Assembly: GCF_006345805.1 (NCBI RefSeq)
Contig: NW_021836137.1
Coordinates: 62,001-126,000, forward strand
From: Octopus sinensis
Taxonomy: Eukaryota
Direction of reading: 5' to 3'
DNA length: 64,000 nucleotides
Shown: positions 1-64,000 of the stretch, one piece after another
How the letters are laid out: every line of letters starts with the position of its first letter
How positions within the stretch are numbered: position 1 is the stretch's first letter
Translations under genes and position numbers: made by a program
Notes under the pieces: generated by a model
What the model was told of the DNA's origin: nothing
The model's input: only the letters and a program-made list of their open reading frames with translations
The model's database searches: none

Positions 1-481
1 TGACAAGTGATGTGAATGCGTGACAGTTACGCAATAAGAAGTGACATAAGCTGAGTGTGAATGACAGATGCTACAAATGAAAACTGGAAGAAAAAAAAGA
101 GAATGAAAGAGTTGAATATGAGGATGATGGGACTCTTTGAAGAAATGATGTAAGTTCAAGAAAAACGAAACTATACTGTATTGCTATTCAATGTGACAAA
201 TGCCAAGCCTACAAAAGTGTGACAAAATAGAGTGAATTACTTAAACGTTTCTAATCAATGGTGTCTTTTACTTTGTGTGTATGTATGTGTGTAGAGAGAG
301 GAGTAGGGAATATATAGACGACAATAAACATTATCTCTGCTAAAGCTAACTTCTAGAAAATTATCCATTTAGTATTGAGTCCTGTATAAGTAATAGATAA
401 TATCAGAAAGATGGGGGTAGATATGAAAATAGATAGTATTGGGAGGTATATCTAATTTGTTATTCTTTTCTTTTCCTTTAT

Positions 482-877
482 TCTTTTACTTGTTTCAGTC
501 ATTTGACTGCGGCCATGCTGGAGCACCGCCTTTAGTCGAGCAAATCGACCCCCGGGACTTATTCTTTGTAAGCCCAGTACTTATTCTATCGGTCTCTTTT
601 GCCGAACCGCTAAGTGACGGAGACGTAAACACACCAGCATCGGTTGTCAAGCAATGCTAGGGGGACAAACACAGACACACAAACATACACGCACATACAT
701 ATATATATATACATACATACGACGGACTTCTTTCAGTTTCCATCTACCAAATCCACTCACAAGGAATTGGTCGGCCCAGGGCTATAGCAGAAGACACTTG
801 CCCAAGATGCCACGCAGTGGGACTGAACCCGGAACCACGTGGTTGGTTAGCAAGCTACTTTCCACACAGCCACTCCT
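482..877 (-). mobile_element. Full-length tRNA-derived SINE (octopus OR/CORE-type family)
   Basis: Minus strand starts AGGAGTGGCTGTGTGG (A box)...GGTTCAGTCCC (B box), then CORE-like CTTGGGCAAGTG, an internal (TA/CA)n tract and a tail ending GACTGAAACAAGTAAAAGA. Near-identical copy at 23990-24402. Confidence 0.9.
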
Positions 878-1152
878 GTTATTATATAATTTTAGTAATA
901 TTTAATTCATATGTTTATTTTATTTTAATTATTGCATTATTTATTTATATAGTCTATTCAAGTTCTTTAGAAATAAAATCATGAGGTAGATTCAGGGTTG
1001 GGGGTTCAGTAGTTCACTGTACTAAATGTAAAATTACTTTGGTGCATACATATTACTCCTCGTTCATCATATATGTTTAGTAACATCTCTAGACTGTAGT
1101 AGTTTCATAAATTCAGTTATGCATAATAAACACATTTTATTCCCAATATTTT

Positions 1153-1311
1153 ACTACACTCGTGGAGTGGTTGGCGTTAAGAAGGGCATCCAGCTGTAGA
1201 AACACTGCCAGATCAGACTGGAGCCCGGTGCAGCCCCTGGCTTCCCAGACCCCGGTCGAACCGTCCAACCCATGCTAGCGCAGAAAACGGACGTTAAACG
1301 ATGATGATGAT
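1153..1311 (+). mobile_element. Detached 3' tail of RTE-type LINE / LINE-tailed SINE, ends in (GAT)n
   Basis: GGAGTGGTTGGCGTTAAGAAGGGCATCCAGCTGTAGAAAC...GGACGTTAAACGATGATGAT matches the 3' UTR that follows the RTE coding remnant at 33700-33851. Confidence 0.85.
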
Positions 1312-1676
1312 TATAGGAGTGGGCTCTATCTATAATACTCCAATTAGGGTGTACTCTCTTTTTCTAGATTTTAATTCCCATATATATTTACTTAAGCCTG
1401 TAGACTTACTTAAATTGGGATTTTTAAAGGTCTGGTAGTGCTGGAATATTCTTTTTTTTTAAATTTCATTAGCTGTTGATCCAATATAAGCCTTATTTAT
1501 AATTTTATTATTATTGTTCTTAGAGCTAACTATACATTTATAAATTACATTATCTATTTTACAATTATTAGAGAGCTTACATTTAGTCATATCATGACAT
1601 TAACATTTTTCTATATGTTGATTAAGTGTTCTATCACTATCAGTTATATTATGGCTAGAGCTATTATTTATTATGC

Positions 1677-1995
1677 TCATCATCATCATCATCATCATCG
1701 TTTAACGTTCGCTTTCCATGCTAGCATGGGTTGGACGGCTCAACTAGGGTCTGGGAAGCCCGAAGGCTGCACCAGGCCAGTCAGATCTGGCAGTGTTTCT
1801 ACAGCTGGATGCTCTTCCTAACACCAACCACTCCGTGAGTGTAGTGGGTGCTTTTTATGTGCCACTGATACAGGTGCCAGACGAGGCTGGCGAACGGCCA
1901 CGCTCGGATGGTGTGGTGTTTTTTATGTGCCACCGACACAGGTGCCAGACGAGGCTGGCGAATGGCCACACTCGGATGGTGTTTTTTTATGTACT
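1677..1995 (-). mobile_element. RTE-tail element with two internal ~62-68 bp modules
   Basis: (CAT)n then the reverse complement of the same tail. Internal repeat TTTTTATGTGCCAC..CAGGTGCCAGACGAGGCTGGCGAA.GGCCAC.CTCGGATGGTG occurs twice. Confidence 0.85.
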
Positions 1996-2231
1996 ACGGA
2001 CACAAAAAAAAAAAATGCTATTATAATAATAATTTAATTTCTTATTTTTTATAGAGGAAATGATATTGCCTACATTTCTCAATGTTGAGTATCCCACTCT
2101 TATGATTTAACTGGAAAACATATTTGAATAACTACTGTGCTCATTAAAAAAGGAGAAGTGTATGTATATATATATATGTATGTGTGTGTGTATGTGTGTG
2201 TGTGTGTGTATGTATGTATATATATATATGT

Positions 2232-2385
2232 GATGGGCTTCTTTTAGTTTCTGTCTACCAAATCCCCTTACAAGCTTTGGCTGGCCTGAGATTATAGTAA
2301 AAGACACTTGACCAAGGTGCCACATAGTGGGACTGAACCCAGAACCATGTGGTTGGGAAGCAAGCTTCTAGCCACACAGCCATAC
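2232..2385 (-). mobile_element. 5' half of OR/CORE-type SINE
   Basis: Homologous to 720-877 (CTACCAAATCC...GTGGGACTGAACCC...CCACACAGCC); abuts a TA/TG microsatellite. Confidence 0.85.
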
Positions 2386-2911
2386 TTGAACCTTGCACTA
2401 ACGATGAATTTTTGGAACTCTGCTGCGGGCTAATAGTTGGCTATTTTAGAAAATCATTCTTTTGCTCATACTTTGAATTTATATTTAATTAACCCAAAGC
2501 TTATTTAAAAAGTAATCAAAAGATATACAGCTAATGTCATGTAGAGTATAATTAAGATTGCATAAAATTTGTTTTCCTTTTTTCTCTTCATACAAATCAT
2601 ATTATACACGCATATATAGACACATAAATAGACACAGTGAATTAACTAATACACGCATACTTTATTTACTAGACATATTTTATTTGAGTTATGACCTAAT
2701 TAAATAATTTGTGTTGCAAAAGTAGCCGTAACAAATCCAATAAGTACTGACATTGTAAAGAACATACATGAATACCATTGATCAAGTCGAAAAGGATAAT
2801 TCATAAACATGTATAGTATCCTCTAAGTAAAAGGTGAAGAGTGTCGAAAATTTTTGACAAAAGCTTTGGTTAGTAATTCTTCTTTTCTTTTTTTAATATG
2901 GTGCAGATAAT

Positions 2912-3030
2912 TCATCATCATCATCATCATTTAATGCTTGTTTTCCATGTTAGCATGGGTTGGACAATATAATAGGATTGGCAAGGCTGAGAGGTGCACC
3001 AGGTTCCATGGTCTGTTTCAGCACAGTTTC
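2912..3030 (-). mobile_element. Partial RTE-tail element
   Basis: CATCATCATTTAATGCTTGTTTTCCATGTTAGCATGGGTTGGAC...GCACCAGGTTCCA. Confidence 0.7.
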
Positions 3031-3096
3031 TAAAATATCACTTACATTCACAAATATATATTTGCCCAAATTAAAATTGAGAACAAGAAGAATATA

Positions 3097-3326
3097 TTCT
3101 TTTATTCTTTTACTTATTTCAGTCATTTTACTGCGGCTGTGCTGGAGCACCACCTTGAAGGGGTTTTTTGTTGAACAAATCGACCCCAGGACTTATTTTT
3201 AAGCCTAATACTTATTCTATTGGTCTCTTTGCTGAACCATGAAGCTACGGGGATGTAAACACATCAACACCAGCTGTCAAGCGATGACAGCGGTCAAACA
3301 CAGACACAAACACAAAAAACATGTCC

Positions 3327-3369
<43 letters not shown>

Positions 3370-3535
3370 GACACATGCGACGGGCTTTCTTTCAGTTTCT
3401 GTCTACTAAATCCACTCACAAGGCTTTGGTTACCCCAAGGCTATAGTAGAAGACACTTGCCCAAAGTGCCACACTGTGGGATTGAAACCAGAATCAGGTG
3501 GCTGGGAAGCAAGCTTCTTACCACACAACCATGCC
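3097..3535 (-). mobile_element. Full-length OR/CORE-type SINE (older copy)
   Basis: Colinear with 482-877 but more diverged. Confidence 0.88.
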
Positions 3536-4856
3536 TTTTACTTTCTTTTTTTCCATTAAATTCATTTTACTTAGAAACTAAAATAAAATTAAATAGATAT
3601 GTGTGTGCATATGGAAGAAAAACTCACATCTACACTTAAAAAGTTGCATAAAGACTTGTTTATACACATGTGTATGTGTGTACACACACACGTATTTTAT
3701 CTAGTTTTGCCTATACTAACAAAAGAACGCAATACATAGAGCACAGTGCTCTTATCATAACTGAGAAGCAATATCAGTGACTCAAGGGGGTAAATATTTA
3801 ATGCAATCTCACATGTACTCACACAAAACTCTCAGCTCTTGAGCTACTGTTGTAGCATTTCTGCTATAATAAAATAACGTGAAGCTCTTGAAATTTTGAA
3901 ATAAATTAACATAAGAACACACAAAATATAAACATAAAACTGAAGAAAGCTATCCTACAGGTAAAATTCGATATATTTTGATTTAAAATATGTAGGAATG
4001 CATGTACATGCATGCATCCATGCATATAAGTGAACATACATAAATTAGAAAAGGTGTCCTAGCATTTATGAGTAAAATATATTGAAACCATTGATGAAAT
4101 AATATCCTTTAGTGGCTGCAAAAAGGAATATATTACAAATATTGATTCTTTTTATTGTCATATATATGAGCATATAAATGTTTAGACATAAATATACATA
4201 AAGGTGAATATATTACATTGATTTCATTTGTTGACAACACACAGTCATGCACAAATAAATATTTGTGTGCATTTATTTTCATATATGGTTACATATGAAT
4301 ACCTCTGTGCTTGCATGTGTGCATTTGTAAATGAAACTATCAATAAAGAGTTTTAAGTAGACACAGATCTATGCATTTAACATGTAACAAAACAGGGTGG
4401 GGAGTAAAAGGAAACGAAAAGAAAAAAAAAATCAAAATTTTCTGAATGATTCATACTGGTTTCATTACAGTTTAGCAAGGTTGTATCTATCAAGCAATCA
4501 CAAATATAAACATTCTTTTCATTCTCATTATTTTGACTCTTGTATACAACTTTACATCAGACAATCTCTGAATGTAAATGATCTAAGAGATACTAAGCAA
4601 AAATATTACTTCAATATATTTTAAATATTATTTCCCTATTAAAATCAACAACTAAATTAAATCTATGAAGAAATTAACAACAAAAATAAAACAAAAGACC
4701 TGAAATTTCAACAACAAGTGATAACAATAAACTTGAAGAGGTACTCATGAAGGAATTGAAAAATTATTGGTTGTTTTCATAACATTTCAGGTATTGACTC
4801 AATAATTAAATCCTTTCCAACCAAGAATCAAATCAGATAATAAAATCGATGCTAAC

Positions 4857-5045
4857 AATAATCCTTTCTACTTCAGGCGCAAAGGCCTGAAATTTTGGTG
4901 GGAGGGTTAGTTAATTACATCAACCCCCAGTGTTTAACAGGTAATTATTTCATCAACCTCAAAAGGATAAAAGGCAAAGTTGACCTCAGCAGTGTTTGAA
5001 CTCAGAACAATAAGCTGGAAGAAATGTTGCAATGCATTTAGTCCA
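4857..5045 (-). mobile_element. Second SINE family (central domain resembling the Meta-SINE domain)
   Basis: AAAGGATAAAAGGCAAAGTTGACCTCAGCAGTGTTTGAACTCAGAAC is the reverse complement of the core of 12835-13055. Confidence 0.7.
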
Positions 5046-5784
5046 CAGCATTTGGTCTGTTGTTGTAGTCCACTACAGTGCACCCATCTTGAAATGGACA
5101 CAAGCAGAAATTAACCAACTCAATCACACTACCTAAAAGACAATGTGCTCGTCAAAGTCTTGTGCAGAAAGAGTGCAAGCACAGACATGAAGAGGAAACC
5201 TAAAACGTTTACTGGCTACTGTGCCAGAAGTATGGATATGAAGTAACAGGTGCTTGGTACCAATATACACTAGAAAAGGTAATGGACAAAAAAGGGGAAG
5301 GTAAAAATTCTCTGGGACTTTGACTTTCAGACATACAAGATGTTAGAGCATCAAAGGCCAAATATAGTAACCTTTAGGAGGATCAAACAAGAGTGCTTTA
5401 TAATTGACATGGCAGTGTCAGGAGATCAACATACTATCATGAAAGAGAGAGAAAAGACTGATAAATATGTGGACCCGAGAATTAAGATCACCAAAATGTA
5501 GCAGGTACGAGAGTTAATCATAAAGGTTGTCTTTGTTGTCATTGGAGTATTAGGTTCAATACCACCCAACCTGAAGAAACAGCAGGAAATTTTAGAAATA
5601 CCCTACGATCTAGGTGTATTGCAAAAATCAGCAGTACTTGGAACTGCACACATATTGTGTAAAGTAGTGCCTGAGGACTTTGTTGTGACTTGACAGACAG
5701 TACAAACTCCAGAAAGACACAATATCCTCAGTCAACAACATCATGATATTGGATACTGTGTGACATCTTAAATAATAATAATAA
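5045..5784 (+). mobile_element. R4/Dong-like non-LTR retrotransposon remnant 1 (thumb fragment, RLE endonuclease, 3' UTR, (TAA)n tail)
   Basis: Manual translation gives HYSAPILKWTQAEI, then ILWDFDFQTYKMLEHQRPNIV..CFIIDMAV..EKTDKY..VVIGVLG..LQKSAVLGTAHIL (PD-(D/E)xK restriction-like endonuclease); contains stops. Confidence 0.85.
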
Positions 5785-6350
5785 GCTATGCCAACATTAT
5801 GGAATAACAAAAAAGATGGTGTAGGCACATGCCAGAAAAGGTCACAGAAAATGAGAAAGCAACTATACTCTGGGATATGCCAATACACACAGATAGAGAA
5901 ATTAGACCAACATGCCAAATATAGTTGTCAGAGATCACCAAGAAAAACAAATGCTTTCTAATTGATGTATCAATACCAACAGATGACAATGTTTCTCTAA
6001 AAGAAATGGAGAAATTTTCAAAATACAAAGATCTGGAAATAGAGGTAACTTGAATGTGTAGTCTAAAAACTGAAAAACTTCATATCATAGTTGGTGCATT
6101 AGGTATGATAAAAAATATTCAGACAAATACATAACAAAAACACCAGGACCAACAAGTATATATAATATACAAAAAATAGCACTACTAGGCACCACACACA
6201 TCCTATGTAAAGCACTTTAAATACAGTGAAATTAAGAGCATCAGAACAAACCACAGCACATAACCTAAGGCACACAGTGCCGCATTTGGTGGTGCAGTTA
6301 AAGTACGTGATAAAAATAGGACTACCAAATAATGATGATAATAATAATAA
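5785..6350 (+). mobile_element. R4/Dong-like remnant 2 (RLE domain, 3' UTR, TAA tail)
   Basis: LCQHYG..PEKVTENEKATILWDMPIHTDREI..CFLIDVSIPTDDNVSLKEMEKFSKYKDLEIE..IIVGALG..IQKIALLGTTHIL, with frameshifts. Confidence 0.88.
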
Positions 6351-6564
6351 AATGACAGAAGGAGATTGTAATAGAACGCCCAGTATAGCCCCTACAAAAA
6401 AGCTTGTCTCTTAGGGACAGCAAGGATTATCAGGAGGATTCTAAGCACTTGAAAAACTGCTGAAAATGTTTGGATATCTAAGGTTACAGGTAGTAACCAG
6501 CTAACCACATAATCCCTACCAGGAATAAGACCGAATCTGAGCCAAACCAAAATAATAACAATAA
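6351..6564 (+). mobile_element. R4/Dong-like remnant 3 (extreme C-terminus and 3' UTR)
   Basis: ACLLGTARIIRRILST* then a 3' UTR homologous to 7690-7805 and an AATAATAACAATAA tail. Confidence 0.8.
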
Positions 6565-6601
6565 TTATTATTATTATTATTATTATTACTATTATTATTA
6601 T

Positions 6602-7810
6602 AATGGTATGGATTGATTATAAGAAGGCATATGATATTGTACCCATTACTGTATCTTAGAAAGTCTTGAGTTGGTACAGGTATGTGAAGAAGAACTAGGA
6701 TACAGAGCCAACATCATGTGGACAATTTTTGGCAAGGGTTAATATCAAGAGAAGCATATTTCAAGGAGATAGCCAATCACCATAGCTGTTTGTGATTTGT
6801 ATGATACTGCTCACACAGCTACTATGGAAAGTGGTACCTTGAAAAATGGAGAATAATTCAATTATGGTTGATTTAAAGATCTTTGGGAAGACCAAATGCA
6901 AAATTAATGGTCTGATCTCAACAGTGCAGACATTCAGTAAGGATATTGGGATGGAATTTGAGATTGAAATGTGTGGCATAATACTACAAAAAGGCAAAGT
7001 AGTATTATCAGATTGTGTAGAACTACCCAACAGTGAGCAAATCAAGGATGTTGAGACTGATGGATATAAGTATCTAGCTATTTTGAAGTATGACAAAATC
7101 AAGGAGAGTGAAATAAAGGAAAGCTTTTGGTGAGAATATATCAGAAGAACCAAATTAATTATGGGGAGCAGACTCAATGGAATGAACAAGATCAGAGCAA
7201 TGAACACATCGGCTGTTTCCTTAATGCAATAAAGTTCAGGTGTCATTAGATGGACAAAGAATGAACTTGAGGAAATGGATAGCAAAACCAGTAAAGTGAT
7301 GACAGTTAACAAGGAACTGCACTCAAAAAGCGATATTGACAGACTTTATGTGCTTAGGAACAAAGGAGAAAGAGACCTCATAGGATGCAAGATCTGTGTT
7401 GCCAACTAGAAGAATAGCCTGGGATGAAACTCAAAGAGCAGAGTAAATTCTTGCTTGCTGCTGTTAGAAATAATAAAATGATACCTACCAAAAATGTGAT
7501 GCACTAGGAAAACATTTAAGAAACAAGATGAATAACAAAGAATGAACAATTGGAAAATGAAAACAATGCATGTGCAATACCTCAGAGAAATCAAAGGCAA
7601 ATAATAGACATGGTTGAAAGACACTGGAATAGAATTCTACAGAAAGTTTGCTTGTTAGGGACAGGAATGATTATTAGGAGGGTTTTAAGCACTTGAAAGG
7701 CTATTGAGCATTTGTGGACATCTATGGTTCCATGTAGTAACCCACTACTAACATAAATTCTATCAGAAATAACAAGAAACCTGAGTCAAATCAAAAGTAA
7801 TAATGATTAT
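6602..7810 (+). mobile_element. R4/Dong-like remnant 4 (reverse transcriptase, internally deleted, 3' end)
   Basis: MVWIDYKKAYDIVP, IFQGDSQSP, MVDLKIFG (decayed YMDDLK), FSKDIGMEFEIEMC, YKYLAIL, then LQKVCLLGTGMIIRRVLST*; multiple stops. Confidence 0.9.
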
Positions 7811-8707
7811 AAATCTTTCTAATAAAATAGCAGCAGTAAATAATTACACACAAAATCCAAAAGAACAGGAAGGTATCTAAAACACTTATATGTTTATGGA
7901 AGAGCTTTTGAAAATTTTTAATATGTTCTTCATTTACATTTCAGTCAAATGTCACAGTTGAATTAATAATGAATTTCAAAAACAAACAAAAAACTAATGA
8001 AAATTTTCCACTTCATGTGAGGACTCCTTTGGCACAACTTCCAATTCCTTATCAAATATTTCACAAGCACATGAGTGTAATTTCTCAATTGTGAGACTAG
8101 ACAAGATTTCTGATTGATTATTACATTCTGATTTAAGAGCTTTTGTTTTAATATTCTATAATCTAATCAACTGATACAATTTGAAACAAAATTCTTTTGC
8201 AACAATTTTTTTCAATGATAATAAAAATTAGGGATTTTAAGTTTTTGGAGAATAATAAAGTGATAATTCAAATATATCTACTAAGTTAAATGATAAACTT
8301 GCATACTGCAGAAGGAGGCTTATCAGATATTACAAATTTAATGGCTCAAAAGAAACACAGGACCTTGAAATAATAATAATATGACATCATAATGTTAACA
8401 TAAAGACTATGTGATTGAAAGTTTTGTGCTAATAAAATAATGAAAAAAGTAATCGACTTTTGTTATGCACAAGATAAAGAATGATAAGTAAATCTCATAC
8501 AAAAGTATGGTCAATAAAGAAATTGTTGCCTTTCGTAACCAGAGCTATCCATCACTGGGTAACCATTCTTATTAATGTTAAGAGTGGTGATGGAATCAGT
8601 GGAATTTAGATTTTATCTCAAGAGCACTAGAAGAGCAAAAAGAGGGTATGCTATGGCATATACTATATATACCACAGCATAGAAAAGCATAACAAATATG
8701 TTCTTAC

Positions 8708-8736
8708 CATAGACTTTTGATAACTTTTTGACTTAC
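8708..8736 (-). other. Candidate 29-nt microexon / recursive splice site
   Basis: Minus strand: TCTTTTTTTCTATATATTTCAG|GTAAGTCAAAAAGTTATCAAAAGTCTATG|GTAAGA. Confidence 0.3.
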
Positions 8737-9439
8737 CTGAAATATATAGAAAAAAAGATTGTCAATTAAACTTCACAAATTAGGAAAAAGCTTTTGACAT
8801 TTATATCACATGATCAAATTACACAAATATCATCATTAATATTTAATATCCATTCACATACAAGTTCATAAAATGTTTCCTTAGCCAATAACTTTGAACA
8901 TACAATTGTTGTAAGGATTATTCACTTGCAATAATCATCTTGCTGTTTTACTTCTTGGGAGTTAGAGAAGAAAAAAAAATTAGAATGCTTTGGTATAATG
9001 TTTCAGCCATTAAGCTATTAATTTATAATTAGTATATTTTAAATAAATAGAAACATATGATTTTAATTAATTCCCTTTCAGATGATATTGTTACTGTTTT
9101 TTTTTAATCATCATTTTTTTTCCTTTTTTAATAAAGTGATCTAATTTTAAAAGCAAATTTCTGAAACAAAAATGTATCAAATTCATTTGTATATTTTTAT
9201 TAAGTCCAAAAATAAATACTCGAAACATAATCCACCAATCCTATTTATAAGAAATTGAATACACTATTGTACAGTTTAATAAGTTAAATTCAAATGTACC
9301 TAATGAACATATGCAATGAATGAGTTTAGCAGATATGGTAGTAATTATTCCAATGAAGGAATATTAATATCTAACAGAAGCAAATTAAGTAACCTTTCAT
9401 TCTGATGGAAGATAGGCCAATTCAAAATATAATTTTAAC

Positions 9440-9781
9440 ATCTATATCTATGAAATTTACTCTGTGTGTGTGTGTGTTCCCTCTATGTATGGCCAAACCA
9501 CTAGATCATTCTGTACCAAATTTGACATGAGAGTTTTTCATTACTCAGGGAAGGTTCCAGGGAGGGGACAAAGTTTGACTTTTGCCTACATATGGCCCTT
9601 CTGAATTTTTTAGTGGTATACTATTGTTTCATTTTTATTCTTTCACTTTTGATGAGACTATAATATTGTTTCATTTTATTCTTTCACTCTATGTATTTCT
9701 TCTATGCACGGTCAAACTGCTGGATCAATCTGTACCAAATTTAGCATGAATATTTCACATTACTTGAGGAAGGTTCTAGTA
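9440..9781 (+). mobile_element. Decayed non-autonomous Helitron-like fragment with duplicated ~90-bp block
   Basis: TCTATATCTAT start, (TG)n, and AAACCACTAGATC..TGTACCAAATTT..CATGA..CATTACT..GGAAGGTTC at both ~9480 and ~9700. Confidence 0.5.
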
Positions 9782-10371
9782 TTAAATAAATCAAGGATAC
9801 CAGTATGTGACACAGAATATACTACAACATAAATAATATATATATATATAACACAATAGAACATACTTTAACATGTATGTAAAATATATGAATTTCAAAT
9901 GATCAAGGGAAAGCAGGAGGCAATAAATTTGAAATATAGAAAATATATGCACCAAGTGACAGAATATATAATTTGAAATTACTAATCCATAATATACATT
10001 TACACCTCAAGATAACTAAATGCCAATAAAACCAAATTCTGCTGCATCAGCATTGTTTACATTCCAAACTGTAAAATATTTCAGAAACTGGTGGCATAAA
10101 AAGAAAGAAGCAATATGAATGTCAGTAACCATTAGTTTTATTATGCAAAGCATTTTTAAAATGTTTATAGTTAAATTAGCACCTTACACCATAAGCCTAT
10201 GCAAGAACATTTCATTTGGTTATATTGTAAACTTCAGTTAATTAATGGGTAAGCGTCAAGTATATATTTTTTTTAATTTTTAAAATTTAGTGACTCATAT
10301 AAATAGTGGTTTTAGTTTGAAATAGGGATATGAATGGGAAGAGAATAACTGAATAATTAAAATTAATAACT

Positions 10372-11173
10372 TTAACCCTTTAGTATTTGAACCAGCCATA
10401 TCCAGCCCAAATATTCTACTTATTTTGTCTTCAAACCAGCTACTATACAATATCATTCTAAAAGTATACAATTACATCACAGAAATCTCAAACCTCCCAG
10501 ATTTTGAATTAATTAAAGCATGATAAATTCAGAACAATGTGAATAAATAATTATTACACACATGTGAGTGAGAATACTTTGAGATATTTTTGATATCTAA
10601 CATATGTCAGATACTGCGAGCGCTGCTTCTGATTGGTCAATCCATGGTGATGACCCGAGGTCACGGTCACGGCACTACTTTTGTCATTCATAAGTTACAA
10701 CTAAACTTCATTCATTACTTTCAGCAGGTAGAATGTAGCCATGTAATTAAACAAACATACTATCTTTTTTATACCAGATATCACTTAAAATCAGTTATCA
10801 GTCATTTCACCTGAAAACTTAGTGCTATAAAGTCGGACTATCTTCCTGCGGCATGACATCTTTTAGTTACACATTGTGACGTCACTGACGTGAAATCAAG
10901 CTGTATTCATGCGCGCTTCAACACGATGTGAAGAATTTCGTTATTGGGTTAATAAAATATGGTCGTTTATTCGTGTGTAATAGATAAAATACCAAACTCA
11001 TTCCCTATGGGTACCGTATTTATTACAACTCGTGGCTTGTAAACATATCTAACTCGCTTTCGCTCGTTAGATACGTTTACAAGCCACTCATTGTAATAAA
11101 TACGGTATCCATAGGGAACTCGTTTGGTAGTCTCTATGTATTACATTTGACAGAGTAATCTGAATTATAAAGG
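10372..11173 (+). mobile_element. TTAA-flanked MITE (piggyBac-like ends) split by a nested insertion
   Basis: Starts TTAACCCTTTAG. Segments 10372-10558 and 11146-11173 together match the reverse complement of the intact copy at 30139-30365. Confidence 0.75.
10559..11138. mobile_element. Non-autonomous element with subterminal 64-bp hairpin, flanked by TATTACA direct repeat (Crypton-like?)
   Basis: TATTACA at 10552-10558 and 11139-11145. Arms at 10990-11053 and 11066-11129. CpG-rich relative to flanks; no TIRs, no tail. Confidence 0.75.
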
Positions 11174-11229
11174 ACAAATCTCAAAAACAGAAAAAAAAAC
11201 ACAAGACAACTATCCCTATTACGATCATC

Positions 11230-11600
11230 ACTGTTCCCAACTATTTCACAATGGGGTTAAAACAACACTAACAGAAATTGGTAAGAGAATGATGGTGGTG
11301 ACACCATTAATAGATGACTATGCAATGGCTGAAAATATCACCAAAATATGTCCATGACTCACCTTTCCTGCAATACATCTCCACACACCTTTACTAGCGA
11401 ATGAACCATACTGTCTACAATGGACCATATTTTTTTTTTAATAACCTTTATCCACACTAAATCAGCAATTGAAATAAAGTTCTTCTCTAGATTTAATTCA
11501 CTAATACATCAAATAATTCACTCCATAAAATAAAAAAAAATTCTTGCTATCTTGACCATATTCTTCATCAGTTCTAAGTTTTGTCTTTCTTATATCAAAA
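11230..11600 (-). pseudogene. Highly decayed RTE reverse transcriptase remnant
   Basis: Minus-strand traces resembling LEKAFD..IW..EWLVR..GVHQGSVLSP in the expected order. Confidence 0.35.
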
Positions 11601-12794
11601 CATTCTATTCAACATAAATTAATTTGAACAGAGGGGGAAAATAATACTGGAATAACATTCAAATACACTGAAACACTTTTCCTCCTTCCAAAAGGTACAT
11701 TAACACTATAATGAATCACAAAGGCAATCCAATTAAGCCTTTTCACCAAGCACATTATATTTACACATCTAAAACACCCAGAGGGAATATTTCTGATGAG
11801 TTCATATACATGTATGCATACATACAAGCTTGCTTGCACAGACATACACAAGTGTACATGCATCATACACACACATACACACACATACACATAGCAAGGC
11901 ACAACAGAAATGCATTAATTCTTCTATATATCTACATCACAGAAATTTACTAAAAAAAAAAAATATTTGGAATTATGTAAATACAGGAAAATGTTTTTGT
12001 GAAGAGCAGTTTCATTTAAGTATAAATTTATATTCTCTTCTGACAATAGTTTTACAATACTCTCCAAAAATCATCCAGTTCCTCTTTGTTACTCATATCT
12101 CTCCATCACTCTCCTTTATATATACTGGAATTTATCAAAAGACATGCATGCACATAATGTGTGCACACAAACACACACAATAGAAAAACAAACTAAGTAA
12201 GCTTATTCTATTTCGGCTTGCTTGAATACGAGAAAGAAAGAATCACATTATGAAAGTCAGCTAGCTGACATTTTATACTGAAAAAAGGTGGTTCATATTG
12301 ATCCTTTATCCTCTATTTCATTCATTATGTTCAAAGACAGTTACATATTTCATCTACTTTTTTATCTTCATTTGATTACAAAACTCTTCATAGAAAAATA
12401 AGCAATAAATGTCTTCATGTGAGAATGACAAAGATATATAATTCCCCCGACATAAAGGATATTTTCTTATAATCTGTAGCAGGTATGCACAAGATGACCT
12501 CTTGCTAATACACGTTCACAATTTTGCAAGCTGATCAATTTAATACCCAAACTATTTGCAAAGTGGAACATTGCTTAACATCTTGGAGAAATATCATTCT
12601 TAAGGCATTTTTAGGGAAAAAAAATAAACACTTGTTTCATCATTCTATGATTTCATGTACCACATTTGTTGATTAATCTAAAAAGAGTGTAGGATAGCAA
12701 TCATTAAAAACAGAACAATTTGAAAATGAAATCCTGTTATTATTATTATTATTAATATTATTATATGAGGCCTTGTGCTTCCAGCAGGAAGGAT

Positions 12795-12834
<40 letters not shown>

Positions 12835-12835
<1 letters not shown>

Positions 12836-13055
12836 AGGCAGCAAGCTGGCAGAATTGTTAGCATGCCAGGTGAAATGCTTAGTGGTATTTTGTTTGCCGT
12901 TATGTTCTGAGTTCAAATTCTGCTGAGGTCGACTTTGCTTTTCATTCTTTTGGGGGTCGGTTAAATAAGTACCAGTTATGCACTGGGATCGATGTAACCA
13001 ACTTAACCCCTTCCCCCAAATTTGAGGCTTTGTGCTTTCAGTAGAAAGGATCATT
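12835..13055 (+). mobile_element. SINE family 2 (Meta-domain-like), full length
   Basis: AAGGCAGCAAGCTGGCAGAATTGTTAGCA..GTTCTGAGTTCAAATTC..GAGGTCGACTTTGCTTTTCATTCTTTTGGGGGTCGGTTAAATAAGTACCAG; (ATT)n tail. Confidence 0.85.
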
Positions 13056-13137
13056 ATTATTACTATTATTTACTATGTGTGTGTATATAAAAGCATGAGT
13101 GCATTTGAAAATTCAGACACGAACAAACATTCTAGTA

Positions 13138-13356
13138 ACATTGGCTTCAATTTTTGGCGCAAGACCAGCAGGTTTAGAGGAGGAGAGAAGTTGATTACAC
13201 CAGCCTCAGTGTTCAACTGGTATTTATTTTATCAACCCTGAAAGAACAAAAGGCAAAGTCAACCCTGGTAGCATTTGAAATTAGAACATAAAGTCGGCAT
13301 AAATGGTGTTAAAAATTTTTCGTGACACATTAAGGACTTTGCCAGCTCACCACCTA
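13138..13356 (-). mobile_element. SINE family 2, inverted neighbour
   Basis: CTGGTATTTATTTTATCAACCCTGAAAG..AAAGGCAAAGTCAACC..GCCAGCTCACCACCT is reverse complementary to the family. Confidence 0.8.
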
Positions 13357-14276
13357 AAACATTCCAGTAATATTATATATTCACTTATAGAAAAATGGGA
13401 TTTGTAGCTATTTCTGAGTCTGAATCTTAATACTTTCGAGTACTCAACAAACAAGTTATATTCAGTATTTTCTGTAAGAAGAGTATCAAAAGAATAACCC
13501 TAGATTCACAGTATCAAGTTCATGCTATGTTCTGAATTCAAATATCACCCAATAAAATTTTTTCATCATATGTTTGTCCATAATTCCTAATACTGGTAAT
13601 TTCTTTATCAACTCCAGAAAAATGAAACATAGAGTTAAACAGAGAGGGATCTGAAAACAGAATATTAAAAATATTTTGCCTCATATTCTATAATTTCTGC
13701 CACCCGTTGCTCTCCCGGATATATTTAGTAGAAAAATAAAGAAAGCAACATAAAAGGTTGCCTTAGGAGTTATATATTATAAATTTGTTGTGTAACATTT
13801 TACATTTTAATACATGATCTTCCATCGTTCAAAAGGACTATGGAATGACAGATAAGGATACATTTTTATTACATTCTTGATTTTGAATGCTTAGCATTGA
13901 AATGAGTTAGCTGAAAATTGAAACTGGTCTGACAATTTCGATAAAAAAAAAAATGTATGACTATTCATATTACCTGGAGAAGTGTAATGGTCAAGGTTAA
14001 AATTTAGATTCCTAGCTGAAACACTGTCAGTTAAAATCTGACAGTTCTCTTCAGAATAAGCTCTTGACAAAGTGGATTATTTCAGTTGACCTAGTTTATA
14101 TAACTAAAACTCAGACATTGCAGGCACTTCACATTTGCATGGATAGTATTAAAGGAAGTATCCATAATATTTAAAATCTCTGTTATTTCACAATGCTAAG
14201 GGAAAACATTCTAATATATGATTTTAAAATCTTTCACTGAACACAACATATATTATTTTCTGATATAAACAGCAGA

Positions 14277-14321
14277 AGTCCATAATTTAAGCAGTGCAGT
14301 CCATAATTTAAGCAGTGCAGT
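14277..14321. repeat. Perfect 21-bp tandem duplication
   Basis: AGTCCATAATTTAAGCAGTGC x2 plus AGT. Confidence 0.95.
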
Positions 14322-15432
14322 GGCTTATATGGGAAATTTAATATAAAAAGAAGCTAGTATTAGCAAATAATATATATTAGAAATTATTCTTATGAAAGAA
14401 GTTGTAAAATATTAAAATATTTGAAAAAGTAGCATGAACACTAACTCAAGCACTTAATTTAGAAATATTTTTGTGATCTTACAAACAACTTTGATTTCAT
14501 TGAATTAATTTCTTGAAAGACAATACATGGGAGTTTAAAAAAACTGTTTTTCTTTTGTTTTCGTTTTTTGTCGTTTTTTTTATATAAATCACCCCTGGTT
14601 TAAATACCTTAAGAACAGGGGAACAATATCCTTGACATCTTACTATGACAGAGAGCAAATTTTATTCATTAATATTGGTTCTTATGAGCGTTTGTTTTTA
14701 AACAGCTTGCATTTTGAATTATGCCACTGGCTCTTACTATACAACATATTTTAGCACCTTTTAAAAATTTATTTTACAGTAATATTCTCATTTTAATATT
14801 CTCTTCAATTTGAAATATTTCTTATTCATATGATTCTGATTATGTTTTGGCAAAATTTCTACATTAGATTAAAAAAGAAATTCTTCAAAACAATATGTTC
14901 ATTAATATTCATAAATAATTAGAAACAGGTTGTGCAGGTTTACAAACAGAGTTTGCAATAACACAGTACATTGTAATATTGTAACGTTTTATGACTCGGA
15001 GGAAGAGTTTGAGTTTAAAAGAAATATTGATAAGTGTTTTATGAGATCATCTAATTAGTGTCAGTACTGGCAGTTATAGTGAAAATATGGATGAAGTTCA
15101 GGGAGCTAATATCTCTTCAAGCAATATAGTTTCTCTCTGTATGTAAAAGCAGACTGTTTGAAACATAAAAAGTGTGAGGCAGCACAGCATTGAGAAATGA
15201 TAATTGAATGTATACATGTCTGTGGGGGTTTAAGAGAAATGAATCAAATAGGATTCATTAGATATCTAACATTACATTGCAAAGAAAGCAAAGGATCATG
15301 ACATTAAAGATATAAGTTCAGATACACAGCTGATGCCTTAATGCCATGAACCAACCATTCTGGTATAGACATGTGATTAAAATTGGAATATGTGTACTGT
15401 GTACTAATAATGAAAGAGAAATATATGGGAGA

Positions 15433-15467
<35 letters not shown>

Positions 15468-15473
<6 letters not shown>

Positions 15474-16202
15474 GATCCCATAAATAATGCAGATTTTTTC
15501 AATTGCATGAGCTAAAAGTTGGAGAGAGACGGGATAAACTACCTGTATCAACTTGCTATAAAAGTAGGTAGTAATTTCACCTTTTTACTTATTCTTGGTG
15601 TGAGTTTTGAAGAGTGCAGTTCGATTTTAAGTTATTTTTTTCAAAGCTATAATTGAAGACACAAAGGAGCATATTCAGCATATATTGCCTTATGAGTTCA
15701 ATAAAAGCAATGAATGGTAAGTGCAAGGAATATTAATGCAGTACATGGAGATCAGACAGTAAGCGTAAGCTAGTGTCAATGGTGGTTCCAGAAATTTTAA
15801 GCCAGAAACTTTTAAGCCTAGAAAAATTTATCTAGCCTAGAAAGTGAGCCTTGTCCTGGAAGATCTGTAGAGATCGATGAGGATATCCTGCAAACCCTGG
15901 TGGAACAAAATCCCATTGTAACTGTTGAGGAACTAGCAGAGAAGCTTGGATTTGGTCATTCAATCATCCATCAACACTTGCGTGCCATTGGAAAAGTCAT
16001 CAAATTGGGTCAATGGGTTCATCACAAACTTTCCGAGTCTAATCACATGCAGAGAGTGAATGTGTGCTCTTCTTTACTGTCATATCTCATAAATGAACCT
16101 CTTTTGGACCAAATAGTAACTGGTGACGAGAAATGGGTTCACTCTAAAAATGTCAAGCACCGAAGACATTGGGTAAGGAAAGGAGAAACACTGGCACACC
16201 AG
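15468..16202 (+). mobile_element. Mariner transposon, 5' half (decayed transposase)
   Basis: Starts at a (TA)n tract. TKEHIQHILPYEFNK..CQWWFQKF..EQNPIVTVEELAEKLG..KLGQWVHHKLS (WVPHEL motif)..IVTGDEKWV (first catalytic D). Truncated at ~16202. Confidence 0.93.
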
Positions 16203-16339
16203 ATTGAAGAGAAACCAGGTTCAAAATTTCCCCAAGACACCTGATGAAGGCTGGTGGGTATATCAGCCGAAACGTTGTGTTAACAACAAACAAGATGAGG
16301 ACAAATATCAATCAATAGTAAATAATGTAAATAATGTAG
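16203..16339 (+). mobile_element. Penelope-like pLTR fragment
   Basis: GGTTCAAAATTTCCCCAAGACACCTGATGAAGGCTGG..CAGCCGAAACGTTGTGTTAACAACAAACAAGATGAGGACA; second copy at 22745-22856. Confidence 0.75.
16236..16281 (+). ncRNA. Minimal type I hammerhead ribozyme
   Basis: Stem I GACAC/GTGTT, core CTGATGA (16241), stem II GGCTG/CAGCC, GAAA (16269), loopless palindromic stem III ACGT. Predicted cleavage after 16276. Confidence 0.75.
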
Positions 16340-17849
16340 ATAAGGTTTTATTCTTTCTCTTCTTTTCAACCAGGGAATATTAAATTTGTCTTTGACAGAA
16401 ATGTGTTAATTTTGCAGCATGGTTTCATAGTTTACTTCATGTCACTGTTATTCTTGTTCTGTTTTTTACTTCTTATTTTTACACGTTCAAATAAAAATAC
16501 AAATTTCCAAAAGCCCCAAGCATTAAAAATGATAATTCCAAAAGATAGGGAGAAGGATACCTCCTCGCACATTAGCCTATTCAGTTACTGAAGTGCATGC
16601 CAGTCTTATTTGAAGTCCTCATCACCATGGAAGCAAATCATTCACTGTCATCAGAAATACACAGACACTTGTGGAAATGTATGTTCAAGTGCATACACAT
16701 GTGAATGTGTAAAACATATTATAATGGTTGAAATGGAAGAGCTATTGGAGATGTATTCTGTCTTGCAGACAGAGTCTTGAAATACCAAATTAATAACAAC
16801 GAAGGAACGCAGATTTTTGTGTCAAGTATTGGAAATTGTTTGTAAAACTATTAGTCTACTGGTGGTTATTGAATCTGTGGACAAATTAAGAATGCATTCC
16901 AAGTGTCTAAAATTTTCAAACAGTAGACAAGCAATTTAAATGTCATTCAGTGTAACTCATTTAGAATGCATGAAATGGTATAAAGAAAGTGAAAATTTTT
17001 TTTATTCTTTTTTGATTAATAGCAGATAAAAATAGAAAGAAGAAAATTAATGATTGAAAAAAGAGAACACATATCTAATGAAAAAAATTAAAATGAAATG
17101 TATCTAATATATATAATTCCAGACATTTAGATTTACTTCTTTTGTGTAGTGTCTACTGGGTAAATGGTGACAATAGAGAAAGTTTAATTGAATTAAGTAA
17201 GATAAATGAATATTGAGCAATTCATTATGATTGCTTAAAACTACTAGCACATAAACATTGATGAATGAAAGTTAACATCTTCAGTCAGTGGTCTACATTA
17301 GTAGTCATGGTACACAATACAAGTTAATAATAAATTTAAAAAGAAATATACTGTTCAAATTCCACAGGAGTCATTTTCCTCTAACAACTAAATATAAATT
17401 CAAAATTATTCCCCACAAACCCTCCTATCTAGTTTGATTTTTTTTTCCATTTGCTGCAACTCCTATACCCTTACAAAAACAGTAACTGAAATTACTTCAA
17501 ACAAAATAAAAATTAATTTCAGTGTACTTCTTATTGCACAGTTTAGACTAGAATCATTTTTCATAAAATGAAGTTATTAATCTAAAGATCAATAAAGTTA
17601 GTCCAATTAAGACTGTATTGAGCAAATTTGGTTAGGAAAATTCCTTTTAAGCTACACAAAGCAGTTTATGAACTATACTGATTACTTTTGATAATATATC
17701 ATCTGAAACACAGGTGGAGAATGGGTAGGTTATATGAATCAAAGTTGATGAGATATTGATAAATAAAATATGAAATGAGGGTCATTACTATGCTACTACA
17801 ATAGTTAGATGTTGATGTTAAATTATCTAAGTAGATAAATGATATTAAT

Positions 17850-18910
17850 ATGACATGCAAATCAGAAAGAAAAAAATGGAAATAAAAGACAAATAAGATA
17901 GAAATTTGTAAATGTAAAAGAAATCAGAAATGAACCACAAGACATGAAAGAGACAAGGAAGAGAAACTGGGTAAGAATGGGGAGAAAATAGTAGGAAATG
18001 GAAGCTAAAATACAGATAGTAAAAAGAGGAAGAAAAGGAATCCATGTGAAAGAGATAAGCAGACAAGATACATTGATAAAGTATGAAAGACATGATAGAA
18101 ACAGGAAGAGTTTGATAAAGTAAAGGAAAATAACAGTTATCATTCTAGATTGAAAGGAAGGAAAAAAACTATTTTATACATACATACATACATACATACA
18201 TACATACATACATACATACATACATAGGATGTTAAATGAAAATACACACACACACAACTGTAGATAGATATAGATATATAGATATTATACAACTAAAAGA
18301 GAGAACAAGGAACCAACACTAAGGGAGTTAAAGAAGAAATGTGTGTGTGTGTGTGAAGGTGAGGATAGTAAGAAGGGAGAGATGATTATGAAGTAATATA
18401 CAGAAGAGCAATTGCATGAGTGGAAAGAGTGACAAAGAAAGATAGATGCAGAAAAAAATAAGTACAAAAAATGTGAAAATAGAAAACAGAAAGGAAAAAA
18501 TAAGGAAACAAAAGAAGAAATTGGAAAGAAAAATAATAAGAGAGTTTAAGGAAAGCAAGATAAATGCAAAGAAAGAAAATGAAAATAAGAGGGGATAAGA
18601 GAGAGGAAAAGAGAAAAACAAATAGTGGACAAAGTGAGGAACAAAGAGAACAAGTAGAGAAAAAGAATGAAGTGAAAGAAAGAAAGAAAGAGAAAGACAA
18701 AACGAGAGCAAAAGAGAAAGGGGAGAGAAAAGAGAGAAAAGTTTGAATAAAGAATGAGTGAAAGAAAGAAAATGATAATTGACAGAGAAAGAGAAAGAAA
18801 GGAAAGAGATAGATGAGTAAAGGAAAATATTTTTAAAATGGAAATGACTAAAACAATCACATCAAAAAAGACTGGAAATAAAATAAATAAATAAATAAAT
18901 AAATAAAATA
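17850..18910. repeat. Purine-rich (GA/A-rich) low-complexity tract with (TACA)n and (TAAA)n
   Basis: About 1 kb dominated by A/G on the plus strand. Confidence 0.9.
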
Positions 18911-20377
18911 AACAGCAGATATTCTGGCAAAATGTGGTTTTAATCAACAATTTGACTGAGTCTGTTCAGTTATCAGTGAGAACAATCTAAATGGATGTTT
19001 TTTTTGCAGTGGAAATTATTGATTACTTCATGCTCAATGAACCAAAAGAAAGCAAAACTGAATTTCTGTTTCACAAGGAAAGATATAGGCAAAAGGATAG
19101 AAACTAACCCAGATTCCATTTCATTATTTTGTTTCTTTGTCTATTAATTGTTTTCTTATCTTTTTACATTTTAATGACTTACTGTCACTTAGAAAAATTG
19201 GAGCAATGTATTTTAAATGTAATTATTCTAAGATATTTTACATTAAGTGGTTGATGCATCATTATACACACACACACACACACAAAGATACATATGCATT
19301 TACAAATGTAAATGTACTACATGTACATGTGTATGGTATGTAAGATGAGAGAGAGAGAGAGAATGTGTATTATATGTACATAGTTTAATTAATTGGTCAA
19401 CAATGGACTTGGTAACTTATAAGTTAATTTAATATAATTTTTTTTGTTGTATCTCTGCTTCAGCCAACTATTTTACTACTACTATTTTACAAAATTAAGA
19501 TCATAAAATAGAAATCCTCTTGGCACACCTACTCCAATTTTATACAATAAGATTATTTTCATGAGAAGCTTTGTAAATTAGATATGCTATTACACTTAAA
19601 AGCATTGTGAATACTGTTCACTCCCAATACATTTGATTTGAGTGTGTTGAATTTTGAACTACATGGATCTACAGGAATTTGTTAGTCAAATGCATGGGGT
19701 TGACAGGTATGCTCAACTGACTGTTCACATTTCTTGCTATTTCTTCAACTTGTTATATTCTAAAATCAGTTTTAAATTCAACAACTTGCTTTATAAAAGT
19801 TACAACTCAAGTTACTGATTACAAGTGGTTGTAGCTAAAAAGGCATAGAGTAGCATAAGTCTTAGAGATTTTCATTGATACACATTATAGAAAGATATTT
19901 TAAGTAAAATTCTTGAAACAATATGTAAAATATATTTTAGATATATTTTGGTTTATAAATATTTTTTTGCCGTGAAACAGAATGAACAAAAAGGAAAAAC
20001 ATATTCGAAATTTCAGAGCCACATATAAAGAAATGCAATCAAAACTTACAAGTTGCTTTTTGCGACAACTAATTACTGAACGAATACAGAAATTAAAATT
20101 AACAAGCCCATATGTACTGAGACTTTCAGATCCTATTAAATGCTTGATTAGAGAAAGTGATGAAACATAGCTTAAGAGTGGAGGAGTAAATTTCCTTTAT
20201 AAAGGATTGAAAATATAGAAGATAAATACCAAGGTTCAAATAGATTATTCAACAAAATAGATTATTCAACTAAGGAGTAATTCATAAGAATGAAACAGCT
20301 ACAAATTATACTATATGTGTTGTGTGTTTCCATTACTTCTGGATACTTAGTCTAATAAGAACAACAATTATACTTAC

Positions 20378-20439
20378 ATGTAAAGATCAAAAGTACTAAC
20401 ATGAAAATTGGTACCACAAATGGTTAAGCTTCCAAAATG
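20378..20439 (-). other. Candidate 62-nt exon of an unidentified host transcript
   Basis: Minus strand: CTAAC branch point, TTTCAAATTGTTTTAG acceptor, CAT|GTAAGTA donor. One open frame, HFGSLTICGTNFHVSTFDLY, which I do not recognise. Confidence 0.3.
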
Positions 20440-21439
20440 CTAAAACAATTTGAAAGTTAGTAGGTGCAGTTTCAGACTACTAGAATACATTGTTTATTGC
20501 ACTCATTTTATTTCACATAGTTTTCAGATCAAGTTCAGCTACTGAACTCTAAGACAGGAAATTTTTAACCTCCTCTTTATAATTTCAAATGAATGCCAAA
20601 GAAAAAAAAAATGCACCTATCTACTCTTTTTGTAAATAAGAAATTAAAAATAACAAATGTCAAGAAGTAAAAATTAAGAAATATAGCATATCTTGTAATC
20701 TGTAGCCTATGCAAGAGAAATATTAGAAAATGAGAAAGAAAATCAAAATAACACCCACATATATCTTTCCAACACTAAATACAATAGCAAGAACAGAAAC
20801 ATATTCACTTTGTGCATCTGAATAACTCAATGACAAAAGTCAATAAGTCCATATTGAGAATAACAAAACACATTTTATATAGATATCAATTTAGTACAAA
20901 TTGTTTTGGAATTGATACTTGCTGATAGAAAGTATGGACACAACATGTTTGTGATTCTGAATTATTTCTTACATATGTAGTCTGAAATTTATGAAGACAA
21001 TGAAGGTAAACATATTACTATCCCAACGATACTAAAACATATAAAGGAAGCAATTTTCACAAAGAATCTAACCTACATTATTTTTGAAGAGATCATCATT
21101 TGCTCAATACTAGTTGTAAATTTAAAGTTTTGTACAATAGAATTTTTTCTTGTTTTGTATTTTCCAAATTGTAAAGAATATCTTTTCCTATATGCAAGTC
21201 ACAAAAAAATTTTTTATCTACATTTAGTAACAACAAAAGAAAATTCTCAACTTTTATAACATTTTTGTCATTGCACTACAGCTGCTTTCTGCTTTTTTTT
21301 TAATGAAAACAAAACTGAGTTCATTCAGTTGAATTATTAGTATCATGAAATATTGATGTCATTTATACTCACAAAGTATTTGGAATTTTGAAAATGTTTG
21401 AATCTACACATTTCTTTAGCAATATAATTTTAAATACAA

Positions 21440-22235
21440 CTAGCAGCATAGCCCGGCGTTGCCCGGGTATGTAAGAGCCCCTAGTAGGCAACGACTAATC
21501 CCAATCTAGTCCTTTCCCTCTAGGGAACGAAGGCGCATGTGTAGGTTGCAATGTCTTCTCTTCACTCGAATACTTCTGTGTATACGAATGTTCCTAGCTG
21601 TCCCTTTGGGCGATAAAAAGGTCGAGTTGTGTCCCCTAGACAGTTTGTGTTTAATACACAAATCAGTTTGCTATGTGTGCCACATATGATTTAATTAACC
21701 AATTTTTTCCAGTAATGAAGTATCCTATTGGAATAAAAAGGGCCATATAGCTCCTTGGAGCAGACATGATGCTCGCTGTGAATTAAAAAAAAAATTCCTG
21801 CCAATTTGTGAAAGATATTGTCGAAAAGATGTCATCTTGAATTTGAACGCAATTTCCCAAAATGGCATGATTTTATCGACTTTTTCTGATGGTAAGGTAT
21901 TGCATGGAAAACTAACATCAGAATTAAGTTTCTTAGGGTAACATTAAGCTTCACCATGAGGTTGGTGAAAATCGATTGCAAGTTGCGAAAACTACAACAG
22001 AAAATGCGTTGCATATAAAAAGCTTAGATTCTTGACCCCATGTCGAATTTATCGATTTTTTTCAGAACTGGGGGAACTTTTCAAAATTTTTGCTGCGTTA
22101 GTTTTGAATTATGACATTGGGCTATGTGTGTGTCAAGTTTCATCAGAATCGGTTGAAAGCCGTGGTCAGGGTGAGGGTACAACCTGACAGGCACACAGAC
22201 ACACAGGCAGACAAACTGCCGTTTATATATAGAGA
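21440..22235 (-). mobile_element. Non-autonomous Helitron
   Basis: Minus strand begins TCTCTATATATAAA with a (CTGT)-like microsatellite and ends with a GC hairpin (CCCGG..CCGGG, 21452-21467) then CTAG|T. No TSD; CpG-rich. Confidence 0.85.
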
Positions 22236-22695
22236 AATTTGTACTTGTTTAACCTTTGTAATGGTTAGTGCCAACAGCTTTTGTCCATTCTGGGAAATAA
22301 TCTTCAAGGGTAGAATCATTTATATTGATCCCATTTCATCACCAGTACTTATTGTTATTGACTTTAGAATCAAACTCAGCAAGATTTGAGCACAATGTAA
22401 CGAGACCTCATCAAAAAAGATATGATATTTTGTCTAACACCCAGTTAATGTGATTTGGTAATTTAGTTTTAAAATTAATGCTTGAATTAATATGAATCAG
22501 ATTTATATAATTATATTATAGTGAAAATGACACCAGAGTTAATGATGATGGTGTTGGTAATGGTATTGGCGGCAGTAACAACAATAAAGTTAACTAATAA
22601 ATAACACTCAAATTATTTCCCTCATTTTATTCTTGAACTTTAAGTTTGATATTCGACATTCATGGTTGACATATTGTTGTTATAGTTTCTTAATA

Positions 22696-22856
22696 CTGTT
22701 CTATATTTTAGAGATGAGAAATTTCATACATTATTTATATTGGGTTGGGTTCAAAATTCTACTAGGACACCTGATGAAGGCTGGAGAATAAATCAACCGA
22801 AATGTGGTAACAACAAACAAGATGAGGACACTATCCGTCTAATGTAAATAATGTGC
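22696..22856. mobile_element. Penelope-like pLTR in two oppositely oriented pieces, decayed hammerhead
   Basis: 22745-22856 matches 16218-16339 (CTGATGA at 22771, GAAA at 22799). 22696-22741 ends in TACATTATTTATATT, the reverse complement of the AATGTAAATAATGTA end. Confidence 0.7.
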
Positions 22857-23989
22857 AGTTTCTTACTGTTAGCATAAAAATCCTATTTTATTGATTCACA
22901 GCTGATGGAAAATTCTTCTTGGAACAACAACAAAGTTAAAAGAATCACTACTCCAAGCTTAAACTATTGTGAGATAGTACTGAAGAGTGTTTAAGAGTTC
23001 ATTACATCTCTCTGCCATCATCAGTATCAATACATACAAACTTTAAATTAACTATTTTCTTGGAATGTTCTTCCTAACAGACTTTTCAATGTCTTTAGGT
23101 AGTTGCTTTCTTTTCAAATTCTGTTACTTTTATGGTAAATTAGCTATGATTAAATTCCAAATTTAGTGGTCATCTGTCTCAAAGATTCTTTTTTCACTTA
23201 TAGCATTTAATGGCAAGGACCTGATACATTTTGACTTCCAAATAATGGTGTTCAGCTTGATGCATGATATCTAAAAGTGATGAGAAACTGTTCATAACAT
23301 CGTTATACCACTTTTTGTAGAACATAATTCTTCAAAGCTATTCTAATATTATTATGAAGAATCATAAAATCTTTAAATCACTTTGATTTCCAATCAAAGT
23401 ACACCACATAATTGTTATATGTTTTAGAGTCAAAGATGGCTGCACACTGGCAAAATCAAATGTCTTTCCATAACAAACCATGAACACAAAGAAATAGTAG
23501 TATTTGTCTGAAGACATGTTTCTAGGTGGTTGATGAAGGGTTGTTATACAGACATGCAAGGAAATTGCTATGTCCTCTATGCTGCAGGCGGTTCATATGC
23601 TTTAAGGGGTACTGGAAGGTCATATATGTACGTGTTATAAAAAGTTAATGCAGAAGAGGTTCTGGGGATATTCCATTTGATTATAGATACTAAATATGTT
23701 AAACACAATGTTCTATGCAGAGAGATAGTTCACCAGGAATCATTAAGAATCAGCACAATCATTGTGTTTATTCTTAAGGAGGTATCGAGTATCTTTTATA
23801 TGTAGATATAGAGGAATGTAGTAATTGAAAGTTTTTGTACTATAAGTGGAAGCAGTGGTGTCTGTTATTTTCAGTGAATGCTTTGTTAGCAGTAAACCTG
23901 TAAAGCATTAAACATAATAATGCTTAACAAAACCTTTGAAGGAGTTTCTGGACCATGCACAAAAATATTTTAAATTATATCTCTCTCTC

Positions 23990-24206
23990 TCTTTTACTTG
24001 TTTCAGTCATTTGACTGCGGCCATGCTGGAGCACCGCCTTTTAGTCGAGCAAAACGACCCCGGGACTTATTCTTTGTAAGCCCAGTACTTATTCTATCGG
24101 TCTCTTTTGCCGAACTGCTAAGTGACGGGGACGTAAACACACCAGCATCGGTTGTCAAGCGATGCTAGGGGGACAAACACAGACACACAAACATATACAC
24201 ACACAC

Positions 24207-24246
<40 letters not shown>

Positions 24247-24402
24247 TACGACAGGCTTCTTTCAGTTTCCGTCTACCAAATCCACTCACAAGGCATTGGT
24301 CGGCCCGAGGCTATAGCAGAAGACACTTGCCCAAGATGCCACACAGTAGGACTGAACCCTGAACCATGTGGTTGGTTAGCAAGCTACTTACCACACAGCC
24401 AC
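23990..24402 (-). mobile_element. Full-length OR/CORE-type SINE (young)
   Basis: Near-identical to 482-877. Confidence 0.92.
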
Positions 24403-24802
24403 TTTTTAAAAAAATCTTCCTGTTTAATACTGTCTTGTGTGTATGGTGTAGAATTCTAATACTTAGTCGCTAGTTATTCTGTCTAATACTATCTAAGTGC
24501 AACATATTTATATTGTTGAGTGACAGCTGCTTGTGCTTTATATTCTTTTGCTTTTCATCAGAGCCAAGTTTTCAGGTGGTTGATATCACTACAGAATTAT
24601 TTTGCAATTATGTCTAGGGAATGGCTGAATGTTTTCTGCATATGGTGTTGTGTGTATATTATGTTATTGCTTTTTGGTATTGATGGTAGCTGTATTTTGG
24701 TTGTAGATAGGTGTTCTCTAACAATTAACTTTAAAAGCTAGCTGGCAATCTATGTATGTGTGTGCATATATGTATGTGTGTACATATGTGTGTGTGTGTG
24801 TG

Positions 24803-24851
<49 letters not shown>

Positions 24852-26577
24852 ATGTATGTATGTATGTATGTATGTATGTATGTATATGTATATGTATGTA
24901 CACATACATACAGATTTGTGTTAATTAATTAAAGTAGGTTTCTGGGTAAAAGACAATTAATTCTGATATATCCTTTGAAATAGTCTTCTTATGTACCAGA
25001 AATGCTCATTACAAATTGTTCAGTATTTAGAGGTTTTTAGTTTCAGTCATAAAAAAAATCCCCCCCAAAACTTAAAACAAGATGATTTATATCAAAGTTT
25101 TACAAAAATAAAATAAAGTTTTTCATGTCTTCTCCACAAACTGGTTCAAAGATTTAGTAGTAAATAATCATTAGTATGTCTAAAATAAATTGGTAAACAG
25201 ACAAACTTTGTTTAAATGATTAACACATTTTGTAGACAATAGAATTACTTGGAAGAATAAATGGAGAAACTACTTCAAATGATAGCCTATAAAGTATAGA
25301 AGGTCAATAAAAAGGATATAAATTACTCCTAATTTGAAATACAGATTATCTATATGGTTAAAAATAAAAGTTCTCATTATTTTTTCGTTTTTCTTTTTAT
25401 CCAATGTGAAATAGACACTGACTCCTATTTCTCATTGCTCTAAGGAAAATGTTATTTGTACTCAATCTACAGTAAATTTCTCCAGCAATTTTAGCTTAAC
25501 AGAAGCTTTCCCACTGGTCTTCATCAAACATTCATCTATCATGCTAGCATGGGCGAGACAATTTAATAGGATCTGGGGGGAACAGAGGAGAATGCAGAAT
25601 ACAGACTGAATAAAGGTGAATGCATGGTCAGTGATGAATATCAGTTCAGGAGTGAAGGTGAAAAAATAGGAATGGATCAAGGAGGAGGAGATAAGAGACA
25701 GTAAAACAATTGGTACAACACAACCATGTAATAATAAATAGATGAGAAATAGGGAGATTATGTGAAGTGAGGGAGGTGAGAGAGGGATGCGCAGTGACAG
25801 AGATTGAGGTCAAAGTTACATAAGAGTGAATGAGTGAATGTAGTTAGTGAGGAACAAAATAAGATGGGGTATTGGTGGCAGATATGAGAGGATGTTGAGA
25901 AGGTTATCAGATATGAGAGAGAGTTAAAGATTAGGAATGGAAGTTTTATGTAACTCAGAAGAAAGTGAGTCTCAGTGGAAAATAAAATGGGATGAGATGA
26001 TATTGAGAATAATGTATGGCTGACAAAAGGAAGTGGTTCCAAGGGGAGGAGTAACTGACAACACAAAAATAAAATATATGTAATTCTGCTCTCATATATT
26101 TTACAATAGTGACATTAATAGTGATGTAGTTAGAATGGTGATAGAGGCATGGGAATTCAGAAATTGAGAAGTTAGAAAGTCATGACAGGGAAAGTTTAGG
26201 TATGGGCACAGATATAAGCAATATACTTTTTGGACCCAAGTTTTGGTGGGTTGCCTTGATAAAAACATTTCCCTTATTATATATATAAACTTATGTGCAT
26301 GTGTAAGCATGTGCATGCTGAGTATCCTCCTCTTTTACAGGCTTGAGTAACCAGGCTGTGGTCACGTTGGATACCAACTTCAAGGGCTTCAACTAATAAT
26401 ATCATTCTCAAAACTTCACTTGTTATGTATTTTAACAATCATGAGAGGATGAAAGATAAATTTCATGTTGATATAAAACAATGTAACCAGAATGCAAAAC
26501 AATGTAGCCAAAATACATTTTGGTTATAAATATTTCAACTGATTACACCATCCCACACACACACACACACATATATA

Positions 26578-26995
26578 TTATAATAATAATAAATACGAAA
26601 TTCTGTCTGTCCATCCATCCATCCAGGACCCCTGTATCTCAGTCTACATTTGCTCTACATTGACATATACCTTTTCAGAATCAAGATTGAAAATCTGCCC
26701 TTCATTTGGTTCTTGAACAGCCAGCCCTGGGATCAGGTCTGGATGAGGATTTGCTATGTGCTAACAGTTGAAGATTCAAATTTTAGAATAATTCTAAAAA
26801 TTTGTGAATTTACAAGTTTTTCATTTAAACTGAATTTTAAGTAATACCATTTAGGTAAGGAAAATACCATACTGGTAAGGGTAATACCTATAATGCTTTA
26901 TTTTTATTGCTCCCTTTAGTTTTGGGCCATAGGCATAATTAGCCCTCTGCAGTTGCTAACATAAAAGTTCACACAGAGTGTGGCTTTTAAGCTAG
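26578..26995 (+). mobile_element. Non-autonomous Helitron-like element (second copy 27699-28117)
   Basis: 5' TATAATAATAATAAA..CTGTCTGTCCATCC microsatellite; 3' CACAC-AGA-GTGTG hairpin followed by CTAG|T. Confidence 0.6.
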
Positions 26996-27000
26996 TATAT

Positions 27001-27369
27001 ATAAAATGATATCAAATATGCAAGGTTGAGAATGATTTGGGAAAGCCTGGTGCCTGGTTTGGTCTTAAATAGGCTAGATACTTTCACCAAATTCTCAAGA
27101 TGATAAAAGCCTTGTGAGTGGAATTTGGTTCATGGAGACCATGCAGAAACTTGTGTGCATGCACGCATGCATGCATGTGATGTTGATTACACCATTTCAC
27201 ACACACACAGGTGCAATAGGTTTCTGCACGGTTTCCATGAACCAAATTTCACTCACAATGCTTTAGTCATCTTGAGAATTTGGCAAAAGTATCTAGCCCA
27301 ATTAAGACCAAACCTGGTATCAAGCTTTCCCAAATCATTCTCAACTCTACCTATTTGATATCAATTTAT
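27001..27369. repeat. Inverted repeat, ~150-bp arms, ~69-bp spacer (duplicated at ~28123-28491)
   Basis: TGATATCAAATA..GTTGAGAATGATTTGGGAAAGC..GCAGAAAC (27007-27150) versus its reverse complement at 27220-27363. Confidence 0.93.
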
Positions 27370-28760
27370 CATATGCATATTCATTTCAATTTCAGTTATA
27401 TTTGTTTGTTATATGCACCCACATACATAAAAAAACTGAAATGGTAAATACAAGTAATGCTATTCCACTTTTAATATTTTGCTTCAAATTCTTTTCTCTT
27501 TTGTAAAATTAATCTGTTGAAAACATTAAAGATCTAATACAAATTAGAACAAAATTATTCCTTTCAGCTGTTAGTAATTAAATACAAATTCCTTTTCATT
27601 ATAAATACACAATATTACAGAAGGAAACAACTTGTGTGTGTATATATACACATATATATATATATATTATATATATATATATAATATATATATATATATT
27701 ATAATAATAATAAATACGAAATTCTGTCTGTCCATCCATCCATCCAGGACCCCTGTATCTCAGTCTACATTTGCTCTACATTGACATATACCTTTTCAGA
27801 ATCAAGATTGAAAATCTGCCCTTCATTTGGTTCTTGAACAGCCAGCCCTGGGATCAGGTCTGGATGAGGATTTGCTATGTGCTAACAGTTGAAGATTCAA
27901 ATTTTAGAATAATTCTAAAAATTTGTGAATTTACAAGTTTTTCATTTAAACTGAATTTTAAGTAATACCATTTAGGTAAGGAAAATACCATACTGGTAAG
28001 GGTAATACCTATAAATGCTTTATTTTTATTGCTCCCTTTAGTTTTGGGCCATAGGCATAATTAGCCCTCTGCAGTTGCTAACATAAAAGTTCACACAGAG
28101 TGTGGATTTTAAGCTAGTATATATAAAATGATATCAAATATGCAAGGTTGAGAATGATTTGGGAAAGCCTGGTGCCTGGTTTGGTCTTAAATAGGCTAGA
28201 TACTTTCACCAAATTCTCAAGATGATAAAAGCCTTGTGAGTGGAATTTGGTTCATGGAGACCATGCAGAAACTTGTGTGCATGCACGCATGCATGCATGT
28301 GATGTTGATTACACCATTTCACACACACACAGGTGCAATAGGTTTCTGCACGGTTTCCATGAACCAAATTTCACTCACAATGCTTTAGTCATCTTGAGAA
28401 TTTGGCAAAAGTATCTAGCCCAATTAAGACCAAACCTGGTATCAAGCTTTCCCAAATCATTCTCAACTCTACCTATTTGATATCAATTTATCATATGCAT
28501 ATTCATTTCAATTTCAGTTATATTTGTTTGTTATATGCACCCACATACATAAAAAAACTGAAATGGTAAATACAAGTAATGCTATTCCACTTTTAATATT
28601 TTGCTTCAAATTCTTTTCTCTTTTGTAAAATTAATCTGTTGAAAACATTAAAGATCTAATACAAATTAGAACAAAATTATTCCTTTCAGCTGTTAGTAAT
28701 TAAATACAAATTCCTTTTCATTATAAATACACAATATTACAGAAGGAAACAACTTGTGTG

Positions 28761-28833
<73 letters not shown>

Positions 28834-29759
28834 TGTGTGTGTGTGTGTAGATAAATAATTTGGGTATATGAAAATGTATATATGAAAATATACATCTTGT
28901 AAATATGTATTCCTAGCTCTATATGTTTAGATACAGTCATTTATGTCAGAAATGAAGCTGTGTCTGTGAGCAACTATGAATATAGGTAATTGACTATCCA
29001 TGAAAATTTAAATTTTACTTGTGCAAATGCATGTGCACATGTGAGAGAGAGAGAGCTTCATCCAAATTTTCTTAGTTGAAAGATTTAGCTTCACAATAAT
29101 AAGCTTCAGTATGTTAGAAGAAATAAGTAGGTGAGGAAAATAAAATTTAAACTTATTAAATTATTCGTCTATGTTTAAAAATTAACTCAAAGAATCTATC
29201 CACTTGAACACTGAGCAACAAGTTTATGTAAATATAATTAATGCATGAAGCATTTTAAAGTTAATTAGAAATAAATATACTGAGAATAAAAAGCAATGTT
29301 ATTCAATAAATAATATTACTTTTATTTTACCTATAATTACAGGAGAGAACTCTAAAAATGTTTCTGCAGTTTTCTGACCTCCTCAGTAAAGTAAACTCTT
29401 TACTAAGTATGAATATAACTATGTACTGTTGGGACAGGGAATTAGAATTCTAACAGAATTTTAATAAATCAGATACATGCTCATCACCATTTCTATGTCC
29501 TCTCTTCTCATGTGAGCCTTGTTGGGCAAGACTTGTTGAGGCAGCATTCTATGGTTAGATGCGATTCTTTTCATCAACCCTTTTTGCCAAGTAAAGTATT
29601 TTTATTTTATTGGTTTTCACACAAAAGCATCAAATACACTGAGCTACAGTCATATTGTTCAAGAGAGATATAAGTAGACTACAGCTCAAATGTTTTCAAT
29701 ATGAAAACTTGCAGAAACAAAGACATGCACACACACAGACACAAACCCTTCTCCTTCTC

Positions 29760-29915
29760 ATCATCATCATCATCATTTAACATTCATTTCCCATGTTGAC
29801 ATTGGATGGACCGTCTGACAGAAACTGGCAAATTAGAAGATTGCACCAAACCCTGCTATCTGCTCCGGCATGGTTTCTACAGCTGGATACCCTTCCTAAC
29901 ATCAACCACTTACTC
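29760..29915 (-). mobile_element. RTE-tail element
   Basis: (CAT)n TTTAACATTC..TTTCTACAGCTGGATACCCTTCCTAAC. Confidence 0.8.
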
Positions 29916-30138
29916 TGTGTGTGCGTGTGTGTGTGTGTGTGTTTGTGTGTGTGCGCAGGCGCATGCATGCATACATGTGCATGTATGTGCAAACATATGC
30001 ACACAACAAGCTTGTGTATAGTTTCCTTCAACCAAATTTCACTTGTGTGTCATTGGTCATCCCAGGGTGTCATGCAGTAGGACGGAACTCAAAACCAGGT
30101 GATTTAAGCATCCACATGAAAGTAATAGATTGTTACAT

Positions 30139-30365
30139 TTAACTCTTTGGCTCTTCAGATTATTCTGTCAAATGTAATGCTTATTTATTCACATGGCTTT
30201 CAATTAATCATGTTTTATCTTATAGCTTTGAAATTTTCCTTATGTGATTACCTAATTTTAGAAGAAAATTGTAAGATAGATGTGAGAGGCCACATCTGGC
30301 TGGTTTGAAATAAAACAGGTAGAATATTTAGGCCAGATATGGCCAGTTTGAATGTTAAAGGGTTA
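30139..30365 (-). mobile_element. TTAA-flanked MITE, uninterrupted copy
   Basis: TTAACTCTTTGG...AATGTTAAAGGGTTA termini; homologous to 10372-11173. Confidence 0.75.
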
Positions 30366-32246
30366 TGGTATAAGGCATTTCAATGCTGCTGAAAATTAAC
30401 TTACAGTACAGTTTTTTTTAGCTGGTTCAGTTAGTTCAACAAGTAAATCTTAAACATGAGAAAACAAGGAAAGGATTTAAAAAACTCAATTATTTTTTTT
30501 TTTAAATTAGTGACTGGTATTAATTTAGTTATTTTATGGACAAATTGTTCTGCTTTGGTGGTATGAAATAACATGAAATAGCACTTGAAAAGAAAACAAA
30601 TTTGTCCTTTTTATAAATTTCTTTATATGTGTGTGTAATCATATACATAGAAGGCAGGAAGAGAAAAAAAAAAAGAATGATAGCGAGAGAGAGATACACT
30701 TAAGTAGGTTAGCCTACTTAGGAATAAAAAAATATATTCCATAATAATATTCAGACAATTTGATTTTCCACTTTTGGCAATTTTTAAAATATTTCCCATT
30801 GAAAAACTAACAGCTTTTTTGTTGTCTTTTATATATTTATATTTTATGATTTTAAAATGTCAGATATTCTGTGAAAATAAAGAATTCACAGAGAAAAAAA
30901 AACATTAATTCACACAGCAATACTAAATGTAAATGAGGAAAATAAATGCTTTTAATATGGATCTGAATTATTCTTTGAAAGAGATAACTAACTCTCTAAA
31001 AAAGTAAGAATTGCTCTTGAAGATAGAAGATAGGATTCTATCACATATTTAATGGTTATCTATCTTCATCTAAATTCTCCAGTATTTTTCAAATATGGCA
31101 CCATTATCATTTAAAAGTAGAATTAATGGTTGATATAGAGATTGTATTCACACTGCAAATAAAATAGCTGGGGTGGGGGAGTAAACTTAAAATTAACATT
31201 TTATTGCATTCCAATTCAGCTACTGTTGATATGGTTTATATCAACTTATATATTCTTCTTCAAAATAACCTTTAATCAAAATATATTGATAATAATAAAT
31301 TATTATTATTATTATTATTACTGTTATTATTGCTGTTGTTGTTGTTACACTTGTGTTGGCTGGCAGAATAAGTAGAATGTTGAACTAAATTATTTGGTAT
31401 TGGATACATTACATTACCTTCTTGGTTCAAATTCTGCCAGACTTTGCCAAAGTACAAGGGAAATAACAGTTATTTGTTTGGAAGTATTTTATTAACTCTC
31501 AATTAAATCCCTCCAATCAAATATGAAGCTTTGTGCATAAGTGAGAAACAATCAGCATTGTTCTCATCATCATCATCATCATCACTTTCATCATTATCAT
31601 CAACAACAACTATTAATTGATTTATTACAAAATAAAATGACATTAAAAATTAGATTAATGAAAAATGATATGTTTTGAATTTTCCGCAATTGATAATAAT
31701 GGTTTTACAATGAGCCACTCACTGACTTCCTTAATTAGCTTTTCCACTAGAGAGATGCTTTCACAGAGAGTTTCAAATGGTAATTGGTACAAAATTCATC
31801 TAAAATGAAAGAGGTGAATTTCACTATTCTCTTTCTTTCAGATTGAAGTGCTGATGCTTCTTTAATAGAGTGGTAGAGATATCATACACAAGGTTGTTGT
31901 TTTTTTGCTTTTGAAGGAGAGTATTAGCACTGTACCTTGAGGACAATGTGTTGCAATAAATGCAGTTGCTGGCTGTGATGCTAGGTGGAAAATTAGCAGA
32001 ACCATTAAAGCACTGAACAGAATGTTTCATGGTATTTGTTCTGGTTCTCTGTGATCTGAGTTCAAATCCCACCAAGACCAACTATGCTTTCATCCTTTTG
32101 GTACCAATTCAAGATGGTAGATTGGCAAAATTGTAAGAGGGCTAAGTGAGATACCATATGGTAGCTGTTCCAGCTCTTTCATTCTAACAGTAACACCTAT
32201 GCCAATACTGGCATCAACCTGCATCAGCCAAGTCATTCAGATAGAG

Positions 32247-32543
32247 GCCTACTCTCCTGACCTTGCACCCTCTGATTTTCACCTCTTCCCAGCCATGAAG
32301 TTGTTTTTGAAAGGAAAGCGTTTCCCAGATGATGCAGCCTTGATTTCTGAAGTCACGTCGTGGTTGGAGGATCAAGCTGGGGTCTTCTACAAAAACGGTC
32401 TCCAGAGCTGCATCAAACAATGGGAGAAATGCTTAACTCTGGGTGGTTCCTATGTAGAAAAAGACTAATAACTGTGCCAAGTTTTGTTGCTCTACTGCTA
32501 TGGGAAGTGGGTCAGGGGCATTACTTATTGAACGCCCCTCGTA
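32247..32543 (+). mobile_element. Mariner transposon 3' fragment with right TIR
   Basis: YSPDLAPSDFHLF..LKGKRF..GLQSCIKQWEKC..GSYVEKD*; ends TTACTTATTGAACGCCCCTCG-TA. Confidence 0.95.
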
Positions 32544-33149
32544 AATATCAGTGGCATAGAGCGATGAAACTTACATGCATGGACCAACTGCCACTCTTCC
32601 TCGAAAAATATCTTGCCTATGTCTACACATACATGTGCAGATGCATTACAGTTATTCTAATACATTCAGAATTTTGTTGATGATGTCATCATAAATGATC
32701 AGTTAATTGCTGAATTTAATGTGAATTTTGTAAACAGCAATTTAAATCTATTTGTTAATCAAAAGAGAACATCTGTTAACTTCAGTCATTTTAAAGCAAA
32801 TAATTTTATTATATATATATATGTGTGTAAAGACAACTAATTGCAAACAAATATGAGCAAAAAGAAAATGATCTCAACTGATATTATTTAAGGGATAAAG
32901 GTTTGTCTTAGAAAGATAACCACTTTGGATATTTTGAAAATAATCAGATTGGCTACTACTATGATTAATTAGATATTTAATACAAATTTCATTTTCTATA
33001 TTCCAAGCTAAATTCTGCTATGCTTTACTTTTTGCTCAGGTGAAAGAAAAATAGGCAGATAAACAATGTTTGTATCCCTTGTGTATACTTGAACTAGTCA
33101 AAATATTTGGAATCTAACCTATGCTTGTGTTTTTCTACATTTAAGTTTA

Positions 33150-33851
33150 AACATCAGGTTGGGTGAAGTTCAGAGAACTCCTATCTCTGTTGGTAATAAA
33201 GGGACCCTCCCTCAGAGTAAGAGGCAGCTTGTATGATGCTCGTGTGTGAACAACCATGCTATATGGTAGTGAAACATGGGCTATGACCACCAAGGACATG
33301 CAAAGGCTTGAAAATTGAAGCTAGTATGATTCACTGGGAGGGAAATGTTAGTGTGCATGCACAACAAAGTGTAAGCATCTTGAGAGAAAAGTTGGGCATA
33401 AGAGGCATTAGATATGGTGTGCAAGAGAAACAACTGCACTGGTATGGTCATGTGGCACATATGGATGAGGACAGCTATATGAAAAATTGTCGACCTCTAA
33501 ATGTGGCGGGAACCTGTGGAAGAGTGAGACCCAAGAAGACATGGGACAAGGTGGTGAAGCCTGATCTTCAAATGTTGGGCCTCACAGAGGCAAAGTGACT
33601 GAGACCTTTGGCAATATACTGTGCTTGAGAAGACTTGTCAAGCCAAGTGAGATTGCAGTCATGGCTGATGCTGGTATTTCACAACTGGCATATAAAAAGC
33701 ATTCACTACACTCTTGGAATAGTTGGCATTAGGAAGGGTATTCAGCTGTAGAAACCATACCAAATCAGATTGGAATTAGTGCAGCTTACCAGTTTTCAGT
33801 CAAACTGTCCAACCTATGCCAGCATGGAAAATAGACATTAAATGACGATGA
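33150..33851 (+). mobile_element. 5'-truncated RTE LINE (end of RT ORF plus 3' UTR)
   Basis: GWVKFRELL..LYD..MLYGSETWA..LREKLGIRGI..LHWYGHVAHMDED..GTCGRVRPKKTW, then the shared tail ending TAAATGACGATGAT. Confidence 0.92.
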
Positions 33852-35339
33852 TTGATGGGATGCATCAAAAAGTGAAAAAAATGTTATTATCTGTGCATGG
33901 ACAAAGTCTTAAAATGTAAATTAGTCCAAAAAATTAGAATGATGAGGTAGAAGAAAATGAAAGATGTGTCACAGAAGAAGAGGCAACTTTCATAACTATT
34001 ATTAAGCTAATATGTATTAATACAATCTTCCTTCCTGTATAATTAGCAGGTGTGATTATGAATATATAATAAGCATAGATTGTAATTTTATCAAGATAAT
34101 GCTGTTGAAAGTAATTCCAGATTAAATGTACAATTAAATTTCATTTTAATTCTGATATTTTCTTACACTGACACAGGCTACATTTGCTTCTCCTAATGTG
34201 TGTAGGGGCAGAGGCAACTGTGTGAAGAAACCTGGTTACTTAACTTATATTTATTTTATTAATTGTGAACTTGAAATGAAAATGAGAGTAACTAAATACC
34301 ACAGCACTTTTTGTCTCCTATTTTACTAGTCTGTCATTCACTGTCTTTAATAATCATAAATAGAAAGGGGATGCTAAAAAATCATGCCAACACAATTATG
34401 AAAAATACTAGTCTCATTCTGTTACCACAATAATGCTCAGATAAATAACTGCCCAAGAGTCAAATCTATTCGAAATAGGCTTTATACACTTTATGTTTTA
34501 GATAGGTGTCAGATGATGGATTCTGGATTTACATGTGAAATAAATAATGCTATGAGATGAATGGTACTGCATTAGCAGCATCCTGATGGACTCTGATATA
34601 TTATATATGAAATTATATTTTTAACCGAAAATTATTATTAAATAAATTAGATACATTTAATCAATGACTATCAAATATTAAATTGCCTAAGTGTAAGTAA
34701 ATTGTTTCACTCAGAAAAAACTAATTTGACTTAATAGTGACTAAATACAAGAAGGTACAGAGGAAATTAAATACAAACACTGTATATTAAAAAGTCAATT
34801 AAATCTTAATCTAGTTACCACATACCTTTTATCTACATACACACACACACACATACTACACATACATATATATATATGTGTGCATACATACATACATACA
34901 TTACATACATACATACATACATGTATACATGTGTGTATGTATATGCATATATACATATATGCTGCCTCTGAATTCTATACAGAATCTATACAGATAAGCT
35001 TATATATATTACTGTTTTTTTTTTTCCTTCATACAACAATGTCATTACCATCCAACAACAAAATCTCCATTTCATTTACACATGTTCAGCTACTGAAATG
35101 GTTGTTGCACTCATAATGTAATCAAGATTCTCTTATTATGCCTTGCTCTGTTATAATGTTCTACTCTAACAAAAAGAAATAAACATTTTTTAATGATTGT
35201 GGTGGTGGTAGTGGTGGTGGAAGTGGTGGCAGCGGCAGTTGTGGTAATGTTGGTGATGATGATGGTCGCTCTAAGTCTGATAGTTATGTCTGTAGTGATA
35301 ATGATGATGATGATGATGACGATGAACAACTTAAAATAC

Positions 35340-35445
35340 CTTCTTTGAAAGAGGATAGTCATTTCAAATGCAAGTCTAGAGCTTTGAAATTGCAGTAGAG
35401 AATATTGGATCAAGGACAAGTTTATTGATCCATATCTTTTGATTA
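35340..35445 (-). other. Candidate 106-nt exon
   Basis: Strong acceptor TTGCTCTTTCTATATTTCCTTTCAG and AAG|GTATTT donor. One open frame (IKRYGSINLSLIQYSLLQFQSSRLAFEMTILFQR), not recognised. Confidence 0.22.
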
Positions 35446-36907
35446 CTGAAAGGAAATATAGAAAGAGCAAGTTTTGATGTAATATGTTAAAGGCTGGAAG
35501 GAAATTATTCTACTTCTAGAAGTTCAATTTCTTTTGGGGATAACATCTGGAATGAAGGGAACTTTCAAATAAATGATTCCTTTCAGCAATAACTAGGGAA
35601 ATAAATGAACTGCACATCAATGCTTCTTCATATAATACATTACAAAATGAAATTTGGAAGATTTTATAGAAGCAGATATGTAATTGAATTTTGACAAACG
35701 GTAAAGGGAAAATATGTTTGCAGTATTGATTTAACCTTTCAGAAACCATTTTAATTTAATCTAATCACAGTAAACTTCAAAGAAAACCATAAATAGGCTA
35801 TTTACATATAAAAGTTTCAATTATTCATGTCTGATTTGTTCTCTCAATAAAACAGAAAAATGTTTAGTTATTTCACTCTAAGGTATTTTTTTCACATACA
35901 CGATGACACTACACTGAAGCTGTTATATTTAACAAGGTATTGGACTTAAGAATTGACAGTACCTGTTTTAAGTGAATATCCTATATTTCTGTGATCTTTT
36001 AAATGTAATATAAATATGATTTTCATCACATCTTGCATCTTCAAAATAATGTTTAGTTTAGACTCTTTTTTTTTTAATCTGTAAACAACTTGTCATATGG
36101 GATTGAATATTAGAAAGAATAGGAAGAAAAGCATGAGTATCAATTGTGATAGTGTAGTCTTGAATTAGGGACAGCATAACCTGTTTATTTTAACCTAATT
36201 ACAAACTTCTCAGAGCATTTTGATGAGAAAAAAAAAATGAAAGAAAATTCATATTTGGCAAATGCAAGCCATGTGGAAAATATTAATATAAAAATTTCAG
36301 CATATGTTTCATCTGATAAATTACATTGACAGCAATTTTCTACCTAAGTTAAAAATTTCAAAGCAATTATTAAAGATAAAGAAGAGAAAGGATAACTTTA
36401 AAGAAAAATAAATAAAAGAATCAACAAAAAAAAATTTTAAGTTTATTACGAAAATTGGAAGCCAAAAGATTTAATCAATTTTAGCAGATTTATTTCTAGC
36501 TATTATATTTTTTGGTCTAGATTCTTTCTCAATCTCTTTACAGAATAAGTAAAGACTTTCTAGAACAGATAATAGAAAGTGTAGTTTTTTAGGGTTTTTT
36601 TTTTATTTATAGTTTCTTAGTTTCTGAAAACATCATATAAGTTATTATGTCAACTAACAAAAGTTTAAATGAGCTTGAGTTTAGGTCTAACATTACAGTG
36701 GTTTCAGGATTGTCTTCCTTTTAATTGTAACAGTGATGGCCATATAAGTGTTTATAATGTATATTGGAGATGAAATGTATTGTCCTCAAAATAACTGAAG
36801 CAATATCAAAAACCCAATTCACACTTTCAATGTGACAGAGACATTTGGATGTTAATAAAAACGGGTGAAACGGTTTCCCTTGCACATACCAACTGATTGC
36901 TTTATTA

Positions 36908-37490
36908 TGTGAGTGGATTTGGTAGACAGAAACTGAAAAGAAGCCTTTCGTGGATAAATATATAATGATAGCATATGTTACATATATATTATATCAAACC
37001 TTGATACTGTGTGGGCTAAGATTCCTGTTGACAGGCCGCTGGTATTTATAGAGAGTGAAACACTTTCAGTATGCAAATTAGGGACTCCTTCATAGAGTAA
37101 CTGCTGCATTTGTTGAGTATATAAACAGTTTGGCTGCTTGTTTCTCTGGAGGGTGTCAGAATGATGTAGACACCTCTGATGAGAACTCAATAAGGTTCAA
37201 GAATTGATTAAGGTTATAATTATACCATATGTTACACAAACACACACACACACATATATATATATATAAGTTTCAGATAGTGTGTGAGTGGCTTTGTGCC
37301 TGTGTTTGTCCCCTTATCCCCACTTGACAACCGGTGCTAGTGTGATTACATCCCCATAACTCCAAAGTTCACTAAAAGAGACCAATAGAGTAAGTACCCG
37401 GTTTTGAATATAAAAATAAGTACTGGGCTCAATACATTTGGCTGCCCCAGCATGGTCACAGTCTAATGATTTAAGCAAGTAAAAGATGGA
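36908..37490 (+). mobile_element. OR/CORE-type SINE split at its internal microsatellite by an insertion
   Basis: TGTGAGTGGATTTGGTAGACAGAAACTG at 36908; the 3' half (TGTGTTTGTCCCC..ACAACCGGTG..CAAGTAAAAGA) resumes at ~37300. Confidence 0.75.
36990..37220 (+). mobile_element. Inserted fragment ending in a decayed hammerhead-like motif (Penelope-like)
   Basis: ACCT-CTGATGA-GAACT caataa GGTTC-AAGA..AGGT at 37172-37216; the GAAA is mutated. Confidence 0.45.
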
Positions 37491-39294
37491 AATATTATTC
37501 ACATCAGCACAGTGATAAGTATACTTAAAATTAAGAGTTTATAATAATCATATGTTCGCTGTGAATAATGAGTTTACTTATAGGTTTACATTATAGTCAT
37601 AAGCAACTGTTGGATTAACCGTAAAAAAAGATTTCCAAGGTGTCATAGAACATATCTAGGATTTTAAAAAATATTGGAATTAAATCAGCTATTCAAAAAC
37701 ATAGGTATGATATACAGAGACACTTCAAAGATAATAACCTGATACGATATAGTGTCTACTATAATTAGTAATATATGTTGTCTATATATATATATATATA
37801 AATAAGTATTACCATATTCAAGACATTTGAAAAACTTCTTTTCACATAAATATTTTCTTGAAATATATTTCAAAAAAGCATTTAGCATACTTGAATCACT
37901 AGAAATGACATTCATGGAAATTGTACAGTTAACCTGGGAGTATATCTGTATTTTAGAAATGTTCAACTTGCCAAATGAACCCATGGCGTTTTTTGCAAAA
38001 CTACTTGACCAAGAAAAATGTAAATGGAGCCAGAATAGAAAAGAACGAAAGCCTTTAGCTGTTTCTATTTTATTTCTGTCAATTGAGATGGAAAATTTTA
38101 GATATTGCCAAAATGATTTTTTAAATTTTCTTGTTTTTTTTTTTACTTAAAGTAATACATTCCAAGGAGTTTGGCATTAGAATGGAATAGTAAGTAAATG
38201 TCAAAAATTAACTGAATCCCAAAATTTTGATGGAAAAAAAAAATTATTGGTGTCAATAGATTACAGGCGCTGAACAAAAGACAAAACTATCCCACAGAAA
38301 AAGAAAGAATTAACAGATTAACTTCTACAGTCACCTTGCTTTACTTTGATTTGAGAGATACAGTCTTCAGAAATATTTCAGGAACAATCTCTACCAATCA
38401 CTATAGATTATGTAGTTTTGTAAATGATAATGTAATATTTCCATAATGAACAAGTAAAAATTATAAGGAGAAAATCTACGCTGGATTATTGTTTATATTG
38501 TCAGCAATCCAAACCTCACTAGTATAGACATTAGGCAAAGAACAAGACTCTTCATGCCCCATCATGACTAGTTAACAAACATGTTCCGTTCTGAGAGGGA
38601 ACTCCCAGATAGCTGAAACTGGAAGATTGTATCTGTCACAAATGCAAAAGTTAACATTGTTCACCAAGAACAATATTATTGATAAATAGTTTTACTAGAA
38701 TTTTAAAAATATATTTAATAAAGACAATCAACAAACAAGTGTAGTTTCCCATGGTTGAAAGTATTAACAAATGTAAAACAGAGGCAGAAACAAGAGACAA
38801 TTGTGTGGTAAAGAAGAATCTATGAAATTAAAACTAAGAATAAAATTTAAATAGCTTTGACAAGGCAAAGAAAAAAAATCATCCATATTGGATACCAAGC
38901 AAGACAAAACATAGCAAAAGTAATAACCCAGTCAAGTTGTAAATTCAGAAATCGAAAATCTTTACAAGGAAAGTATTTAAATATAGAGAGTAAAGTATTG
39001 AGAGTAACAAAATTTTGGAGGCACCAAAGTACATATAATAACTATGAGTGTAAAGATAGTATGGTATACAATACATAAATGAATCAATTGAAAGAATTAA
39101 AACCGGTGATTTAGATTAATATTAAGCAATAATAACAAGTATTCTCTGTTTTTGCTCCACATATAGAAAACTATCAAGCAAAGGACTCAGTTTTATGAGC
39201 CTGCCTTTTATACAGGATATTAGAAGAATCAGACAGTCAGACAAACCTGCATGCATACGTATATCATCATCATTTGATGATGATATACGTATCA

Positions 39295-39490
39295 TCATAT
39301 GTAACATCGTGTTCCATGTTGGCATGTGTTGGATGGTTTGAGAGAATTCAAAGAGTCTGAGGACTTTATAGTAGTCTTGTGTCTACTTTGGCGTGGTTTT
39401 AACAGCTAGATACCCTTTCTCATAACAACCCCTTTACAGTGTGTACTGAGTGCTTTTCTCATGCCACCAGCACTAGTGAAATCACGATGC
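39295..39490 (-). mobile_element. Old RTE-tail element
   Basis: TTCCATGTTGGCATGTGTTGGATGG..ACAGCTAGATACCCTTTCT..GTGCTTTT. Confidence 0.65.
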
Positions 39491-39904
39491 AGGTTACAAA
39501 AATATGAAGAAGAAGGTGACTTTATGCTGGGAAATGAGGGTTCAAATATAAGAGAAGGCAATGAAGCAGAGCAAGTTCTTGCTGTAAAGGAGCTACATGA
39601 CTACTCACATTTAGAAGAAAGAGTGAGAATGAGTCAGAAGTAGCTGCAAAGAGATAAATAGTAGTAGTGTTGAGGTGCCCAGATAGCATTTCAGGGGCCA
39701 GAGAAACTAAGAGTGTGAGAAGGGTTGCAAGAATGTATGGTGTTGTGATGGTGGGGCAAGAGAATGAGGAAATGGGGTGAGGAGGTAAGCAACACCTGTA
39801 AAGAGTGATTAGGGTTCTAGAGCAGATGCAGGGAGTGATGAATACAAGGAGTGGGGGATAATAAGTTGGGGAAGGTGTGTGTGTGTATTTGAAGGTACAT
39901 GAAT

Positions 39905-40180
39905 TAGTGGCTGGAGAGTTGGGCTTACAATCATGAGGTTCTGAGTTCAGCTCCTGGACCAGGTTGTGTATTGCATTTTTGAGCAAGACACTTCATGTCA
40001 CATTGCTCCAGTCTGCTAAGTGGTAGAAATGAGTTGCAACATTAATGATCATGAGCTGCATTGGCCTTTGGCCAACATCAGTGTGACTGCTGGTATTCCA
40101 CAAACAACCTTGACATGTGCCTTGGAGGGAAACTTTCTAGGTGCAATCCCATGGACATTCGTGACCAAAGGGGGTCTTTA

Positions 40181-40182
<2 letters not shown>
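39905..40182 (+). mobile_element. tRNA-derived SINE, third family
   Basis: GAGGTTCTGAGTTCAGCTCCTGG (B-box-like), TTGAGCAAGACACTT, ends CTTTCTAGGTGCAATCCCATGG..AAAGGGGGTCTTTACC before (TA)n. Confidence 0.7.
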
Positions 40183-40274
<92 letters not shown>

Positions 40275-42729
40275 CATACTAGCATTTCATATTATAAGTA
40301 AAATAGCATAAAGTTGTATTATGCATTGTATTTTAAAACTGAGCAAAATAATTTATTACTATACTCAATTACAGTTATCTCATACGTTGCTTGTAAAAAT
40401 ATCAATATTCAAAGTTGTATTGATCTGTTTCAAAATAAAACAAAACAAAACAAGCTGCTAACATAAGGTTTCTTAAAAGCCTAGAAATCAATACAATTGT
40501 CACAGAACCCAAATTTCACCAATAAAAACGACAAATCACAAACATGAACAATCTTGAATTTGTTCAAATTTAAATTGAATATTTGTTTCTCTCTCCCCAT
40601 TTGTCAAGCTTTGTATTTGAATGTTATTCTTTTCGCTATGCAACTGTATTCAGGACAAATAACATGCTTTGTCCTCACTCCTCATTTTTATGGAAAACAT
40701 GTTTCTCTGTTTGCACTCTGTTGAAATTAAAAGCTTAGTCTGACCAGAACTTTTCGAGAAATCAAAAATAATTGATATGGTTAGAAGAAATCTGTTTTCT
40801 TAGTTTGAAACTCTTGCTTACTGATAACAGGTGACCACTCCACGTTAACAAATAACATTTTCTTCCAATTGTAATTAGCTTTTATTTTCATTATTTTCTT
40901 CCTTGAATATTACTAGGTGCATTGAACGAATACAAGATTATCAATCCAAGGCAACAATTTAAAACCACTTGATGAGGCCTTTAGGTGTCGATTTGAAATC
41001 TTGGTTATTGGAGATACATGATTTGACTAATTTATTCTGGTTGTATCAGATTTTGTAGCCAGAAAGCACTAGTAATTATTGTTTGTTGCAGACTCCAAGG
41101 TAAAATTAAAATCCCCAATATCTAAAACTATATTAACATCAAAACGTAAATTCAAGAACACAGTTTTACGTTTTTCCGATGGTTTCCAACCTTTTCCTAT
41201 GCACTTGCACCTCAAGAAAATGTTTGATTAATTTTCACACCTCCCACAAAATTAAAATCATATTTGAAGTTGAAAAAAATCAATTTTCTAATAACTTTTT
41301 TTTTTATATAATTGAACTACATGTACTGCTATGGAAAAATAAAGTTCTTGATGTGCTCAAAAAATAAAATTATTTTTAAAATAAATTTATTCTGCAAAGT
41401 AATTTTAATAAAACATGTGCCATCTATCTATGTTACACTCTCTGATATACCAACATACAGCCCTTACAAATGTAGTTTCCCTAGGTTGGGAACACCTACT
41501 TTATTCAACTATGCATGTAATGGACAAATGATTATGAAGATTTATTCATTTTTACCTTATTAAATGCTTATGATACATCATATTGAGCAAATTTTATTAT
41601 AGCATAAGAAATTTGTAAACTATATAGAATCCAAGAGTTGCAGTAAAAAATAGATATTTGCTTTTTGCTGAATCTATCATATGAAGTAAAGTAATAGAAT
41701 CAGAGGAAGCAAATGCTGCTCTGCACTGGCAAAAAGCTATGTAGGAAAGAAGTCAAACATTTCAGGAGCAACCCTTTACTGGAGAGAGAAGGTGGCGTTA
41801 AAATAAATGAATTCAAATGAGTGAGAGAGAGAGAGAGAGAGAGAAAGAGAGCAGTAGGATGAAAGGTGGATGGAGAGTTAACAGGTGTTAGTGGAGGTGG
41901 CCAATGGTCAGAGCAAGGAGATCATAACAGAAAACCCAGCAAATATGACAAATGTAATGAGGAGGGGAAAGGAAACTACAAAGAAATGTTATATAGACTC
42001 ACATAACCACCTATCTCTTACATACACACACACATGCCCTTACATAAACATATTTAAATACAAGTAAACATTCATCCATGCAATGTATACACACCTATTC
42101 AGCAACACAAAACAGATATTTCCCTAGTTATTATCATTTTATGTACACATAGTATAATCATGTGTATAGGTTACACAAATGTACACATACGGGCACCTGC
42201 ACAAATATGTACATGCATGTTGTATAAATATGCATGGCTACACACACAGATATAAAATCATTTTATATCTGTTAGTCATGAAAAAATTCAGATTCATTTC
42301 CGTAATGCTTTTATAAGAATATAAGAATTTAAGAATTAAATTCATTAAGCATTAAAAGTTGAAACATAATAAAGAAAATAAAATCATATTTACTTTATGG
42401 ATTATAACTCCATATTTCACTGTTTCATCTCCAAGTATGATACTAATTAAATCTTTAATCAACCTTTATAGAGGTAATTTACTAATGTTCTAATACACTA
42501 AAGAACACTATAACAGAAATATCAACTATGAAGAACCATCGATAATATCAAATCTTGTATTTATGATTCAGTCCGAAAGATCTTTTAGGAATAATTATTA
42601 ATGATATAAACAATCAACATATGCATTGGAAATGGATCCAGAATATTGAGTGTGATGAACCCGATGAAAATGTAGCTAATATATCACAATATAGAAAAAT
42701 ATAGAGAAATGAATACATATACCATTATA

Positions 42730-43150
42730 ATCATCGTCATTTAATGACTGTTGTCCATATAGGCATGGGTTGGCAGTTTGACCAGAGCTAGCAAGGTAGA
42801 GAGCTGCACCAGGCTCCAGTCTAATTTAGTCTGGTTTCTATGGCTGGATGCCCTTCCTAATACCAACCACCTTACAGTGAGTGCTGGGTGCTTTTACATG
42901 GCAGTGCATGAGTACTTTTACATGACACTGGCATGAGCGCTTTTTACATGGCACCAGTACAGGACTCTTGCCGGTCAATTATCTCCTCCAGGGGAAGTGG
43001 CCTCATCACTTCAGTTGTTGAGAACAGTAAGGCACCCAAGAATATCTGCAGGAGAAGTGATAAGGCCACGCCCCCTGGTGAAGATGATTGGCTTGCAAGT
43101 GCCCTGACAGCATGGAAAATGGACATTAAATGATGATGATGATGGTGATG
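42730..43150. mobile_element. Two head-to-head RTE 3' UTR fragments with tails pointing outward
   Basis: CATCGTCATTTAA tail at left, GGACATTAAATGATGATG tail at right. GGCCAC..CCCCTGG block at 43052-43100 is mirrored at 42965-43012. Confidence 0.7.
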
Positions 43151-43191
<41 letters not shown>

Positions 43192-43224
43192 TAAGAAATA
43201 CAGGTAGGCAGATAGATAGATGCA

Positions 43225-44115
43225 GTGGATTAATAGAAGGATTACCAGAAAAGGTAGTGTTCGTATGTGGGAGATGCACAGGATCTATAAAAACTATAGA
43301 GACGAAGGAAACTGATTCTCTCAAGTACCCTGGTGGCTCAATTGAGGTAGTAGATAATTTCTGCTACCTAGGGGACCAAATTAGTAGTCAGTGGGGATGC
43401 ACAGAGAGTATGATAGCTAGAATAAGTACAGGATGGCGGAAATTCAGAGAGCTGTTACCTCTGTTGGCTATGAAAGGTTTCTCTCTCCAAGTGAAAGGAA
43501 GATTGTATGATGCAAATATATGAACAACAATTCTACATGATAGTGAGACATGGGCCCTGAATGCAGAGGATGTGTGAAGTTAAATGAGGGTAGTATGTTC
43601 TGCTGGATGTGTAATGTAAGTGTACATGTTCAATTGAGTGCTAGTGCTTTGAAAGAGAAGTTAGGCATAAGAGGAATTAGTTGCTGGGTGCAAGGGAGAA
43701 GACTGTGCTGGTTTGGTTATGTGATGCAGATGGATGCTGACAGCTCCATAAAGAAGTGCTGATCTCTCAAAGTAGATAGAACATGTGGAAGTGAGAGACT
43801 CAGGAAGACATGATACAGAGTGCTGAAGAAAAAAACCTCAGAATGCTGAACTTTTCCGGTGTGATGACAACAGACCAAGATGCCTGGCACCTTGCTGTAC
43901 TCAAGAAGATTTGTACTCTGCAGCAGAAGTATTAAGGTCAGTCCCCTGGTAGAGAGGATTGACTTGCAAGATTCCTTGGCTGGTACCATGTGGTAGCACC
44001 ATGTAAGGGTGCCTGAGTGATGCTGCCTAAAATCACCAATGCGGTACTGCATAAAAGCACCCATGTGGTGCCTTGTAAAAGCATCCATGCTGCACTCTGT
44101 AAAAGCACTCATGCA
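43225..44115 (+). mobile_element. RTE LINE fragment (RT C-terminus plus part of 3' UTR)
   Basis: FVCGRC..EVVDNFCYLGDQISS..GWRKFRELLPLL..KGRLYDA..LKEKLGIRGI..RRLCWFGYV; short GCAC..TGTAAAA repeats in the UTR. Confidence 0.92.
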
Positions 44116-46552
44116 GAAATTTCACTGCAGGCACAGATTTGGTAGTGGACATGGTGAAATTGTGTCAGTGATCAAGTCATAGCTTTGTGACCAAAGAACC
44201 TAGTTGACACTATGTAGTAGTGTATTAAGAAATAAATATTTATTAGAAAGCATCATTTCCCATTTAATCTAAAATCAAAGACCAAAGAGGATGTATTAAT
44301 TTTGTTTCTTTACATTGGATACTTACACATCTATTTCAGTGTTTTGCCATTTTCAATCAATGTAAAGTATTCTTGCCATGGAGAAGTTAGATTCCCATAA
44401 GCCATTTTACTGAAAACAGTGGAATTCTTAGTTTAATATAATTCACAAATCAAATAAAACTACAATAATCTACAGCTACTTGTGAATTAAGCCGAAAATA
44501 ACCATAGACACCTGGCTAAGGTAAAAAGCCAAAGTCAGGTGTAGTATGTGACTCCGAGTCAACTATAGAATCGCATGACAGTTACTCCAGTTCACAAATA
44601 TATTCACAAGCATGAACTTAAAAAAAAATTAATATTACTGATTATTCCTTACAGCTGTTTGAAGATGGTAGACACAGTGTTACCTTGATTAATTCCACCA
44701 CTTGGTCACTGGGTGTTTTTAGTTAAGTCCACTCTATTGTTAGCATTTTCATGCCAAGTATCTGGTTTGAGAATAACTTCTGCCCCTCTTTCAACTAGTC
44801 ATAGGTGCTATCCTTTCTCCTCTGATTAATACATTAAAAAAAATAATAAATAACTGACCATGAATTCAAAAACTTTCTGAATTCTCAAGAATAGAAGGAA
44901 ATTTTCTTGGCATTTTTTGTCATACTGTCTTCTGTTTGCTACAATGAGTTAAGACTGCTCAACTGGAAGCCACATATTTCTGCCAAGACAGTTTTGGAAA
45001 GAAAAGGGCAATACTGGCAAAATAGCTAACACTCAGTGACCTTACATTTAATTTAAACTCTTGGATTTTGCTGGTAGTGGGCAATATGACAGCCAGAAGC
45101 AGGATATTACAGTCCAAAGCACTTCTTTAAAAATAGTTTCATTGTTTCTGTAACACATTCATATCTTTTATTTTTGGCAACTATCTGCACATGACCTCTA
45201 AAGTTCAGCTGGTGTATAAAAGAAATAGTGTAAAAGAGTGAAGTTAGATCAAGCTGGCTATTGAATGCAACACCTAGCAATAAGTGTATATTTGAGAACT
45301 TGATTATTCTTCATGGCAAATAACCAAATAAATAAGAGATCTGTTTTTGTTACCAATATTTATTTCTATTATTTTCTAGAAATTACATTAAAAGTAGTTA
45401 TTTTATAATATCTTTGCAGTTAAATATCGAAGTAAGAGAAACATTTTCAAGACCAAAGATTAAGATAACTAAATAAATACTTGTTTCAAGAAAGTTATGA
45501 AATAAGAAAATATTTCACATCACAATCATTATAAAGATATAATCTAAATAAAAAGTTAGATAATGTTTATCAAAAAGGAAAACAAAAACTATGAAAATAG
45601 TTCAATATCATCTAAGTCACTTGATTCTGTAAGTTGAACATATATGTAAATGTATATTCCACTAATTTCTTTTATCATTGATGATTACAAATTATTTAAA
45701 TTCTTACTAAATTTATAAGATGCTGATCAGTTTGTAATCTTTATTAAATAATTAAAGCTTAAAACATTTACAGATTTTTTACTTGAATTCATAATTGCAG
45801 AATATATAAACTTGAATTTTGATGAGAAAATTTTTATCTCATTATTAGCATATACTGCAACTTACCCCAAAGGAAGATACTTAACTCTACTCAAGTAAAT
45901 ATAATTATCCAGAAATTAAATAACAAGGGCAAGTGGACAGATGGCAGGTCACCAAAAGAGCAGTACAATTAATAGGTAATTAAGTGGCTTGCAGTTTTGA
46001 ACCATGCCAAAGCAAAAATTACCTAAGGGATGATTTTGGTCAGTGAAGTTGTTGGAAAAAAGCCCAAGAGACCCCTAAAAAAGAACTACCAAAGCATGCA
46101 TAATAAAAAAAAAACCCACAAAATTGGAAGTTTGCTCATGTCTGTAATATCTTTGTTAACTTCATCCACATTATATTCTGCATCTTTAAAAATAACAACT
46201 CTAGCATGCATACCAAACCTATTTGATTCTTTTCACTGGAATCTACTCAGGTTTTCTTCAGGTGAATAAACAAGTCAAATGGCATTTAGATGTGTTTGTT
46301 GTGGGCTCATTAATAAAAGCTTTGATTAAATTTAGAGTGAATCATCTCCATAAATTGTATAACTTTCTTAAGCTTTTCTATTTCAAATATGTCTTTTCTC
46401 ATTTTGGCCATTACATTGACAGATTTATCAGAGGTATCTATGAAACAGAACATCTGAGAATAAGTAAATTTTGTCCAAAAGATATGTATTTATAAGTAAT
46501 AATAATGATGATGATGATGATGATGATACAAAATAATACAAATAATAATAAT

Positions 46553-47148
46553 AATACAAAAGATGCCATGACAATGTGGCAAGAATGATCCATTAGGAGC
46601 TCTGTGAAAATCACAGCCTACAAAGAGCAAAGACATGGTATGAACAAACTCCAAAAGGAGTCACTGAAAATGAGAATTCCAAAATCCTTTGGGATGCAAT
46701 GACTCAGTGCAATCACCTGACTAGACATCAGAAACCAGATATTGTGGTGGATAAAAAATAAATAATATGTATGATAATCGACATAGTAAACAAGTGTCAC
46801 CTTAGTCTGGTGGCAACAGGATCAATGTGAAAAAATAAGAAAAAATAAACAACTGATGATTTAAAGTGGGAAATACGAAGGTTGTGGTAAATGAAGAGAG
46901 CAGATGTGATACCAATAGTAATTGGTGCACTTGGAAGTACCAGCACTCAACTACCAGCATGGCTAAAAAAGATCAGTGCGAGTGTGGAGGTAGAACACCT
47001 AAAATAATCAGCATTGCTTGGAACAGCAAGAATTCTTCACAAGGTTCTTGAAGCATGACCAGTAAACAAGTGTCACCTTAGTCTGCTGGCTGTGGACAGC
47101 TGACATTTTGCATCATACCTAGCAAAGCAAAATAAGCTGTGAATTTTC

Positions 47149-47188
<40 letters not shown>
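46553..47188 (+). mobile_element. R4/Dong-like remnant 5 (RLE domain) between TAA tracts
   Basis: YKRCHDNVARMIH..WYEQTPKGVTENENSKILWD..QKPDIVV..IIDI..VIPIVIGALG..SALLGTARILHKVLEA*; (TAA)n on both sides. Confidence 0.9.
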
Positions 47189-47190
<2 letters not shown>

Positions 47191-50100
47191 AATCTGAGGG
47201 GAAGGGGCCTGTTGATTACATTCAAGTACTGGTGCAATATTAAATTTCGACTCCATAATTGAAACAAAACACTCAAACAGGATGTAGTGCTGCTTCACTA
47301 GAAGCTCCCAAAACAGATAAAGTAAAGGGTCTTAAGCTAATATACAATGTATGTGCGCATGTGTGTGCACACACACATAATAGTAAGGTGTGATTAAACT
47401 GCATGGCATACAATCAGTATTTAGAGTCCTTGTGCCACCTTTTACATCAAACAAAAGCAAAAGCTGAAACATATGAGAATGTGGTAAATAATTTTAGAAC
47501 CAAATCTCTAGTCTTTTTTTTTTTTTTCTGGTGGGGCGATGTACATACATAAGCCCAGATTTCTGTAGCTACTGTAATTATTGAGTATATAAAGGAAATG
47601 GTTACTTCTTTCTCTAGGATTGGTCAAACTGATGTAGATGAGGACTTTGATTAGAATCCAGTAAAATTTGGGAATTGCTTAAGGATACACATCACTTTTT
47701 TCAATGTGTATACACACACACATACACACACAGCTGGATGGACAGACAGATGGCTGTATGGATTGACATATAGACAAGCAAGTAGGCAGAGAGAAAGAAG
47801 TATATATATAAGAACTGAACATTTATTGAGAATATGACTGACTACTTAGAGCAAACCCAAAATTATTGCGAAGATCAAGTTGGCTATGACATTTAGTTTT
47901 GCCTATCAGCTTGCTTAGTCAGTGACAGAATCCTTGTCTACTAGTTTCATATAAAGGATGGAAAGCTGCATTAAAGGAATGGGGGTATACCTGATATGTT
48001 TCACAATTTGTTGATTTGTATAAAAGAAAATATCTTTATAAATAATCAGACATAGTGAGGTTTAGGGAGATTTGCTAATTAAAATGGTTTTACCTTTTGT
48101 AAATACAGCAGTGACTCTCTGCCACAACACATAACTTTATCAAGCAATTATTCATCAAGAACAGAGACAAATTTAATCAATTATACCCTCTCCTGGCCTG
48201 ATATCAATGTTAGAAATAATTATTATTATAAATCATCATTAATAAGCCAATGAAGATGCTATTTACAAAAGTATTAGTATTCTCGGTTAAATGCCTTCAC
48301 TGTTCATTTGGTGTCTGGCTTCTGTATTTTCAATATTTCTGTATTCTTGTTCTTTCAGAACAAAACGAAAAGTATCACTAACATACTAAGTCAATTATTT
48401 TGACTATCTATTTCCAAAACTGGCCGTGTTTCTAAAGAAGAAATCACTATTATTATTAAACTGATCAAAACAATTCCAAGCTGAAAATGAACCCCAAGCT
48501 TCATTGAAAAGAAATTCATGCCAAAGAAATAGTTATAAAACTGAAAATGCTATGGTAGTTTTACTGTCTTCATTTATTCAATAATACTGGCTGCTAAACT
48601 TGTAAAGATTCCCAGGAGTTGCTGTCTGAAACATAAGAACATTAAATGTTCAGTGGTGACATTTCGCGCATGAAGGTTTATGTTGTGTGAGTTTGGTGTC
48701 AGTGTATGTATGCACATTTCTTTAGTATCAATTCAAATCTGCAGAGAATTATTGTAATCAAAGTAGCATCCCTTATGAAAGTCAACTAATAGTTTTTATG
48801 TTAGAAGAAAATTATTGTCACATTTTCAGAACTACATCTAAAACATATATGTGCACATTATTACTTTATGAGCAGTATAGAAATGACTTTGTACTGTGAA
48901 ATTAAGATCATAAATATAGATAAGAACTTAAATGTGATAAGTAAGGAAATCACCATGTGAATATCTACTTTACATAATCCTTATATAAACTGTTGTAGAT
49001 TCATGACATTTTTATATATACTACGTTTTGCACACATATGCATAAAAAGTACTGTCCTTTTCTGTTGAAGTAACTTAGAATACTTATCCAATGATTATGA
49101 GTTAACTTTACATAACTTTCTTTTATCATACTAACTGGAAATTAGTACCAAACATTTTAGTGTATTCTTTTTCTTTTTTTTTTTTTGGCTTTTAGATTGG
49201 CATGGCTTCTTTCTAAGATAGAAATGATGTAAAAACAATTATGGTTATGTCATTGTCATGAGAAGGAATTTGTTCATAGACACAACCTGAGACTCTTCCA
49301 ATTCAACGAATTAGTCTGCAAAGATAGATTTAATGAGTTGCCAGAAAAGTCCTAAAACATTTTTAGTCTACACTTACTAAAAAAAATTAGAATGCAATAT
49401 TTTAAATCAAATTTGTTAGAAAAAAACTGTACTGTAATGCAACGATAGCAATATTCTTCTTTATGCAAGTAGTTTATGTCAAGTACTATTTTGAGGGTAC
49501 TTCATACAGAATAATAATTAGAAAATATAAGATCCACTTTCAGGTGGTCACACAAAGACATTTCTCACCCTATAAAGCTCATTACTGTGGACCATGCTAT
49601 ATACTCTCAATACAACTTTCACTTTAAAAGGGTTTGACTGCACATGTAAAAAAAATCGATTGTCACCACTACTTTCACCTACAAAGAACTTCAGTTATTC
49701 TCAACCAAAGCCTTTATTTCACATTCCTCTAAATATAACTGATTTTACCACTTTTTGAACTCCTTCAATCACAAATAACTCATCAACCATATCTCATCCT
49801 GCATCAAGGACATTTAACTCAATTCACTTCCCTCTGAAATCATCATCCATGGAGACTTCAATGTTTATGGACCTTCTTTAACTCTCTCATTTTTCCTCCA
49901 CAGATGCTGCTGGTGCAGAAGCTGAACTTTTTGCAACTTTTTACTCTCAGTTGCAATTAGCATCATCTACAAGTATTTATGACTGACATACTCTCCAAAG
50001 ATCCTTGATCTATTTTGCATCTCCAAACCAAATATCTACCAAACCCTCATTGTCTCTGCAGCTATCATTTTGTCCAACCACTACCTATTTGTTGTTATGA

Positions 50101-51899
50101 TATGAACTTCATAGCACATGCATACACTTCCCAAATCTTATGGTACAACAAATCAGCTAAGTAACTGGGAATTCATAAGCCTTATTATAGCTATAACTGG
50201 AAGCAATTAGGCTTTATTCTTGACAATTCTGAAATATCTGAGTAGGTGACCAAAGCCATCATCTTATTAATGTCTTTCATTTGTTCTTAAAAACACAAAC
50301 ACTACTCACAACCCTAAATCACCCAAATAGTTTATATATAGTTGTGCTACAGCAGTAATGACAAAGAAACATACCAACAAAGCCTAGAAAATATTATTCT
50401 CACACCTACCAACTGGGTAGCTTTTAGCCACAACTACAATTCATGTAAGGCAACAATCTATGAAGTGAAAGATCTGACTATGCATTATGCTACCTGCAAA
50501 CTATACAATTAATGCAGAACATTTGCAACAAAATACAAAATGTTCTTCACATTCTGAAACTTCTAACAGTTATTACTTGAATTAAATAAGAGCCAATAGT
50601 GAACAACCAACAATTCATAATAGAATATCAAAATACTGTTTAACCAAATAATCATTTCAAATAAAAAAGATCAATTTCAATGCAAATGCAAAAAGCACTC
50701 AACCAACAGACAACTATCACTAACTGATATGGCCAGCAATGGAGCCTCTAAGGTTGCTTGACTTGCTAAAACCACAACTAAATTTCTTCCATATCACACT
50801 CTATCATTCTGAAAGAGTAGATACTCCTTTAAAAAAATGGAATAGTCATAGGTCATCTCAGCCAGGGTTGAACTTCAACTAAAATAACTCATATGGAAAG
50901 ATTTTCATCATTGCAACAATAAAAAAGACAAAATAATGAACAGGTGTAATGACACACTAGTATAGCTAAATAAAATATGCATCAAAAAGGGAGATCAATG
51001 TTGCTACATAACCTGATAAAAAATAACAATTAAATTTCCCTCAAATTACACCTCAGCTCTTCACCTAAGAACAGGACATATAAGGTAACACATACAAGAA
51101 TACATGAAATGTGATATGCATGACAGATCACACACAGCTTTTTCAATCACTTTCAAAAACTGCTCAGAGGACATTTATGTTCTCTAACATACAACTGCTA
51201 GGTTATTCAACCTCAAAGAGCTTAATATTAAAATCGTACACTTTAATATTCCTAAGAAGAGACCTCTTGTCTGATAACATACAATGGAAGAGATTTTAAA
51301 ATTCTTATAGATATAATTTCATTCGCATGTAACATGTTAGACTTCTCAATAAATCTTTATAAAACTGCAAGTGTTTATAAGCCTGACCCAGGAAAGCCTT
51401 GTGCAGATCCTCAAGTAACAGTATCCATTCAAACTATGGAAAATGTGTCTTCTTTTAAATATTTTGATAACATGTTAAATAAACAGTGATGTACATCAAT
51501 AGAATTCAGATCTATCCAAATTCAATTGCTCCCTCTCAACTTGTATTTGAATATTCCTCTTGTATTTGTATTGAATTTGAATATTGTATTTGAATATTCC
51601 TCTCAGTTTCCAGTCACAGTACTTGAATAACAAGGGATTGCAATGGACTATTTGGTGTTCAGTTCAAATATCCTTTTGCCACTGTGTACAGCAACTCAAC
51701 ATTTTACCATCATCTCACTTCAGGCCACACATTGATATCTATCACATTATTTTACCACAAAGCATTTCTACCATTATCCATCACATGCTCTCTATCTTCC
51801 ATCTCTTTCAGTGACTGTCTCTCCTTAAATACACTCCAAAGCATCTCTTCCAATAATAAAATACTCACACTCTTATATAACGGATCTTTATACTTAACT

Positions 51900-52433
51900 C
51901 AGGGGTAGGGAAACTCCCACCCATGGGTGCAATTGTCCCCACAGGCCCATTTTATTTCACCCACAGGCTGATATAATTGTATGTACAAAATAAAGTAAAT
52001 TTTTCAATAATAAAATTTATACAATATTGGTATGCCTATTTGCAACATAGGTTGCATTTCCACTATGACTTAAAACAGTTAGACATAAGCAGAAAATTGT
52101 CCAGTAATTGCCATATGAATGGAAATTTTGTTTTCACTATAAAACACACATTGCTAGGTTTGAACACCCCCCCCCTCGAGACCCAACTAAACTCTAGCTG
52201 GAAAATATAGAAACCTCATAAGTAATATAAATGTCCTAAATTCAGTGGCGGTGTTAATGAAGATACTATGCATTAATTTAATGTGTTAAACTTATCTTTA
52301 TTAATGCCTATCGAATTATACATAGATACATACAAGATCTACACAGATATAAGCATTAGAACTTGTTATCTGCCCATGGACCTTTTTGTTTGTAAATTTT
52401 TGCCCGCCGCACTAAAAAGTTTCCTGACCTCTG
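51900..52433. mobile_element. hAT-type MITE with perfect 8-bp TSD
   Basis: TIRs CAGGGGTAGGGAAACT / CAGAGGTCAGGAAACT; TSD ACTTAACT at 51892-51899 and 52434-52441. Confidence 0.9.
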
Positions 52434-53000
52434 ACTTAACTTTACAATGCTTATTTCCATACCATGTTAATGCTTTTTTTTTTTTAATAATTTTTATCTT
52501 TCTACCTTTTTATCTTCGTCTTTTTTATCCCTGGTCTGCTAAGTATTTGCAATGCATCTGAAACCGGCTGACCTAACAACTTTTCTATCTCACTATCATT
52601 GTTTTCTTTTGCTAGATTATCAGGCTTCCTTTGATCCAGCCTCCATAGCCATTTTCTCTAACTCTTGATTTTATGTCCAATTTTTATTTGTTGTGCCATT
52701 TAACTGATTCCATTAACTGACATAGTAAACTAACTTTCTATCAATTACGATAACCTTTTCCTTCCTCTCCTTTTGCTCTGCCTTTCATTACAACACTTCC
52801 TCTACTCTTCGTATCTTTCCACTCTTTTGAACTTACATATATTTATAAACACTGTTCTCTATTAAGCTGTTTGCCAATGTCTTCTGACGAGGGTTATATA
52901 ACTTCACCCCATGAGTCTCTCAAAATTCATGCTAGCTGATACACCTACAATATTATTGAACTTCATTTCATCATTTGCATATATATATATATATATATAT

Positions 53001-54757
53001 ATTATATAAAAGGCTTAGTAAAATAAATTACTTTGCCGCATACTGAACTCATTAGAAATAGCAGCTAAAAAACTTTTTTAAAACTATTTCTAATACTTAA
53101 AGAAAATCTCTCTCATATATAGTGTTTGCTTAATTCAACTCACAAAAGTTTGGGGGTAAGGACATCGAAAAATCAAATGCTAAGGTTATTCGAGAACGTA
53201 CGTTTCAAGATTAGTCAAAACAACATTTCTATCATCGGCTCAGAAATTCCTTGGTTTGGATTTGGAAACACTGAAAATAAGAACATACCCTTTCGAAGAT
53301 CTGCTCCCAACTAACAGTGCCAACAAATTCAAATAAGCAAGCGAAGAATCTCTGTTCTCCCCTTTCCACCAGCGTGGGTTAAAATCATCAAACACTATGC
53401 TTATTTCGGTAAAATCCGAAGCATTAATCAGAGGAAGATTAATTATAATTTCAACAATTGAGGGCAAAATTAATTAATTATTAATCAATTTCACCAAGTG
53501 TTCAGTATGCAAAGGGACCATTCAAGGCGAATTCAAATTATTACATTATATAAAAGGGCTTAGTAAAATAAATTACTTTGCCGCATACTGAACTCATTAG
53601 AAATAGCAGCTAAAAAACTTTTTTAAAACTATTTCTAATTACTTAATTTTGCCCTCAATTGTTGAAATTATAATTAATCTTCCTCTGATTAATGCTTCGG
53701 ATTTTACCGAAATAAGCATAGTGTTTGATGATTTTAACCCACGCTGGTGGAAAGGGGAGAACAGAGATTCTTCGCTTGCTTATTTGAATTTGTTGGCACT
53801 GTTAGTTGGGAGCAGATCTTCGAAAGGGTATGTTCTTATTTTCAGTGTTTCCAAATCCAAACCAAGGAATTTCTGAGCCGATGATAGAAATGTTGTTTTG
53901 ACTAATCTTGAAACGTACGTTCTCGAATAACCTTAGCATTTGATTTTTCGATGTCCTTACCCCCAAACTTTTGTGAGTTGAATTAAGCAAACACTATATA
54001 TGAGAGAGATTTTCTTTAAGTATTAGAAATAGTTTTAAAAAGGTTTTTTAGCTGCTATTTCTAATGAGTTCAGTATGCGGCAAAGTAATTTATTTTACTA
54101 AGCCCTTTTATATAATGTAATAATTTGAATTCGCCTTGAATGGTCCCTTTGCATACTGAACACTTGGTGAAATTGATTAATAATTAATTAATTTTGCCCT
54201 CAATTGTTGAAATTATAATTAATCTTCCTCTGATTAATGCTTCGGATTTTACCGAAATAAGCATAGTGTTTGATGATTTTAACCCACGCTGGTGGAAAGG
54301 GGAGAACAGAGATTCTTCGCTTGCTTATTTGAATTTGTTGGCACTGTTAGTTGGGAGCAGATCTTCGAAAGGGTATGTTCTTATTTTCAGTGTTTCCAAA
54401 TCCAAACCAAGGAATTTCTGAGCCGATGATAGAAATGTTGTTTTGACTAATCTTGAAACGTACGTTCTCGAATAACCTTAGCATTTGATTTTTCGATGTC
54501 CTTACCCCCAAACTTTTGTGAGTTGAATTAAGCAAACACTATATATGAGAGAGATTTTCTTTAAGTATTAGAAATAGTTTTAAAAAAGTTTTTTAGCTGC
54601 TATTTCTAATGAGTTCAGTATGCGGCAAAGTAATTTATTTTACTAAGCCCTTTTATATAATGTAATAATTGAATTCGCCTTGAATGGTCCCTTTGCATAC
54701 TGAACACTTGGTGAAATTGATTAATAATTAATTAATTTTGCCCTCAATTGTTGAAAT

Positions 54758-54761
<4 letters not shown>
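53001..54761. repeat. Inverted multimer of a ~545-bp non-coding, highly structured monomer
   Basis: 53001-53646 is ~1.2 units; 53643-54761 is ~2.05 units in the opposite orientation. Identical ORFs at 53649/54194 give a period of 545. (TA)n on both outer sides. Confidence 0.95.
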
Positions 54762-54789
<28 letters not shown>

Positions 54790-54907
54790 ATTATATATAT
54801 CCATATATATATATATATATGCATATGCATGATAAGTATGGATATTTTTATGAAAGTATATGTACTTGTATGATTGTGTGTGTGTGTGTGTGTGTGTGAT
54901 TAAAATA

Positions 54908-55121
54908 TTGGTTTCAAATTTTGGCACAAGGCCAGCAATTCTGGGTAGGCGGTAAGTCAATTGCATGGACCCCAGTACTTTACTGGTACTTATTTTATCG
55001 ACCCTGAAAGGATGAAAGGCAAATCGACCTCGGTGGAATTTGAACTCAGAATGTAAAAATGGATGAAATGCCACTAAGCATTTTGCCCAGTGTGCTAATG
55101 ATTCTACAAGATTGCTGCCTT
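54908..55121 (-). mobile_element. SINE family 2 (Meta-domain-like)
   Basis: CTGGTACTTATTTTATCGACCCTGAAAGGATGAAAGGCAAATCGACCTCGGTGGAATTTGAACTCAGAA. Confidence 0.85.
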
Positions 55122-55283
55122 ATGTAAGTAAAATATTGTGCTTGTGTGTAGATATATATATGTGTGTACATAAGTATGTATGCATATATATGTATGTGGC
55201 ATCTTGGGCAAATATCCTTTTGTTTAATCTATACTTGCATGGTAAATGATATTGTTCAGTTTGTGTGTGTATGTGTATGTGTA

Positions 55284-55316
<33 letters not shown>

Positions 55317-55321
<5 letters not shown>

Positions 55322-55659
55322 CCACCAATCTGCTTTGCTTTCTTTTCTTTCTACATGCCACCCTAAAAAAACATCGCCATTCCCGCCCGTTTCTCTAAAA
55401 GTTCAACCTTCACATATTCCCTTTAATTCGATCTCCACCATTCACTATCATTTCTTCCCCTGGCTTACAGCGATGTCCATGAGCAGGCTAAGATTTCTCC
55501 CTTCTTTTTTCATACATACATACATACATTTGTCTACCGTTTAAATGTTTTGAACTTATAACCACCAATCTGCTTTGCTTTCCTTTTCTTTCTACATGCC
55601 ACCCTAAAAACATCGCCATTCCCGCCCGTTTCTCTAAAGTTCAACCTTCGCATATTCCC
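55317..55659. repeat. ~103-bp direct repeat, period 240 bp
   Basis: TATAACCACCAATCTGCTTTGC...CATATTCCC at 55317-55421 and 55557-55659. Confidence 0.93.
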
Positions 55660-55911
55660 GGTGCACCCGCCCTTGCCCACCCCCACCACCAATACCGGAT
55701 ATCTCTATATTTTTGTTCCATCTATACCGGATGTCGCTTCTCCCACCACCATTATAGGTGTCTACTCTTCGAACCCCCCTCTTCAACATGCTATTTCACC
55801 ATGCATTACCCTCTCTTGATATCCTACGTTCTACTTGCCTAGAACCTGTCATCATTTCTCTGAACCACCCCTCCCCACTGGTGCTCCCCTATATATTTCT
55901 GCACCCCAACC

Positions 55912-56157
55912 CACATAAAAAGCACCATCCGAACGTGGCCGATGCCAGACCCCTCTGGCACCTGTGCAGGTGGCACATAAAAAACACCCACTACACTCGC
56001 GGAGTGGCTGGCATTAGGAAGGGCATCCAGCTGTAGAAACACTGCCAGACTAGACTGGAGCCTGGGGCAGTCCCGAGCTCCCCAGACCCCGGTCGAAACC
56101 GTCCAACCCGTGCTAGCGCGGAAAACGGACGTTAAACGATGATGATGATGATGATGA
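55912..56157 (+). mobile_element. Young RTE-tail element
   Basis: One hairpin module plus the full tail ending GGACGTTAAACGATGATGATG. Confidence 0.88.
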
Positions 56158-56429
56158 CAGCATCAGTCAGTGATTACCTGAATCAGATGCAAAGATAAGG
56201 CTTGATTATACCACATAACTGTACATGCAACTCTCCATCTGAATACATTCCTTATGTCTGTTATTGTCTACCTGTCTTTTCTGCTTCCATACATTCTTGA
56301 AGATCATTCTTGTGGCTGACTTTTTACCACAGTACTAACTACCCTTGATGAAAAAGATTTATTTCTATGATCCATGCTTACTTTAGGATGATATTTATAT
56401 ATATAAATTTTATGTATTATACATATCCT

Positions 56430-56953
56430 CGTCATCATTTAACATCTGCTTTCCATACTGGCATGGGTTGGATGGTTTGACAGAGAACTGGTAAGCCGGG
56501 AGACTGTACCAGGCTCCAATGATTTGGCAAGGTTTCTACAGCTGGATGCCCTTCCTAATGCCAACCACTCTGATAGTTTAGTGGGTGTTTTTTATGTGGC
56601 ACTGGAATGGGAGCCAGTCAGGTGGCACTGGCATTAGCCATGCTCAAATGGTTCTTTTTATGTGCCACTGGCACAGGTGCAAGTCAGGCGGCATTGGCAC
56701 CAACCATACTCAAATGGTACTTTTTACATGCCACCAGCAAGGGTGCCAGTCAGGCTGCACTGGCATCGGCTACACTTGAATGGTGCTTTTTACGTGCCAT
56801 GACTACAATTTTACTTGTTTCAACAGCTCTTCACAAGCATACCATATTGCCCAACGACTGAAGGGTACTTTCAAATGGGCCAGTTGTGCGACAGAGGCAT
56901 CGGCCATGACTACGATCTCACTTGGCCTGAGATTGGCCACAACTACAATCTCA
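56430..56953 (-). mobile_element. RTE-tail element with three full 66-bp modules
   Basis: T5 anchors at about 56589, 56655, 56721 and 56787. Confidence 0.85.
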
Positions 56954-57231
56954 CTTCGGTGTATGTAGCTTTGTCTATAAAATAATGATGTTATCAAATG
57001 GTGCCCAATGATCACTGTATGTTCCAACCATGAGCTATAAACTATAAAACCCTATTAGCACTGTATGTGTGTGTATATTAACAGATGGCCAATAAAACCT
57101 TACATAAAAAAAATGTCGATGACTTGCTAATAGGGTTTTATAGTTCATAGCTCATGGTAGAAACATGCAGTGATCATTGGGTACCATTTGATGACTTCAT
57201 TTCTTCATAGTCAAATCAACATACACCGAAG
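56954..57231. repeat. Inverted repeat, ~107-bp arms, 64-bp spacer
   Basis: CTTCGGTGTATG..CCCTATTAGCA (56954-57060) versus TGCTAATAGGG..CATACACCGAAG (57125-57231). Confidence 0.93.
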
Positions 57232-58290
57232 CTGAAAGAATTAGAAGCACCTTTCAAATGTAATTATTGTCTTATATACATATTTTTGTGTGTGTGTGTA
57301 TGTGTGTGTGTGTGTGTGTGTGTGTACATGTAAAGCAAAGTGTCAAAATATTCTGATATCAACTGTGGGACTTAAACAGCATATCTAATTTAAACCATAT
57401 GGCAGTGTTAATCACTGCACAAAAATACATACACGAAGTGTGCATATGTATATCACCAAAGGATAGCCAATTAATATGTATACTGAATGAAAACACCATG
57501 TGATATCAGGTGGTATTTAGTTTGCTGAGGTATATCCTGCTGTTAAACTTCATCATTTGATAAACAGAAGTTGTTAAAATAAGTACCACTCAAATTTCTA
57601 GTCAAAAGAATCAACTAAAAGCCCTGAAGATTGTACCCTAACTTTACTTCATCCCAGTGGCTGAAAGCAGAGAACGAATAAAAGAAAATACTCTTCCTGC
57701 TGTGAATTTGTATGTGTAACAATTGTGTTTATGTCTGTGTTAAAGAAATTCTATTTTTCCAAGAGAGTGACTATGAAACACTTACATATTTTAATAACAA
57801 TGAATGCTATAAAAATGATAATGATATTATCAATAAGTCTGTCTGCACTCAACTATTTCATTTTAAATATTCACCCATATATTTAATTACAAATTATAGC
57901 CAGAGGACTTATCCAATAAGTTTATCTGTTTATCTGACATATCATTGAGGGCCGAGAGAGAAAATAAAAATAAAATGTACTTATCGCAATCAAAATTGCA
58001 TTAACTTTATATTCAAATATCAATTGTCACTAAAATTTTCATATTAAGATACTACATTGTACATATTAGATGAACAGTTCTGAAATATATATCATTTAAT
58101 TATCAACTTATATTTAAATAACATTCGATATTTTAACTGAGTAAGAAAATTGTGGTTGCACAGATGTGAATATATTCAAAACAGTAATATAATGTTCTAA
58201 ATACAAACTTTGGGTGATAATAAATTGTACATAAAACTGAATATCCATCTCTCTTACTCTCTCTACACATACATATAAATATATATATGT

Positions 58291-58570
58291 ATCATCATCA
58301 TCGTTTAACGTCCATTTTCCATGCTAGCATGGGTTGGGCGGTTCAACCAGGGTCTGGGAAGCCAGGGGTTGCACCAGGCTCCAGTCTGATCTAGCAGTGT
58401 TTCTACAGCTGGATGCCCTTCCTAACGCCAACCACTCTGCGAGTGTAGTGGGTGCTTTTTACGTGCCACCTGCACAGGTGCCAGGGGGGTCTGGCATCGG
58501 CCACGATCGGTTGGTGCTTTTAACATGCCACCGGCACGGAAGCCAGCCAAGGCGGCGCTGGCATTGGCAT
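58291..58570 (-). mobile_element. Young RTE-tail element
   Basis: Close reverse complement of 55912-56157. Confidence 0.88.
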
Positions 58571-58969
58571 GCAGAGAGAGAGAGAGATGTGTGTGTGAAG
58601 TGTATGTTTAGAAAAGAGGGGTAGTCAGAATTTTGGGTAATTATATATTACTATTTTCCTCTCATTTATTTCTGAGACTCATCAGATATGAATTTTTAAA
58701 GAAAGTGTTATGCCTTTTATATAAATCTGGAAGTGTGTGTGTGTATATGTATGCATACATATATATGTGTATGTATTTGTAGGTATGTGCATACATGCAT
58801 GTGTGGTGCAAGCATGTGTGTGTGTGTGATGAACCCTTGGAGGCCTGGCCAGAGGGAGAAAAATGGAGGAAGTAAGAAAGACTATATATATATAATCATT
58901 TCACGTCTGTTGTCCATGCTGGCAGGCTGGACAGCTACACCATATATATATATATATATATATACATAT

Positions 58970-59222
58970 GAGAAGAAGACCCATCAAGCCAAGTAAAATC
59001 ATAGTCATGGCAGATACTGGTGAAACGCAAATGGCAGCCACGCCACTGGCAATGTAAAAGCACCTGTTACACTCTCAGAGTGGTTGGCATGAAGAAGGGT
59101 ATCCAGCCACAGAAAACCATGCCAAATCAGACTGAATCCTGGCACAGCCATCCAGCATGCCAGCCCAGTCAAAGTGCCCAACCCATACCAGAATTGACAA
59201 CAGGTGTTAAATGGTGATGATA
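58970..59222 (+). mobile_element. RTE 3' UTR fragment
   Basis: AGAAGACCCATCAAGCCAAGT matches 33628-33648; continues through the shared tail. Confidence 0.78.
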
Positions 59223-60579
59223 TATGTAAGTTATAATTAAAGTTTAGATTTGAAATTTAAAAGTTAGCATGTAAACTGTATTGTGGGTATGTCTCTAGCA
59301 GTGTTCTGGCAGCACACATTCACCTCTTATGGCTACCTGGAGTCATCCACAGTAAATACACATTCACTGTTGGGTCTAGGTTACGAATTCCTTGGTGCAC
59401 ATTGAGTATAGTAGAAATAATTAATATGGAAGATAGAGTATACTGGAAAGTTTATTTATCACAACGATTGTTTCGGCATTTTTTTAATAAGTGTTTATTG
59501 TTGATCTAATTAATTGACTATTAAAAAGAATATACTGTCTTATTTGATCGTTGGTCATATGTGATTTTTGAAAAAGTCACTAATCTAAAGTATCCACAAG
59601 AATTGGCTGGGATCAATGATGCACTACATCAACAAAAATCAATTCAATAAAGTTCACAAGATGGACTAACTGACAAATATTTTTTTCACTATGACAAACA
59701 ATGGTAACAAATAGTGTGAACTTTAAAGTAAGCAGTACCCTACAATAGCAACAACGAAACCACCTGTTTGCATCTTGATGTAAAATCATAAGCATATATT
59801 TGAGCTATAACAGTGCCCTACCGTTACTGGTAGAGAGTAATTGTGAAGACTGCAGGGCATGGGCCAATAAAACAAGCTAAAATATATATTTATTATAACT
59901 CAAGAAGGACAGGACAGTAAAATGATAGACAGAATATTTTATTAAAGATAGAGAAGATATTATTGGTTTATGTAGTATCATTCCATTCCATTAAGGACTT
60001 TTATCAATGCACTGTGGCTGAACATACACATAGAGACATGCTCTTGGCATTAACAATATGTATAGTGTAGAACAGAGAAGAAATAAGATAGATATAATAG
60101 TCAATTTGAATTATAAAAGGTGTTGTCACTTTTATTGAATATCAAACTTTCAAATGGAAAAACAAAAATGGCATGCAACCTGTAGAAATGTTATAAGCTT
60201 GATATGTTTCATAGAAACTGCTAATATTGTTTGAGGAAAATTTAAGAGAACAGTTGGATATTTAGGTTCACTACATTCAATGCAATGTTATGAAATGCTA
60301 AAGTAGAATATGGGTGATGATCAGTTTTAACAGTAGAACAAATATTTGTATAGATTGTCTAAAAGTTTCATAAATATATGAATTTATCCTGAACCAAACT
60401 TTGTCTTGAAGTATTTCAATAATTTAACATGCAATGAAGTTATATACAAACAATTCTCTGAATCTGCATGAGCATTGAATCAACATAGAAATGTAGTTTC
60501 AAAGAGAATTTGGATGAATTGAGCAGCAATAATAATAGTAATAAATAACGATTTCTAAGACAATATTAAAATTATATAG

Positions 60580-60750
60580 TTGTTATTTAGCCTGAGTTCA
60601 GACTTATTAGAGCAGACCTGTGATCAAATGTATTCCAATGGTGACCATTCCAACTTAGATAAGATACATTTAGGACTACATAAGTTCACTATGTCCCTTT
60701 TTAAGGTAGTAAGGTGTGATTTGATGAAAATTTTGGCTGATGTTTCTAGC
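60580..60750. repeat. Dispersed repeat, unclassified (related decayed copy at ~50745-50885, opposite strand)
   Basis: TTATTTAG..GAGCAGACCTGTGA..GACCATTCC..GGTGTGATTTG..TTTGGCTG..TTTCTAGCA. Confidence 0.5.
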
Positions 60751-61059
60751 ACTTAATCTCTACAAAACTGTTATTTTCACCAGTCATAACCTACACAGAA
60801 ACAGCCTTCATATTTGAAAATACATGCAGCCTACAAATTTTGAAATGCAATTTTTATGGTTTGTACTAGATCTCAATATGAACATCTTCAAAGCATAGCA
60901 GCCCTTAAGCTCCCCTTTCTCACAAACTGCAACTGATCCTTTCAATCCACTCCACTGCCAAAAGAATCTCTGCTAACTTTGTGAAATCTTCCTTTCCTCC
61001 ACTTTTCAACCATGATAGTTTTATGAGAAAAGTATTCTCAAGAAAGAAAGCCTTTACAT

Positions 61060-61586
61060 CAGTGTTTCTCGACGTTTTTACCCTTAAAATAAATTGCACA
61101 AGAAAAAGAAATATTATATAACATATCTTTCACACATTTTTTCCTCAAAGTTCACATGGCCCAGTGATCATGGTCGTGGGATTGCTGTTTCGATTTCCAA
61201 GTCGGATGTTGTAAGTGTTTATTGAGCGACAACACCTAAAGCTCCATAAGGCTCCAGCAGGGGTCGGTGGCGAACCCTGCTGTACTCTTTCAACAAAGGG
61301 CCAGCTTTGTCACTCTGTGTCATGCTGAATCTCCCTGAGAACTACGTTAAAGGTACACATCTGTGGAGTGCTCAGCGACTTGCATGTTAATTTCACGAGC
61401 AGGCTATTGTGTTGATCAGATCAACTGGAACCCTCATCATCTTAACCAATGGAGTGCCACGATGATATATAATTTTATATATATATCATGAAATTAGCAT
61501 TAGCTTATCTCACTCTTTCTCATGGAGCCCCTAGGAATCTTTTGCAGAACTCTAAGGTTCTACGGAACCCTGGTTGAGAAACGCTG
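61060..61586. mobile_element. hAT-type MITE with nested SINE
   Basis: TIRs CAGTGTTTCTCGAC / CAGCGTTTCTCAAC; TSD CTTTACAT / CTCTACAT (7 of 8). Confidence 0.85.
61150..61461 (+). mobile_element. tRNA-derived SINE, fourth family, nested in the hAT MITE
   Basis: TGGCCCAGTG (A-box-like)..GTTTCGATTTCC (B-box-like)..GAGAACTACGTTAA..ATCAACTGGAACCCTC..GGAGTGCCA. Confidence 0.7.
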
Positions 61587-61929
61587 CTCTACATTCACTG
61601 GCTGTTTCATAACCAACTCTACACTGCACACACCAGATGAATCTTTTCTAAAACTACTTCTATCCACACTACACACCTCACTAATTTGCAGAAATATACA
61701 CCAAGTGCAAAAGTACCTCTAATTGAGGCCACAAATAAAGCCAAGTAGCCTTGGTAATCTCCCTTTCATTATACTCAAATAATGCATTTACATGTGAGCT
61801 CCACACTTGCCAAACTTTCCAGTTTTCTCTCTCTCTCTCTCTCTCTTGCCTCCTCCTTTCTTTGTATAGAGATATATTCTAATTTCTGAAAACATGTTAA
61901 AATGTGTTGCATTCTCCAAAATGATAACA

Positions 61930-62495
61930 CTGTTTTGACCCTTCTAAATATTTTCATAACACAATCACTACCTTCACCTCAAAAAATATGGAGACAGCCA
62001 TTAACAACAACTAGCTCTGCAAACTCGAATCTCTCATCAGTGACCACTAGTGCATCTTTTTTTAAAGCTAGTCCTACTGGAGTCTTGCTTACCAGTGGAA
62101 ATTTAGTGAAGACAGAATTGTTACACATGACAGTAATCTTTTAACTATGTCTGGCATCTATCTCTTATCTTTTAGATTGTTAGTTTCCTATCAAATAGCA
62201 CTATCACAATATATGCAAATGGAGTTTCCTTTCATACAAATTCTATTAAGCCTAGTGTACTCCATGTTAATTGCATCCAAATTTGTCTTCCACATTCTTC
62301 TTCTAATACGTCAATGACTTACTTGCCATAACATCAACAATGACCATTCCTATACCAAGGATACCACCCTTTCTTTACCAGCTAACTTTTCTCACCCAAG
62401 TTTCATCCACATGCACTTTAGACATACCATGCCAAATCTGTACTTATTCCATAAACTGATATCAGAAAAACCTTCTCAAATCAAGTTAGCATAAA
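61930..62495 (-). pseudogene. Highly decayed RTE RT remnant
   Basis: Minus-strand traces: IYAN (YADD position) at ~62495 and ELVVVNG..GEGSDC..RRVK near 62000. Confidence 0.4.
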
Positions 62496-62497
62496 TC

Positions 62498-62882
62498 ATA
62501 GGTGCAAGCTGAAGCTTGCTTCCAAACCACATGGTTCCGGGTTCAGTCCCACTATATGACATCTTGAGTAAGTGTTTTCTATTATAGTCATAAACTGATC
62601 AAAACCTTGTAAGTGGATTCGGTCGATGGAAACTGAAAGAAGCCCATAATGTGAGTGTGCACGTGTCTTTGTGTCCGTGTTTGCCCCACCCACACACACA
62701 TCACTTGACAACCAGCAGTGGCATGTTTACATCCCTGTAACTTAACAGTTTGACAAAAGAGACCAATAGAATAATTACAAAGCTTAAAAGATAAGTACTG
62801 AGGTTGATTTGTTCGACTAAAACCCTTCAGGGCAGTGCCCCAGCATGGCTGTAGTCTAATGACTAAAACAAGTAAAAGATAA
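62498..62882 (+). mobile_element. OR/CORE-type SINE
   Basis: AACCACATGGTTCCGGGTTCAGTCCCACT..GGAAACTGAAAGAAGCCC..AAACAAGTAAAAGA. Confidence 0.88.
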
Positions 62883-63323
62883 ATGGAAAAACAAAACAGA
62901 CATTTACTGCACATGCCAAGAAGATATTATTGTACCTCACCCCAACATCCCTTATACATGAGCAGCATGCAATTAGGTCCTTTACAATCACTTCAAGTGC
63001 TAGGCTCCACTATCATTGAGGACCCCTCCAGGAAAATGCATGTCTTTAACATAGGAAGGACAGCTTTCCTTTTCAACCAATCAAAAAAACATTGATAAAT
63101 TTTAATAAATCCAGTTTAATATATTTTAATCAAAATGTTGCTTTGACTGTTCATTTTGAAAAACCATCTTTGCTCAAAATACACAGATCTCTCTCTCTGT
63201 CCCACTTTCTTTCTCCAGGTCTTATTGATTGTGGTCATATCCAGTCATATATATTACTCTACCTCTGGTATTTGAGTACTCTTTTTTCCACCTTGTTTCA
63301 CATTTATAAGTTTACTCTGGTAT

Positions 63324-63387
<64 letters not shown>

Positions 63388-63897
63388 TTCTATCTTCATA
63401 TTTAGATTTACTTTCATATCACTTCTGTGTATTTTCACTCGTCAAAAAATTAATGTAACAGCAATTAAAATTTAAAAGAGATGTCGGTAATGCTGTTCAC
63501 ATATAGTGAGGATATAAAATCAAAGCACTTACATTTCACTATTCTCTAATTTTCGATTTTTCTTATAAATATTTAACTAAATTTTTCACTTCCCTTTCAT
63601 ATTTCAGTATTTATCTTTTCTCTAAAAGTTAGGAATCAGCACATTCAATAATGTAGTATTGTATACACACAAAAAAATTAAGATAGTGAACATATGAACA
63701 CACACACGTAAGTGTGCATGTATGTTGCAGTAACTGGTCCTGAAGTGCAATGGCATTGGTGGGATCTTTGGCACTATGCAGTGTCGTCCCGTTCTATATA
63801 TATATATAGAATATACATATATATATATATATATAGAATATACGTATATAATATATATATTTAAACATATATATCTATATGAATGTATAAAACCAAT

Positions 63898-63941
<44 letters not shown>

Positions 63942-64000
63942 CACACACATATATAAATATATATATACATATATATATATATACACACAAATATATAGAT

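Follow-up and report, generated by a model that had tools for sequence, protein, structure and literature searches.

Metazoan non-LTR retrozymes, described from coral, mussel and axolotl, are non-coding tandem repeats with units of 150-450 nt, low GC content and a compact fold, in which each unit carries one type I hammerhead; their expression and cleavage have been shown, and Penelope-like elements (PLEs) coexist with them in the host genomes (PMC7229834). Hammerheads with a short palindromic helix III act as dimers (PMC4209133, PMC7229834). Mobilisation of retrozymes by PLE enzymes via circular RNA is a published hypothesis (PMC7229834, PMC4209133), and a 2026 preprint with units of 51-972 nt leans on local DNA amplification and states that evidence on the life cycle is limited.

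PLE insertions comprise tandem copies, an inverted 5'-truncated copy and a one-sided tail (PMC8557442), and EN+ PLEs (Poseidon PAc, PMC11167929; Naiad, Hydra and Neptune, PMC8557442) also target (TA)n and possess a hammerhead along with two internal start sites. Purified PLE protein, which is predicted to be dimeric, nicks and extends both strands, with two internal RNA start sites bounding the 'tail'; hammerhead mutants of an Anolis PLE insert normally, and its AC-rich start sites lack homology to the target (PMC11167929). Non-autonomous PLE derivatives usually resemble the 3' end of their partner. They include MRC1 of Chlamydomonas, which is non-coding, multicopy, arranged head to tail and mobilised in trans, while Chlamys elements are mostly without canonical hammerheads (PMC8557442). 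A viroid hammerhead variant with the core substitution U4C has considerably lower activity in vitro but is reported to retain enough in vivo (PMC3088659).

Here we analyse a tandemly repeated 545-nt unit in a 64,000-nt stretch of the Octopus sinensis genome (the window). We conclude, with a probability of about 0.72, that the unit is a non-coding hammerhead retroelement, that is, an animal retrozyme, whose two-armed insertions were likely written by a borrowed PLE reverse transcriptase (RT)/endonuclease copying a circular 545-nt RNA. Judged by every testable feature of the sequence, the unit very probably belongs to the metazoan hammerhead retrozymes; its PLE-style mobilisation from an RNA circle is probable.

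The unit shares with those retrozymes the non-coding tandem organization, the single type I hammerhead, the low GC content, the compact fold and the presence of PLEs in the same genome, and it resembles axolotl HHR_Amex2 in its short palindromic helix III and in a U-U mismatch at the base of helix II. It differs in its length (545-566 nt, within the range of the preprint), in forming short, dispersed, two-armed (TA)n insertions with two fixed ends, in a 25-nt helix II with a conserved AAU/UAA loop, in the U4C core of its youngest subfamily, and in a hammerhead that is predicted to be blocked in the circle; it is also known here from sequence alone. Its partial tandems, inverted 5'-truncated copy, one-end tail, (TA)n target, hammerhead and two internal start sites are those of EN+ PLEs, from which it departs in having no ORF, a tail of 98 nt rather than 30-40 nt, start sites that are target-matching TATA words, and arms of up to 12 exact laps. 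It is like MRC1 in being non-coding, multicopy and head to tail and, on our reading, mobilised in trans. Unlike most PLE derivatives it showed no sequence similarity to a partner among 34 PLE loci, and it carries a hammerhead. The viroid U4C variant has the same core change, which in the unit marks an expanding subfamily with about 1,000 motifs.

We found no published account of the 545-nt family in the hammerhead, retrozyme, Penelope-like, octopus or mollusc literature, although repeat databases and supplements may list it; the word 'hammerhead' is absent from the available portion of a recent octopus repeat annotation (PMC13282606). What is new is the two-armed architecture with one site per arm at about 90 loci, the evidence from variants for rolling-circle copying, a long-helix-II hammerhead invisible to Rfam, and an expanding U4C subfamily.

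The 545-nt unit and its genomic distribution

The insertion (Table 1) has a repeat period of 545 nt, which confirms the monomer length given in the original prediction, a note made on this DNA from its letters alone. It contains no ORF of at least 100 aa; the RT plus GIY-YIG ORF required of an autonomous PLE is absent from it, and no long terminal direct repeats were seen flanking the arrays. A DNA search of the source assembly (G000; 2.72 Gb in 13,516 contigs) returned 234 matches from the best 40 of 934 candidates, and the 150 matches listed have 95-100% identity to the query and are spread over many chromosomes. The arrays themselves are 94-100% identical to the window unit and likewise dispersed. 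The 545-base repeat is a young, non-coding mobile element, with about 2,400 hammerhead-bearing loci by arithmetic from the motif and motifs-per-locus counts given below. Such loci are young and short enough to be read whole, and their geometry and variants separate competing models of retrozyme spread. Target-site duplications are not definable within (TA)n.

A second contig (L067, G000:C12617:49000-57000) carries the same insertion and flanks and is probably an uncollapsed haplotype; a G that it carries at about window position 53012 is absent from the window, which shows a 1-nt deletion there. Public runs under six organism labels also contain most of the unit's words, showing that the family extends beyond this assembly; no RNA data set was listed among the runs containing the unit. 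A bacterial promoter scan gave a chance-level result and was discarded, as its model is not applicable to an animal.

Table 1. Positions of the insertion, its RNA features and other repeats in the window
Feature	Position	Strand	Remark
Whole insertion	52998-54761		(TA)n flanking both sides
Left half of target, (TA)n microsatellite	52979..52997
Right half of target, (TA)n microsatellite	54762..54820
Inverted arm, 1.19 units	52998..53646	-	3' end is site A abutting (TA)n; 5'-truncated at inner junction
Direct arm, 2.07 head-to-tail 545-nt units	53636..54761	+	3' end is site B abutting (TA)n
Inner 5'-to-5' junction of both arms	53636..53646		Short overlap; exact TTAA at 53643-46
Single full 545-nt unit, predicted circular RNA	53647..54191	+	Circular MFE -138.0
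Long arm holding hammerhead	53718..53997	+	Closed by 53718-27 / 53988-97; compensatory pairs
Possible lock strand	53757..53762	+	Pairs with 53919-24 across predicted cut; among helices of the original prediction
Type I hammerhead, window copy	53874..53925	+	Core CCGAUGA (U4C)
Helix I	53874-77 / 53922-25	+
Core C3-A9	53878-84	+	U4C at 53879
Helix II, 25 nt	53885-909	+	AAU/UAA internal loop
G12-A15.1 (GAAA)	53910-13	+
Helix III, two pairs	53913-14 / 53919-20	+	Loop within 10-nt palindrome
Predicted cut	after 53921 (GUU)	+
Hammerhead copy (U4C), inverted arm	53191..53242	-	Sequence
Hammerhead copy (U4C), second unit	54419..54470	+	Sequence
Most conserved domain	54068..54161	+	94-98% across subfamilies; open loop displays site A
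End site A (TATATA)	54109..54119	+	Left end here; unpaired probability 0.49-0.72; inferred RT start, one arm
End site B (TATA)	54214..54217	+	Used at 54758-61 here; unpaired probability 0.92; inferred RT start, other arm
SINE-like repeat family, first set	473-881, 3097-3540, 23990-24403, 62511-62890
SINE-like repeat family, second set	1150-1990, 55912-56700, 58275-58563

RNA fold and strand

The original prediction held that the monomer folds almost end to end. All 11 of its helix word pairs are located in 53643-54190, at coordinates that agree, and the interval folds strongly on the plus strand, at -139.8 kcal/mol in linear mode (z -4.57; 0 of 100 shuffles equal it) and -134.1 kcal/mol in circular mode (z about -5.8 against 40 shuffles). 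The compact monomer fold of metazoan non-LTR retrozymes is therefore present, while the rod-like extent is not, as about 65% of the bases are paired and the structure is branched. Three of the listed helices, GAGAAC/GTTCTC, GAGATT/AATCTT and GAATTTGTTGG/CCAAGGAATTT, fall outside the window MFE as alternatives. The apical hairpin at 53808-53837 is about 17-18 nt shorter than in the 555, 558 and 566 subfamilies, a deletion that explains the greater part of the length difference between them and the 545-nt subfamily.

The minus strand likewise folds better than shuffles (linear -110 kcal/mol, z -3.15; circular -104.2, z -3.4 against 40 shuffles). The two strands differ in energy by -29.9 and their shuffles by -20.7 +/- 6.4; the observed gap is only about 1.4 sd larger, so energy by itself cannot choose the strand; we rejected the gap as proof of RNA selection because it is mostly base composition. 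The claimed strand-specific G-U pairing held in strand-neutral tests. A single copy has 16 G-T against 8 A-C opposite helix ends. We then compared six copies of the unit, drawn from subfamilies with 79-91% identity to the one in the window, over a strand-neutral set of 107 pairs that were predicted for both strands when G-U pairing was disallowed. Of the non-Watson-Crick combinations in this set, 18 were G-U, 3 were A-C and 10 were of other kinds (p=0.0015). Compensatory Watson-Crick switches affected nine pairs, compared with 1.3 +/- 1.1 after re-pairing (0 of 2000 as high), although the six copies are related and these changes are not independent events. Mapped on the MFE structure of the window copy, the distinct changes divide into 68 that disrupt a pair, 47 that preserve it with a change on one side and 11 that preserve it with changes on both; conservation thus does not extend to every helix.

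Covariation is positive both in these compensatory pairs and in the hammerhead helices described below, and hammerhead polarity, 5'-truncation geometry and the G-U test agree that the plus strand is the RNA and template strand, as had been predicted. On this comparative evidence the fold is under RNA-level selection on the plus strand. The most conserved domain, at 54068..54161, is a putative recognition element for the reverse transcriptase.

A type I hammerhead in the unit

The original prediction reported no canonical ribozyme and proposed that monomers might be processed by an unrecognised ribozyme or a protein. Neither is needed, as a type I hammerhead with the single core substitution U4C (at 53879) sits inside the very interval it described, and sister copies have the exact core. 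The observation in that note was largely right and its interpretation half right. The hammerhead is easily overlooked because of U4C and of a 25-nt helix II with a decoy GAAA. A first regular-expression scan of both strands found no exact word for a hammerhead, hairpin, twister, HDV or pistol ribozyme; a hammerhead-like word at unit position 521 was rejected, having C at position 8 and being buried in a stem. What exposed the motif was a T for C at 53879 in contigs from public runs (depth 51.8/91.8 in X14, 78.5/83.5 in X18 and 20.5/51.3 in X8; none in X13), together with loose contig ends carrying intact CUGANGA.

A pattern for the canonical core gave 3,894 matches in the assembly and one for the U4C core 1,014, with 0 matches for the reversed-pattern control in each case. 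The core C3 U4 G5 A6 N7 G8 A9 ... G12 A13 A14 A15.1, U16.1, H17 is exact in the 3,894 motifs, and the window copies differ from it at U4C alone; around it lies the three-helix layout of a type I hammerhead, with helix I open. Among the 100 U4C matches listed, 99 fall in the window's 545-nt subfamily. A further 34 motif matches include families of about 60% identity in which the internal loop of helix II and the 3' domain are retained.

In a wide set of 14 copies, which takes in families as distant as about 60% identity, the hammerhead helices are paired in 99.4% of 168 cells, compared with 20-44% in slid controls. Two-sided changes occur in 6 of the 12 hammerhead pairs, helix I contributing 3 of its 4, and the covariation score is 0.553 against 0.185 +/- 0.03 in shuffles (0 of 500 as high), a control that ignores relatedness. 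The strength of this signal requires the distant families, as the 10 closer copies alone show weak covariation (two-sided changes in 1 of 13 pairs; 18 of 500 shuffles as high). Helix III is invariant across copies and so uninformative for covariation, and position 10.1-11.1 is often mismatched.

Rfam gave 0 hits over the whole window at the gathering score. With E up to 5-10, the insertion and four relatives gave no hammerhead, only chance matches to microRNA, snoRNA and CRISPR families, so that even canonical-core copies go unmatched. The long helix II probably explains this miss, and a match to Rfam is a database convenience rather than a defining feature of a hammerhead. Since the motif is invisible to Rfam, such families are probably undercounted.

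Architecture of the insertions

Sites A and B are TATA words, largely unpaired in the plus-strand fold, that abut (TA)n; they lie about 198 and 296 nt past the predicted cut and are separated by 98 nt. With the duplicate contig L067 left out, the 37 best-hit arrays comprise 30 with A+B ends, one B+B, one with an unclassified end plus A, and five single-armed. One site per arm therefore holds in 30 of 31 classifiable best-hit arrays (p ~3e-8 under independent site choice). Outside this sample, 20 consecutive U4C arrays on C1 comprise nine A+B, one unclassified plus A, nine single-armed and one non-adjacent pair, with no A+A or B+B among them. Canonical-core loci, partly hand-picked, are A+B in 15 of 34 cases; several of their 'unclassified' ends are site B over-extended into TA, which makes one such locus B+B. 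The same two sites are reused in subfamilies at 76-92% identity and in the families of about 60% identity.

Outer 3' ends are fixed and inner 5' ends fall at random phase. The arms join with offsets mostly between -8 and +11 nt (41 adjacent pairs), and 5' ends are not piled up at the predicted cut, the first base after it starting 1 of 160 arms. The tandem copies with an inverted 5'-truncated copy, the one-end tail and the microsatellite target that characterize PLE insertions are all found here. The insertion is mobilised PLE-style; its geometry is observed directly and the enzyme is inferred. The one-site-per-arm rule extends the in vitro two-start-site result for PLEs.

Variants shared between laps and arms

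We examined variants present in at least two laps at sites covered by both arms, and 25 of 30 occur in both arms. U4C arrays with at least three laps carry variants fixed in every lap in 26 of 42 cases, representing 24 distinct haplotypes, and the longest arms run to 12.1 laps. Together, 100 arms cross the predicted cut 261 times; a difference within 4 nt of it was seen in 13 crossings, 10 of which carry a known sister allele and one an indel. Repeated fixation across laps and arms implies repeated passage through a single unit that was copied many times without scar, which a circle gives directly. The array genetics thus favours rolling-circle reverse transcription of a circular RNA. The fixed U4C haplotypes further indicate that U4C RNA still becomes monomeric at times.

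The remaining 5 of 30 variants are restricted to some laps. A 3-nt deletion in the minus arm of L037 alternates, appearing in laps 4, 6 and 8 of nine, and partly alternating variants were also seen in L031, L045, L052 and L063. Some templates were therefore not one uniform unit; dimer circles, linear multimers, a later duplication or an error of assembly may lie behind such patterns. Among unsampled loci there may be parent arrays with matching haplotypes.

A-to-I editing as the origin of the fixed variants is unsupported (A>G at 8 and T>C at 6 of 29 sites, p=0.23). Compared over 53647-54191, contigs of X14 and X18, which we guess to be RNA, show A>G/T>C at 41/29 and 13/24 places respectively, and two DNA runs show 4-9 such differences. 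The excess could reflect A-to-I editing of double-stranded RNA from inverted arms or more diverged subfamilies. An X18 contig with the 3' domain alone was set aside as a single old 5'-truncated copy with host flank.

A candidate Penelope-like partner

A GIY-YIG search of the assembly (best 150 of 5,029 candidates) returned many near-identical matches, at least six of them in 781-aa open frames. They define an intact PLE family with a 781-aa RT plus GIY-YIG ORF, one copy of which lies at G000:C3:65734371-65736713. Its insertions sit in (TA)n and have two end sites separated by about 31-38 nt; the three two-armed insertions observed use one site each. By eye this family has a minimal hammerhead with a U3-A8 core, and helix II is conserved between two families. 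Young intact members include L089:2332-6226 (G000:C3) and its relatives, with repeats of about 92 bp in the 3' region; L079 and L096 have a third PLE end directly after a U3-A8 hammerhead motif.

The 781-aa PLE is a plausible partner of the unit, with no detectable shared sequence and a tail of about 35 nt against the unit's 98. No sequence common to the unit and the PLEs was found among 34 GIY-YIG loci from the best 150 of 5,029 candidates, and no PLE ORF lies within 3.0-4.5 kb of the distant hammerhead families at 12 loci; L210 has one short GIY-YIG-region match on the opposite strand. One genome offers both ribozymes of naturally graded strength and an intact candidate enzyme, which opens the function of hammerheads in PLEs and retrozymes to direct tests.

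Other hammerhead-like families in the assembly account for 2,551 matches against 308 in the control. They are dominated by an abundant, mostly single-copy family whose helix II starts with AGGCUGG and which probably represents the pseudo-LTR from an older PLE. At L046:931-2253 (G000:C19), a PLE fragment containing a 441-aa open frame is found about 1 kb away from one of the retrozyme arrays; this proximity likely reflects no more than a shared preference for TA-rich target DNA.

Cost of the hammerhead fold in the youngest subfamily

Folded in isolation, the hammerhead motifs do not outperform their shuffles (z +1.0 to -0.8). When the hammerhead fold was forced in the circle, it cost 10.2 kcal/mol in the window unit, 8.5 in a canonical-core 545 copy and 1.1-5.8 in four others, which makes the window subfamily the costliest. 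This subfamily also shows G-U where most relatives show U-A (helix I) or C-G (helix II). The helix of 53757-62 with 53919-24 spans the predicted cut and might lock the ribozyme; its pairing is G-U in the 555 and 558 subfamilies, has a two-sided change in 566 and is mismatched in L132 and L133. Self-pairing of the 10-nt helix III palindrome yields -11.6 kcal/mol.

U4C arrays have 2.8 motifs per locus (98 in 35 loci) and canonical-core arrays 1.9 (100 in 53; p=0.035), counted over the first 100 matches of each list, minus one stray match and the last, incomplete locus for U4C; age and subfamily confound this difference in array length, and we treat it as a lead only. We tentatively suggest, while thinking it doubtful, that the youngest subfamily gained by damping its own ribozyme through U4C, the two G-U changes and the lock, so that circles would stay closed longer and allow more laps, each insertion involving one PLE dimer, one circle, two loop sites and opposite rolling-circle copies. 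If true, genome sequence would here reveal that a mobile RNA had been selected for a slower ribozyme.

Proposed life cycle and alternatives

We propose that a genomic multimer would be transcribed from the plus strand and that its type I hammerheads, probably acting as double hammerheads via the helix III palindrome, would cut after GUU to give unit-length RNA that a host ligase could close into a circle. A PLE protein would then bind the conserved 3' domain and nick both strands of a (TA)n tract. One arm would start at site A and the other at site B, where unpaired TATA words could anneal to the target. Each enzyme would circle the same RNA for 0.1 to 12 laps before a random stop, and the copies would be joined 5'-to-5' via a few bases of overlap or filler.

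The same element and PLE machinery could instead use as template a long uncleaved linear transcript of the parent array, with the hammerhead, especially in its U4C form, dispensable and no circle. PLE insertion in vitro is unaffected by hammerhead mutants (PMC11167929) and U4C weakens cleavage (PMC3088659); the window subfamily has the costliest hammerhead fold and more motifs per locus (2.8 against 1.9, p=0.035). Variants confined to some laps do exist, and junctions without a scar are equally expected from such a template. A new mutation, however, would hit one lap, whereas 24 haplotypes are fixed over all laps in U4C arrays; linear copying could only shrink arrays, yet arms attain 12 laps; and the hammerhead is conserved and covarying across families of about 60% identity. 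We consider a linear template unlikely. A single PLE-type insertion that later grew as DNA through slippage or unequal crossover, a route which the preprint (10.64898/2026.07.22.740005) proposes in its discussion for vertebrate retrozymes, would leave it unexplained that both opposite arms are multimeric with the same variants, that outer ends are fixed and inner ends random, and that arrays on many chromosomes are 94-100% identical to the window unit, and it already requires a founder of more than one unit in each arm. Such expansion would homogenise variants within an arm, and partial alternation could mean dimer duplications; even so, we judge it quite improbable.

Tandem arrays are also known from Helitron/Helentron- or MITE-derived elements, and several perfect inverted repeats, along with a minus strand that likewise beats shuffles, could suggest a DNA element whose palindromes merely mimic RNA structure. 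The strand-specific G-U excess, the compensatory changes and a covarying hammerhead on one strand largely refute this, and the arrays show random 5' truncation and fixed 3' ends rather than terminal inverted repeats, Helitron ends or strand-symmetric palindromes; we leave it a very slight probability.

Other repeats in the window

At 26571-28800 a stretch of 1,110 bp is doubled head to tail at 99.6% identity, with (TA)n between and after the copies, each of which contains a decayed, MITE-like palindrome of about 380 bp (80%). The doubling is either a local duplication or an assembly artefact. The window also contains two dispersed SINE-like families (66-92% identity; Table 1), one of them with internal tandem units of 66-68 bp.
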